Positions 1 to 64,000 of a stretch of DNA of 64,000 bases are shown here, one piece after another; the stretch's first letter is position 1, and the number at the start of each line of letters is the position of its first letter. Position numbers and translations under genes: made by a program. Source of the stretch: Lama glama (taxonomy: Eukaryota); the NCBI GenBank assembly GCA_028534125.1, contig CM052824.1, positions 60,698,001 through 60,762,000 on the forward strand. Direction: 5' to 3'. Under the pieces are notes generated by a model. The model was not told where the DNA came from. It made no database searches and worked only from the letters and a program-made list of their open reading frames with translations.

Positions 1-2009
1 GAAGTTCAGTTAATAGCAGCCCTGTGCCTCCACTTCGCTGCTGGGAAAACTGAGGGTGAGATAAGAGAAATCGATTCGAAACAGATAGGCTATTTTTCTG
101 AACATTTTGTTCCCCATCCTGCTCCCAGCCTGGCACAGGGCAGAAGCCACCAGCCGAGGGGAGGGTCCTTGCCCAGCCGGGCCCAAGCCCCTCTTCTGCC
201 CCAGACGCTCCCCACCCCACTCCACCCAGGGACCCACTGCCCACCGTTCTGGCCGCAGCATGAAGGTCAAGTACACAGGCAACTTCAAAGGGTGGGGCAG
301 AGGCCTGCGGGCTCCCTTCCTGCACCCCCACCCCACCCCCAGCGCCCACAGATGCCACAGGGAGGGTCCCCGTGGCCGTGGGCCTGGCATTGGCCTCTGC
401 CCAGCACCTTCCCCAGACCGGTCCACCTCCAGGCCAGCGGGCCCTCATCTCCGTGAGTAATATTTAACTTGGATGGGCTGGCGGACAACTGCAGGGGAGA
501 AGTTAACAACAAGTTTGGATTGCAATCTGCTTGCCAGAAAGGAGGGGGGGAGGGCAAAGTTGAGAAGGAGAAAGGAAGGCGGGAGGGGGTCCTGAAAGGC
601 CAGCATCCCAGGAGGCTGGAAGGACTGCCCTGCACGCTGGGCATGTGGCTGAGCCCCTCCAGCCTCAGTATCCCCTGCAGGACACACCCAGGTTGGGAGG
701 AGCCTTGGGATTCAGCTCTGGGTCTGAGAACACCAGACATGCACACACACACATACACACACACAGAGAACACGTGGTTGTGAACAGAAAGGCCCGCCTG
801 CAGCTCTGAGGCTTCAACACAAGGATGGAAAACCCTCAGGGCGGGAGCAGGGCTGAGGTCTTGCCAGGGGGCACGGAGGGCAGAACTGCAGCCAGGCCAG
901 GCCCCCCTCCCAGAGGTCTGTGCCCGCAGGATTGACCACCCAGTGCTCAGCTGAGCAGGGCCCCGGCCAGCGCACCTTCCCCCTCTGTGGGAAGGACGGC
1001 CTTGCTGGGCGGCTGCTCTGGGGGGCTCAGGACACTGGGCTCTTCTGCTGTCGCCCAGCCTCTCCCAGCTCCAGGTGTCAACACCTGAGATGGTTGAGGG
1101 GACCCTGCGAGGGCCCCACTCCAGAGGACCACGGAGAGAGATCCTCAGCTCCACCCTGAGTTGGGGACGGGTCACTGGGTCCCCATGCTTCGTGGGGCCC
1201 TCTTGCATCTACAAGGACCCATCTCCGCCAGCAGCCTCCAGCCTGGGGCCCCGCGCCATCGTGCCAGGCAAAAGGCTGCACCTCTCTTCTGGAATGTAGC
1301 AAATCTAAGATGTCAAACAGTTGATTTTCCACAAGCGTGCATTTTCCCAGGGAAAAACACACCTCTCCAACCTTGTAGTTTGTCCTGATTTGCTCTTGGG
1401 AAGAAACATCTACCCATAGTGGGGGCCCTGTCTCACCTGCCCTTAAGGAAGGGCACCAAAGCTGCCCGGGTGGGCACCCTGGCACCTGGCGGAGGGCGGC
1501 CTTGCCCAGGGGCCGGGCCCCTAACCGAGTCACACCATCTGGTGGAAGATGCTCAGAGCCCGCCCTTGCCACTCTGGTACCCTTGCTCCACTCTGCAACT
1601 GTCCTTTCCCTGGGTGAGACTTTCGCTTTGAATATCCTCTTGAGAACCCGACTCCCAGCCTGGACTGCCACGTCTCTGCCAGAGCTTCTGGACTCGTGGC
1701 CCCTCTTGCGGGCCCGGCAGACAGCCCGGGCAGAGTAAAGATAGTCCCTCCAGAATGTGTGTTTAATTGCCACATGCGGGGCTGTGGGGGGACCCGGGGC
1801 TCCAGGATGGGGGTCTCCCGTGGCTGATTCCTTCTTGGTACTTTGCTTCTCTGGAGGCAAGTCAGCTGCAACTGACGTTTCACAGCCAGGCCGGAGAGTG
1901 GGGTCTGGGAGAAAATCTGCAGGGGCTGCCGGCGGGCGAGCGCTCTGCTCCGCCCCCACCCCAGACGGCACCTGTGGTGAAAGTTATGGGAGCCACGGCC
2001 GCAGAGCGC

Positions 2010-2352
2010 CCGGGAGCCACCCAGAGGCTGTGGCCCGAACGCTCACGGCCCCCAGATCCATCTGCTGAGCTCTAGCCCCCACTGGGGAGCGGGGCCTTTG
2101 GGAGGTGACTGGGGCCTGAGGATGCGCCTTTACAGGTGGGATCCAGGCCCTCACGAAGGGACGCTCAGAGCTCTTGCCGCACCTCCCACCACGTGAGAAC
2201 ACAGAACCTGCCGGGGCCTGAACCCGAACCCGAACCCAGCCGCGCCGGCACCCTGATCGCAGATGTCCCGCCTCCAGAACCAGGAGGAATAAACTTCCAC
2301 TGTCTGTTCGCCACCACCTGTGAGATTTTGTTATCACATCCCCAGCGGACTA
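2010..2352 (+). mobile_element. MaLR (MLT1-like) solo LTR
   Basis: GGGGCCTTTGGGAGGTGA, GCCGGCACCCTGATC..CCTCCAGAAC..AATAAA and TTTTGTTAT motifs. Confidence 0.7.
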
Positions 2353-5300
2353 TGGCCACGGTGGTCTCGGCCCTTCCCGCCAGCATGCTCCCATGGCTGG
2401 GCAAACAAGAAACGGGGAACTGAGGCTAGGAACTCGTCTGCCCGGCAGGAGGGTGTCCCCAGGGTGGACGGCAGCTGGCCTCCAGGGGATTCCTGCTGCC
2501 TCTACGGTGGCCCCCTCATACTGATGTGGTATTTGGGGACCGTCACGAGAGCCCCCTTGAAGCCCGCAGCCTTGATGCAGCAGAAGGAGTCTGGAATGAG
2601 ACCATGGGGGCCAGTGGGGCCCTGCTTCCAGGCCCTTCCCCAGCCCCTGGCCACTCACAGCCAGGCTGGCCCCCAGCTCCGCATCACGGCTGACCAGAGC
2701 TGGCTTCTGCGTGCAGAGGCCCAGCGTGGAGAGGAACGTGTGGAAACGTGCCGACATTTGTACACAATTCCACGCTGAGATGTAATATTTCAGAGATGTT
2801 GGGCTAAGCTGGAACATGTTATTGCAATGACCTCGTCACAGGCGGCTCCTGCACATTCTGAATGACCCGAGAGGAGGGGCAGGCAGCTGGACAGAGGTGG
2901 GGCGGGTGAGGGCAGGTCGGAGGACGGCGACGAGTCGGGGCCACCTGACCGCAGACCAATGGCAGCGCCAGAGGTGAGAGCAGGGGAGGCTGGCAGGGGC
3001 CGTGTTCACGGGACCCCGTGCTGCAGGCCCGCGGCTCCTGGAAGCCTGGGGCAGCTGTCACGCTGTGTGGTCAGCAGGCCCCTGGGGCTGAGGCCCTCAG
3101 AGAAGGCCACCGGGGCTGTGACAGGCGTCCAGCGTCCCTCTTTGTCCCCACAGGGTCCCAGTGGCCGCAGGGCCTGGCCTGAAGTGCTGGGCAGCCCCAA
3201 GCTCTCAGCAGTGTTCTGCCCCCCCAGCCGGACATGCTTGCCCCCGGGGAGAAGAGAAGCTGCTCCCTGCGGGCGCTGGCCTTCCCGGCAGGGACGGCTC
3301 CCTCACAGGAGGCGCTGGCCCGGGAGCTTCAGGGCCGTCTTAACAGGCACAACTCTCTTCAGCGTCTTCCACAGTCATAGGTTGCAGCTGGAGCGAGGGG
3401 ACACCAGGGGGTCACCGCCACAGTGACCAGCCGCCAGTCAGCAGCCTGTGGACAGCTGGTGTGGCTGGGTGTGGGCGCAGAGTCTGGGGGCCCCTCCACA
3501 GCTCAGGAGCAGCCTGTGGGGGCACAAGGGCACCCAGGCTGAGAGCTGTTGGCCTCACCGTCTGCCCAGGCCTGGCCTGAGTCTCCCAGGCCAGGTGTGC
3601 TGTCCATCCTTCCCTGCAGGCCAAGCCCAGCACCCCTCACCCCCGGACCCCACTCCCCCTCTCAGGACACTCAGTGCCACTCGGTCAGCAAGGCCACCAG
3701 CCCGGGCAGCAGCACAGGAGACCTGGGTTCCAGTCTGTCATGTGGCTGATAACAAGGGGCTGGCAGGCCCATCTCTAGGTGGGGTGGAGCCAGGGCACCT
3801 CCGCGGCAGGGCTGGGTGCGGGACCAGCTGGTAGACAGCCTCTCTCCAGCTGTAGTGTGGGAGGCTCATGGGGCAGGGGTGCCACTGTCCTGCAAGTTGG
3901 GCAGCAGCAGCTCATGGATGTGTCCACTCCCCATAGCGGGCTGTCCTTCCAAGAACATCTCCCGTATGAGTCACGCATCCCTGACTCCCAGTCCCCTTCC
4001 CTCCACGCCCTGCTCCCCACCTCCCTCGCCCCCACGGGCTTTTCTAACTCCTGCACCCTCCTCTTCCTCAGCCCGCTCCTTCCAAGTAGCCAGAAGGGCC
4101 TGAAGTCGCCTCAGAGACTCTGGGAGGCCAGCTCTCCCCCTGGGCTGCTGCCCAGCCAGGGCCCTCCTGCCTCCTGCCAGCATCCCAGCCCGAGGGAGTA
4201 GAGGCACAGCGGCGGGGGGGGGGGCCCAAAAGGCAGCAGGAGGGGCGAGCAGGCTGGTCTCAGTGGCCCAAGGGGGCTTGGCCTTGGGCCACTGCCTGCT
4301 TGGACACCTACCCGCCGTCAGTCCTGATTCCAGCTGCACCCTGGCCCCGCCTTGGGCTGCAGGCAGCAGTAGGGCCAGTTCAGAGAAGTGACTCCACAGG
4401 GCCTCGGGCTGCTGCCCCCGCTGGCCTGACAGCCCCTGGCAGGCCTCCGCGGGCCACGCAGGGCCCTGGGCTGCCCTCTGGCCTGGGGGGCTGTGTGGTC
4501 AGCAGCGCAGGAGCAGCTCGTCCAGGGTAGCCGTAGTGGGTGGGTGGGGGGTCCCTGCTGCGCCTGCCTCCTGGATGGTGAGGTCACGGAGTCGGGTCAG
4601 AGAGCTGGCCAAGGCCCCTCCTGCCCCCCTGGGCCAGGCAACAGACAGTTATGCCCTGACCAGCTGCTGCCAAAACCTGGCAACTGGAAAGCAGAGACAC
4701 AGGCCCTCTGCCGAGGGCTGGCATCCCTCACCAGGCCTCTGGCTGATGACCTCGTGACCTCTGGCTGCTCTGAGACCTCTGGTCAGTCAAGGCCCAGGTC
4801 CCCGTAAGACTTAGAGGCAGGTAGAATAACTCCAGGTGCATGGTCCCTGGGGTGGGGGTGGGAGAGAGGAGGCAGCTTTCTACCTGTGCCCACTACCCCT
4901 GCCCCAACAGACCCCCACCAGTTATTGCCAGGGAGGTCGAATAACCACCTGCTGACCCCTGACCTAGCCTCTCCGTCCACATTGGGAAGGGCTAAAGCTT
5001 TTGTGCCCTTGTTAAGACAGGTGGGGGCTGAAGGGGGAGGGAAAGGAAGGAGGAGAAGGGGGAGGGAGGAGAGAAGGAGGAGGGGGGAGGGGGCAGAGAG
5101 AGGGCACAGCTGAGGCCTGCAGCTCCGATGGGGATGCCCGCCCCCTGAGCCACGCCAGGCACACTTGGGCCAGCCTGAAGACGGCCCCTGCCCAGGGAGG
5201 CCCCCAGGGAGGGGGATCGGAGCTTTCCACATCAGAGCCCTTGACACAAGGTCAGAAGTGGCTCACACAGAACTGGGGGTGACACAGCTGGGGCTCAGAA

Positions 5301-5659
5301 GGCCAGGGACCTGCCAGCATCTCAGGAAGTTGGGGCTCCAGCCTGCGGATCTGCCATAAGGAGGTGAGAAGCCACGGGAGTGGGAAGCCGGGCCGACGCT
5401 AGCGGCCACCCTCTCCACCAGAAGAGGTTCTCCGGGAGGGGACCCCGGCCCAGTGTCGCCCATCCTGGGTTCTTCCCAGGACGTATGTGGGCTCGGAGTA
5501 GAGCTGGCTCTCCTTGAGGCCATGGCTCTGAGGGATGGTGACAGGGCCCAGGCCAGGAGAGTAGCCTCAGGATGCCTGGCTGCCCCCGACCAAACGGTGC
5601 CCGGGGGCTTCAAGCTGCACGCGGTGGGGATGGCGAGGAGACGCCCGAGTCCCATGTCA

Positions 5660-6050
5660 ATGTCCTGTGGCCACGGCACAAATGACCAAGCTGGGGGCTT
5701 CAAGCGACAGGGTCCACCCCTCACAGTTTGGGGGCCAGAAGTCCACACTCAAGGTGCGGAAGGGCTGCACTCCTTCCAGCAGGGCGCATCCTTCCTGCTT
5801 CTTCCGGCTTCCGGTGGCTCCAGGTGTCTCCAGGCTCATGGCCTCCAGCCTCTGCCTTCACAGTCAGGGAGCTTCTCTCTGTGTCCAAACATCCCTCCTC
5901 TTTCAAGGACTCCAGTCACATGGGATTTAGGGCCCACCTAACCCAGTGTGGTGGCCTCGTCTTAACTTGATTCCAGCTGCAAAGACCCTACTTCCAAATA
6001 TGGTCATGTTCCCCGGTTCCAGTGGACATAGATTCAGGGAACCACCCACT
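5660..6050 (-). mobile_element. MaLR (MLT1-like) solo LTR
   Basis: CACAGTT..GGCCAGAAGTCC..TCAAGGTG, AAGGACTCCAGTCA..GGATTTAGGGCCCACC and GCAAAGACCCTACTTCCAAATA. Confidence 0.78.
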
Positions 6051-9000
6051 ACCCCCAAAGCTTGGTCTCTGCTTGACTTTCATGCCCCGCAGGAAGAAAG
6101 CCTGAGACGGTCCCTCCCAGCTCATCTTCGGGATTGGCTGACTGTCCCCTCTGGGCCAGGCACCCCCTCAGGCTCTGGGGACACCCTGGGGCAGAGTGCA
6201 GCACCCCAGCCCTACACTTCCCACCGGAGGGGTAGGAAAACCCAGCAGGGCGACAGGGTGAGGGGAGGGCCAGGAAGGCTTCTCGGTGGAGAGGACGCCA
6301 GAGCAGAGCCTGAGCATCACAGGAGTTGGGGCATTGGGACAGAGGGAGGGCCTATATGGCTGCGGGAAGGGCAGCAGCAGAGGAGGGAGTCGGGGCCTGG
6401 GGGAGGTGGGGGCCAGCATTGGGACTTTGCAGTGGCCACTGCCCCTCCTTTGCCACCCTCGGCTATCCTGTGGCTTTCACGCTCTTACAGTGAAGGCTGA
6501 AGGTTGTGCCGGCTGGTCCCGGACATCGACGCCTGCCCCTCTGCAGCTGGGAGGAGGTGCCTCGAGGAGGCCAAGGGTGTCCTTGTCCCCACACCAGTGA
6601 GGGGGCCCCGCGCCCGCTCTGCTGCCCGAGGGACCCTGCCATGTTTCCCAGGCAACTGTTTCAATCCAGCCTGTCTGCCTGGCACTCCGCACACCCACGA
6701 ATGTCACCGCCCAGCTCCAGGAAGGCTTGCCTGCTCAGCACACGCAGGCTAGCACGTGTGGCCAGCACAACCAGGAGTCCGGGCTCCGGGGAGCAGGCAG
6801 CCCAGGCCTCGAGGCTGGCCGGCCAGTGAGCCGGCGCTGGCCAGGCCATTGGAGTTGGGGCCGGCCTCACCGGGAGACTGGAGGCTGTGCTGCTCTCCGG
6901 GGCTGGTTGTGCTGGGTGGCCTCAGGCCCGAGACATCTTGACCCCACTTGCTGGGTGCCCCGAAGGGAAAACCCGCCCCTGAGAAATCAAAGGAGGGTCT
7001 GGGGAATCCAAGTGGGGCTTGGCCCAGGCCAGCAGGCTCCAGGCTGGGGTCCAGCTGACAGGGTTTGCCTTGCAGGGCCGCCTTGGAGGAGAGGCAGCAA
7101 ACCAGCAGCAGCAGCACCCGTCAGCGGGCAGGCCTGCTCTGCAGGGGGCGGGGGGAGGCAGCAAGCTCATACCGCGGCTCTGAGGACCTTCCGTGGTGCT
7201 GGAAGGCGCTGGGAGGTGCAGGCTCCCGAGCAGCTGGCTGCAGATGTCACCCTGATTCTGGGATGGGTGCCTTGGAGGGGAGGGGGCATCTGGTCATCAC
7301 CCACAAACGTATCACTTTCAGTGGCCAAAGCCAGAGAAAGACAGGGGGAAGGGCCTCCCAGCTGGGCCAGTCCTGTGCTGCAGGGTGGGGCCGCAACACC
7401 CCCGCCCACCGAGCACTTTCCGCTTCACTGGAGGGGTGCCTTCTCCAAAACGCTGAAGGATTCTTTGTAAACATGCATTTTGGCTTGTAGAAAACTTGTT
7501 TCCGCAGTGCCAGTGTCAGTCTCCATCAGAAATTATTTTCCAATAAAGCCCCACTGCCTGTCACTGCTTCCGAGAGCTCGGGGAAATGTGAGTCTTTGAG
7601 TTAAGTTCAACTTTTAAATTTCCTCCAGCCCCACCACTGCCACTGTGTCTTGCTGATAATGCTGGGACAAGGTGGGTCTCTCGGGGTACACAGTGCTCCC
7701 CTTCCACCTCCAGGTCCCTGTGCAGGCTGGGCCGGCGGGTGGGCAGCTGTCGGAAAGCGGCGGCTGAGGGGGTGCGGGCAGGGCGTCAGCACCTGCCGTG
7801 TGCTTGGCGCAGGGGTCACCCAGCTCTGCTCTTGGTGGCAGTGTCCCAGGCTGTCAGTCCCGGTGGTCATGGAGGGAGTTAATCCCTAGCAGCTGGATGA
7901 AACCAGAGAGGAGACATCCCCAGGAGACAGATTTTACATGGGGCTCTCCCCCCTGTTAGAAGTCAAGGGTAAGTGAAGCCCACAGGGGTGGCTAAGGCCA
8001 AAGGAGACTGGGTGCCCCTCACCTCCTGTGCCCTAAGCTGGAGTGAGACTTAGTCAGGCCCTGACAGCCCCCAGGGCCCGCACCCACTCCGGGTGTCTGC
8101 CCTCAGGCCACGCCATGGTTCTGTGTCCACCTGAGACCCTCCCTGCTCCTGCCTTGGGGTGAGGTCCGTAGAGAAAGGGGCTGGGACACCAAGACCCTGA
8201 TGCTCTGCTTCCAGAGTCTTCACAGAGCTGGGCGCATGCTGGCCTTCTCGGGGAGGCCTGGCCATTTCTCCTGGAAGTCCCCACAGCTGGCTCTCGGAAG
8301 TGTGGTGACCCTTCCAGAAAAGGCCAGCAGGACTGTGTCTGGGAACTGTAGTCACAAGCTATTTGGGAGTCGCGTCCTCAGTCAGTTGGCACCTGCCATG
8401 TACCAGGCCTGGAGCCCCCTCACCTTGGCTTCTCTCACCTGGGAGCCGGCCCAGCTGCACGTCACCCACTCCAGGACCCCGAGACCACCCACTTCTGCAG
8501 CTCCTGCTGCCCACACGTGCACTGCCTCCCAGCAGCTGGCAGCCTCCAGGGGTGAGGACCCCTGGGGGTCCCTTAGCATCTAGAACAGTCCCTGCCGCAG
8601 GAAGCCACTTAGGGACATTTGGGGGAATGAGTTCGCCCCACCCTGGAGGTCAGAGTGGGCACGCACGGAGGATGAATGGCCACTTGCGTGGTCTCTCTTT
8701 GGGGACTGGGGTCCGCAGGCTGGAGTGTGCCACAGGGGCTGCCCAGGACCCGAGGTGGGGGGGAGGCAGGACTGTGCCATGAAGTGGTGGGGAGGGGAGG
8801 AGGCTGCAGCAGCTAACCCTAACCCACAGAGGGCGGTGCAGAGCAAAGCCCCAGAGCTGCGGGGCTGGGGAGAGGCAAAGGGTCCGAGCGTCCCGGGCGG
8901 CATCTGTCTGTGGTCTGGAGAGGAACGGCCCAGCTCGCTGCCCACTGCGCGCCGGCCCGCACAGCCCAGCCCCGCCTCGGGGCTGGGCGGAGGGGGAAGG

Positions 9001-9796
9001 CGCACAAGGAGCCAGCTCTGCGCTGGCAGGAGTGGCTGAGGGTCCCTGGGCGTCTGCTGCCACCAAGTGGTAGACTGTATGGTCATCAGGGGAAAGCGCC
9101 GAGGGTATCAGGGAAGCCCCTCCCAGGCGGCCACCCCTGGCCCAGGATCCGGGGCCCTGGACTCGGTCTTCTCATTTCTTCATTTCTTAATTAAGGAAGC
9201 TAATCTCCTCCCTCTTGTGTAAGGAGATGGCGACATCCTGGGAACAACAGAGCTAGAAACCCAGGCTCACAGCCGTCCACGCGGAGGAAGGTGGCAGAGC
9301 AGGGACACGCCTGGACGCCGGCGGGTGGGGAGACGCCGGGACCCCCTAGCTGTCTTCCCGCCCAGCTCCTCCTCCTCGGAGGCCCCTGGGGACCCCGGCC
9401 TGAAGGGTGGAAAATGGCTCCTCAGGGCAAGGCAGCCTTCCCCACCTCAGTCCCACCTCCGTGGTGGGGGGAGGAGCCCCGGCCTCCAGCTCCCCAAAGG
9501 CTGATAGTGTCTCGGAGGGGAGGTCACCTCACGGCCCGAGGAGCAGGTCGCGGGGCCCCCCAGCCTCGGGTCCAGCCCCCAGGTCGGGGGCGGTCTGCGT
9601 CGGGCTGGCGGGGAGTTGGGGTCCAACCGCGCACGTAGGGCTGTGGGTGGTCGGGGAGGGGGGCCGGGGCCGGTCCGGGCGGGGCAAGAGCGGGGAACGG
9701 GCAGGGGCGGGGCTTGTGCCCGGGGCGGGGTCTGCGCCGGGGCGGGGTCCGGAGCGTGGGCCGCTCACTTCCGCCCGCCGCGTGGGCTCCGGGCGG

Positions 9797-9858
9797 ATGG
9801 AGGCGGCGCGGAGGCCGCGGCGGAGCCTGAGCCGCAGGAGGCCGCCGTCGGGGGTCGG
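9797..9858 (+). CDS. FAAP20: FAAP20 coding exon 1 (MEAARRPRRSLSRRRPPSGVG)
   Basis: ATG at 9797 in CGGATGG. Peptide matches the recalled FAAP20 N-terminus MEAARRPR..LSRRRPP. Donor GG|GTGAGG at 9859. 62 nt. Confidence 0.93.
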
Positions 9859-10086
9859 GTGAGGCCGGGGGCTGAGGGCGGCGCGGGCGCGGGGAGCGGC
9901 CGGGTGGGGCCCTAGTGTCCCCCGGCCGAGCGGTAGCTGGTGTCACGCCCCCACGTGCTTCCCGGAACCTGCCAGGGTCCCTCCCCTGCCGCTGAGTCCA
10001 TCCCCGCTCCTCCCCCTGCCGCCGCCCACCCCCCTCCCCGCTCTTCCGGGCCTCCGGGGCTGAGTTCTCGCCCCCTGCCGTCCCAG

Positions 10087-10222
10087 GCCCCCGAGCGCCG
10101 CCCCTGGATCCCACCCGGACGGCGGCGAGTGTGCGCGGCTGTGGGATGAGCTGTTCCGCGTGGCGAGCGCAGATCTGAACGTGCACGGCGAGCTGCCGCC
10201 GCTCCCCGCGTTCCCCCGCCAG
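10087..10222 (+). CDS. FAAP20: FAAP20 coding exon 2 (..GGECARLWDELFRVASADLNVHGELPPLPAFPRQ), FANCA-binding region
   Basis: Acceptor CCCAG|G and donor CAG|GTGTGC. 136 nt, open in the phase set by exon 1. RLW40..L and LPAFP motifs are retained. Confidence 0.88.
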
Positions 10223-10309
10223 GTGTGCGGTGACCCAGCGCGCGGCCTCGGGTCTCGGGTTGGGGAGGGGCGGGCGCGGCCGGCGCGATCCGACGACTCG
10301 GTCTTGCAG

Positions 10310-10557
10310 GAGCCCATGCGCAGCCCCGAGCAGGCGCCACCGGAGAGCTTCACGGTGGGAACCAAGACCTTCTCCTGGACACCCTTCCCGCCCGTCCCCG
10401 AGCGAGGCAGGGGCCGGGTCCGCTCCTGCCCGGTGTCCCCCCAACACCACCCCGCGCGTGAGCCCCGCGGGACCTCCAGCGCCGAGGAGCAGCCGTCCTT
10501 GGAGGGGACGCCGACCCTGCGGAGCTGCCCCATGTGCCAAGCCGACTTCTCTCCCAG
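10310..10557 (+). CDS. FAAP20: FAAP20 coding exon 3 (EPMRS..FTVGTKTFSWTPFPP..LRSCPMCQADFSP)
   Basis: Acceptor TTGCAG|G and donor AG|GTGAGT. Contains the FTVGxKTFSWTPFPP signature and the CPMC half of the UBZ zinc finger. 248 nt. Confidence 0.95.
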
Positions 10558-13500
10558 GTGAGTGGGCCTTCCCTCCCCTCTGCCTTTACCTGGTGGCCCT
10601 TGCCATTTGGAAACCACAGCCAGGTTTAGAAGGCTAGGGAGCTTGAGCTCGACTTTGGCATTTTAAAGTAACATTTTGTGCTTAGAACGTTGGCAAAGGG
10701 CAGTGACTGCGTGAGGATCAGCCAGAGGACGCAGTGCTACGGATCTGGGGGTCGACCTGCTGGCTGACAGGTCTGGGGTCTCCTGACCTCCACCCCTCAG
10801 ACTCTACAGCAGGAGGGTAGGGAGGCTCTACCTGGGTCCACCCTGACATCCGGGAACCTGGTGGTGACTGACTTCCCGGGGCTGAGACCACCTCCAGGTT
10901 CAGGTGGGCTGTAGGTCACTGAGCACCTTCCCAGAGGTAGATTGCTGGTTTTAAAAGTGAAAATCGTCTCTGTCTAGAGATGTTTTTTTTCTTTCAAAAA
11001 ATCAAATGTATACATTATACCCTTTCTAAGTAAGGATGATGGAATTCGATTTTGATGAGAAGTCCCAGCTGCTCAGCTTTGGGCCACGAGTCACACAGCC
11101 GAGGACATAGGTGTGGGGGGATCATGGGGGTCAGGGTGGAAGAAGCTTGGTCGGGCAAAGGGAATGGACAGCAGGTTTCGGTAGTCAGACCCGTTCTGCA
11201 TTGGACATCCAGTGGCCTGGAGACGTGTGTTGTTACGAGCGCTGCCCCTCGTCTTCCAGAAACAAAACGGCCCCGGAGGGTGAAGGGAGTGGCTTCTAGA
11301 GCTAGAAGCTGTCCAACCAGTTATCAAAACATGTGGCAGAAAACCGCGGCACAGGAGAGAAGAAACCCTGACTTAAGTCAAACATCCAGGCTCCTCCAGG
11401 CAGTGAGGTTTATTTCATTGGAACCTGACGTGGGGTGGGCACTGCCTCTCCACACCGCTCCCAGATGGCTCACGGGGGGGGGGGGCGGAGAGGGCGAGGT
11501 GGTGGCTGTCCTCAGGGCGCCTGTGCCCGGGCGAAGCCCCCAGCCGGCACAGGTCGGGCTGGGCGGGACAGGAGGTGCTGCAGCCGCGCTGAGGTGCCTG
11601 GTGCTCTGAGTAGCCCTGGAGAATCTGCAAGCCATCGCCAGACTCAGCGTCTCGCCCAGCACCCTCCTGCCTGCACTGATGCCTCAGCATGGCTGTGGCT
11701 GCAGGTGCCGACTCCCCTGCCCTTCCTGAGGGCTCGGTGAGCACTTCTTAAAACGCAAAGTCCCCTTGGATCACACCTGTCAAAAGACATCAAGGAGCAG
11801 AAACACCTTTGGAAGCCCTGGAGGGAGGGCAGCTTTCCTGGCAGAGCCCTTGGGTTCCTGATGCTGTCGGGGCACCCTGGCCCCTCCTCCCGTTCCAGGG
11901 GAGCCTTTTGTCCTTGGATCGCTTACTTTCCTACCAAGAAAGGATTCCCAGAGACACCAGAGGGAAGTCGGAAAGTTCCGGTTCTGAGCTGTTTCAGCAG
12001 TTAGATTGAGGCTTGGCAGAGTGCCTTGGCTTTTCAGAGTAGGGGGAAGTGCCGTTGGGGCTGGGTCTCTGCATGCCTGGAATGCTTCCAGCGTGGCCCT
12101 CCTGTGATTAAAAAGGAGAGGCCACACCCCCTCAAGGCTACAGGATAACCTGGAGACAACAGAAGTCCCCATGCCGGATGCAGGGGCTCACACCCCTCAG
12201 GACCCTAGGGCAGGGAGTCTGGGCCCTGGGAGGGTCCAGGTTAGGGCTGGACATAGACATGCGACTGTTGTGTTGTCTCGTGATTGTCTCTAGAAAAACA
12301 CTTGCTTTCAGTGATGCTCGGGAATTATTTGACCAGAGACAGATGCCATCAGAGCAGCGGGAGCGGTGGCACTGGTCAGCAGGAGGCGCCAGCAGCCTGG
12401 ACGCCTCTGGCAGAGCAGTGGGATGAGCTCTCTTCTTTCTAGAAGTCTCGGTGTCTGCGGGTCACTCAGAACCACTTGTCCTCCAATGTGAGGGCAGCCA
12501 CAAAGTGGACTCAATGGCCCCGTGTGAATGCCGTCCCCTCGCTGCACGCTCAGATACTCTGTTTTCTGCTACCCGGGAGTCACAGAGGCGGTTGGGAGAT
12601 TAGCTCCTCCAGGCCAAGTGATGTGAAGACGTGGAAACCCAAGTGTGAGCCGTGTCCCCGTGTCTATGTCGATGCCCAGGCGGGGGTCTCTCCAGCTCCG
12701 AGGCCCCTTAAGCCCCTGGGTACCTGTTCATGTTCAGAAGGTTCAGGAGGGTCGCGGGCTGAGCCCCGTCTCCCGCAGCCGTGCCGGCCTCCACACCTGG
12801 GTGCGTGCGCGGGTGGGAGGCAAGGCTGCGGTGATGCCAGCTGAGGTGGAAGCACAGTGCGTGAGAGACCCAGCGACAGCTCTTTTGGGTGGGGGTCTGA
12901 AGGAATCCCGGAGGGTGCCTCCCACCCGTGGGACACTGTCTGGAGATCCCTGGACAAGGTGACCTGGTCCGGGTCTTAGGGTGTCTGGCAGCCTCGGAGG
13001 AAGCACATGCAGGGGCAGGCTCCAGGATGGGCCGAGGGGCCCCCGGGGCCCCAGGGCGGCACGGGCCGGCATCTGTGAGTGCTGCAGGGGCAGCGGAAGG
13101 CACCCACACCAGTGCGGCTCCGGCTCCGGCGAGCAGCAGTGCGGGGGGTTAGGTTGGGTGAACGGCCGGCGCCTTAGTCCTGGGGTGGCTGTGGAAGGAC
13201 GTCATTCCTGACTTGGTGCCTGGACGCAGTGGCTCCAGGGAAGCGGCTCTCCATCCTGGCTGCTGAACTCTGGCTGGTTGACTAGGACAGCCCTGGAGGC
13301 GGCGGAGGACAGACCACGGCGGGAGGTCTCTGCAGGTGGAGAGAGGGGCACAGGCTGGCCGGCCAGCCGCCTCTGCGGAGGGCCCTGCAGCCTCGGAGGA
13401 TCCTGGCAGAACACGGAGTGGATGTGATGACCACGTGTGAATGCCACGTGTGGATCCCGGTGTTTGGCCAGGACTCTGGCTAGGCCCCTAGGCAGCCTCT

Positions 13501-14827
13501 CAGCCCGGCTGCTGGAAGAGCCTCGTTGGGAGAGTGGTTGGCTTGAGACTTGGCAGGTGGCTCTGCTCTGTGCAGTGCAGGGTCCCTGGCCACTCTGGTG
13601 TGGATGAGCCACAGGAGTGAGTGGCCTTGGGCTGCTGGAGTGGAGCAGAACCCGAGGGTCCAGGCACTCCCTGCACGTGCCAGGTCGGGGGGCGGGGGCC
13701 ATGGGGGACAGTCTCAGAGTGGAGAGGGTCCTCACTGGGGCTGCTGGGCCTGTCCGGGGCACGAGAAGGGGCCTGGACCAATGCTGGCCAACAGCAGGAG
13801 GCCTGGGTGCTGAGGGGAGGCCGGCTCCGGGTGGAGCCCAGGTGGCAGGTGGACACAGGCCCCTTGGGTCTGGGCTTGAGTCTGGGTGAAGGCGCTCGCT
13901 CAGCTCCCCCAGTTCTGCAGGGAGTCACAGCCTCTAGCACAGGGGAGACTGTCAGTCATCCCTGACCGTCCCTCCTCCCTGGGGTCAGGTGAGGTCAGGG
14001 ATGGAAGGCACCTGCTCTGTGACATGCATCAGACCTCTCCCCACCCCCGCCAGACACTGAGGGGGCTGACCCGCAGGCCTCGGGGCCCCCAGGACCGTGG
14101 TTGGCAGCCCACGTTGACTGAATCCTGTCCTCAGAGGAGCCAAGTCCCTCTGAGTAAAGAACAAATTCCCTGACCTGAGGTGCACACCCCTTTGTCCACT
14201 CTGTTCTGCTGCCTTGCAGTGCCTGCTGTCCTGGGACATCCGCCTTCCCGCCTTCTCTTTTCCAGTTGCCAAGCAGGGTGGTTTGTGTCGAAGGGAAGGG
14301 ACACCCAGTCACATGCTGCAGACACACCTGATGGAGTTGTCTGCTGACGAGACAGCTCCTACCGGGGAGGGCTCCGGGGTTAGGAGGGACTCCACCCTCT
14401 ACCTGGAGGGGCCCTGGCCGGCCCCCGGCGCTGCGGTCCGGCCGGCCTGTCTGTCGATGCCTGTACCGCAGGCCGGCTCTCAGGCCCTGCGAGCTGCGAG
14501 GTCCTCATGCTGGGAGGGTCCCAGAAGTCCTAGAGGCTCAACCAGACACAGGGTGTCCCCTGCCAGGCTCAGGGGTGAGCCTGGGCGTGTGTATCTGACA
14601 AGCCCTCTGGGCACCCTGCAGACCTGGGAGCTGGGGAACAGGATTTGGAAAGGCTTTCTGCTTGGTGGGGCCCCTCCTCCTGGACCCTCCCCTTGTTTCT
14701 CTCTGGCCGGCCTTTGGTGTGGCTGGCACACCCAGAAAGGGCATGAAAGTGTGAGACAGGTGCTCCAACCAGGTGCCCTTCTGTGTGGCCAGCTTCTTCT
14801 CTGTGAGCGACCCTCTCTTCCTTGCAG

Positions 14828-14900
14828 GCTGGCCCCGTCGGACATCGACAGCCATCTGGCTCAGTGCCTGGCGGAGAGCACGGACGACGTGGTGTGGTGA
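14828..14900 (+). CDS. FAAP20: FAAP20 coding exon 4 (LAPSDIDSHLAQCLAESTDDVVW*), UBZ C-terminal half
   Basis: Polypyrimidine tract plus TTGCAG|G. Encodes DSHLAQCL (His/Cys zinc ligands) and the terminal Trp. TGA ends at 14900. Joined CDS is 519 nt = 172 aa + stop. Confidence 0.96.
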
Positions 14901-14974
14901 GCCCTTCCCGGCCCCGCGGCTTCTCCTCCACCTGCGAGACCACGTCCTCTGCTTCCCGTGCTAAGAAGCTACAC

Positions 14975-14980
14975 ATTAAA
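14975..14980 (+). terminator. FAAP20 polyadenylation signal (ATTAAA)
   Basis: ATTAAA 75 nt after the stop codon, followed by GT-rich sequence. Confidence 0.7.
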
Positions 14981-15199
14981 ACGTGTCAGTGTGAAGTGCT
15001 CGTATCTCCGTGTGTGCAGACCGAAGCATTGGGTCCTTTTTCCTCTGTGGCTGTCGCTGAGCAGAGTGATGGCCAAGGTCGGGAAACGGACAGGGCCGCC
15101 TGGCAGAGGACCCGCCTGGGCAGGTTAGCGGGGACAGCCTCACGGGCAGTACGGGTATTTGTGCCCGAGTTGGCCTGAGTGCGGACATGGTGCTCACTG

Positions 15200-15745
15200 T
15201 GGCGCTCGGTGAAAGATGCCCGTCTGAAAGGCTACGGACTATGCGATTCCAGCCATAGGACACCCGAGAAAAGGCAGAACTGTGGAGACGATACAGATTG
15301 GCGGTTGCCAGAGGTCACTGGGGAGGGAGGGTTAAACAGGCAGAGCACAGGACTTTGAGGGCAGTGGAAATACTCCAGGTGGACCACAGCGGTGGATGCG
15401 TGAGACACACGTCAAACGTGGGTCCAGACCCACACTCAGTGCCGGTTCAGCAGTTGTTTTTTAATAGCTTTGTAAAGAAATTCTTTTTTGGTGGAAAATT
15501 AAGTTTATTTATTTTTAATGGAGGGACTGGGGACTGAAGCCAGGACCTCCTGCATGCTAAGCACACACTCCACCACTGAGCTCTGCCCTCCCCCGATTCA
15601 TCGGCTGTAACAAATGCACCCTGTGTGGAGAGGGGATGTTGATGGTGGGGAGGCTGTGGGGGGGGCAGGGATCCGAGACCTCTCTGTACCCACCTGTCAC
15701 TTTTGCTGTGAACCTAAAACTGCTCTTAAAGTGTTTTTATTAAAA
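15200..15745 (+). mobile_element. Old L1 (L1MC-like) 3' end, interrupted by the SINE
   Basis: Recognisable L1M 3' UTR motifs: GTGG/GCGGTTGCCAGAGG, TGTAACAAATGCACC, TTTTGCTGTGAACCTAAAACTGCTCT. Subfamily from recall. Confidence 0.75.
15458..15594 (-). mobile_element. tRNA-derived SINE, Vic-1-like (camelid)
   Basis: The minus strand reads GGGGAGGGCAGAGCTCAGTGGTGGAGTGTGTGCTTAGCATGCAGGAGGTCCTGGCTTCAGTCCCCAGT, with A- and B-box-like motifs and then an A-rich tail. Flanked by degenerate 14-bp direct repeats (15444-15457 and 15595-15608). Confidence 0.85.
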
Positions 15746-17536
15746 TGGCTTCAACAGCCTTGGCTTCCTGGAGACACTTTTAATGAAAAGAGTAACAGTC
15801 AGCATTGTCGTTAAAGTTTTTAATGAGTGTGCAAGACAGGAGCGGGCGTGGCTGTTGGGGACACTCACCCGTGGAGGGAGAGCTGCCAGCCACTCACTCA
15901 TCGTATAAAACCACCAGGACGCGTCTGCCGCTTTACAATCGTGGCGTCACCCGTTTCCAAAAACTGTTCCGAAAGGACACACACCTCGTTGTGACTGGAG
16001 CTGTTCGAAAATGTTAGGATTTGTTTCCAAACCCCATCTCGGTACGCCCTTCACCTTTACATTAGGAAACAATTGACTGTGAGATCTCCCTTGACCGTGA
16101 GCACAGGTTACACACGTTTTGTACACGAGCAACCACACTGGTAACCGGGAAGCTATTTGGCAACATGGCAACATTGGAATAAATGCTGAAGTTTGAGCAA
16201 ATCCAGAGCCCCTGTACTGTTGGAGCAAAGATGTCACCAACGCAGCAAGTGACCCCTCTGGGGAGCAGGGGGCTCTGAGGCCACTTGTCACCGCTCCATG
16301 GGCACACTGGGGTCTCCCTCCCCAGGTGACACCAGCAGGTCCCAGTGCTCCCTGGTCACGAGTGACTGCATAGCCCTCAGGCCCAGCTCTGTGACTGGCG
16401 TCCCTGCTGGGCCAACACCCATGAGACCCACAAGTCGGCTCACAGACTGCTCTGTGTCCCCAGGTTTTGTCTCTGGAGGCAGGTCTTCCTGGTACAACTG
16501 GGGGTTGGACGAACGCTGGAAACAAGTCTCCACGTCCCACAGACGCTGCTCTGCAACCCAGGGTGGCTCAGGGCGCGAGGGACCTGGGGTCTTGGGGACA
16601 CCGACCTGGTGCTGCACCACAAGGAGCTGCAGCCTGAGCGTGGGGAGGGGTGGGCTGCATTTGCAGAACGAGGCCCAGGGGCTGCATGGTGATGCAGGCC
16701 ATGTGCACACGGAGGATGTCAAGTACTTGTCCCTGGGACTTGGTCCCAATGGCGGACAAGAGCCCCGCCAGTGCTCTCGGGGACTCGCCTCACCTGACAT
16801 GTTGGGGACTTAAAAAACCCAGATGGTTTACCTCTTCCTGGAAAACCCTCAGTTTGGCTTTTCACCTAAGGAAGGTGACCAAGTGACAAGTGCCCCTGCA
16901 GAGGACACCGGAAGTAGGAGGGGAGGGGAGCCGTGTCAGGAAGGTGCAGGATGGCTGAGAGCGTCCTGCACTTGCTGCTGAGCTTTAAGGCTGGGGCCCG
17001 TCACACACACGTCTCCTTGAAATGCCTAGTTCTGAGTGTCAGCCTTACGGATAAAAATGTTTTCCAAAACTCTGATCGGTAACACAAGACATCACGGAAG
17101 CACTGCTTCATGTTTCCAGAAATATATTTTGTGCAGACTGAGTTTTCAATTTGTTTCTTTTTTCTTTTGGTCTCTGGGTGCTTTGGTGAGCTCCACGCTG
17201 CAGAACCTCTAAGATCCACTTTTCCTCACTGGGGTCTACCGCCCTGGTGGGGACCAGCGGGCCATCTGGTGAAGGTGTGACTGGGGCGTTAGGCCACATG
17301 GCTACTTACACGCTCTGTAGGAAAGTTCTGTTAAATGTTAACAACTGGAACTTACCGGGGCTTAGAAAATGTTCCAGATTTGTTAAAAATTCTTCACTGC
17401 AGTGGATCCCTGCTGCAGGCACCTAAGCTCCCATCCCGCCCACATGCCAACCGCGCCTCCTCCGTGCCTGCGACGTGGGCAGGCGCCACGCGCGGAAAAA
17501 AGGCATGAGAGGGAAGCTTCGACAGCATCGGGACAC

Positions 17537-17542
17537 TTTATT
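17537..17542 (-). terminator. PRKCZ polyadenylation signal (AATAAA)
   Basis: TTTATT on the + strand about 340 nt past the PRKCZ stop; T-rich sequence follows on the - strand. Confidence 0.8.
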
Positions 17543-17880
17543 CCTCACGACATTACAGGCTAGCTCTCCCGGTGGAGCAGGTCAGTTCTGTTTCTGTGGG
17601 AAGTGTGCACCTTCGAAATCGGGGGACAGTTTCTCCCTCACACACGTCACCGCGGGTCTTCCGCGGCGCAGGCACGAGAAGCGAATTCCTCCAGCACGAG
17701 GCGGCGTGCGACCCGGACGAGGGGCTGCTCCGCCCCGCAGCCCCTCCGTGGTCCAGGCCCGGGGGCGAGTCCTCCCGGCCGCGCCCGGGCGTCGTGCCCA
17801 GCCTGGCATGCATACGCTGTGGTTAAGGACAGAGTCAGGGGCCATTCACGGACGTGTCCACGACGGAGAACACGGACGCC

Positions 17881-17968
17881 TCACACGGACTCCTCGGTGG
17901 ACAGCAGCAGCGGGTTGATGTACTCAAACCCTTCGAACTCCGACTGGTCGATCCTCTTGATCACATCT
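17881..17968 (-). CDS. PRKCZ: PRKCZ exon 18 coding part ([28 protein letters not shown])
   Basis: aPKC hydrophobic motif FEGFEY and C-terminal EESV. AG acceptor at 17970-17969. TGA at 17883-17881. 88 nt. Confidence 0.97.
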
Positions 17969-18099
17969 CTGCAAGGGCCGGAGAGAGCAGGGTGGGCGCC
18001 ACGTGAGACCCCGCCCCCGCGGCTCAGGATGCCCCGCCCCGCCCCCACGCCCACGCGAGGCTCCCCGCAGCCCCGCACGCCCCACTCCAGCAGCCTTAC

Positions 18100-18215
18100 T
18101 CGTCGTCGGGAGTCAGCTGCACCGGCTCGCTGGTGAACTGCGTATCGAAGTTGTCCAGACCGTAGTCGTCGGTAATCTGTGGCTGGAAGGGCGGGAGCGC
18201 CTGCTTCTTCCCCAG
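18100..18215 (-). CDS. PRKCZ: PRKCZ exon 17 ([39 protein letters not shown])
   Basis: AGC C-tail NFD motif and turn motif LTP. 116 nt with AG/GT boundaries. Confidence 0.96.
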
Positions 18216-20921
18216 CTGGGGAGAACAACACGGTGGTCAGACCAGTGCGTGCTCCGGCTCTAGCGCCGGACTTAGATTCTGCACATACTCAACCAGAGTC
18301 GAACAGGAAGAGACGGCGTTTAAATACCCTCATGTTTGAATGCCGATTGCTTTTTTCTAGGAGAAATTTTTTCCGAAGGCAGAAAAGTCCTGAAGAGTGC
18401 CGGCAGTGCAAGCCCGTGGGCCTGGTACCTGGGATGCAGCACCAAGGCCAACCGCCTGCGCAGGAAACCGGCCCCCACCGCAGGTCTGCACCCCCAGCAG
18501 CCGGCCACTTACACCAAACGAAGCTGGTTTGGGGAGTTTTACCCTTTGTTAATCTTGGAACCCTGATCATAAAGGAGCTGGGACTGGGCAGGTGGACCCC
18601 CACCCACGCCGGCGCTGGATGCGTCCCTGTCCTGCTGGGACTCCTCCTCCCGAAGACCAGCCATTTCCGACTACATCTCTAATCCCAGAGGGATGCACAG
18701 CAGTGAACTGCTGGTAAGGCAGGAAATGGGGCTTCTCAGGACCCAGGCTCTGGCTTCCAACTCACTGTTCACAAGGCTGAGACAGGCTCTGCCCAGGAAG
18801 GCAGACTTGACAGCCCGGGTAAGACGCGATTCAGCGCCATGCCCCGCCGGGCCAGCATATTCACACAGTTAGGTTCCCTCTCCCTCTCACCGGGTGTGCT
18901 GTGCACCTGTGCTGGGCCAGGTGTGCTCCTAAGAACCGAGACTGAGCCATGGCTGAGAGGCATGGTCCCTGCCCCATGGGGCCCTCATGCCAAGTCTGTT
19001 CCTGCCCACAGTAGCCACGTGAGGCTGGGAGCAGAGGGAATGCAGGAGCCAGCCCTCCCAGGCCGGACCTGGGCTCTCAGGACTCAGAGCAGCTTAATTC
19101 ACGAGACAGACGACCCAGGCCTTTCCCTTGGGAGGTCTGAGTGAGCACTGAGCCTGAAAACACCCGCCTTGTGGGGCCTCCACGCCTTCCATGCCAGGCC
19201 CCACCAGGTGGGACAGCAGCAGCCAAGTGGAAACTACGAGGACCCCAGCCCACCTCCGCTCACACCACGACTTTGCCACGTGGTGAAATTGTGGGGTCCG
19301 TGGTGGCGGGCATAGGGAGGAAAAGCCACCACCAAGGCCTGGGCTGAGCCTGCCATCACCGGCGGGACCTCTGAGGGCAGAGGGACCCCAGCCCCATTTT
19401 GTCAGAATGCCTCTTCCCCTCCTCTGTCCCCACATCCCCTCTTGTCTGCCCGGGAAGCAACCATGTTCCCCGGCATGACTTCAGTGTAAACACTGTTTGT
19501 AAGGAATAAGCCGTCGGTCCGTACACAGCCCATCGACCACTGCCTTCTGTTCACAGGGAGACGTTTAGTGATGAGATGGGGGCAAGGCCAGCACCAGGCC
19601 ACACCTGCTAACAGGCAGGGCCAGAAGTGACCAGGTGCCAGCTCAGGAGACGTGGCACCACACCCGCTGTGGCTCTCTCCGAGGCCCAAGGTCTGGCCGG
19701 AGCTGCAGCCGCGGGTGAGGTTCCCGTGCAGGTCCTTTCCAGCTTGGCGGGGTGAACGCCTGCGGAGCAGCACTGGGGCTGCACTTTGCAGAAGGCCCAC
19801 CTACCAGGGCCGTGGGCTCTGCCGCAGACTCCACTGGTCAAGAGCTGGGCTGCGGGGGTGGCCTGTATGGGGCCTGTGTGGGCCCAGCCAGCAGACAGCC
19901 CGGCGTCAGCACCCTCCCCCAGGCCAGGTGTGCCGAGCTGTACCCATAACGATTAGAAACCAGCCAGAACCCGGATTTCTTCTACTTTGTGCTAGCAGAA
20001 CAATAAAATTACAAGAAAAAAAATCCAAAGCTGGTGTTTTTCAAAGTGGCAATGCTCTGAATATCATTTCTGAGTATTTGCATCTAATAACTCCAAGCAA
20101 GAAGATGTCTGGTTCTGTTCTGAAACAACCCAGCTGGGCCCTGGATGGGCGTGTGGGTGGGGGCAGGTGCATGTTCTGACCCCTTGCCTCACCCCCCACT
20201 GGGGTCCTAGAACTGAGGGGCCTCGGTGCCTGGCTGCCTCCCCCCGCTTCCAGGGCCCCACAGAAGCACACCCGAAAGTCCCACGGCTGCAAAGGGACAG
20301 TGGCGGGAGGGAGTGGACAGGAGCTGCTGTGCCCATGGGGCTGCAGAAGGAAGGGCTGGGGGAGGGAGCGCCCCAGGGCCCAGAGCTTCTGAACTAGTTC
20401 CAGCTGAAGTCCAGCGTTTCCTTCATTAGCTATCTGGTCTTTTTTTCCCTCAAAAAACGTATTTTAAGGGTTAAAGATCAGTAACTCTGCAACTGTTTCT
20501 ATGTTTGGAAACAAATTAGGTTCTGTTTTCCTTTAACACCAGAAGCCTTAGCACTAAGGTCTTAGCGACTCCAGCTCTGAGCTCTCCGGCCGTGACCTGA
20601 GCAGGTTCTGGGATACAGAAAGGCGGGTGCTGGGAAACTAACCATGAAACCAAAGCACACGCCCTTGTCTGGGCACTGACTCTGCACAGAACCAGCTGGG
20701 ATCAAGCACGACCCCCAGGCCCCCGGAGCCGGCGTGGATGTCCAGGCAGGGCTTCCCCCAGGATCTTCTGGAAGTGCCAGCTCAGGAGCTTGTCACAGCC
20801 CCCCACCCTCCCTGTTCTCCATCCAGTATGAGTTCCCCCATCGCTCCCACACCCTCATATCTGTCTGTCCATCCTGCCCCAGGCCCGCCCACCCCGGGGA
20901 GCAGATCCTGGGGTGCTTTAC

Positions 20922-21011
20922 CAGGTCCCAGTCTATGCTGCGGAAGAAGGCGTGAGACTTGATGTCAGAAAATCCAGTCTGTGGCCGGCAGCCGAGCCTC
21001 TCCTTCGGGTC
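20922..21011 (-). CDS. PRKCZ: PRKCZ exon 16 (DPKERLGCRPQTGFSDIKSHAFFRSIDWDL)
   Basis: Kinase subdomain XI. 90 nt with AG/GT boundaries. Confidence 0.97.
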
Positions 21012-21143
21012 CTGGGGGTCAGAGTTCAAACAATGACAAGTCAGCACAGAGCAAAGCAGCCCCCGCTTCACAGCTGGTGCCGGACAGGGAACTGGCCTGC
21101 CCTCCCAGTCACTTAAAGGCCTTAAACCATCACTCATCATAGA

Positions 21144-21224
21144 AATGCAGATCTCCGCAGCGCAGAACCTGGGGAGAGGGTGGCACCCATCCTGAGCGGA
21201 GAGAGCCCGACAAGGGACCTGGAC
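21144..21224 (-). repeat. Dispersed duplicate of the PRKCZ intron 11/exon 12 junction (source 23751-23831)
   Basis: Ungapped 81-bp alignment with 9 mismatches (72/81), same orientation. Confidence 0.93.
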
Positions 21225-21439
21225 AGATGCTGAGCTGCTTTGCTAAATTCCTCTCTGGAGTAATTTCTCGTCATCATGTTTTGTCTGGGGTGAGTAAACA
21301 TTCAAACCCACCCCCAAGATGTCCAGGAGCTGATACCGGAGATGACCAGGGGGTGGAGCCTGGGCCCGATGCACTGTGAGAAAGGGCTCCAGGCCGGCAG
21401 CCCCGGACGGCACGGCTGCCATGGTGGCTGAGAACGTAC

Positions 21440-21519
21440 CTTGTTTAGAAATCCTTTCAAGACGTGGGATGCCTTGACCGAGAGGAAGCGGGGAATCCGG
21501 ATGGGCTTCTCCAGGATGA
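21440..21519 (-). CDS. PRKCZ: PRKCZ exon 15 (VILEKPIRIPRFLSVKASHVLKGFLNK)
   Basis: aPKC RIPR motif. 80 nt with AG/GT boundaries. Confidence 0.97.
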
Positions 21520-22227
21520 CTGCAATGATTGCAGGCGGCGGTGGGAGCCCGTTTCTCCTCTGTGTGCCCCGCACCCTCCCCACTGGTCCCTCTGCCCAGC
21601 AGCCAAGGGGCTGGCCACCTGCAGGGCTCTTGGAATCCCCCACCAGGCAGGAGGGTTAAGCATTCCTGGTGCCCTGAAGCCCCCTTCCTTCACCCCGCAG
21701 GGTCTGCAGCCCTCAGAGGGCCCCCATGCACACGGTCACATGTGCCCATGCTCACGTTTGAACCAAGAGAGGCTCTGCTCGCCCTGCACCCCTGTGTCCG
21801 TGGGCACCAGAGGCACTGTGGGGACAGCTGGGGTTCTGGGGCTCAGTCTCCCAGGGTGGTCAATTCTGGCTCAGGGGCCTAGATGGCAAGAAGCCGCAAT
21901 GGTGGCTGGAAGGGGGCGGTGCCCTGGCTAAGCACAGCCCCCTGCCCAGGACTCTGGGGTGCACACCCGGTGCGGGTCGGCAGGGAGCTGGGCTACATCA
22001 GGACGGATTCTCTCTCCTGCTCGTGTGAAAAAGCAGTGCCCCCGCCCCATATTGTTTCCACCCCCACAACCCGGTCATGAGAACAGGCAGCCCCCGCCAG
22101 TCTGTGGTAGCCGCGGGGACCAGCCTGGGGGCGCTTTCTCCTGCTCCTCTGCAGGGGGAGAACCCACAGGGCGCGGGAAGAACTGGACACACAGACCAAG
22201 GGCGGCAGCCCTGAGCGGCCCACGCAC

Positions 22228-22347
22228 CTTGGAAAAGGTAGTCCTCGGTGTTCATGTCGGGGTTGTCGGTGATGATGTCGAAGGGGGAGCGGCCGGCCAT
22301 CATCTCGAACATCAGGACACCCAGGGCCCACCAGTCCACACTGAACC
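22228..22347 (-). CDS. PRKCZ: PRKCZ exon 14 ([40 protein letters not shown])
   Basis: Kinase subdomain IX. 120 nt with AG/GT boundaries. Confidence 0.97.
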
Positions 22348-22592
22348 CTGGAGGGGAGCGCAGGCCGTCACGCCGGGCGCGGGCCATGTGCAGCGGCCGC
22401 AGGATGGGCGTCTCCTGTTGTCCTGCCGGTCACCGGGCGGCAGGAGCCACGGTTTCCGTTTCTTGGACCAGAGCTGAGGGTGGGTGTCCCCCAGGCAGCC
22501 TGGCCCCGCCGTGTCTACTGTCCTGAGGACGCCTGTCTCTTAGCTAGCAGCCGGGCTGTGTCACGGCAGAGCCCCCGGGTAGACCAGCTGCC

Positions 22593-22715
22593 CCAAGAGT
22601 GCCCGGCCCTGTCCTCCTCCATCACACACGGGACCCCTGCCCCGGCAGGTTCTACCAAGAGTGCCCGGCCCTGTCCTCCTTCATCACACACGGGACCCCG
22701 CCCCGGCAGGTTCTA
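22593..22715. repeat. Two-copy ~62-bp tandem duplication in PRKCZ intron 13
   Basis: CCAAGAGTGCCCGGCCCTGTCCTCC..CCCCGGCAGGTTCTA at 22593-22654 and 22655-22715, with 1 substitution and 1 indel. Confidence 0.92.
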
Positions 22716-23203
22716 GACTCTGCTCTGGTCCACGGGGATAATGGCAAAGAAAATGTCTGGAAATATCTGATGGCATATTTGTGACACGCATCAACTGAAA
22801 ACAAGAGAACCCAAAACTGCGTGGGGTGTGCACACGTGCATACGTGTGCGCACACACGTGCATACACGCACGTTCTAATCTCACTCTCATTTCCCTCCTG
22901 GAGAAAGAAGGGCAGACGTGCTCCAGGGTCGGCGGGGCTGCAGGTGGTGCTGGCTGACCCACCTCTGTGGACAGTCACCGCCTGGCTCCTCCCACAGCCA
23001 CCGGGCACCGACCCTGGGTTCTGTCTTTGCTTCGTCCTCTCCTTCCCAAGCCCCTAGGGCTCTGTGATGAGAAGGATCCTGTCCAGTGACCTCCCCGGGG
23101 GACACTGAGGTGGACACACAGGACAACAGATGGGGACTGAGGCCAGATGGTGACATGGGGCTGGGAATGGAGTAAGGGTGTGTGTTTTAGTGTCACTTGG
23201 TCA

Positions 23204-24698
<1,495 letters not shown>

Positions 24699-25263
24699 GA
24701 GAGAGCATGAGTGTGTGGGGGCTACTCTTGATTTATTACCAGCCTTTCCCCCTGGAAAGATCTCTGGTGACTCACAACACTGCATGGAAGTATCTTCGAG
24801 TGAGGAAATGAGGAAAAGAGAAAAGTATGGAAAACAGGAAAGAGCGAGCCATGGAGTGGAAGTGAACGCCTACGAGGCCCGAGGCTGAGGAGGGGTGAGG
24901 ACGGGTCAGCTTCCTGAGAGCTCAAACGGTGGTCCTCATCCTCCCGCAACCAAGCAAACCCTGGCTGAGTGTCCCGGCGGGGCGGGGCGGGGCGGGGCGC
25001 GGCAGGACAGCCCCCTATGTCCACGCACGTCACTTTATAGTCGGAACTTCTCCCCATTTCGGAAACAGGGAAAAAGCCAACGCGGGACAGCGCCTTCCTG
25101 CACGCACACCCCCGTCTCTCTCGAGGGGGTCCGAGACCTTCCGGGCTCTGGCGGGTCACCTGGCAGGAGACGGCCGCGCCGCTCCCCACCCCCAGCCACC
25201 TCCCCAGACCCATCTCCCTTCCGACTCACCGCTGGGGCCCAGGGAAGGCCCGCCCCCACGCAC

Positions 25264-25350
25264 CTGGCGTGCTCCTCCGGAAGCTTCCTCTGCCTCTGCA
25301 TGTGGAACATGAGGTCACCCCCGTTCACGTACTCGATGACCAGAAACAAC
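25264..25350 (-). CDS. PRKCZ: PRKCZ exon 11 ([29 protein letters not shown])
   Basis: Kinase hinge. 87 nt, phase 2/2, AG/GT boundaries. Confidence 0.97.
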
Positions 25351-27829
25351 CTGGTGGCAGAGAGGGCCGAGGGGGCGGGGATCGCACGTGGCCACTCCAG
25401 GGAGAACCATGGGCCTGTCCTCTCTCGCGGGCGGTCACTCCTCCCAGAGGCCAGAAAGGCAGGGACCCAAGGCCGCCCACTCTGCCCCGAGGTCGGAGGG
25501 TATGGCTTAGCTCTGACCCCGACAGGGTCAAATTCAGAAGAGAAACTTTCACTTGGGCGTTCATTTCATCCAGCACAGTAATTTGCTCTCCCAATGGTGC
25601 AAGGCCTACCTTTGGGTAAAAAAAGGTACAAATAAGGCAGAGCTAGTGGCTGGAGGCCCCGTGGGGGTGGGGAGGGCGCTGTGTGGCCAGGGGGCTGCAG
25701 AAGCTCCCTAGGGAGCAGAGGCCTGAATGGTGGTGGGGGTGGGGGCTGCGAGACCACCTGGAGGCTCGGGGACCGGTCGTCAGAAGCCGGAAGGGCAGGC
25801 CCACGAGCCAGGTGAGGGGGATGACAACGTCTGGCAGTCGGATGACCACTCTGGCCGCTGTCTGTGTGGACCCCAGGGAGGGGAGGCAGTGCCCAGGTGA
25901 GAACACAGGTGGGGCGGCCGGGCGTCCAGGAGAAGAAAGGAGTGGGTGGGACCCCAGGTGGGACCTGGTGGCTGGAACCCTTCCCGAGCAGGGAGGACAG
26001 GGCAGGTCAGGAGCACTGACCAGCCACAGGAGGTCTGCGATGCCAGGCACCCCTCCTGGAGGAGGCCGGAGGGGCAGCAGGGGTCAGGGTGGGGCTGGCG
26101 TGGGGTCGCTGACATCTCCTGGACGCACACAGGGCCCTTCAGGTCTCCAAACAGTTCACCACGTGGTTAATTTCCTGATAAGCTCCTTCTCCCATTTAAT
26201 AAGGCTTCGTTTTCAAAATTAAATTCACACACAACTTTCCAGAAATACCCTGCTGAGGGCAGTTCGTGGATTTTAGGTCAACAGCTCCTCTGGGGCATCG
26301 TCAGCTCCATGGTGCCCCAGGCTGGGAGGGAGGTGGTGGGGGCACCCTGTAGGCTCCCTGGCCCCTCCAGCCCCTCCGGGTGCCAGGCCGTCTGCGTGGA
26401 GAGCCATCGGTGACACCCCGGACGGAGGGCAGAGGCCCCCTTTATACAGAGCAGGTGAACAAGCTGCAAACCACTCCCAAGTCCCACTGTGCATTTAGAC
26501 CAGAAACAAGCTCCTAAACATGTGAACAGCAGAGATGGAGACAGAAGCCTGAGCGCTGGGGGACAGCCAGAGACTCCTGGCCTGGAGGAACCCAGCTCGG
26601 CTGAGGAGGGCGGCCCCTCTGCTTGGAGAGGCTGCAGGAGCCAACCCTTCCATGGGCCCGCCTCTCTGTGAGTGAGTTTACTCTCATACGTCGTGCCTGC
26701 AGCTGCCTTCACGCAACAGCAGAGGTGAGAGATGGAACTTCACAGGCCTGGTGCAAACAGTGAGGACCAACGACAGCTGGACACTGACTGCCAGACACAT
26801 TCTGACACGTGCGCACGTTCAGTCCCGGCAGCCATCCTGGAGGAAGTGCTATGAAGGTCCTCAACCCCTGTGAAGAGGCCTCAGACCTCACAGTGAAAAA
26901 AAAAGCATTTATTCAAAACTCTGTGACTCCAAAGCCCGGGATGATATTGTCCACAATTACCAGGAACCACACTCCCTTCAGGCATCTGCCCGAGATGTTC
27001 ACCCAGAAAGGGGTGGTGGCCGCCCACGCAGGGACAGAAAGGAACATCACTCCAGAGAAAGGAGAGACACTGATGCTGGGGGACAACACCGACACAGCGT
27101 CCTGGGGGCAGAAAAGCCTCAAGGGGGCATTTAAGAGCCTAGAAAAGCAGACGCAACAGTAGTGCCTTTGTGCCCAGGGGACAGCCCGTCAAGGGGATTT
27201 TAAGAGCCGCATCCCTGTGAGGCGACACGGGGACCCTCGGCTGGTCCGCACGGGCTCCCGGGCTCCTAGGTCTCGGTAAGTCTCTGACCGGGGAACTCAT
27301 TTAATGTGCACCACGTTTGAGCTTCAAGAACAGGGCAGGACGTCTTTTCTTTTTAAAGCAGAAAGTCCTGTGTATCTAAGGGCTTTTTTTCTTCCGTTCT
27401 ACAGATCAGCGTTAGTACTACCGTCAACCATTCTTCTGAGCAAAACCCCAGCAGGGCCATCAGGTGCTGACTGACTCTGAGCACGTTGCTTTGTGTGACT
27501 CAGATGACCTGGCTGCTGTGACCAAACACCCAGAGGCCCAGGGCTGAGCTCCTCCATCTCGGGCCCCCGTGTCCTGGCACGCCAGCTCCCGGGTGGCATG
27601 GCCACAGCCCGCCTCCCCCCTGGCTCCCCGCTGTTCCCTCCCGCCCCTGACACCCCCGGCCCCTCGAGGTGCGAGCCGACAGTTTGGAACGCTAGCGTGG
27701 TTGGGTTCGGCTTCCCCGACACCAGGGCGGCCCGCGACAGCAGGCGCTGCACTCATAGCGTGGAGGCACTCCCTCGGGGTCGGGAAGGGCACAGGTGTGC
27801 CCACAACCCCCAGCCCCCAAACGCCGCAG

Positions 27830-28270
27830 GTCCTGGCGAGGTCATTAGAGAAAGAAATGAACGCAGGCATCGGCTGGGGGGGCGACAGTGTCACTGCTCA
27901 TCCAGAAACCCAAGAAAACCCCCTGAAAGTGACTGGAGGAAGAGTTCGTGAGGCAACGGGCACCACGCTGCTGCCACAGAAGGAAAGACCCTCCCTCACG
28001 TAGAAACAGAAGAGAGAAACACGCAGGACAGAAGTTAAGCGAGAAAGTGAAAAATCAGCACGAAGGAAACTTTAAAATCTGAAGGAGCAGGAGAGACGGG
28101 TAACCACGTGCCTGAGGAGGAAGCGCCTGCAGTGTCAGGACGTCTGTTTTCCTCAGGTGATTCGTAAACTTAACAAATCCCAACCAAAATGCAGCTCCTT
28201 TCCCTTCTGGAGCTGGACAGGTCGAGCCTAAGGTCCACACGGAGAAGAAAAGCGCGAAAAGGAAATCAAG
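27830..28270 (+). mobile_element. Decayed L1 ORF2 fragment
   Basis: A-rich, with L1 ORF2-like AGAAACCCAAGAAAA and AAATCCCAACCAAAAT..GAGCTGGACAGG motifs. Confidence 0.55.
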
Positions 28271-31200
28271 CAGCAGAGTGTGCCCCCATCGGAGGCTGGG
28301 TGTGCATCCAGCTCAGCTCCTCCCGCCTCCCTGCATTTTAAAACTGCGTCAAATCTTTTAAAAGAAGCCGTCCTTTCATGTGGTTTCTGATGTCATGTAA
28401 TGGTTGGCAAGAGCACAACTTCAGGCCTGGTCCTGACAGTTACTTCGACAACAGGAGCCCCCACAGCCGGCCCAAGAGAGACCCTGTCCTGGGGGGCGGC
28501 AGCCGGATGGGGCGCGGCATCGGGGCAGGCAGCAGGAGTGTGGGGCCTCCAGGTCCTCACGGGACAGCCGAGGGACACTGGCTGCACAGAGCATGGCCCC
28601 ACCTGTGCACACGCAGCAAGAACACGCCCCACCCCACCTGCCCTGGTCCAGAAGCGGCCAGGTCTCTCCAGATTTAGAAGGAACAAGGACTGGCCCTCGT
28701 GAAGGGCCATGTGCGGTCACAGCGGCAGGAGGATGCAGCACCTGGCTGGGCGGACAGAGGCCACGTCCCGAGGGTCTTCGTGGTCCAGGGCTTTGGGACG
28801 AGCTACCAACGTCTGCCCACAGCGTCTCTGGACAGCGCGGTCCACCCACAAGACCTTAAAAACACACCAACCCCCTGGAGCCCCCTGGGTGCTCCGGGTG
28901 AGTCTCGACTGCTTTGAGCGCACGGGCCTTTCCCCCACTTGTGGGTGGGCTAGCCTGAGCCGCCCGCTCCGGAGCCCAGGGGTCGGGGCTGCATTCTGGC
29001 CACTTCCCTGCCGCAGGTGCGGCGTGGGCAGGAGAGCAGGGCTGCCATGACTCTGCCCGCGCCCGCCCACTGTGTCACCCGCTGCATCACCCACTGTGGC
29101 TCTTCCTATTCTGGGTCTGAGTTATGACAGGAACGAAGTCACTGTCTCACGGAAGTGCTGTGACTCACGCTCCCAAATGAGGGGGCACCTGCCGTCTCAA
29201 GGTCGCGGACAGTTCCCACCAGGTCACACGGCCCTCTGGGTGTGTCCTCGCACCACGTGTGTCCAGGTAGCACCCCCTCTATCACCAGGGCCCCGAGCCT
29301 GTCTCCCTGATCCCTCAGCGAGCAGTCTGTGCAGCGTCAGAGCTGGGCCCCGGCTCTGCTCCCCCAAGCTGCCCCTCACCACCTGCACGTGGCCTGAGCT
29401 CTCCCTGGCTCCTGCTCCCTGGCCCCCACGTCCACGACTACCCGCTGGACACATGATCCCCTGCCGACCTCAGCACGCGGTTCTCCACGTCCAGACCTCC
29501 CCTTCCGCCCAGGGAGCTCCCTGCTTTGGTCAGTCCATCCACACTGCCTGGCATCGGCGACACAGTGTCCTCACCTCTGCTCTGAGGCCTGATGCCCCTG
29601 GGAGACATGGCCTCGCAGGGAATCTGCGGTAGCCTGGGTTCCCTGGAGCCTCAATGGCATGGAGAGCCTCGGACGCCCTCCCTTCTTCAAACCCTTTCTC
29701 CTCCTTCCCCAAGCCCCCCGCCCCAGGGACATGTCCCCGCGCCCGTCCCTCTGGGAGGTTCCTGGGCTGCGGCTCTGCCCTCCCCGGCCGACCTCGCTCC
29801 CACTTTCGGCTCACTCCCAGCCCAGGCTGAGGTCTCCTGGAGCTGCAGACAAGTCTTCAGGTGCAACTTATAGCGACTGACACACTCAGCGAGAGTGGCA
29901 GTGAGTATCTAGAAGCCCTGGAGAACCCAGAAGAATTTACTTAAGCATCTAAGTGGCACACAGCCCAGGAAGCTCCACCATAAACCAAACAAACGAGGCA
30001 CAGGGAAGACCACGTCCACGTGCGCGGAGGAACGCAAAACGAGACTCTGAGAACGGTTTCACTTTGGAACAGCGTGTTAACTGTAGGTATTTTAAGGGCA
30101 GTTTGTACCCCTGTGATCTGAGAGGTGCTGCGGTCAGGACAGGTCCCCAGAGGACACTTTCATGTTGGGGGGGGTGGGGAGAAAGGTTCAGCCACAGTCT
30201 CTTCCCTCCTGCAACAGCTTAAATGGGAACAGTTTCCCGTTCTGGTGGCTTTGCAGTTGACTGTGGCTCCTGTTTGGAAAGGATGGGTGGGCTGTGCAGA
30301 TGTGAAGCGTGGCTTGTCCACGACATGGGTGTTTGTTTTATGGTAGCGCCCACCGCGCACGTGTGGTGCTGTCACCCACTGTGTGCGCGCAGCGATACAA
30401 GTGACCGTCCACACAGTGCGCAGGGAGCACGCCAACCTGGATGGGCACCACTGGATGTGGGGAGAAGAAGAGAGATGCTTATTTTCTTCTGGCTCAGAGA
30501 CCCCCTTCGAGCAGCCAACCTTCTGAGAAGCTGCGTTTTATTCCCCAGGTTTTTGGCGGCCGCTGCCCGCAGGCACGGCCTAGAGTTTCATGGGTGCCCC
30601 CATGTCTGCTGGCGCCTCAAGGACCCAGTGAGCTCCTATGGCCCCACAGCCGGCCCTCGGGGCCGCATGCTCAGGGAGGAGCCTAGAGGGAGAGGGGCGG
30701 CCGCTGGCAGGTTTCCCAGCCCCGGAGTGAGCGAGGCAGGCGGCCGTGCACCGCCCCCGGGGGTCATCATCTGAGCCCCGAGTCCCCTGCCGCTGCCCTG
30801 ACGTTCCACCTGGCATGTGCCGCTGCCTCCCTGATTTCCCGACTCTGGTTCTGCACGGTGAACACTAGTGACGGCAGAGAGGGCCTCGGGGGGCAGTGCT
30901 GACCCCAGGGCCCGGACGCCAGGTGCTGGTCCGCTGGTCCAGAGACCCGGTACCAGCAAGGAGAAAGGCCCTCGTGGCCACAGCTCCTGTTACGAACAGA
31001 TCCCCAGGGCTGGGCCTTCCTGGCTGTAAACCCTCACATCTTAACTGAATCATCCCCGCCGGGAGCCCAGGAGGCGGCACCCCTGCTCCCCCTGCCCCAG
31101 ACCAGAGATGGGCACAGGGAGGTCGTGTGGGTCACAACGGGAGGGACTGGAATTCGGACCCCAGATGCTGGCTGCGAGGCTCTGCCTGTACCACCGGCAG

Positions 31201-32280
31201 GAGACACTGACAGGCATTGGAAAGACCGAGACCAGGACCAGCCTCTCCGGGGCACCGGGCTCTGCCGGCTCCCACCCTTCCAGGGCACCTGCTTCTGGGG
31301 TCCTCGGCCGTCTCCGAGCCACTTTCCAACTCAGTGAGTGACACGCACACGACACCGTCCCCAGACACCCACCCCTCCCGACCCCCCAGCAGCTCTGCAC
31401 CATCTGTCAGCCCGTCGCCGCGGCCCGACCGCCCAAGCGTGTGCGGGGTTTTGAGCTCTCCTCTGAGCCGGCCCTGACCTCTTACCAGTCCCTCGTTAAC
31501 TAGCAAGTCACATAAACTCTGACACCTGCTCCCTTTATATTTGTACCAAGGATGCGACTGCACCTTAAAGAAATTATTTGAACGTGACTGCCGACGAGGT
31601 TCCAGGCACCAACCGCACACCTGGGGCGCAGAAAGGCCCCGCGCGGCCCCGTCCCAGGGAGCTCTCAGCCAGCGGGGAGACAGGTATGTACACACCGGGG
31701 TCGGAGCAGCACAGAAAAACAGTCTGGGGAGACACCCTGTCCTGACCGACCAAGCTTCGGGTGCTCCTAGAGGTCACTGACAGATTCTGTGAAAGGAAGA
31801 GGCAGAGAAACCAGACGCAGACACGAGTTCCTCCTGGGAGGCCTCCCAACTGCGGCCGTCGAAGGTGGTAAACAAGCCGCCTAAGCGGCAGTCTGCGAAG
31901 CCGGTACAGCCGTGGCTGCGGCGCAGGGGTCGTGCGCACACGCCTACCGGATGCTTTCTTTTCAAGACCTGACTTAACGCACCTGGGAAACGTGACCGGA
32001 GGAGGTTTCCGGAGAGTAAGTGAGAAAGCGGAGGAGGAAGTGCGTTTGACACACCTCACCCCAGCACACTCACGCCCAACCAGCTCCTACAAACGTCAGC
32101 CCCCAGACAAAGCAAACCTGTCTTGGAATCCGTCTGGAACGGGTAGGGTTGGGGATACCCTCCCCTGGGCCTGTTCCATGATTCCAAGAGACGGCTCGGT
32201 GCCAAAGGGAGGCATGGGAAGTGCACTGGGCACAGCTTGGGGCCCCTCTGACTGCCGGGCCCTCCCAGTGGGCTCTGGAC

Positions 32281-32310
32281 AGGGCAGGGCAGGGCAGGGC
32301 AGGGCAGGGC
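32281..32310. repeat. (AGGGC)6 pentanucleotide microsatellite
   Basis: Six perfect copies. Confidence 0.95.
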
Positions 32311-33701
32311 CCGCTGGGCCACCTGGCAAAGACAGATAGAGGGACCCGGGCTGGAGCCTGGTTGCAGGGCCTTGTCCACAGGCCTCGGAGCAAGTGGGCA
32401 AGTAGCCAGGGGGCTCTGAGGCAGGAGGCGGACACTTCAGATCTGTGCTTCCCAAATCCGGTTTAGTTCCAACGTCCGGGACCTGATGGCCTGGGGACCC
32501 CCAGGAGGCTGTGGCTGCGTTTGCAGGGAGAAAATGGGAGGAATCCGAGACCCATTTAGGAGGCAGAGGCAGGGAGATCCAGGGAGGGGACAAGCGCAGG
32601 TTTGGGGGAAAGGCCAGTGTGGGTGGGAACAGGGGACTGAAGATGAGGAGAGAGGTGAGGGGGATGTGGGGGGAGCTGCTGCCCTGATTTACAGCGAAGC
32701 ACCAAGCAGATGAGCCAACACTGCAGAGCCCCGACTGCTGCGCAGAAAGGCCTCCTGCAAGGCTGGCTGGAGCCGGACCTCGCGGGGAAGCGGCTCCCTG
32801 CAGATGGGAACCGTCCCTGAGGGAGGAGCGAGGCTCGCGTGCTCACTGCTCGTGCATGAACAACGTGGTTGGCACCGAGCACCTGCTGCGCGCTGGGAGT
32901 CTGGAACGCCGACTCATGTTAGGCAGGGTGCCTACGGGACCCACCCCGATAAAACCCCTGCGACTCCCAACCACTTCTGGAGGGGTTCCAGGTGTCCCGC
33001 GGGACTCCACAGGGAGGGGCGCGGACAGCTCGGCTGGTTTCCTCCCGATTTTGCCACGTGCACCGTGTCCCTTTGCCAAATTCTAAATTCTACTTCACGT
33101 TCTTTCACAGCAACTATCTCAGCCTTGAGTGCAACGTGCAGAGTCCTGGGAGCCCTCTGAGAGAGTCACTGAGCCCGGAGGTGGGCCTCGAGGGCCCTGA
33201 CCCAGCACAGAGTCAATAATTTTTCAAGTAAACCAACCGAGTGAGTTCAAGTCATCTGGTCCCCCCTGCCCCAAAAAATCCAAACCACGTATACACTGAA
33301 TATCCTAGACCAGTAGCCCTCAAACCTTTTAAAACAGAATTCTGGTGCATTCAAGCTTGAGTGAAGCTATTAGTATTTATTAATTTATTCCACTAATCAG
33401 TATTGTCCCCAAGCACAGACACCCCCCCACCCCGCGCACAGGGACATCCAGCCCCGGCCCCACGCCTGCAGCAGCGGGGATGCCGCTGCTGAACACTTTG
33501 TGAGCAGAATCACAGCGCTTGGCTTCAGTTGCATGGGGTGTACTTCATCTGACACCAGCCAATGAGAACAGCAAAGCTGGTCTGATGCCCCCAAAGCCCC
33601 CAGATTTGCAAGAGGGCGAAGCCTACAGAAGCCTCACGCCAACTCAGCTTCCACAGAGTTTGGAGCAGAAACCAGCAGGACCCAGAAACGCCTTCTCTTA
33701 C

Positions 33702-33799
33702 CGGCTTGTGGTCTGGAAGCAGGAGTGCAGGCCGACCAGGAAAGGGCTGCTGGACGCCTGCTCAAACACGTGCTTCTCCGTCTGCACCCAGTCGATGTC
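33702..33799 (-). CDS. PRKCZ: PRKCZ exon 10 ([33 protein letters not shown])
   Basis: Translated by hand; not given as an ORF in the track. Encodes the alphaC helix. 98 nt, CAG|GAC and CG|GTAAG. Confidence 0.96.
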
Positions 33800-33934
33800 C
33801 TGCAACAGAAGCCGGGGTGAGCGCCTCACAGGCATCCTGGGGAGGGGAGGCAGGAGAGGAATGCCTTTCAACTCTGCTCGAGGGAAGACAATGCAGAGAG
33901 GAGAAAACGCCCACTAAGAAACGCACCCCCGCAG

Positions 33935-34205
33935 CCATCACCATCTCCAGCACTTCGTCCATTATCACCTTCACCACCTTGACCACCAGCATCATCACCA
34001 CCATCCCCACCATCACACGCATCCCCGCCACGAACACCATCTCCAGCACTTCGTCCATTATCACCCGCCACCTTGACCACCAGCATCGTCCCCGCCACCA
34101 ACACCATCTCCAAGACCTCATCCATTATCACCCACCACCTTCACCAGCATCACTGTCCATCCTCTCATTATCCATCCTCTGTCACCATCTCTCCCACCAT
34201 CACCA
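33935..34205. repeat. CAC/CAT-rich compound tandem repeat
   Basis: (CAY)n-like low complexity, with a ~31-bp core CACCATCTCCAGCACTTCGTCCATTATCACC at 33939, 34035 and (diverged) 34102. Confidence 0.9.
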
Positions 34206-35049
34206 GCTCCCACGCCCTGCCCATGGCAGCCTCGAGAGGTCTGTATTATCATCTCCACTCAAGATAGGAGGAAACATGGGGGAAAAAAGATAGGGTTTGA
34301 GAGGGAGAGAGAAAAAATAAATATGGCAAAGTATTGATGCTTGTTGAACTTGATCGAAAAAAAAAAAGGAGAAAACAAAGCGTGGCGGGTTTCCCACGGC
34401 TCCACACGCATCTCCTCAGCACCAGCTCCTAAGACAGGGCTGCCTCCCTCCCAAGTGCTGCCGAAACTCGGGGGAAACTCAGCTTTAGAGTCGTGATGAC
34501 TCCATGGCTTTGGTGCCACTCCAACCCCAGGAGGCAGAGCTGGACGAGGCTCCCAGACGTCCCAGGTTAAGCCTCATACCCTAGTGGTTGGGAAAGTGAG
34601 AGGGGATGGGCTGTGTCCCAAGCAGGCTGCCTCCCCTGAAGGACGCTGGGGAAATTGGCAGACCCTCAGCGAGCGTCCCGCTGGTGGGTGAGAGGCCGCC
34701 TGGCTCCTCCCGCGTGGGCTCAGGCCTGAGCCCTGTCTTCTCCTCCCTCTCTCCCAGGAGATGCCTCGGGTGGGACGGCGCCATCCGTCCCTGAGACGGA
34801 CTCCACCACCCCCTCAGCCCCACCTGCTCTGCGGTGGCCACTTGGGGCCTCAACTTGGGCGTCTCATGTCCAAAGCAGGCCTCCAACAGAGCTCTGGACA
34901 GGCCCCTGCCATCTGCTTTCCAAAGGCACCAGGTCACCAGGTGCTCAGAAAGGAAGCCCTGGAGGGTCACCAAGACTCCTCCCTGCTTCCCCACCCCTAC
35001 CCCACGTGGAGACCAAGCCCTCAGGTCTCCCACTGTGCTCCCGATGCTG

Positions 35050-35390
35050 TTGGAACAAAGCACCCAGATGCGGGCCTTAAAACCTCATAGACGTGTGCTC
35101 TCTCTGCCTGAGCAGGTGTGGATAGGCCGGGTTACCTCCAGGGCCACTCGAGGCCCTGCTCCTCCCATGCCAGCACCTCCAGCTCCTCAGTGCACCCCTC
35201 TGCCTCCCTCTTCACGGCAGCTTGTCTGGGTGTCTGCTTCTTCTTTCTGTCTCAAGTCTTTCTCTGCCTTTCTCTAAAAGGACACTTGCCCTGCATGTGG
35301 CCCCCTGAGATAATCCAGGATGATCTCCCCAAGACCCCACTTCCATGTATGCTCAAGTCACAGGTTCCAGGGGTCAGGATGTGGGGGCTC
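35050..35390 (-). mobile_element. MaLR (MLT1-like) LTR remnant
   Basis: AAAAGGACACTTG..GATAATCCAGGATGATCTC..AAGTCACAGGTTCCAGGGGTCAGGATGTGG. Confidence 0.65.
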
Positions 35391-36089
35391 CCACCACCTG
35401 GTGTCCACGGGGCACAGGGTCCCCCATAAACGCACAGTTGGCTCCCGCTCACCAGCTCCTAGACGCACGCCCTTTCGAGACCACCTCTAAGTCCCAGCTC
35501 TGCCTCTCGGCCTGCGGGAGACCACGTGAAGGTGCCAAGAAGGAATCAGAGCAGCAAGTCCCTTCTGAAAGTCCCTTCTCTAAGGGTTCTGCAAACCCGC
35601 CCTCACACATCCACTGACTCTCCAGTCGGGAAGGGGTTTGGAATCCCCTTGCTGGGCTGCTACCAGCAGTGAAGACACTGGCCAAGCACCTCTCAGAGCC
35701 TCAGCTTCTCCAGCTGTGAGGCGCAGACACCCAAACTCACTTGTGTGCTCAGCACCCAGGGCTGAGGGGCCAGCTGGGCAGTCTGTGCACTGCACAAATG
35801 CACCCTGCCGGGAGGGCAAGTGAGCTCACAGGTGCAGCCCCAGCTCTGCCCTTCACATCGCGAGCCGGGGCCGGGAGGCCTCCTGCGGCTCACGTGTCAG
35901 CAGCTCTGAAGAGTAGCAGCGTCACTGCTGCCTGGCCCAGTCATCCTTCTGCTTCTGAGAGGCGGGCCTGCAGTCAGATGTCAAAGAAAAAGCACAAGTG
36001 CGGGAAGCGAAGAGGCCTGTGAACAGGTGCCAACAGCGCTGTCACCTCGGGACGGCCAAGCGACCGCAGCGAGGTGCCACCGGTGCACA

Positions 36090-36460
36090 CCAGGACGGTG
36101 ATGATCAGAAACCAGAAAACAGCACGTACGGACAGGAATGAGCAGAAACCGGGACCCCGGGCGCTGCTGGGGGGAGTGTAAAATGGCGCAGCTGCTGTTA
36201 AACAGACTCACCCTGTGACTCACAGTCCTGCTCCTAGGAAAAAACCCAGAGGACCTGGGGACACTTGTGCCCGGACGCTCACGGCAGCAGAGTCACACGA
36301 GCCAAAAGGTGGAAGCAGCCCCGTGCCGAAAAGCGGATGAACAGATAAGCCACACGGGGTGTGCCATGACATGGAGTGTTCTTGAGGCAGGAAAAACGGG
36401 CAAGGGCACATGGATGCTTGCTGCCACGTGGGTGAACCCCAAGCCGTGATGCTCAGTGCG
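36090..36460 (+). mobile_element. Decayed L1 3' fragment
   Basis: AACAGCACGTAC..GAATGAGCAGAAACCGGGACCC..TGCTGGGGGAGTGTAAAATGGCGCAGC and AAAAGGTGGAAGCAGCCC..GATGAACAGATAAGC. Confidence 0.7.
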
Positions 36461-36632
36461 AGGAGCAGACCGAGAGCACGGGGGTGAGTCCAGCTACTCA
36501 GAGTCATGGGCGCAGAGTGGGTCAGCCCAGGGGCAGAGAGCAGCACGGAGGCCGCGCACTGCGCAACGCAGACGGCGATGCGTCTGGTGCCGCCCCCGCC
36601 CCAATGAAGGCGGTACCACACGGCGGCCTCAC

Positions 36633-36821
36633 CTCGTCGTCGTGGACCAACTCCTTCTTGACCACCTTCATGGCGTACACCTGGTCGTTCTTCTTCAGCC
36701 GCACCAGCAGCACCTTGGCGTAGCTCCCGCGCCCGATGACCCGGATCAGGTCGAAGTCCTGCAGCCCGAGCCCCTGAGAGATTTTGATTCCATCCATGCC
36801 GTCAATGACCGGCTTGAGGTC
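36633..36821 (-). CDS. PRKCZ: PRKCZ exon 9 ([38 protein letters not shown])
   Basis: aPKC glycine loop GRGSYA and the catalytic Lys (AMK). 189 nt with AG/GT boundaries. Confidence 0.98.
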
Positions 36822-37179
36822 CTGGGTGGCGACAGGCAAGAGGAAGTGGGCAGGGGACCCTCACGCGCCCACTCTAGGTCTCAAAGACTGCCATCCGCAC
36901 CCCACTCAGGAGTAAGGCCCCAGAACAAGTCGTGTGTGCGGTCCTGAAGGGCACACACGACGTCCGAAAGCCGCCACCAGCCGCAGGTGGCCCCTCTGCG
37001 AGCAAGCAGGGAGCCCGGGTCCAGCCCCACCAGGACGGGTGAGTTTCACAGCGGGAAAGGCGTGCCCTTCCCCGGGTGTTGTTGCTCCCTGAGGCTTTGG
37101 GGATGGTGGCTGAGAACAGCCACTGTGACCTGCTCTTCCCCAGGGGCACAGTGTCTCACCGCAGCCCAACCGGGACCTC

Positions 37180-37850
37180 GTGATGTATAGCATGAAATAC
37201 ACATTCATTCTAGGACCCCTTTCCGGGGGCACAGCCAGCACGGGGTCTTCTGTTACGTTAACGAGGCAACTTTGGGGAAGCTGCTAGGGCACGTCCTGAT
37301 GGAGCTGGCTGCCAGGGGAACGACCCCATGGTTAGACGGTTGGCCCTCCAGGGAGGGAGAGGGGCTGGGGTGAACCCGTCCCAGTGGCTGATGATCCAGC
37401 CATCGAGCCAGTGTAAGGAAACCTCCACACGGGCCCCAAAGGACTGGCCGGAAGGTGCTCACCCGGGGGGAGCGAGGACGCTCCCAGCTGTTCCCCACAC
37501 GGCGCCCGGGCTTCTCTCCCAGCTGGCCGGCCCTGAGTTACATCCTTTTACAGCAAACCAGTGGTCTGGGAAGTAAACTGTTTCTCTGAATCCTGGGAGC
37601 TGCTGTAGCCAATCAGGTGAGGCTACGGGACCCTCCAGTCTACAGGCGGTAGGCCAGAAGCCCAGGTGACAACCTGGACTTGAGACTGGGATCTAGAGAG
37701 AGTGTGCGGAGGGGCAGGCTTGTGGGGCCGAGCCCATAACCTGTGGGATCTGGCGCGACCCCCGGCAGCTCGTGTCAGAACTGGGTTAAGCTGTCGGACA
37801 CCTGCTCAGTGTCGGCTGAGCACTGGAGGGTTGCTCGTGGAGCTGAAAGC
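37180..37850 (+). mobile_element. MER21-like LTR
   Basis: AGGGAGGGAGAGGGGCTGG, AGTAAACTGTTTCTCTGA, GGTGACAACCTGGACTTG, AACCTGTGGGATCTG and GTGTCAGAACTG motifs. Confidence 0.7.
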
Positions 37851-39051
37851 ACTCGGAAATAAAGGAAGGATTTCCTGCCATGAAATCTGATGCAAGTTGC
37901 TGCTCCGGAGCCAGCCCTGCACCCTCTGCTGTCCGGGTGGGGTGGGAGCAGGGAGACCACACACACAGCAGAGGATGTGCCAGGCCCCAGGCCCCAGAGA
38001 GCCTCTGGGGCAGCAGCCCCTGGGGGTTCATGAAGGAGGTGCCCCGGCCAGACCCAGCCATGGAGACAGCAGGCTGCCTCTGGAGCCAGCCTTGGGCCGG
38101 GCGCCCCCTCTCACCCCTCGACAGACTCCGCCATGCTGGACACCCCTCCCCCACAGCCAGAGGCCTGTGCCCCAAGTGAGAGGTGCATGTGAGCACCAAC
38201 GTCTCTGCCACAGGATGGGACCACCGTCACCGGGAACATACAGCGACTGGAGAAAACATGAGAATCTGGAGGCTGGATGCAAGAGGGAGAACTCAGCCCT
38301 CTCGGGGGGTGAGCACCCGGCAGCCTGCTCCGGCCCTGGGCCCACCCCACCCGGGATCAAGGGCAGAGCCAATCAAGGGCCATCCCTGCGCGTGGACCCC
38401 TGTAGTAAGGCCAGCCATGCGGGAGGACCAAGATGACGAGTGATCCCGTCCTGTCTTGTCTCAAAGCACAAGAGCACGGGGTTCCCTCTGTGGAGGTCGC
38501 CTGTGCCCCTTGTGGCCCCCGTGATGGCCTGAGCCACCTGGACTGGTGTGGAGACAACCACACGAACGGTCAGTGCTGTGGAGAGCGTCCTGCATGCTGG
38601 GCGTGGCACCGAGCGTTTAGACAGATGCTCTCAGTTTATCCTCACAAAAGGTGCAATCATCACCAGAACCTGACAGAAGAGGATCCTCAGGTCAGAGAGG
38701 TCCCCTGACCCAGGCTGAGACCAGGGCTCACACAGACTCAGCCACGACCCCACACCCCCAATTCTGCATCGCTGTCAGGGTTGAGCACCACACCCTCGGC
38801 TCTGAGACTCCACAGCAGGTCACGTTTGGTCATGTTCGCCTGCTCTCTGTTCATCTACCTGCTCAGAGAGCGCCTCTGTGCCAAACCGCTGACCCATCTG
38901 CCTCGGACGTCCACAGACCACACCCTCGTGTAAGACGGGCGACAGTTCCCGGACGGCGAGCTCACATTTAAATTCCCACAACTGCCCCAGAAATGAGCTA
39001 CGGGCCCACAAAGGGCTCTGGAGGCACCAACGAGGCCGTTTCTACACTCAC

Positions 39052-39104
39052 CTCAGAAGCATCTTTAATGCTGTCGTGTTTCCGGGTTGAAGAAATATAA
39101 GCAA
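39052..39104 (-). CDS. PRKCZ: PRKCZ exon 8 (IAYISSTRKHDSIKDASE)
   Basis: Translated by hand. 53 nt, strong pyrimidine tract plus TAG acceptor and GAG|GTGAGT donor. Phases fit exons 7 and 9. Confidence 0.93.
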
Positions 39105-39897
39105 CTAGAGAAGAGAGAAGGGAAAGGGTGTTGCAGGCGTCGGGAGCACGGCCCGCAGCACGGGGACCCCCGGCCCTTCCCCCTCAGGCGCCGCTCGGGG
39201 CGGCCACGTCTGACTCTGAACTTCTGGGGTTGGGGACCTGCATGCATGACAAGCTCCCCTGCTGACTCTCCCAGAAGCGACAGTCACGAGACTCCGGCCT
39301 TCTAGTCTGCTCTCACAGTGCACGGGGGATGGGTGGGCGGCTGGCAGGTGAGTGGTGGGTGGACAGTTGCAGGCTAAGAGTCTCCTTTGCGTGAGGTGTG
39401 GGCTGAGTGGACTATATTCTGGGGTCTCATTTTGTCCCAGGGGACGGGATTCACATTTCCGAGGGGCGGGCGAGGGCCCCCACACGCTCTTGTTAACAGT
39501 GCGTAACTGTAGCTCAGAGCTGGGCCGTCGGTCCACCTGGCATCAAAATCACCGTTGGAATGCTTCTTAGCATTAAAAAGTCTCCCCCACCCCCCAAAAA
39601 AGACAAAACCCCCACTAAAACCCAAGAACTACACCACAGCACGCCGTGTGCGCACAGATGGCATCCAGCATGTGGGCGGGGCCGGCCGCGGTGGCCGCAG
39701 CACTAGTGTCCTCCAGAACCCCCAGAGCGGGCACAGGGGGAAAGCCCCCAGCCCAGGACCCCAGGCAGCACGCTGGGAGGTGGGTGCCCTGGACGAGCCC
39801 GGCCCCGGCCCCCGCCCCCAGCGCGCAGCCAAGCTCCAGACCCTGGCGCTTGGAGGGAAGGGCTTCCTGGGGAGGACGGGCAGGCGGGCGGCCCTAC

Positions 39898-39976
39898 TTC
39901 CATCGGTCTCCTCGGAAGGAAGGTCCACGCCGTCGTTCTTGTCCACTGCAGGCTCCTGGGAGGGCATGACAGAATC
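39898..39976 (-). CDS. PRKCZ: PRKCZ exon 7 (DSVMPSQEPAVDKNDGVDLPSEETDG)
   Basis: Hinge region with the caspase-site-like EETD/G. 79 nt with AG/GT boundaries. Confidence 0.95.
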
Positions 39977-41025
39977 CTGCGGGGAGACGGGCGATACAGA
40001 GTGACCAGGCGGCGTCACGGCATCTCTTCTGGAGACACGGCGTGACTTTTCCAGGCGCCTGTGACACACACTGTAGCACACGTTGTGACAACTGCTACGT
40101 CACTGTGCTGAGCGAGGACAGAGGAACATGGACATCACCAGATCCCAACCCAGCCCGAGGCTGTGGCCTTGCCCACAGGGGCTGTATAAAATGGGTGCTT
40201 TTACATAATATTTAGCAACCCCCCCGCCCCCCATCCTGCGCGGTCAGGCACAGGCCCCAGCCCAGCTCAGCTCTGGGCTCCACAGCTGACCTCACAACGA
40301 GGCAGGTCCCTAGTGGACACCGAGCAGCAAGGACCACGTCCCTCAGACTCCGACGGCCTGCATCTTTGGGGCTGGTCCCACCTCTCAGACTAACGTGGAT
40401 CCAGAGAGTGGAAGGGTGCGTGTGCCTGTGTGGGTTCTGGCAGCCACGGTGAAAAGGACCTTTAGAAGCATGGAGCCAGGTCACCCCACAGGCTGGGTGG
40501 GGACCCTATGCCCCGGTGGTGTCGGGGGGAGACCAGACTGGGGCCCTCTCCTTGTCCTGGAGGAGGTGACGGCACACCAGCCCCAGGGCCGCCTTCCTCA
40601 CCCCACTGTGCCCAGGACCGGCTGACGGTTCAGCCCCTTCTCTCTCTCCAGGTCCAGCAGGCGTGACCGGCCGGCCAGGGCATGGGGAGGCCTGGACGCC
40701 CCGGTCCATGATCATGGGGCACACAGCACAGAGGGCCCTGACACCAGAGCAGCATGGCTCTTGCCCCCGCAGCTCCCGAGAGCTGCCTCCTGCCCGGGGT
40801 ACAGAGCTAGTTTGCCCACCTCCAGCCCAGAATGGCAGAGGGCACTGGAGGCCCCCCGAGAGTGCTGGAGGCTCACAGGGCTGGGGAAGAGGGGTCCATC
40901 CCGTCCCCTGGTCTGGTGGGTGGCAGGGACGGTGTCAGGTCCCCACAGGACAGAGGGGGACCACGGCACCAGGCTGGTGTGGACGGCCCCGCCCTGCCCC
41001 ACCCTGCCTGCCCCGCCACACTCAC

Positions 41026-41157
41026 CATATGCCTTCTGCAGGGCAGCGGGACGAGCGCGTGGCAGCGCTTATGGACCAGCAGTCTGCAGCTGATGCACCT
41101 GTAGCCCTGCCTCGCGAGCCCCCATATCCTTTCGCTGCACTGGCCGCAGTACGCTCT
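41026..41157 (-). CDS. PRKCZ: PRKCZ exon 6 ([44 protein letters not shown]), atypical C1 domain; the last codon is the PKMzeta start Met
   Basis: C1 Cys/His pattern. 132 nt with AG/GT boundaries. Confidence 0.97.
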
Positions 41158-43467
41158 CTGCACGGGATGGGAATGGCAGCTGTCACGCCGGGGCCGGGGT
41201 GTCCCTGCAGCCCCAGCCACACAGAGGGGACACAGCACTGTCATGGATCTCAAAAGATGACCCGCATCGGGGAAGGGACAGTCCTGTCCCCTTGTCACAT
41301 CCCGGCCCTGGCCCCACCCACCTCAGCAGCCCCTACTTGGGTCCAGCCCAAGGTTCACAGAGCCAAGGGCCCCACAGAGGGGGCTCTGCTCCTTTGAGGG
41401 AGAAGCAAGGTGAGGACCCCCCTCCGCGGGCAGCCCCTCCTGCTTGCAGGGCCCTGGAGGGGAATAGCCGAGGGGCCCTGTCCACCGGCAGTGACCCAGG
41501 TTGAGGAGGGTGTGGCGAAAGCCACTGCCCGACCCTCGTCCAGACGCCCCATCTACCCACCGACCACGGGAAGAACTCCCCCTGGCGTCCTGGCACCCTG
41601 GGGCGCTGTGCAATTAACTGGGGGTTTTCCCAGCATCTTGAAAGATTTTAAATGGTCAATCTTTGGTCTTCTAGGCTCTAGACATCTGAAATTCGTGGTA
41701 ATTATCAGCTTGTTTGGTGACCTTTCATGATTTTGGAATATCACAAAATGCACGGAGATGAGCGTGTCTGAAGTCTAGTCACACGCCGGCACTCGGAGCC
41801 AAAGCTCCCAGTTACGAGGTGTCTGCGTGTCACAGGTTTCCTGCTCAGTTTCTTCCAGTCACGACTTATTTACACGTTTTAGCCTTCTTCCACCATTTTA
41901 ACATACTTCCTTCTTTTGAGAGTTTCGAGTTACTCCTGAAGCCAGAGAGGACGCACTGCACTTGCTGTCTGAAAGCTCACTGCACCCGCACGCCGCATGG
42001 GCCCGGGGGCCACGAGCCCCGCAGACGGCCTGCTCGCTCCCGATTTCTCCCCAGGAAGGAGCCGAGCTGGGCGCCAGGGCCTGAGGGAGCCCCCTCCCCA
42101 CACACAGTTCGCACACCTTGGTCGTGGCCGCACGGCCAGCACCTGGGACAGTGCCCAGCACACAGGGGTGCCGGTGAATGTTAGCTGAGACAAGTCCACA
42201 CACACACACCCTACACTATCAACTTCAGTAACAGGAAAAAAGCAATGTATTCCATGTCCCCCACATAGCCTGAACCATCCTCCCAAACATGGGCAAACAT
42301 GGGCCATGGGGCACGCTCTGGGACGGCAGCGAGGGCCACACAAGGGGCCCTGCCTCCCCAGACCCCTGTCTCAGGCCAGCCCCGTGTAGCGCCAGCTCTG
42401 GCAGCTCTGCCCAGGAGGCAGCTGCTAAATGAGCAAACTCAGATCTCAGAGAAAGGCTGCACCTTGGAAGACTGGTTTTCATCCCGTTCTGCGTCTCCAG
42501 CCCCGTCCAACACCAGTTACCACTCTCGAGTCCAGTAAAAAAAATTCACCCTCCCTTATGTGACATGCTAGACGTGTTTAGCTTTCTCTGCACCACCATT
42601 TAACACCTTGGTGAGCAATGCTTGGATCACATCTGGCGGCAACTTCACAGCCACTTGGTTACTTTCCAAATTAACAAAGGTCCCTTTTCCTACAGAGCCC
42701 ACCCTTACCAGGGGCTAGGCTGGGACAACAGTCACTGAGAGCAGTGTGAGTTTGCCAGGAGTCAGGACCCGTTGCGTTGAGGGGTCCTGCCACTGTGTTG
42801 CCAAGAGCTCTTTATTTCAAACCTACATTTGAATTATCAGTATTTCAGGAAATGTGCCTCTAAAAAATAAAACACAACTTAAAAGCCAAGCTTCTATTCT
42901 CAGAAGTTCACATGAATTAACAGATTAATGGGGTGAAAAAATTTTCAAGTCTCTCCTACATGCTGCCAAAGCAGGTCCTTGCTCATATTTTTCATTATCG
43001 AGTTCAATTTTCTAACTGTACTGAGCCCTGACTTCATGTGCAGGCAGAGCGAGCGTTCAGGCTGGGTCTCTGCAGGTGCTTGCCTGGGACACGGGTTCCC
43101 GCAGTGATTTGTGATTTTGGACTGTGAACTCAGATTTCTTTTCATTTATCTGGGAATTCTCTGAGGCTGGGCTGACGAGACCTGTGCCCCTGCCAGCCTC
43201 CTGGGGGCGCTGCTGGGATGTGTGGACTCGGGGGCAGTGGTGTGAGGTCCAGCGGGAGGCTTCAGACTCTCAGGAAGAGCGGTCCCCCACCCCACATGAG
43301 GTGTCAGGAGCTGTCTTGCTGTTGCTGGGGACGCAGCCACCCTCCTCCTCCCTCCCTGAGCCCCATTTCATGCCACTGTGGCGTGGGGAGGGGTCTCATC
43401 CTAGGCCCCAGGCCTGCCCCTCTCCTGGTCTTGGTCACGCGGCAAGTGGCACCTCCACCCTCCTGGC

Positions 43468-43664
43468 CTGGGGGTGGACAAACTACAGCCTGGGCAGGTA
43501 GGGCTGCCACCTGCTCTCATCAACAAAGTTTTATTGGAACACAGCTGCGCTCACTGTTCACCTCCTGCCGGGGGCCCAGCTGAGTAGCTGTGACAGGCCT
43601 GATGGCCCACAAAACCTAAAATGGTTACTCTCAGGCCCTTCCCAGGAAAGGCCTATAACCCCTG
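43468..43664. mobile_element. MER58A-like hAT-Charlie MITE
   Basis: GGGGTGGACAAACTACAGCC...AAAGTTTTATTGGAACACAGC...GGCCCACAAAACCTAAAAT...AACCCCTG, with degenerate terminal inverted repeats. Confidence 0.8.
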
Positions 43665-46164
43665 TTCTAGTCGCTCAGATGGAAAAGCCAGGGGAATCCT
43701 TGAGCAGCACAGCCACCCCCCTGGCTCCCCAAGTCCCTTCCCGAGGGACCCAGGATCTTCTGCCTCCGGTCCGCTCACAGAAAAGGCCAAAGTCCTCCGC
43801 TGGCCCTGCAGCAGCAGCAGCCCCGGAGGTGGGTGTGGAGTATAAAGTGCTGAGGGTCACACCCTGCGCTTGGGGCCAGGGTCACAGAGCAAAGTCCAGA
43901 CACCGCCCTGTCTGGGAAAGTAACGGGGCACCGCTTCCTGAGCGCAAACCGCAGGACTGCAGGGCGGGGGCGACCGATCCACTGAGCATTCCCCCAAGAG
44001 CTTTCCAGAAAGTCTGGGTCCGAGTCTGCACCCCCAGGAGCGCGGGAACCCTGCCACCATGCACACGGCAGACGGAGCTCTAATGCCTCTTGGTGTCTCT
44101 CATTTCTCCGATGACCAGTGAGGGTCAGAGCGCCTGCATTCGTGAAAATTACCCTTCTCGCTTTAATTAACCATCCGTATCCTTGTCCAACCTCAGACTC
44201 CCGGGGTTCACCAAAACGCCGCAGCTCTTTACTACTGAACACACGTGTCATCTGATCTCTCATTATAGGTTTTGCTACAAACATCTTCCCCGTGTGCTTT
44301 TTGTGCTGACTTTGTGAGGAAACTACAGAAGCCCGAGACGTGTGTGCAGCTGAGTCTAAAGGCCCACTTCCCTCCGGTGCTCCCTGCGCGGGCTTCCCTT
44401 CGAGGCCTGTGCTGCTCCTGGGCTTTTATGACGCACTGCACATCTGTCCACCTGTGACTGACTCTGATGTGAACAAAGGACCTGGAACTGACTGACTGTC
44501 TCCTTGGACTCACGGGGAGAGCCCTCTGCTCCTTTACAGGAAGCGCTCGCGCCCACACGGTCTCTGAACATCAGTTCTGACCCACAGGCTGGGGCTCCCG
44601 GTCGACTGTTCCCGCTCCGTGCCGCCCGGGGCTCAGGACCTCAGGGTCTCCCTTCCTGGGGTGGGCGCCGCCCTCAGCTCCTGAGACACTCTCTGGCTCT
44701 CTCCCTTCCGGTCACCAGCTGAGTCTTCTTTCATCACTCTGGAAGAAAGCGCTGTCAAGGGCAGATACAGCCCTAGGCAGGGAGCCTCGGGCCAGTGAGA
44801 CTGGCCACGCTCACTTTCCGACCTTGGGTCACCGGCAGAGAACGTGAGAAGTGAGAAGTGGGCTTCTCCCTGTAAGTCTTGCCAATTCCCGCCGGACCAG
44901 GCGAGTGGCTCTCGGGACGCCACTTTCAAGGACACACAGGAATGCCTGGCAGCCCCATAATTAACCCAAGGGAAATGGTGGGAAGGTGCGGCCTCCAGAC
45001 TTAAACCCAAGGACAACCAGGTGGGACGTCAGCCCAGTGACACGCCCGCCTCCCCATCTACAAAGGGCCGAACAGTCTAGGAGTTGGGGGTCTCAGTGGG
45101 CTCCCTTCTCGCCCTCCCAGCGTCTGTGAAAACCTGCTCGTTGGTGCTCTGGGGAGAGCTGGGCATCTGTAATGGGGTGGGAGGGGGCAAGAGTGGGAAC
45201 CCCCACCCAGTCCCCGCTCCTCCAGGGGGAGGGAAAGCTTTTGCCCACTGATTTTGGGGTGGGGACGGTGGGAGGTGCAGGACGAGTGCCTGCAACCTGC
45301 AATCAGACAAACGGGGGTTCCCCTTGAAACCCACAGGGCGGGAGGGGCAGGGCCCCTCTGTGCTGCCTGGCTCTGCCTGCCTCGCTGGGTGGGTGGGCTT
45401 CACCTTGGACCAGTCAGCCAGTCATGAGGGAAATGAGCATTTCTCTGATGTCCTGAAGGGTGGCCCGTCCCTTTTGCCTGAGACCCTCCTTTGGCCACAA
45501 CCGAGCTGGTGCCTAGATGCACAGGAAGAGAAGTCACCTGGCCACAAGCTGGTCAGTTGTCTGTTTTTTAAACAAACGTTAAGAGGGTGGGCAGTGGGTG
45601 CCCTGTGTCATGGGGGCTGGGAGGCCTCCATTCGCCAGGTTTCATCCTGTCCATCTGGATGGCTCACAGCAAACACTCAAGTCCATACTCGGTCAGCTGG
45701 CCCAGAAATTTGACAAGGGTCCATCACTCCTCCGTCCTCTGTTCGCACTCAGCGACGCCCGACCTCCCCACGGCATCTGATGCCCTGAGGACCCCGCATT
45801 CTCCAATATCCGCCTCAGTTCCCAAGGCTCTTCTTGCCCCCCATGGATGGGCTCCTACCTTCCTAGTCCCCAGGACAGCACCCTGGTCTCCCACAGCCGC
45901 TCTGCTCCGATCACTAACTATGATGAATGATAAACCAGTGTGTAGCGTGCACCTACGAGGTGCGGGTCCGGGGACACAGCCTGCAGGGTGGAGCGCCACG
46001 CCCAATGGGGAGACGTGCACACGGGCCGTGAGGGGCACGGCGGAGGGGCTGCCGGGATGGACACTGGAGCCACGACAGGAAGTAGGGGAGGGTGAGCTCT
46101 GGAGACGAGGACAGGGCGGCAGAGCACTCAGCACAGGTGAGGCCCCAGGGAGCGGTGCTCGGTT

Positions 46165-46545
46165 GCTGTGCTGAACGCATCGTGGCCCCCCAGATTCATG
46201 ACCACCCAGGGCCTCGTCCGGAAAAAGCATCTCATCACCGCAGTTAGTCAAGTTGAAATGAGGTCGTCCTGGGTTCGGGTGGGTCCCCGTCATGACTGGT
46301 GTCCTGGGAAGGGCAGAGGCAGACAGCGAGGAGGCGGCAAGGGCTGGAGAGCTGCAGCGACCAGCCAAGGAGCGCCCAGAACTGCCAGCAGCCCCAGGAC
46401 AGAGCCCCCCCTGGGGAGGGGCAGGGGAGGGAGCGCGGCCCGGCCGGTGCGCGGCTTGGACTTCAGACTCCTGAGCTGAGACAGAATGAGTTTCTGTCTG
46501 AAGCACCCAGTCTGTGGTGCTTCGCTCTGGCAGCCCCGGGACACC
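46165..46545 (+). mobile_element. MaLR (MLT1-like) solo LTR
   Basis: TTAGTCAAGTTGAAATGAGGTC..GGGTGGG..ATGACTGGTGTCCT, AGCCAAGGAGCGCC, GACTTC..CTGAGACAGAATGAGTTTCTGT..AAGCACCCAGTCTGTGGT. Confidence 0.75.
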
Positions 46546-47086
46546 TGGTCCTGGGCCACTGGGGCACCTGCGGGCACCTCCTCTCCCACGGGAAACGGAA
46601 TGATGACAGAGCCATGTGAAGCACATCGCCTCTACAGAACGTGAAAGCTTCACGAGGAGAAACGAGGACACTCAGCAAGGCGCCCTGTGGCACAGGCCGG
46701 GCAGGGCCCACCTGGGCCAGGGACCAGGGTGCTGTCCAGGGGTTCTGGATTCACGGGAGACCCCTGCAACCGACGGGAAACACGTGAACCCTGGTTCCGT
46801 GTCAGATCAGCAGTCTTCCGAATGTGAGCGGGCGGGACCTCGGAGCCCCGGGGCCCTGGCGAGGGTTCCGTGCCAGGGACACACAGGGTGCTTTCATCAC
46901 GCAGCTGCTGTCTGAGAAAAGGCCGACTGGCACCCTCACGGGCTTGGGAAGCATGTAAAAGGCTCACAGCAGAGCTTGTGTGATACTGGCTCAGAGTGCC
47001 CCGCAGAGCCCAGCGCTCGGGGCGGAAAGCTCTTCCCGGGAAAGCAGCACACGGCTCGCGGACGGTCGGGGGGGGGCTGCACTCAC

Positions 47087-47172
47087 CCTGTTAAAGCGCT
47101 TGGCTTGGAAGAGGTGGCCGTTGGCGCGGTACAGCTTCCTCCATCTTCTGGCTCCGCGGCGGTAGATGGATT
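47087..47172 (-). CDS. PRKCZ: PRKCZ exon 5 ([28 protein letters not shown]), pseudosubstrate
   Basis: Exact aPKC pseudosubstrate [13 protein letters not shown]. 86 nt, CAG|AA and AGG|GTGAGT. Confidence 0.98.
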
Positions 47173-48709
47173 CTGGACAGAACACGAGAAAGGGGTAAAG
47201 AAACAGCAGGGTGGCCCGCGAGCCCAGCTCCCCGACGCAGGGTGCCACGGGGGACAGGACGCCCCAACCGAGTGGCCGGTGGAGCTGAAATGACAGTGTC
47301 CCCCGGGGACTGTCCCCTCTGCTTCCCCTCACCTGGCTCTCGAGTCACCACTGCGGCTGCTAGAGAAGGGGACCTGGGCAGGGAGGACGGAGGTGGGGGC
47401 AGCCCCGACGGCAGCCGGGACTGCCCGCAGGGACGCTGCCCGCCCGGGGTCAGGCTGTGAAGCCACTCGGGCCCTGTGCGCCCTCCCAGGTGTTTCCTTT
47501 TCCACCCTCTTTCCCTCCGGGCATGAAAACTCCCCCTTTCCACACAGGAACACGGCTCAGATGGGCTGAGAGCTCCCGCAACATTTACTTCGGCGGAGGG
47601 ACCCTGGATGCCGTGTTCGTGGTCGGCCTGAAACGCAGCGCTCGGCCAGCACCACCCACCCCTGCCCCAGACACCGGAGGGAAGTAAAGCAAAACCAACG
47701 GACAGTTCGGTTCAATCGCAAGTTCCCCCAAAACGCTGCTTTCCCACCGCACGTTCAGTGACTCAGACTTCACGGAAGAGGGCCGCCAATTACACACGCC
47801 GAGATCAGGCGTGTGACCCGCATCCTTCCCCCCAGTGGTTCTAGCTCTGCTCCTTCAAGACGCTTGGAAACCAAAGTACGTGAAAACAAAATATTCAGGA
47901 TACAAGGGGAAGCTTTGTGCTTTGACAAAGTCCTGCAGTAAAGGCGACTTTCATGGGAGTCATGGAAGTGCCAGGAAAATACTAATGTGGAAACTCTAAC
48001 GGAATGTTTTTAAAACAAGCAATTACCAGCCCCGCCTGGAACCTGCCCGAATCGGGTCACGGTGATTGCAAAGCGGCTTCTCTCCCTTTAAATGGGAGAC
48101 TAAGTGAGAAACCAAGCAGCCCGGGGGCCCCTGGGAGCAGCTGAGAAACCAAGCAGCCCCCCAGCTGCCCCAGCGTCGCCGGCGGCCCCTCAGATGCACC
48201 CAAGGCCAGGCTGGAGGCAGCTCCACCCTCCCCCGGAGGTCCCACAGTGGGACTCGGGCCAACTCCCACAGCCCACCTGACCCTCGGCTCTAAGGATGCC
48301 CTGCTGATGGCAGCATGCGGATGCCCACACCTGGTCCTCCTGGCCCATCTGGCTTGACTTGGGGGAAGTCTGGCCCATGGGAGGCCTCTGCTCATGTCCC
48401 CAGGACTGACCACCCCATGAGAGGCATTCACAACCCACAGAAGGAGAGGGAGGCACCAGGTTCTGGCTCTTCCTTGCGCTCAGTGCACGAGCCATGTGAA
48501 GGTCTAAAACTGCACCCCACTGTGTAGCCTTCAGATGCGATAAAACCCACTGGAAATAGGAAACTCAAAGATGGCCTAGCAGAGGCCAAGGGGTATCAGG
48601 GAGCCCACAGCAGGCTGGAGAGCTCACCAAGGGGACAGGACAGAGGACCCGCGTGATGGACAGTGGGTGAGGCCCCTGTATCCCTAGCGAGAAAAACCCA
48701 GACCCTCGC

Positions 48710-48985
48710 TGTCAATGACCAAGTATGTGTGTCCCCCAAGTTCACATGCCGTGGGGCTGCATGTGGCGGTGGGGCCCCTAAGGAGGCAACGAGGGTTACT
48801 GGTCACAGGGTGGGGCCCCCATGCTGGAAGGACAGTCCTTCTAGACCCCAGAGCTCTCCCCACCACATGAGGACCCAGGGGGTGGAGGAAGGTCCTCACC
48901 AGGAACCTGCCTTCAAGCACCCGGGTCTGACTTCTAAACTCCAGACCCCTGAGAAACCAGTGCCTGTGCCTGAGCCCAGGTGAGG
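48710..48985 (+). mobile_element. MaLR (MLT1-like) LTR remnant
   Basis: TGTGTCCCCCAAGTTCACATG, GGTGGGGCCCC, CACATGAGGAC, CCTCACCAGGAACC and ACTCCAGAC..TGAGAAA. Confidence 0.6.
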
Positions 48986-50313
48986 CCCTTGTGGCGAGGA
49001 GACCAGGACGCCTGCCCACCCACGCAAGCTGTGCCCTCGAAGACACGGGCTTAACCAGGAAAACGACAGATTCAGAAGGAAATACAGACGATCTTAACAA
49101 TCCAAAGGGGAGAAAAATTCTGAAAACACAAAAGGCACTGGCCAACTGGAGGGAGGGGACACATCCGAGAACAGTCAGGTGAGGACGGTGTCCATCCAGG
49201 GGCCTCCCCAAGAGTGGAAGGCCACCGCTCGTCTGCGCTGCCAGCGCGCACGCAGGGGGCGGGGCGAGCCATTCGGGACGCGGGAGTAGCGGCACAAATC
49301 AACAAGGAAAAGCAGTAAGTACACAGCAAGAGACAGGAGAGCCCCCACCCCAAAGACCCTCGAGGACCAGCGCGCCCAGACGGGGCCTGTCCTCGGGGGG
49401 GTCTGCTCGGCACACACACTTTCATGGAGAAAAGTGCCTGCTGCCCCGCGACCCGGCAGCCATGCTGCTCCCAGTCAGTGCCCAGGCCGTCGCACGTGCG
49501 CGGAGGGACGCTGAAGGATGCTGGCAGATGCCCAGGTCCATCGGCAAGAGGACAAATGGCAAGCTGCGCGTGTGGCCACCCAGGAAGGCTGGCCCAGTGT
49601 ACACGCGACGTCAGCCACACTCAGCAGCACAGGCGCACCTTCCAGAACCAAATCCAATCACACAATCAGTGTCAGATGACACACTGACGCACGTGAAATG
49701 GGCCCTGCGACAGGATGCCCTTGTGAGACTGAAAAACACGCAAGCCCAAACAATGTATTTGTTCAGGATACGCGGTGGTGCGATGAAACCGTTCCAGCCA
49801 GTGGAAGGCCACGGGCGGTGGGCACAGTGCGGGGGCAGGGGGACATTAAGTTCCGTCCCCGGGTCGGCCGGTAAGGGCGCTGTGGCCGCCCCGCTGTGGG
49901 CGTCACAGCACATGAGCTACATGTTCCCGGGCGCCTCTGGCGCTGCATTAAACCACGCGCACTCAGCACCTCAGAGACGCAGAGGGAGGGACCAGAGGTG
50001 TCCACAGCGATGTGGTTAAACTAACTTCAGATCCTTAGTCTTAAAAAGAGCCAGGGGACAGACAGGACAACAGGTGACAGGAGAGGGGCAGATGTGAAAG
50101 TGAAGGGAGAGGAAGCGGGGAGGTCAGTGGAGGGCAGACAGGAGGAGGCTGTGTCCTGCCAGGGCCCCCTCTGGACGACCCGCCCAGGGGAGGGGGGAGT
50201 GCGTTTCTAGCATGCAGAACGCTGTGCCACGTTAGGCAGAAGTGTGGCCTTGCTGTTGTCTCTAGCTGGAGACTGAGCGTGGTTTCAGGGGATGGGCTCG
50301 GCGAGGGGCGGGA

Positions 50314-50692
50314 TGTGGTGGGTGGTCTCGTGTGTCAGCTGGGCTGGGCCGTGGAGCCAGCTTTGACGGACGTTATTCCCGATGTTTCTGCACAGGTGTT
50401 TCTGCGTGGGGCCCCCGTTTGAATCTGGAGTCTGAGGGAGGCAGGCTGCCCTCCCTAGTGCAGTGAGCCTCGTCCGATCAGGTGAAGGCCAAGCAAGCCG
50501 GAGTTCTGCAGAGGACGGACATGGGACCTGAACCGCAGCGGCAGCTCTCCCGGCACCCAGCCTGCTGGCCGCCCTGCGGGTTCTGGACTCGCAGCCTCCC
50601 TAGCTGCGTGGGCCAGTCCCGTACGACAAGCCTCCTGTCTGTATACACACGCCCTGTTGGTTCTGTGCCTCTGGAGAGCCCAGACTTACACA
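50314..50692 (+). mobile_element. MLT2-like (ERVL) solo LTR
   Basis: TG...CA termini. GTGTCAGCTGGGCTGGGC, GCCCTCCCTAGTG..GCCTCGTCCGATCAGGTGAAGGCC and CCTGTTGGTTCTGT..CTCTGGAGAGCCCAGACTTACACA. Confidence 0.8.
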
Positions 50693-53600
50693 GGGGCTCA
50701 GGTGGTACTTCCACCCACCACCCCCGGAAAGCGGCGCCCAGGTGACTCACAAGGAACCACCAGAGACCGCAGGGTCGCCCTCACTTGTAAAGAAATACAC
50801 GCTTTCTGCTTTGAAGTAATTTCAAATGAACAGAAAGCTGCAAAGGTGGGCAAGAGAGCTCCCGTGTAACCTGCCTGCGTTTCCAGAGTGAGCGCCTGAC
50901 TCCCTCCCACACGGTGGGAAGGAGAGAAGCACACGTGTCCTTGGAGAACGTGTGTGTGCAGCACTTCCGAGGGCGGGCACCCTGGGGAGGGCCTGGCCGG
51001 CCCCCGGCCCCGCTGCGGGCACCGTGCTTCCACCGCCCCAGAGACCCGCGGGTGGGCCGCACGGCCCCCCGGAGCAGCCTCGGGCCCCGGGGGTGGCTCG
51101 GCTGGTCCCTCACGCTGGTACCCTGGCTTCCTGCTGGGCCGTCGCCCTGTCAAGGCCAAGCTCGGAGCTGGAGCCCACTGGGCACCCAGAGCCCACCCGG
51201 TCACTTCCCGGTGCCCGAGCTCGGGATGCAGCGCTGGCAGCAGTCGATCCTCGGGGCCCTGCAAACGTTCCTGCAAACTCAATTCGACGCCCTCAGAGAA
51301 GCTCTCTGCTCATCTCTGGGCTTCTATAATTAGGGCAGCTGCAGGGACCTCAACCAGCCCAGTTTCTATGGCAATTGAGCGTCTTGAGAGCTCTGACGAG
51401 GGGAGGAAAACACATTTTAAGAAGGCGCTTAGAGCAACAGGCTGCGGAACAAACCAGCATCCCCCAGGCTGGTGGGCGGGCGTGGGGCGCGCCGGGTCTG
51501 CAGGAGGGCGGGGCGGAGCTGGGCCTCTCGGGCGCTTGCTGGACACAGCCCCACCGCCCGGGGTGACCCGCGGCCAGTGCCTTGGGACCACAACGGGGCG
51601 CAAGGGCCAGCCAGGTGCCTTCGCGGTGGTTCCAGGTCAGTGACCCAGCCCGAGACGAGGCCAGGGAGCTGATGAGGGGCCCTTGGGCCGTAGGGGGAGG
51701 TGGGGGTGGGGTCCTCGGGCAGAGCGGGATCTGCTGCCCCCAGACCCAGCTTGTTCCAGGGGAGTGGTGTCCACGGGGCCACCGTCCATGAGAGTCCACA
51801 CCCAGGGGGCAGGGCCCACGTCAGGGTCTCACTCCACGGCACCCTCACCAGCCACAGTTCCACCAGAAGGCTCCCACTACAAGCTGTGTGTGGCCGTCTG
51901 AAAACAGGATCTGAGGATTTGGGTGGGACGCCGGCGTGGCTCGGGGGACGCATCTGGTGCTGCTGCGAAGTCCGGGGGCCACCCTGGCTGGGGCCCTGAG
52001 GGTCGACAGAGAGTGTGGACACAGTCAAGGCCCATGGAGCTCACAGCTCGCCTGCTTCCCTCCTGGGACTGGAGTCACCCGATAGTGGGTCCAGCCGCCC
52101 ACCGCGGGCACCTTGGGTGGTCACCGTGTCTCAGGACGGCCCGGCACTGTCCTTAGAGCCGTCTCAACCAGAACCCACGTCCTCCTCCAGCTCCGTGGGT
52201 CATTCTGATGGTGGGGACAGTGCCGAGCAGGCTGCAGCTGGGCCGGGTGGGCGGCCCTCTGTGGGCCTCGACGCCGGGCAGCCCCACCCGAGGCCCTTTC
52301 CCATGCGGCTTCCTGCCCCTTGTCCCCACTACTTCCAGGCTGAAGATGTGACTTAAAACTGCTGCCCCAAGAGGCAGGTGAAGGCTGACGCACTGCAGAC
52401 ACAGAGCTTGGGAGGCCTCGGAGCCACCGCCGCAGGAGGCTGGCTGCAAGGGGACGGTGGCAATCTGGTCCTGTCAGCAGGCCCGGCTCCCCTGTCCCTA
52501 GGCCGCAGGGGCCACTCCTCTCAGGAATTGCAGCCACGACACACAGGAGCTGGGTGAGAACCTGGGAGGGTAGCGGCAGGTCCCCCACTGGCCAGGGTGA
52601 GGTCACGTCCTGCCGACTCCATCCTTGGGGGACCCGCTCCCGCATCGGGGACACCAGCCAGCACCTCATGGGCTCCCGGGACACGAGGGGAGACGGACAG
52701 AGGGCCCTGTCCTCGGAGCAGATGACAGCAGGATAAACGTGGTGACCAGGGGACTCGGAGGCCCGGAAGGGCAGAGCCCAGGGATGCAACATGGGGCCTG
52801 CAGTCCAAGCCGGGCGGCCCAGATCTCCTCGTCTGCGGGGCCTGAGTCACTTGTCACTCTAAGTCCCGGTTTCCTTGCCGGGAGGAGATGGGACAGGCCG
52901 CTTCCCGGGTGGCTCCCTGCCTTCCTCACGTGGCCTGGACGTGGCCCCCAAGCCCTGCACTGCTAGGGGGAGCTGACCTCATCAGCGTCCAGAGCAATCC
53001 CAGAAGGGCAACCCCAGTGATGTCATTGCTCCAGGGTGGTCACGTGACTGGAAAGACCCAGTCAGACTGCTGTGGGGGCAGGGACACAGGATCCAGTCGT
53101 GGCTGGCTGCGTGGACGAGGCGGGGCCAGCAGAGTCCACACTCTAAGGACGGTCGTGGGAAGATGGAGTGACCAGGGCCGGGTTCTGTGGGACCCACCCC
53201 AAGCCACCGCCTCTGGACACGTGCTGTGGGGGTGTCACGTGGGGGGCTGCCCGTCAGCTGTGGCCACAGTGGTCTGTGGAGCACCTGCCAGTGCCGCAGC
53301 CCAGAAGCAATGGGCGGGCGGGTCCAGGCTGAGCCGAGGCCGCACCGCCGGGCACACAGTGGGGCCTCCAGCAGAGGGGGAGGGCCAGGACCAGCACCCA
53401 GCTTCCGTCTCCCTGGGCCTCACAGGTGGCAGGGAGAAGAGGCACGAGGGAACCCCAACACGACAGCCCGCGTGCAGAGCAGCGGGACAAGACATGCGTT
53501 CCCCGGGCTCAGCGACGCTCGGGGGCTTTTACCCGCTGGACTCCCTTCCTGGGGACCCAGATGGACACCTGAGTCATGCCCTGTGAAGGTCAAGGACGGT

Positions 53601-54899
53601 AAGCTCTGTGGACAGGAGAGCAGCCACGTGGGGGGGACGTGAGGGAGACACACGGGAGGGGAGGAACGAGGGGTGCTCTTGTGGCAGGAAGGCTTCCCGT
53701 CTCCCTCAGGAGAGGCTGGGAGAGGCGGACAGAGGAGGATGCGGACGGAGGAGGCAGAGGCCAGACACTGCTGAGGCCCCAAGCAAGCAGGTTAACTCAC
53801 AAAGATGCAGGTGGGAGGGGGACAGGCTCATGCAAAGGACCAATCTGAGGACCAGGTTTCTGACTTTTAAAAAGAGAAATGCTTACGTAAAGAAAGGTCT
53901 CTGCTTCCTGGGGGCAGGACCGCATGGCATCCTCCAAGTGCAGCCCAGGGCCCCGCGGGCACGAGCATGGGCTTGGGGCGACTGCGTGTTCCAGACCCGA
54001 GGGCCGGTCTCCGTCACTGCAGGCTGCTGTCCCAGACCAGACGTGCAGTCTAAGAACAGACCTCAGCGGAGCCCGGGGCGCAGGACCAGGGACGTAGCCT
54101 CTGGTTTCCCAGGGCGCAGGCCTTCCAGGCTCCCCGGGGTCGCCCCTCTGTCACCAGACACCGTGCACGACCGTTAAGAGACCCAGCCCTAAGAGGTGTA
54201 TTGAGAGGGAGGGGCACACACCACAGCCTGACTTTCTAATGATTTTTATCACAAAGATACAAATTCGCTGTGACACAAGTTGAGTTCTGATGAAAAAGCT
54301 GCCCGATATTCTCACAAAGACGCTACAGGACAACGTGCGCCGATGTCCAAGGAACCTGAAAAGTTCACGTGGACCCAGCTCACCTCTAGGCAGAGGTCTT
54401 CCTTCATGGGGGCACTTTTTATAAAAAGCACAAGTCCTGGGGCTGTTCCCCCCGCCGCGCTCCCCACCCCCCACCGCCGCACTGTCACGGACACGCCATG
54501 CCTGCGGCTCGGAGCCTGGGGCACAGGGGGCTGCACGGGGCGCTGCTGGAGGAAGCACCCGGGCCAAGAAGGCGTGCACCCTGCCCGCGGAATGGGGAGG
54601 CGGTGAGGACGCAGCCCTCCACCCTGAGGACAGTCGACGAGAACCAGGCTGGGTGTCGCGGACGTCCAGTGGTCAGAACGTGAGAGGACGCGGGGTCAGG
54701 GGGGCCGAGCGCACGGCAAGGCCCGGCGCCCACGGGTGCCTGCCCGGAGTTCAGTGTGACGGAAACAGCCCAGACACGACAAGCTGCCTCTGTCCGCTCG
54801 GGACGCTGTCACAGACCCCACAGACGGGCTCCGGCACAGGAAGACACTCCCCACAGGCTGGAGGCCCGAGGCCAGGGCCCAGAAGTCCCAGGTTCTGGT

Positions 54900-55460
54900 G
54901 ACGGCCTCCTCCCGGCTCAGAGACGGCTTCTCGCTGGCACCCATACGGCAGAGAGAGCTGATGTCCCCTCTTACAGGACACAAACCCCATTGTGGGGACC
55001 CCACTGTCAGACCCATAGGCCTCATCTCCAAATATGTCAGGGGTCAGGAATTTGACAGAGAAGTTCAGTCCCTAGCAGTCTGTTCCTGGTCCCCCCAAAT
55101 CCATGCCCTTCTCGCATGCAAAACAGTCACCCGATCCAACAGCCCCCAAACATTAACCCCAGCAGCAGCTCTGAAGCCCCAGGTCCCATCTAAACATCAC
55201 CTAAACCAGGCAAGGGTGGGACTCGAGGTGCAGCTCGTCCTGAGGAAAATCTGCGCAGCCTGGCCCTGTGAAACCAAGCTGCATGTTTGCAAAATGCAAC
55301 ACGGGGACAGGCACGGGACGGCCACTCAGCTCCGAAAGGAGAATTGGGAAGGAGGAAGAAGCGACAGGCCCCAGCAAGCGCCAGCCCCGCACGGCGAGTC
55401 CATCAGATCTTGAAGGCGCAGGAAGAATCTCCTCGGTTTGACGCTCTGGCCTCCAGCCTC
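54900..55460 (-). mobile_element. MaLR LTR end plus internal-sequence remnant
   Basis: TTCAGTCCCTAGCA|GTCTG..CCCCCAAATCCATGCCCTTCTCGCATGCAAAA resembles a MaLR LTR/internal junction. Confidence 0.6.
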
Positions 55461-55619
55461 ACTGGAGAGGCAGCGTCACTCGCCTACAAGGCTCTCTCAA
55501 GATCCAGAGGAGAGATGCAGCTAAAACCCGGGTTCCCTTTGAGGCGCCTGCTGAGTCCTACACTGCAGAAGTTCAGGGCAAAAAGCCAAGGGACCAAGAA
55601 GAAAGCAGATGCTAAAAGG

Positions 55620-58600
55620 AAAAAAAAAAAAAAAGCCAGGAAGGGATTTTTGGCTGATTCATGGGGCTGAGGAGACAAAAGCTGGAGATCGGGGTCCCAG
55701 TGACCCCCAGATCTTTCCAGCTGTGATACAGAAAGACACGAAAGGATACTGAAAACTGTAAGCCTCCAGTGAATCCAGGTGACATGTCCACATTCCAGCT
55801 GCCAGGATAAAATCGAATCCTCTCACGAGGAAAATAACACCGTTCAGGGCTCCTGCCGCTTTTCAAACACAGTGTCTGATGTTCAGCAAAAAAGGAAAAA
55901 GTAAATACCAGGCAGGCCAAGAAGTAGAAGCATTTGACTAAACAGCCAATAGAAACGGACTCACGGGAGGCTCAGGTATCAAACTATACTTAGAAGGTCA
56001 GGTCAGGTCTCACCAGGGAGCTGGACCTATGAAAAGCAAGGAATCAAATTCTAAAAATCCTAGGACTTTGGAAATCCTAAAAGTGAAACTAGTAACTGAT
56101 ATTAACAATTCAGGAGACAGACTTAGGAGCAGGTGAGACAAAGTAAGAGGCGGCTGTAGAGAAGCCCAGAGGGGCCAGGACGGAGAGAAGCACCGAAGAC
56201 GGCAGGGGGCACCCAGACAAGGAGGGGGGCACCCAGACGGCAGGCGGCACCTGGATGAGGAGGAGGGCAGCCAGACGGCAGGGGGCACCTAGACAGCAGG
56301 GGGGCACCTAGACGAGAAGGAGGGTACCCAGACGGCAGGGGGGCACCTAGACGGCAGGGGGGCACCTAGACGAGAAGGAGGGTACCCAGATGGCAGGGGG
56401 ACACCTAGACGAGAAGGAGGGTACCCAGACGGCAGGGGGGCACCCAGACGGCAGGGGGCACCTAGACGGCAGGGGGGCACCTAGACGAGAAGGAGGGCAC
56501 CTAGATGGCAGGGGGCACCCAGACAAGGGAAAAAGCCGGGGCAGGGGGAGGGGGCAGGGCAGCACCTGCGAGGACACTGCTGTATTTTAGAAAAGAGACA
56601 GAAGACATTGTGCCCAGATCCAGAAAGCTCTATGAACCTCAGCTGGGATAAATTCAGCATGTCCTCCTCTTCTGCAAGCCTGCTGAAATAGAAGGACAGA
56701 GGCCATTTTCAAGGCAGCTGAGGAGAAAGAAACGCATCACCTCCGGGGGCCAGAGAGGACGTGTCAGGGGTGCGGAGAGGTCACTGCCCACCGAGACCCC
56801 ACCCGGACGAATGTCCTCAAAAACGAAGGCAAGAGGAAGACGCCTGCACAGAAGCAAATCGGCCACTTGCCAGCAAGTCTGCGCCCAGGAACTGCCGCAG
56901 GAGCCTTTTGGGGAGGGAGGTGGTCCCGGAGGGAAGCGCCCCCGGCGTTGCGAGGGGGTCCGAACGAACGCCTGTGCAGAGCAAAGGGACCACGGGACCG
57001 TGGGACGTGAAATGTGAACAGAAACCACACATGTGCCAACAGCAAAAAACCAACAAGGGGGTCACACGGCTGAAGGGGTCTAAGCTCCCTGCCTCACCTG
57101 GAAAACAGTGGAAGCAGTGACTCAAGGTCGTTCCAAGAATGTGCCGTGATTTCTAAGGCAGCCAGAACGTGAAAAACAAAGTTACATACTACTTAACAAA
57201 GCTAATAAAAGGCGGGCGGAGGGATGGAAAAATAGCACTTGATTAGACCAAAGGAAGGCGGGCCAGAAGAAAGAATGGTGTGGCCGATTATAAAGTACAC
57301 AGCAAGATGACAGATTTAGCAGCAACTCGTCAGTATGATGTTAAATGTAACCGAATTAAACGCTTTAGTTAAAAGACAGGGATTGTCAGACCAGGTGAAA
57401 AACAACTACCTTCTTGTTTATAAGAGCCATTTCCAAAATACGATACAGAAAAACTGAAAGTAAAGGGATGGAAAAAACACACACATGAACACTAAGCTCC
57501 CCTCGCCCTGCATGTAGTCAGCCATGTTAATACCAGCAGAGGAGACTTCAACGTTAAAAACACTTCTTATCTCGAAGAGCAGCATTTCACGATGATAGAA
57601 GTGCTGGTTCAAAAGGAAGACAGTGATCCTAAATCTGTGTGCACTCAACACAGCACGAAATACATGGAGAACAAAATTACAAGGAGAAAGATAAATCCCC
57701 AAGAGTTTAGTATCTACAGATGTTAAAGTTCTTTTAAAAGACAATAGAAGTGTGAACTACGTCAGTAAGTGTGATTTAGACCTTGGAACAGCCTGAACAT
57801 CACAACTTACTGAGGGTGACGAAAGAAATACACAGTCTGAGTAGCTGGATTTGTATCTTAAAAATCAGCCCTTGGACCTGACACATTCCCATAAAGGAGA
57901 CTCGAAGCTCACAGGCTTTACTGGGGAAGTCTTCCAAATAATCAGCAGAAACGGTATCAATCTTACATAAACCTTCCCAAGAACTTAAAAAAGCTCAGTT
58001 AATTTTATAAGGCCAACGTGTACCCCCATGTTTAACTCTGAAAACATTACAAAGAAAGAACATTAGAGTCAATCTCGCTCATAAACGTAGCTGCAAAAAT
58101 ACCAGACAAATACCAGCAAACTGCGTCCAGCAGAATGCAGAAAGGAAGACACACTGCGACCAAGCGCATGCCCTAAGGGAATCCGGGGCCGGTGCTGCCC
58201 GCAGAGCCAGTCAGCACAGCTCGCCTCGCTGACGGGATAGCAACGTGTGTTAAGAGGTGAGGGGAAAAAAGCGGCGGATAAAATTCTGCACCGCGCAGGA
58301 TAAAACGCTCACCCAGGAGGAAAACAGAACCTCCTAAGTTTGACGATGAAACTGTGAAAACCTTCTACTGAGATCGAGAACCGCCTCTGCCCCACGATGG
58401 TTCAGGAAGACAAGCAGGGCCAGCGCTACAAGGCAGCAGATGAAGGTTTGGAAAAGTGACAGTAAAAGCCGCTCACTGGCGAAGCGGTGGTGTGTACAGG
58501 AAACCCAGCAGAGCGTGCACACAGAGCACTGGGGTTAGTACGTGAGTTTACCGAGGCCGCAGGACCAGAGTTCTGCATGAGCAATTCACTGCACCTCTCC

Positions 58601-59920
58601 ACACATCTCTATAAACAAATAAATAGAAGACACAATCATAAAGTGATGCCACTTGAAGCAGCATAAAAACGTAAGTGCCAGCGACGTGCTCGAACGAGGC
58701 CTGTGCAGGGCTGCTCCACACAGGGCTGCTCACTTGACAGAAAGAATTTACAGACGCTAAACGCACGTTCACAAATTAGGAGCCCCGATACTGTGAAGCT
58801 GCCGGTTTCCCTATGTTGATCTATGAACTCAATTGCAAGCCCAATAAAAAAAACCTCATTGAGTTTTGGGAAATTTATAACCAACTGTAAAATGTGTTTA
58901 GAAATGGAAAAAGCAAAAAACAGCCAGGATAATCCTGAAGAAAAACAAAGCTGGGGGACCTACACACATGATATTAAAGTTCCTATAAAGCTGAGTTAAA
59001 ACAGTGTGAAATTGGTGCCAAAGGCCAGTGGGCCAGAAGCCCAGGAAGGGGCCCCCCACAGACCACTTACGACAAAGCTGTCACTGAAACGTGGTGAGAT
59101 GGGGCAGGTGACCTTGACCCGGGTCTCACCCCCCGCCCACGTCACCCCCAGGAGCTGCAGGACTGAGGGCAGCGTGTGACTTGGCGGGAGAGGGCGTGTT
59201 CGGGGTCAGAGGTCGAGGGGAAACTTCTTCAACAGGATACAAAAGGCACTGATCACAGGGCAAGACTTCATTTTCCGTCCGTCAAGAGACAGGCAAGCCT
59301 CTGGGTGAGGGAGGGCGTCGCATCCACACACACAGAGCTGCTGCAAACCAACACGGCAGGCGCGCAAACGCCTGGATTGTCTCTGAACAACCAGGCTGTG
59401 AAACAGAGCAGAAGGCGTAGAGTGGGTCTTAATGTGTCAACAAAGTCCAACCGCAAACCACGTTTCTTCTGTAGAGCACAGGGAGCTGCATTCAGCACCT
59501 CGCAGTCACCACGGCGAAGAAGAAAATGGAAAGGAACGCACGTGTGCTCAATGTATGACCGAGCCACTGCGCTGTCCACCGAAATTGCCACAACAGTGTA
59601 AATGGACTGAACTTCACTTAAGAATAAAAAAGACACCCTGGGGACCACTGGAGCAAGCTGGTGGGGAAACTGCTCATCCCCCCGAGACCTTAAAGGCCAA
59701 GAAAATGAGACGACGCTTAACCTCAGGGGTGAGGAGAAGTGTGAATCAGGGCCCCATCCGATGCCACTGGCGTCTGCTCTGCTATCAAGAAGCTCTGACA
59801 ACCCAGGGGCCGGGAAGGATGTGGGAGAGGCACCCCCACCCCGACCGGAGGACCTGTGAGGGACGGGCCGTCACAGCCGTGCTCCTGGCACATGGCTCCC
59901 GGAAGCCTCGCAGTGTCCGC
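55620..59920 (+). mobile_element. Long, heavily deleted ancient L1 (5' region/ORF1 remnants, ORF2 remnants, 3' end) in PRKCZ intron 4
   Basis: Markedly A-rich against its flanks. ORF1-like CAGATCCAGAAAGCTC..GGATAAAT; endonuclease-like AAAAGACAGGGATTGTCAGAC and GAAAGTAAAGGGATGGAAAAA; later ORF2-like AGCCAGGATAATCCTGAAGAAAAACAAAGCTGG. No intact ORF. May be more than one element. Confidence 0.78.
56198..56524. repeat. G-rich minisatellite, about 17 units of 18-20 bp in two variant types
   Basis: Unit A GACGGCAGGGGG(G)CACC(C/T)A is interspersed with unit B GACGAGAAGGAGGGTACCCA. Confidence 0.93.
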
Positions 59921-59939
59921 TGAACGCCGAGGGGACTGG

Positions 59940-60355
59940 CTTCAGGTTGGGGGCCGGGCGTCCAAGGCAGGATTAGAGGACTGGATCATTCAGCCCCACG
60001 CCTGACACCAGGGGAGGCAAGACGGACCGCAGCTTGAGTTCATCACCAGTGGTCAATGATTCCATCAATCACTCCATGAGACGTCCGTCAGAACTCCCAC
60101 GTGGCGGGGTTTGGAGGCTTCCGGGTCAGGAACACAGGGAGGTGCTGGGGTGCTCCCGGAGAGCGTGTGGGGGCTCCCAGCGCCCCGGACCTCGCCCTGT
60201 GCATCTGGTCCACCTGGCTGCTCCCCAGCGCTGTTCTCACTAAGCCGGGAAGCCTACGGCAGGTGTCTGCCCGAGTTCCACGTGCTGCTCTAGCAAACGA
60301 CCAAACCCGAGCAGGGTCCTGGGAACCCAGTGCCCTCTGGCTGGTCAGAGGCACA
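59940..60355 (+). mobile_element. MER21-like LTR truncated by the assembly gap
   Basis: TTGAGTTCATCACCAGTGGTCAATGATT..ATCAATCA, ACCTCGCCCTGTGCATCT and GCTGCTCTAGCAAA. Confidence 0.6.
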
Positions 60356-60855
60356 NNNNNNNNNNNNNNNNNNNNNNNNNNNNNNNNNNNNNNNNNNNNN
60401 NNNNNNNNNNNNNNNNNNNNNNNNNNNNNNNNNNNNNNNNNNNNNNNNNNNNNNNNNNNNNNNNNNNNNNNNNNNNNNNNNNNNNNNNNNNNNNNNNNNN
60501 NNNNNNNNNNNNNNNNNNNNNNNNNNNNNNNNNNNNNNNNNNNNNNNNNNNNNNNNNNNNNNNNNNNNNNNNNNNNNNNNNNNNNNNNNNNNNNNNNNNN
60601 NNNNNNNNNNNNNNNNNNNNNNNNNNNNNNNNNNNNNNNNNNNNNNNNNNNNNNNNNNNNNNNNNNNNNNNNNNNNNNNNNNNNNNNNNNNNNNNNNNNN
60701 NNNNNNNNNNNNNNNNNNNNNNNNNNNNNNNNNNNNNNNNNNNNNNNNNNNNNNNNNNNNNNNNNNNNNNNNNNNNNNNNNNNNNNNNNNNNNNNNNNNN
60801 NNNNNNNNNNNNNNNNNNNNNNNNNNNNNNNNNNNNNNNNNNNNNNNNNNNNNNN
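60356..60855. other. Assembly gap (500 N)
   Basis: Run of exactly 500 N. Confidence 0.99.
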
Positions 60856-61513
60856 GGTGGCCCAATGTCACCACAAGGTCCTTGTGAGAGAAAGGCAGGT
60901 GGTCAAAGATGGGATGACAGACACCCACGGGTGCCCCCTCATCCAGGCCCCAGGGTCACGCAGGGCACCTCTAATCTGTGGACACCCCCATGGTCATCCA
61001 TGGTTGTCAAAGGCACCTCTCCTGCTGCCCCCCAGGACGAGGATCAGCCCCTCTGTTCACATTGTCACTGTCACAGTGCCAGCCGTGCAGCAGGTGCCCT
61101 GACAGGACCCGGCCCAGGGGCACATGCACACAGTGAGGAGCTCGACTCTGGAGCATCCTCAGGACACGTTACAGGGGTGCGGGGGGATACAGCCCACCCC
61201 CTGACATCGCTCAGCCAGCAAGCAGGCAGACCCCACCCCGGGCACCGAGGGTAAGGCAGGCAGCCTGCTCTGCTCAGGTGCGTGGATGAGCCTCGGGGCC
61301 TCGCTGTGCAGAGGGCAAGGGGCTGGTCCTGACAGCTGCACGCCGCACGGCTCCACCTGCAGGACATTCAAGATGCCACAGCGTGGAGGTGGACAGAGCT
61401 GGAAACCGGCCAGCGGCCAGCAGGGGTCAGTGATGGGGTCACAGTAGGGGGACCAGAAGGGCAGCCCAGGCTGGAACATCCTGCACCCGGACTGGTCACA
61501 CACGTGATGAATG

Positions 61514-61818
61514 CAGCCACCGTGGCGACGTGGCAAGGGTTCCAGACCACGCAGTGCAGCAAGTGCCACGACAGGGCCCTGAATTTCTGGTTTCCCAGTG
61601 CGTGTGAAGTGACGTTTACACTCTGCTGTCGTCTGAAGTAGGCAGCAGCTTTATGTCGGAAAAACCTACGCACTCACCTTAATAAAAAAAATACTTTATT
61701 GCTAAAAGTGCTAACCACCACCTGACAACGCAGGGTTGCCACAAACCTTCAATTTGTAAAAAACACAGTATCTGTGAATTGCAAAAAGCAAAACACAGTA
61801 AGAGGAGGCGCGCCTATA
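61514..61818 (-). mobile_element. Internally deleted Tigger1 derivative (Tigger1a-type MITE)
   Basis: Both Tigger1 ends are joined in about 300 bp: GGTTCCAGACCAC..TTTCCCAGTGC..AATACTTTATTGCTAAAA, then GCAGGGTTGCCACAAACCTTCAATTTGTAAAAAAC. Confidence 0.8.
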
Positions 61819-64000
61819 ACAGAGCCATTAACTCGGCTGCAGCTGGCTGGTCTGCCGCTGCGTTAGCCACACGGATGTGACCGCTGCTCCTGTAATTTCC
61901 AACAACAGGCCTTATTCTAACTGATTAAAAAGCAAACCTTAAAAAAACGAGGCAGTGGAGGAAACTGAAGCGCACACTACCCATCTGGAGGCACTAAAAA
62001 TGACAGTAAATGTGCTGTGTTTGGTGACACAGCTGTCGCAGGACGCTCGTCTTTCAGAGGTCTCTGCCGAGGTGTTTTTTATGGACAGTGTGATGTCTGG
62101 GGTTTGGGGCGGGGACAGAGGGGCAGAGGCCGGTCAGAAGAGGGGATGGACCTCGGTGAGGCTTCGCCGTCAATTCTTTGTGCTTCTGTAAATGCTCAGA
62201 ATTTTTCATAACAAAAAGTTTCTTAAAAAACCCAAGACACTCATTTCTACAGTCTGGTTTTCACTCCACCCCGAGCTGGAGCCCCGCTCCCAGCACTGCC
62301 AGCCCTAGGGGGAGCAGGCTCTGTCTTCGTGAGCCACGCTCGGGAGGGCCGCTCAGTCAGCTGGGGCTGTCGGCCCGTCTCCCCACAGTTGCACACGCAC
62401 GGGGGATGAGGAAGCAGCGACCCCCACGGACAAGCCAGGAAGAGACCAATGAGGAACAAGAGCGAGGCCTCAGAGAGACAGACACAGAGAGAGAGATGAC
62501 GGACGTGGGGTCTCCCTTCTCTCATCCTGTTGCTGTCCTGGGACCTTGCTGAGGACCAGGGAGGGCCCTCGGCTGCAGACTCACCCCAGGCCACGTGGAC
62601 AGTGCTGTCCACCCAGCACGAAGGACTCCCGTTCCCGCCTCAACACCTCACAGCAGCTGGCCAGCTCCTCCTGGCGGCCGTCAGCCACGTGACCACCTTG
62701 CCCTAAATCCATTTAGCTTGGACGTGCATTTAGCGAGACCGACATCCACCAGAACAACCAACCACTGCACTCCGTCCACTAGCAGACCGGCAGGGAAGAG
62801 CCCCGTTCTGTTAACAGCGAGCCCCGGGCTGGCTCAGGACCGCCTCCCCCTGGCCCAGCTCCTTTCCCTCCGTGTCCGCACGCAGCCTGCAGGCCCTTCT
62901 CCGCAGCCAGGGACAAACCAGGGACAAACCAGCTCCCGGTCATCCGCAGGCACAGAGCGCCGCCTCCTTTCTGAGTGTAAACAGCGCTGGGCCAGTGAGA
63001 AGGGGCAGCGTGACCACGACACCCAAGTGCACGTGCACCTCTGAAGCCACGTGGCGGGAAAGCCCTCGGTGCACAGGAGACTGGCACCGGGATGGCACCT
63101 TCCCACGAACGCGGGGTCTTCAGCGTCCTCGCCGAAATGGTGCCATGAGGTCGGCACACACACTGAGGCTGCTGCCGATTAATGGGAATAAACCAGAGCT
63201 CAGTCTGGGCGAGGCTGGCCATCCTCGACTGAGGAAGTAACTGGACGCATCTGACCATGAACGGGGGCTGTGGGTGGAGCGTGAACACCTCTAACCCCAA
63301 AGGCTACTCCCCTACTCGGAAGATGGTGCCTGCGCACCTGCCCACGCCCGCCTGTCCACGAGAGATCCACCGTCCAGTTCTCCCTTTCCTGGTCCTCCCA
63401 GGTCCTGCCAATCTTTTCCCAGCACTGGACTCCTGCCCCTTTTCCCTGACCCTCTGCTGCCACTGTCTGGCCTTGTGGGCAGCAGTGGGCTCCCCAGGCC
63501 TGCTGACCCCACCCCAGCCCGTCCAGCACAGAAGGACCTCCGTCCACACTGGCACCACATGGCTCCTACCTCACAACGGCTGCAGGACAGGCCCCAGCTT
63601 CCCTCTCCTCCCCCGCATCTCCAGCCTCACCGGGACCCTCAGCGTCTGAGCTCCATCCACAGCAGGCCCAGGTGTGCCTCACCCCCTCCCCGCTGGGACA
63701 GGCCCCTCCCTCTCCCTCCTCTCCACTTACATGGCTCGATGCGCCCGCAGGCTCACCTGTCTGCACCCTCTCCCCTCTGAAGCACAAACTCCATGCGGAC
63801 AGGTGGTACCATCCTGGCCCTTCAACCAGACACAGTCACCACGGGGCCATGCACACAGGAGGCCCTGAGGAGCAGGCAGTCCGTGATCATTAAGTCCACC
63901 ATCTTTTCCTGCTGCTCCGGGTAAGTGCCCAGCATCCCCCGGCCGCCGTGCCCAGCCTCACGGCTCTGCGGGGCCCTGAGCCCAGGTTTTAGCCACAGAG

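What the first reader, a model, noticed from the sequence alone, without database searches (positions are those of the whole stretch)
21012..21224. Duplicated exon-12 splice acceptor in PRKCZ intron 15, with an open frame into exon 16: candidate kinase-dead isoform
Seen: 21144-21224 is an ungapped 72/81 copy of 23751-23831 (56 nt of intron 11 plus the first 25 nt of exon 12), in the same orientation and 2.6 kb downstream in the transcript. The pyrimidine tract and CAG|G are intact, so a pseudo-exon would start at 21168. In exon-12 phase the 157 nt to exon 16 have no stop: R-FCAAEICISMMSDGLRPLSDWEGRPVPCPAPAVKRGLLCSVLTCHCLNSDPQ-DPKERLG. Inference: splicing exon 11 to this site would swap exons 12-15 (424 nt) for 157 nt, a net in-frame loss of 89 aa. 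That removes [11 protein letters not shown] and the activation loop but keeps the regulatory domain, N-lobe and C-tail, giving a potential dominant-negative or scaffold aPKC/PKMzeta. The in-frame match may be chance: 1 in 3 for phase, and stops are rare in GC-rich DNA.
Basis: partly seen in the sequence, partly recalled or inferred. Interest (0 to 1): 0.75.

Follow-up and report, generated by a model that had tools for sequence, protein, structure and literature searches.

The report
Copied splice acceptor inside PRKCZ intron
An 81-base piece spanning the start of one kinase exon has been copied into a later intron of the same gene, where it most likely sits as a harmless leftover that at most creates a rarely used false splice site.

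Summary
Window 21144-21224 is an ungapped 72 of 81 direct copy of 23751-23831, which is 56 nt of intron plus the first 25 nt of the exon reading FYAAEICI. BLAST gives E = 3.7e-25. It is the only dispersed high-identity repeat in the 64 kb.

The isoform reading could not be tested. Inference argues against it:
- It needs four constitutive exons to be skipped.
- Joined to the exon 12-15 donors, the copied site meets a stop within 10-12 codons.
- The open frame is what 9-30% of comparable sequence gives.
- One change in the copy removes both branch-point-like motifs of the parent.
- The loss would remove Pkinase profile positions from 102 to at least 206 of 263.

Best reading: a neutral, roughly 10-60 My old templated insertion, with no target-site duplication or poly(A), that forms cryptic acceptors. 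Interest is low.

The parts
21144..21224 (-). The copy: 81 nt in intron 15. 56 nt derive from the 3' end of intron 11 and 25 nt from the start of exon 12.
   Evidence: 72 of 81 identical to 23751-23831. E = 3.7e-25. 8 transitions and 1 transversion.
23751..23831 (-). The parent: the last 56 nt of intron 11 plus the first 25 nt of exon 12 (the exon starts at 23775).
   Evidence: The exon 12 peptide matches Pkinase positions 102-146 at E = 3.3e-15.
21012..21168 (-).
   Evidence: Stop-free only after a phase-2 donor. No Pfam match for its 52-aa translation.
21169..21193 (-). Two candidate cryptic acceptors inside the copy. One AG is at 21170-21169 (first exon base 21168, copied from the parent). 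The other AG is at 21193-21192 (first exon base 21191, created by the T>G difference at 21192).
   Evidence: both are CAG|G with a pyrimidine fraction of 0.72; from the exon 15 donor, 21168 gives a stop after 12 codons, while 21191 gives a stop-free in-frame 180 nt.
21012..21242 (-). The whole stop-free frame, 77 codons, leading into exon 16. The upstream stop TAG is at 21245-21243.
25264..25350 (-). Exon 11, 87 nt. The donor follows 25264, phase 2.
   Evidence: Weak Pkinase match at positions 75-99, E = 0.12.
23640..23775 (-). Exon 12, 136 nt: catalytic loop and the DYG motif.
   Evidence: The top 10 PDB rows are all protein kinase C iota, and the alignment shown is 39 of 45 identical.
23386..23473 (-). 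Exon 13, 88 nt: activation segment.
   Evidence: Pkinase positions 151-174, E = 1.5e-4.
22228..22347 (-). Exon 14, 120 nt.
   Evidence: Pkinase positions 177-206, E = 5.5e-6.
21440..21519 (-). Exon 15, 80 nt, phase-0 donor. Intron 15 is 21439-21012 (428 nt).
   Evidence: No Pfam match on its own.
21006..21011 (-). The first six bases of exon 16, after the authentic acceptor. The rest of the exon was left out of all searches.
   Evidence: The authentic acceptor has a pyrimidine fraction of 0.67 and a CTGAC motif at -30.

Best explanation
Origin. An 81-nt patch was copied into intron 15 of the same gene, 2.6 kb downstream and on the same strand. Its template was the intron 11/exon 12 boundary, either as DNA or as unspliced PRKCZ pre-mRNA. 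The likely occasion was repair of a break or a replication template switch. This is a templated insertion. It probably happened tens of millions of years ago, and the copy has since drifted.

Effect. The patch brought a competent-looking pyrimidine tract and a CAG|G, so the intron now holds one copied cryptic 3' splice site (21168) and one newly made one (21191). Most likely these sites are used rarely or never. If 21168 is used, its expected partner is the neighbouring exon 15 donor. That gives a transcript with a premature stop, which would be degraded or would encode a kinase without its C-tail. It would not give the in-frame exon 11 product.

Shown: the copy, its sharp ends, the splice-site anatomy, the frames, the substitution pattern, and the absence of retrotransposition marks. 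Inferred: the insertion mechanism, the age, the low usage and the neutrality.
For: - Sharp-edged 72 of 81 copy with chance-level flanks and no gapped extension. It is the only dispersed repeat above 80% identity in the window.
- It spans an intron-exon boundary, so it is not from spliced mRNA.
- The two 40-nt flanks share no k-mer of 5 or more, there is no poly(A), and there is no extra identity at either junction. That fits class 2 templated sequence insertions as described in PMC5110952 (passages read).
- Divergence looks neutral. There are 8 transitions and 1 transversion, K2P 0.124. The intron-derived part has 7 of 56 changed and the exon-derived part 2 of 25, including a Tyr>Cys change.
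- Both branch-point-like motifs of the parent, CTCAT at -25 and TGAC at -22, are altered in the copy by the single T>G change at 21192.
- Every donor from exon 12 to exon 15 meets a stop within 10-12 codons at 21168.
- The open frame occurs in 9-30% of comparable sequence.
- The pseudo-exon peptide has no Pfam match and the region has no Rfam family.
Against:
- The 23 bases usually scored for a 3' splice site (20 intron plus 3 exon) differ from a working acceptor at only 2 positions. One of these is a C>T change within the tract, so the site could be strong.
- The stop-free frame is 77 codons long and is also in frame with exon 15 through 21191. That is a second coincidence.
- No microhomology was found at the junctions, so the repair mechanism is not positively supported.
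- No outgroup was available, so insertion cannot be told from other histories, and the changes cannot be assigned to copy or parent.
- The age rests on 9 differences (95% Poisson interval 4.1-17.1) and on recalled mammalian substitution rates.
Confidence: 0.7

Rival explanations
1. The exon 11 donor is spliced to 21168, skipping exons 12-15. The result is an in-frame protein that lacks the catalytic loop, DYG and the activation segment, carries 52 new residues, and acts as a dominant-negative or scaffold aPKC.
For: The arithmetic holds: 424 - 157 = 267 nt, and the stretch is stop-free in phase 2. The acceptor core is nearly identical to a working one. Kinase-independent roles of PRKCZ-encoded isoforms are reported for aPKC-zeta III in PMC13385426 (passages read).
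Against: - It requires four exons with ordinary splice sites to be skipped.
- The open frame and the phase match are jointly about a 3-10% chance event (times one third).
- The branch-point motifs are lost, and there is a Tyr>Cys change in the copied coding part.
- Pkinase profile positions from 102 to at least 206 of 263 would be lost, so the kinase fold could not form (inference).
- No such isoform appeared in the papers listed.
- No RNA evidence could be obtained.
Confidence: 0.04
2. The copied acceptor, or the new one at 21191, is used at a real level from the exon 15 donor. At 21168 the product is a poison extension with a stop after 12 codons, which lowers PRKCZ output through nonsense-mediated decay. 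At 21191 it is an in-frame 60-residue insertion in the C-lobe.
For: - Both sites are CAG|G with a pyrimidine fraction of 0.72. The authentic exon 16 acceptor has 0.67.
- Both lie upstream of the CTGAC at -30, the authentic acceptor's likely branch point.
- The extended exon would stay under about 275 nt.
- The frames are given.
Against: - No RNA data.
- No yTnAy motif lies within 40 nt upstream of 21168.
- Heavy use would cut the output of a conserved kinase and should be selected against (inference).
- No splice predictor was installed.
Confidence: 0.2
3. Relic of an old tandem duplication of exon 12, that is, a former mutually exclusive exon that has decayed.
For: Same gene, same strand, and it includes the acceptor and the exon start.
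Against: - Only 25 of 136 exon nt are present, and identity stops abruptly.
- It is not adjacent to exon 12. Three exons lie between.
- The intron-derived part is still 49 of 56 identical, which an ancient duplicate would not keep.
- No donor site follows the copy before exon 16's own.
Confidence: 0.02
4. Assembly artefact: the 81 nt were misplaced during assembly.
For: None directly.
Against: The copy differs from the parent at 9 positions and sits in unique sequence with no gap nearby. The only N run is 60356-60855. Six DNA-like runs hold 0.84-0.88 of the words of the surrounding 4.5 kb.
Confidence: 0.02

Closest known systems
Class 2 templated sequence insertions (TSI/TSIP; PMC5110952, passages read)
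   Same: A short patch copied from elsewhere, with no target-site duplication of 5 nt or more, no poly(A) and no cryptic poly(A) signal context. A template made of unspliced transcript would explain an intron-exon boundary copied in sense orientation.
   Different: The template lies only 2.6 kb away in the same gene, whereas the paper describes distant templates. No microhomology or untemplated bases can be recognised at the junctions. Insertion is not proven without an outgroup. A replication template switch (recalled: FoSTeS/MMBIR) would fit equally well.
Intronic cryptic or decoy 3' splice sites and pseudo-exons
   Same: AG plus a pyrimidine tract inside an intron, upstream of the authentic acceptor. 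From the adjacent donor it predicts a frameshift and an early stop.
   Different: Here the site did not arise by point mutation. It was imported ready-made from a working acceptor of the same gene, together with 25 nt of exon. Its use is unknown.
Tandem exon duplication giving mutually exclusive exons (recalled: Kondrashov and Koonin 2001; Letunic et al. 2002; neither read here)
   Same: An exon-derived duplicate with its acceptor, in the same gene and on the same strand.
   Different: Only the first 25 of 136 exon nt are present, there is no donor of its own, it is not adjacent to the parent, and length and phase are not preserved.
Known PRKCZ isoforms: PKMzeta; aPKC-zeta III (PMC13385426); PRKC-zeta-PrC (PMC3394965); mouse PKCzetaII (recalled, seen only as a word hit in the counts)
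   Same: Same gene. Some are proposed to act without full kinase activity. PRKC-zeta-PrC involves exonised intron sequence in the 3' part of the human gene.
   Different: aPKC-zeta III is an N-terminal truncation that keeps the kinase domain. PRKC-zeta-PrC is a tumour-associated 3' exonisation. None replaces exons 12-15 by an intron-derived segment. Supplements of these papers were not seen.

Membership tests
Atypical protein kinase C gene (PRKCZ) | Exons encode a protein kinase domain of the AGC/PKC type. | tested here: met
   4 of the 5 real exon peptides match Pkinase in collinear profile order (75-99, 102-146, 151-174, 177-206). Only exon 12 passes the curated cut-off by itself; the top 10 PDB rows for exon 12 are all protein kinase C iota.
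Atypical protein kinase C gene (PRKCZ) | It is the zeta rather than the iota paralogue. | tested here: inconclusive
   Exon 12 is 39 of 45 identical to iota in the alignment shown, so it is not iota itself. No zeta kinase-domain chain was listed. Two unchecked scan notes place SKI and a PRKCZ 5' leader on either side. The C-terminal exons were found at about 18200-17881. The zeta assignment otherwise rests on recall.
Functional alternative 3' splice site | AG preceded by a pyrimidine tract. | tested here: met
   CAG|G with a pyrimidine fraction of 0.72 and a longest run of 10, equal to the parent acceptor.
Functional alternative 3' splice site | A recognisable branch point 18-40 nt upstream. 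| tested here: inconclusive
   no yTnAy motif lies within 40 nt. Only TCAG at -25 remains, whereas the parent has CTCAT at -25 and TGAC at -22. Branch points are degenerate, and no predictor was available.
Functional alternative 3' splice site | Junction reads in RNA. | not testable with these tools
Its cap is one call.
Functional alternative 3' splice site | Site and frame conserved in related species. | not testable with these tools
   No collection of mammalian genomes is on hand.
Tandem exon duplication / mutually exclusive exon | A whole exon with both splice sites, adjacent to its parent, of the same length and phase. | tested here: not met
   Only 25 of 136 exon nt are present, three exons intervene, and there is no donor of its own.
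LINE-1-mediated (class 1) templated insertion or retrocopy | Target-site duplication of at least 5 bp and a poly(A) tail. | tested here: not met
   the two 40-nt flanks share no k-mer of 5-9, and the sequence after the copy is not A-rich.
Break-repair (class 2) templated insertion | A sharp-edged patch without target-site duplication or poly(A), and a template that still exists elsewhere. | tested here: met
   The template is at 23751-23831.
Break-repair (class 2) templated insertion | End-joining marks at the junctions (microhomology, untemplated bases), and an empty site in an outgroup. | tested here: inconclusive
   zero extra identity at either junction. The only feature is a 3-nt TCT on both sides, which is not significant. 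No outgroup was available.

The most novel reading that the evidence does not exclude
The imported acceptor is really used in this lineage. The other is a lineage-specific poison extension or a 60-residue insertion made from the exon 15 donor. Either way, a repair patch copied from the gene's own pre-mRNA would have given an atypical PKC a new, regulated, kinase-independent or output-tuning isoform.
Probability: 0.05. Interest if true: 0.55.

Novelty: new member of a known kind. Interest (0 to 1): 0.17.

Why it matters
As it stands, this is a clear example of a working splice acceptor moving within a gene as a short templated patch. That is one way for introns to gain ready-made cryptic splice sites without point mutation.

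It would matter more if RNA data showed use of the site. PRKCZ isoforms with reduced or absent kinase activity are of current interest (PMC13385426), and a lineage-specific isoform lacking the catalytic core would be a natural dominant-negative. Without junction reads or conservation data this is only a possibility, and the sequence features computed here point towards a neutral relic.

Tried and rejected
Longer duplication. Ungapped extension and gapped blastn found nothing beyond the 81 nt. A 21-nt match, 21227-21246 to 24094-24114, is at a different offset with E = 0.28 and was taken as chance.

Intronic snoRNA. ATGATGA motifs lie on both sides of the copy, which suggested C/D boxes. Rfam at E <= 1 over 21006-25500 gave 2 matches, both far below their gathering scores (24.6 against 85, and 24.4 against 90). 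Both lie in a TG/CA-rich stretch at 22818-22887 and neither is in intron 15. Rejected.

Retrotransposition. There is no target-site duplication of 5 nt or more and no poly(A). Rejected.

Quantitative splice scoring. No MaxEntScan, SpliceAI or similar module is installed. I compared pyrimidine content, AG positions and branch-point-like motifs with the gene's own six acceptors instead.

Public predicted proteins. I ran no search for proteins carrying the pseudo-exon peptide. The search for homologous proteins sees only proteins of 0.55-1.75 times the query length.

Joined model. The joined exon 11 / pseudo-exon / exon 16 protein was not built, searched or folded.

Literature. Searches looked for PRKCZ isoforms. 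Searches looked for templated insertions and cryptic splice sites. I read passages of PMC3394965, PMC13385426 and PMC5110952, and only the search listings of the other papers. No paper describing an exon 12-15 replacement isoform appeared in these searches. That is a weak negative. Supplements were closed and may list further transcript variants.

Full report
WHAT IS THERE

On the minus strand the window carries the 3' half of an atypical protein kinase C gene. I located the exons from the ORF translations and read their boundaries from the sequence:

| Exon | Coordinates | Length |
|---|---|---|
| 11 | 25350-25264 | 87 nt |
| 12 | 23775-23640 | 136 nt |
| 13 | 23473-23386 | 88 nt |
| 14 | 22347-22228 | 120 nt |
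| 15 | 21519-21440 | 80 nt |

- Intron 15 is 21439-21012 and exon 16 starts at 21011.
- Two further coding exons follow, near 18200 and at about 17970-17881.
- Searched one by one against Pfam, exons 11-14 match the Pkinase profile in collinear order: positions 75-99, 102-146, 151-174 and 177-206 of 263. Exon 15 and the pseudo-exon peptide match nothing (4 of 6 peptides matched).
- For exon 12 the top 10 PDB rows are all protein kinase C iota, and the alignment shown is 39 of 45 identical. So the gene is an atypical PKC that is not iota.
- Two unchecked notes of this scan place SKI and a PRKCZ leader on either side of the window. That agrees with PRKCZ.

THE OBSERVATION

- 21144-21224 is an ungapped, same-strand, 72 of 81 copy of 23751-23831.
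- The parent is the last 56 nt of intron 11 plus the first 25 nt of exon 12.
- Outside the 81 nt, identity falls to chance: 14 of 44, 8 of 36 and 20 of 76. blastn finds no gapped continuation.
- Within the window the match has E = 3.7e-25, while the next best match of intron 15 has E = 0.081.
- A comparison of the window with itself yields only 7 non-self hits at E <= 1e-6. Five belong to tandem arrays and one is a 75% identical, 99-nt pair. This is the only dispersed repeat above 80% identity.

- Exons 12-15 sum to 424 nt.
- The stretch from the copied CAG|G (first base 21168) to 21012 is 157 nt.
- 424 - 157 = 267 nt, or 89 codons.

WHAT THE ISOFORM READING NEEDS, AND WHAT COULD BE TESTED

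The decisive test is junction reads.

- One search found 24 runs. Twenty hold the stretch or part of it. Six DNA-like runs of one organism label hold 0.84-0.88 of the words. Seven runs are on record as RNA, with shares of 0.22 or less.
- No reads were laid, so I have no RNA evidence for or against any junction.
- No mammalian genome collection is available here, so conservation could not be tested either.
- Everything below is sequence-based inference.

FRAMES

- Only a phase-2 donor gives the open frame.
- From the exon 12 or exon 15 donors (phase 0), 21168 leads to a stop after 12 codons. From the exon 13 or 14 donors (phase 1), the stop comes after 10.
- The donor that normally pairs across this intron is exon 15's. 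The most probable product of any use of 21168 is therefore a frameshifted message with an early stop.

HOW SPECIAL IS THE OPEN FRAME?

- 762 of 3033 (25%) 159-nt frames in introns 11-15 are open.
- 18761 of 62933 (30%) are open across the whole minus strand.
- 463 of 5000 (9%) dinucleotide shuffles of the 157 nt are open.
- The first nine codons are open by descent from exon 12.
- With the one-in-three chance of matching phase, the joint coincidence is roughly 3-10%. That is unremarkable for one item picked out of a genome scan.
- The stop-free frame in fact runs for 77 codons, from 21242.

SPLICE SIGNALS

- The copy keeps the parent's tract. The pyrimidine fraction is 0.72 and the longest run is 10 in both.
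- Within the last 20 intron bases plus 3 exon bases, the copy differs from the parent at two positions. One is a C>T change inside the tract.
- The branch-point region has changed. The parent has CTCAT with its A at -25 and TGAC with its A at -22. The copy has neither.
- The T>G transversion at 21192 alone removes the pyrimidine after the first A and the T two bases before the second.
- The same change creates a second CAG|G, whose first exon base is 21191.
- Joined to the exon 15 donor, that site would add 180 nt in frame without a stop. It is as untested as the rest.

ORIGIN AND AGE

- The copy spans an intron-exon boundary, so spliced mRNA was not the template.
- The two 40-nt flanks share no k-mer of 5 or more, no poly(A) follows, and there is no extra identity at either junction.
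- That excludes the marks of LINE-1-mediated insertion. It fits the class 2 templated sequence insertions described in PMC5110952: patches without target-site duplication or poly(A), attributed to break repair, possibly from reverse-transcribed RNA (passages read).
- A replication template switch over 2.6 kb is an equally good candidate (recalled concept). The present sequence does not discriminate, because no microhomology is visible.
- The nine differences are 8 transitions and 1 transversion, giving K2P 0.124.
- Two differences lie in CpG context. The adjacent CA/TG pair at 21189-21188 looks like two decays of an ancestral CpG (inference).
- At recalled mammalian rates of 1-2.2e-9 per site per year, the distance gives 28-62 My. 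CpG decay inflates this, and with 9 events the interval is wide (4.1-17.1 expected differences). I therefore put the age at roughly 10-60 My.
- Divergence is 7 of 56 in the intron-derived part and 2 of 25 in the exon-derived part. That is what a freely drifting copy predicts when only the parent's exon is constrained. One of the two exon-part changes turns Tyr into Cys.

- Exons 12-14 map to Pkinase positions 102-206 of 263. Exon 15 gave no Pfam match of its own, so how far beyond 206 the loss runs was not measured.
- Exons 12-13 contain the catalytic-loop and DYG motifs and the activation segment.
- From general knowledge of the kinase fold, these exons also contain the central helices of the C-lobe.
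- I therefore expect an unfolded kinase remnant, not a tidy N-lobe plus C-tail. Only the N-terminal regulatory region, which lies outside this window, would remain as a functional module.
- I did not build or fold the joined model.

KNOWN PRKCZ ISOFORMS

- aPKC-zeta III is an N-terminal truncation that keeps the kinase domain. It is proposed to act largely without kinase activity (PMC13385426, passages).
- PRKC-zeta-PrC involves exonised intron sequence in the 3' part of the human gene in prostate cancer (PMC3394965, passages).
- PKMzeta and mouse PKCzetaII are recalled.
- No paper listed or 31 describes a replacement of exons 12-15.

VERDICT

- The isoform is an untested possibility that the sequence evidence makes unlikely.
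- The best-supported account is a neutral templated insertion that imported a splice acceptor into intron 15 and is now decaying.
- The chance that one of the two cryptic sites is detectably used from the exon 15 donor is moderate.

Noticed in passing
window 21191-21193: The T>G difference at 21192 in the copy creates a second CAG|G. Joined to the exon 15 donor it would add 180 nt in frame and without a stop, a 60-residue insertion in the C-lobe. The stop-free frame runs for 77 codons, 21242-21012.
   Followed up: partly
window 22593-22715: A tandem duplication of a 62-nt unit in intron 13: 2.0 copies with 96% matches.
   Followed up: no
window 56197-56528: A G-rich minisatellite with nested periods of 19, 39, 58 and 115 nt and 76-85% matches.
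   Followed up: no
window 22818-22887: A TG/CA-rich stretch gives sub-threshold Rfam matches to mir-466 (24.6 bits against a gathering score of 85) and mir-297 (24.4 against 90). Taken as chance.
   Followed up: partly
window 24024-24121 and 36113-36208: A dispersed 99-nt pair, 75% identical, same orientation, E = 2.5e-8. Possibly fragments of an old interspersed repeat.
   Followed up: no
window 33927-33994 and 34090-34152: A local 68-nt repeat, 82% identical, 163 nt apart.
   Followed up: no
whole window: The window has very few internal repeats. Only 7 non-self hits at E <= 1e-6 appear in a 64-kb self-comparison. There is one 500-nt N run at 60356-60855.
   Followed up: no
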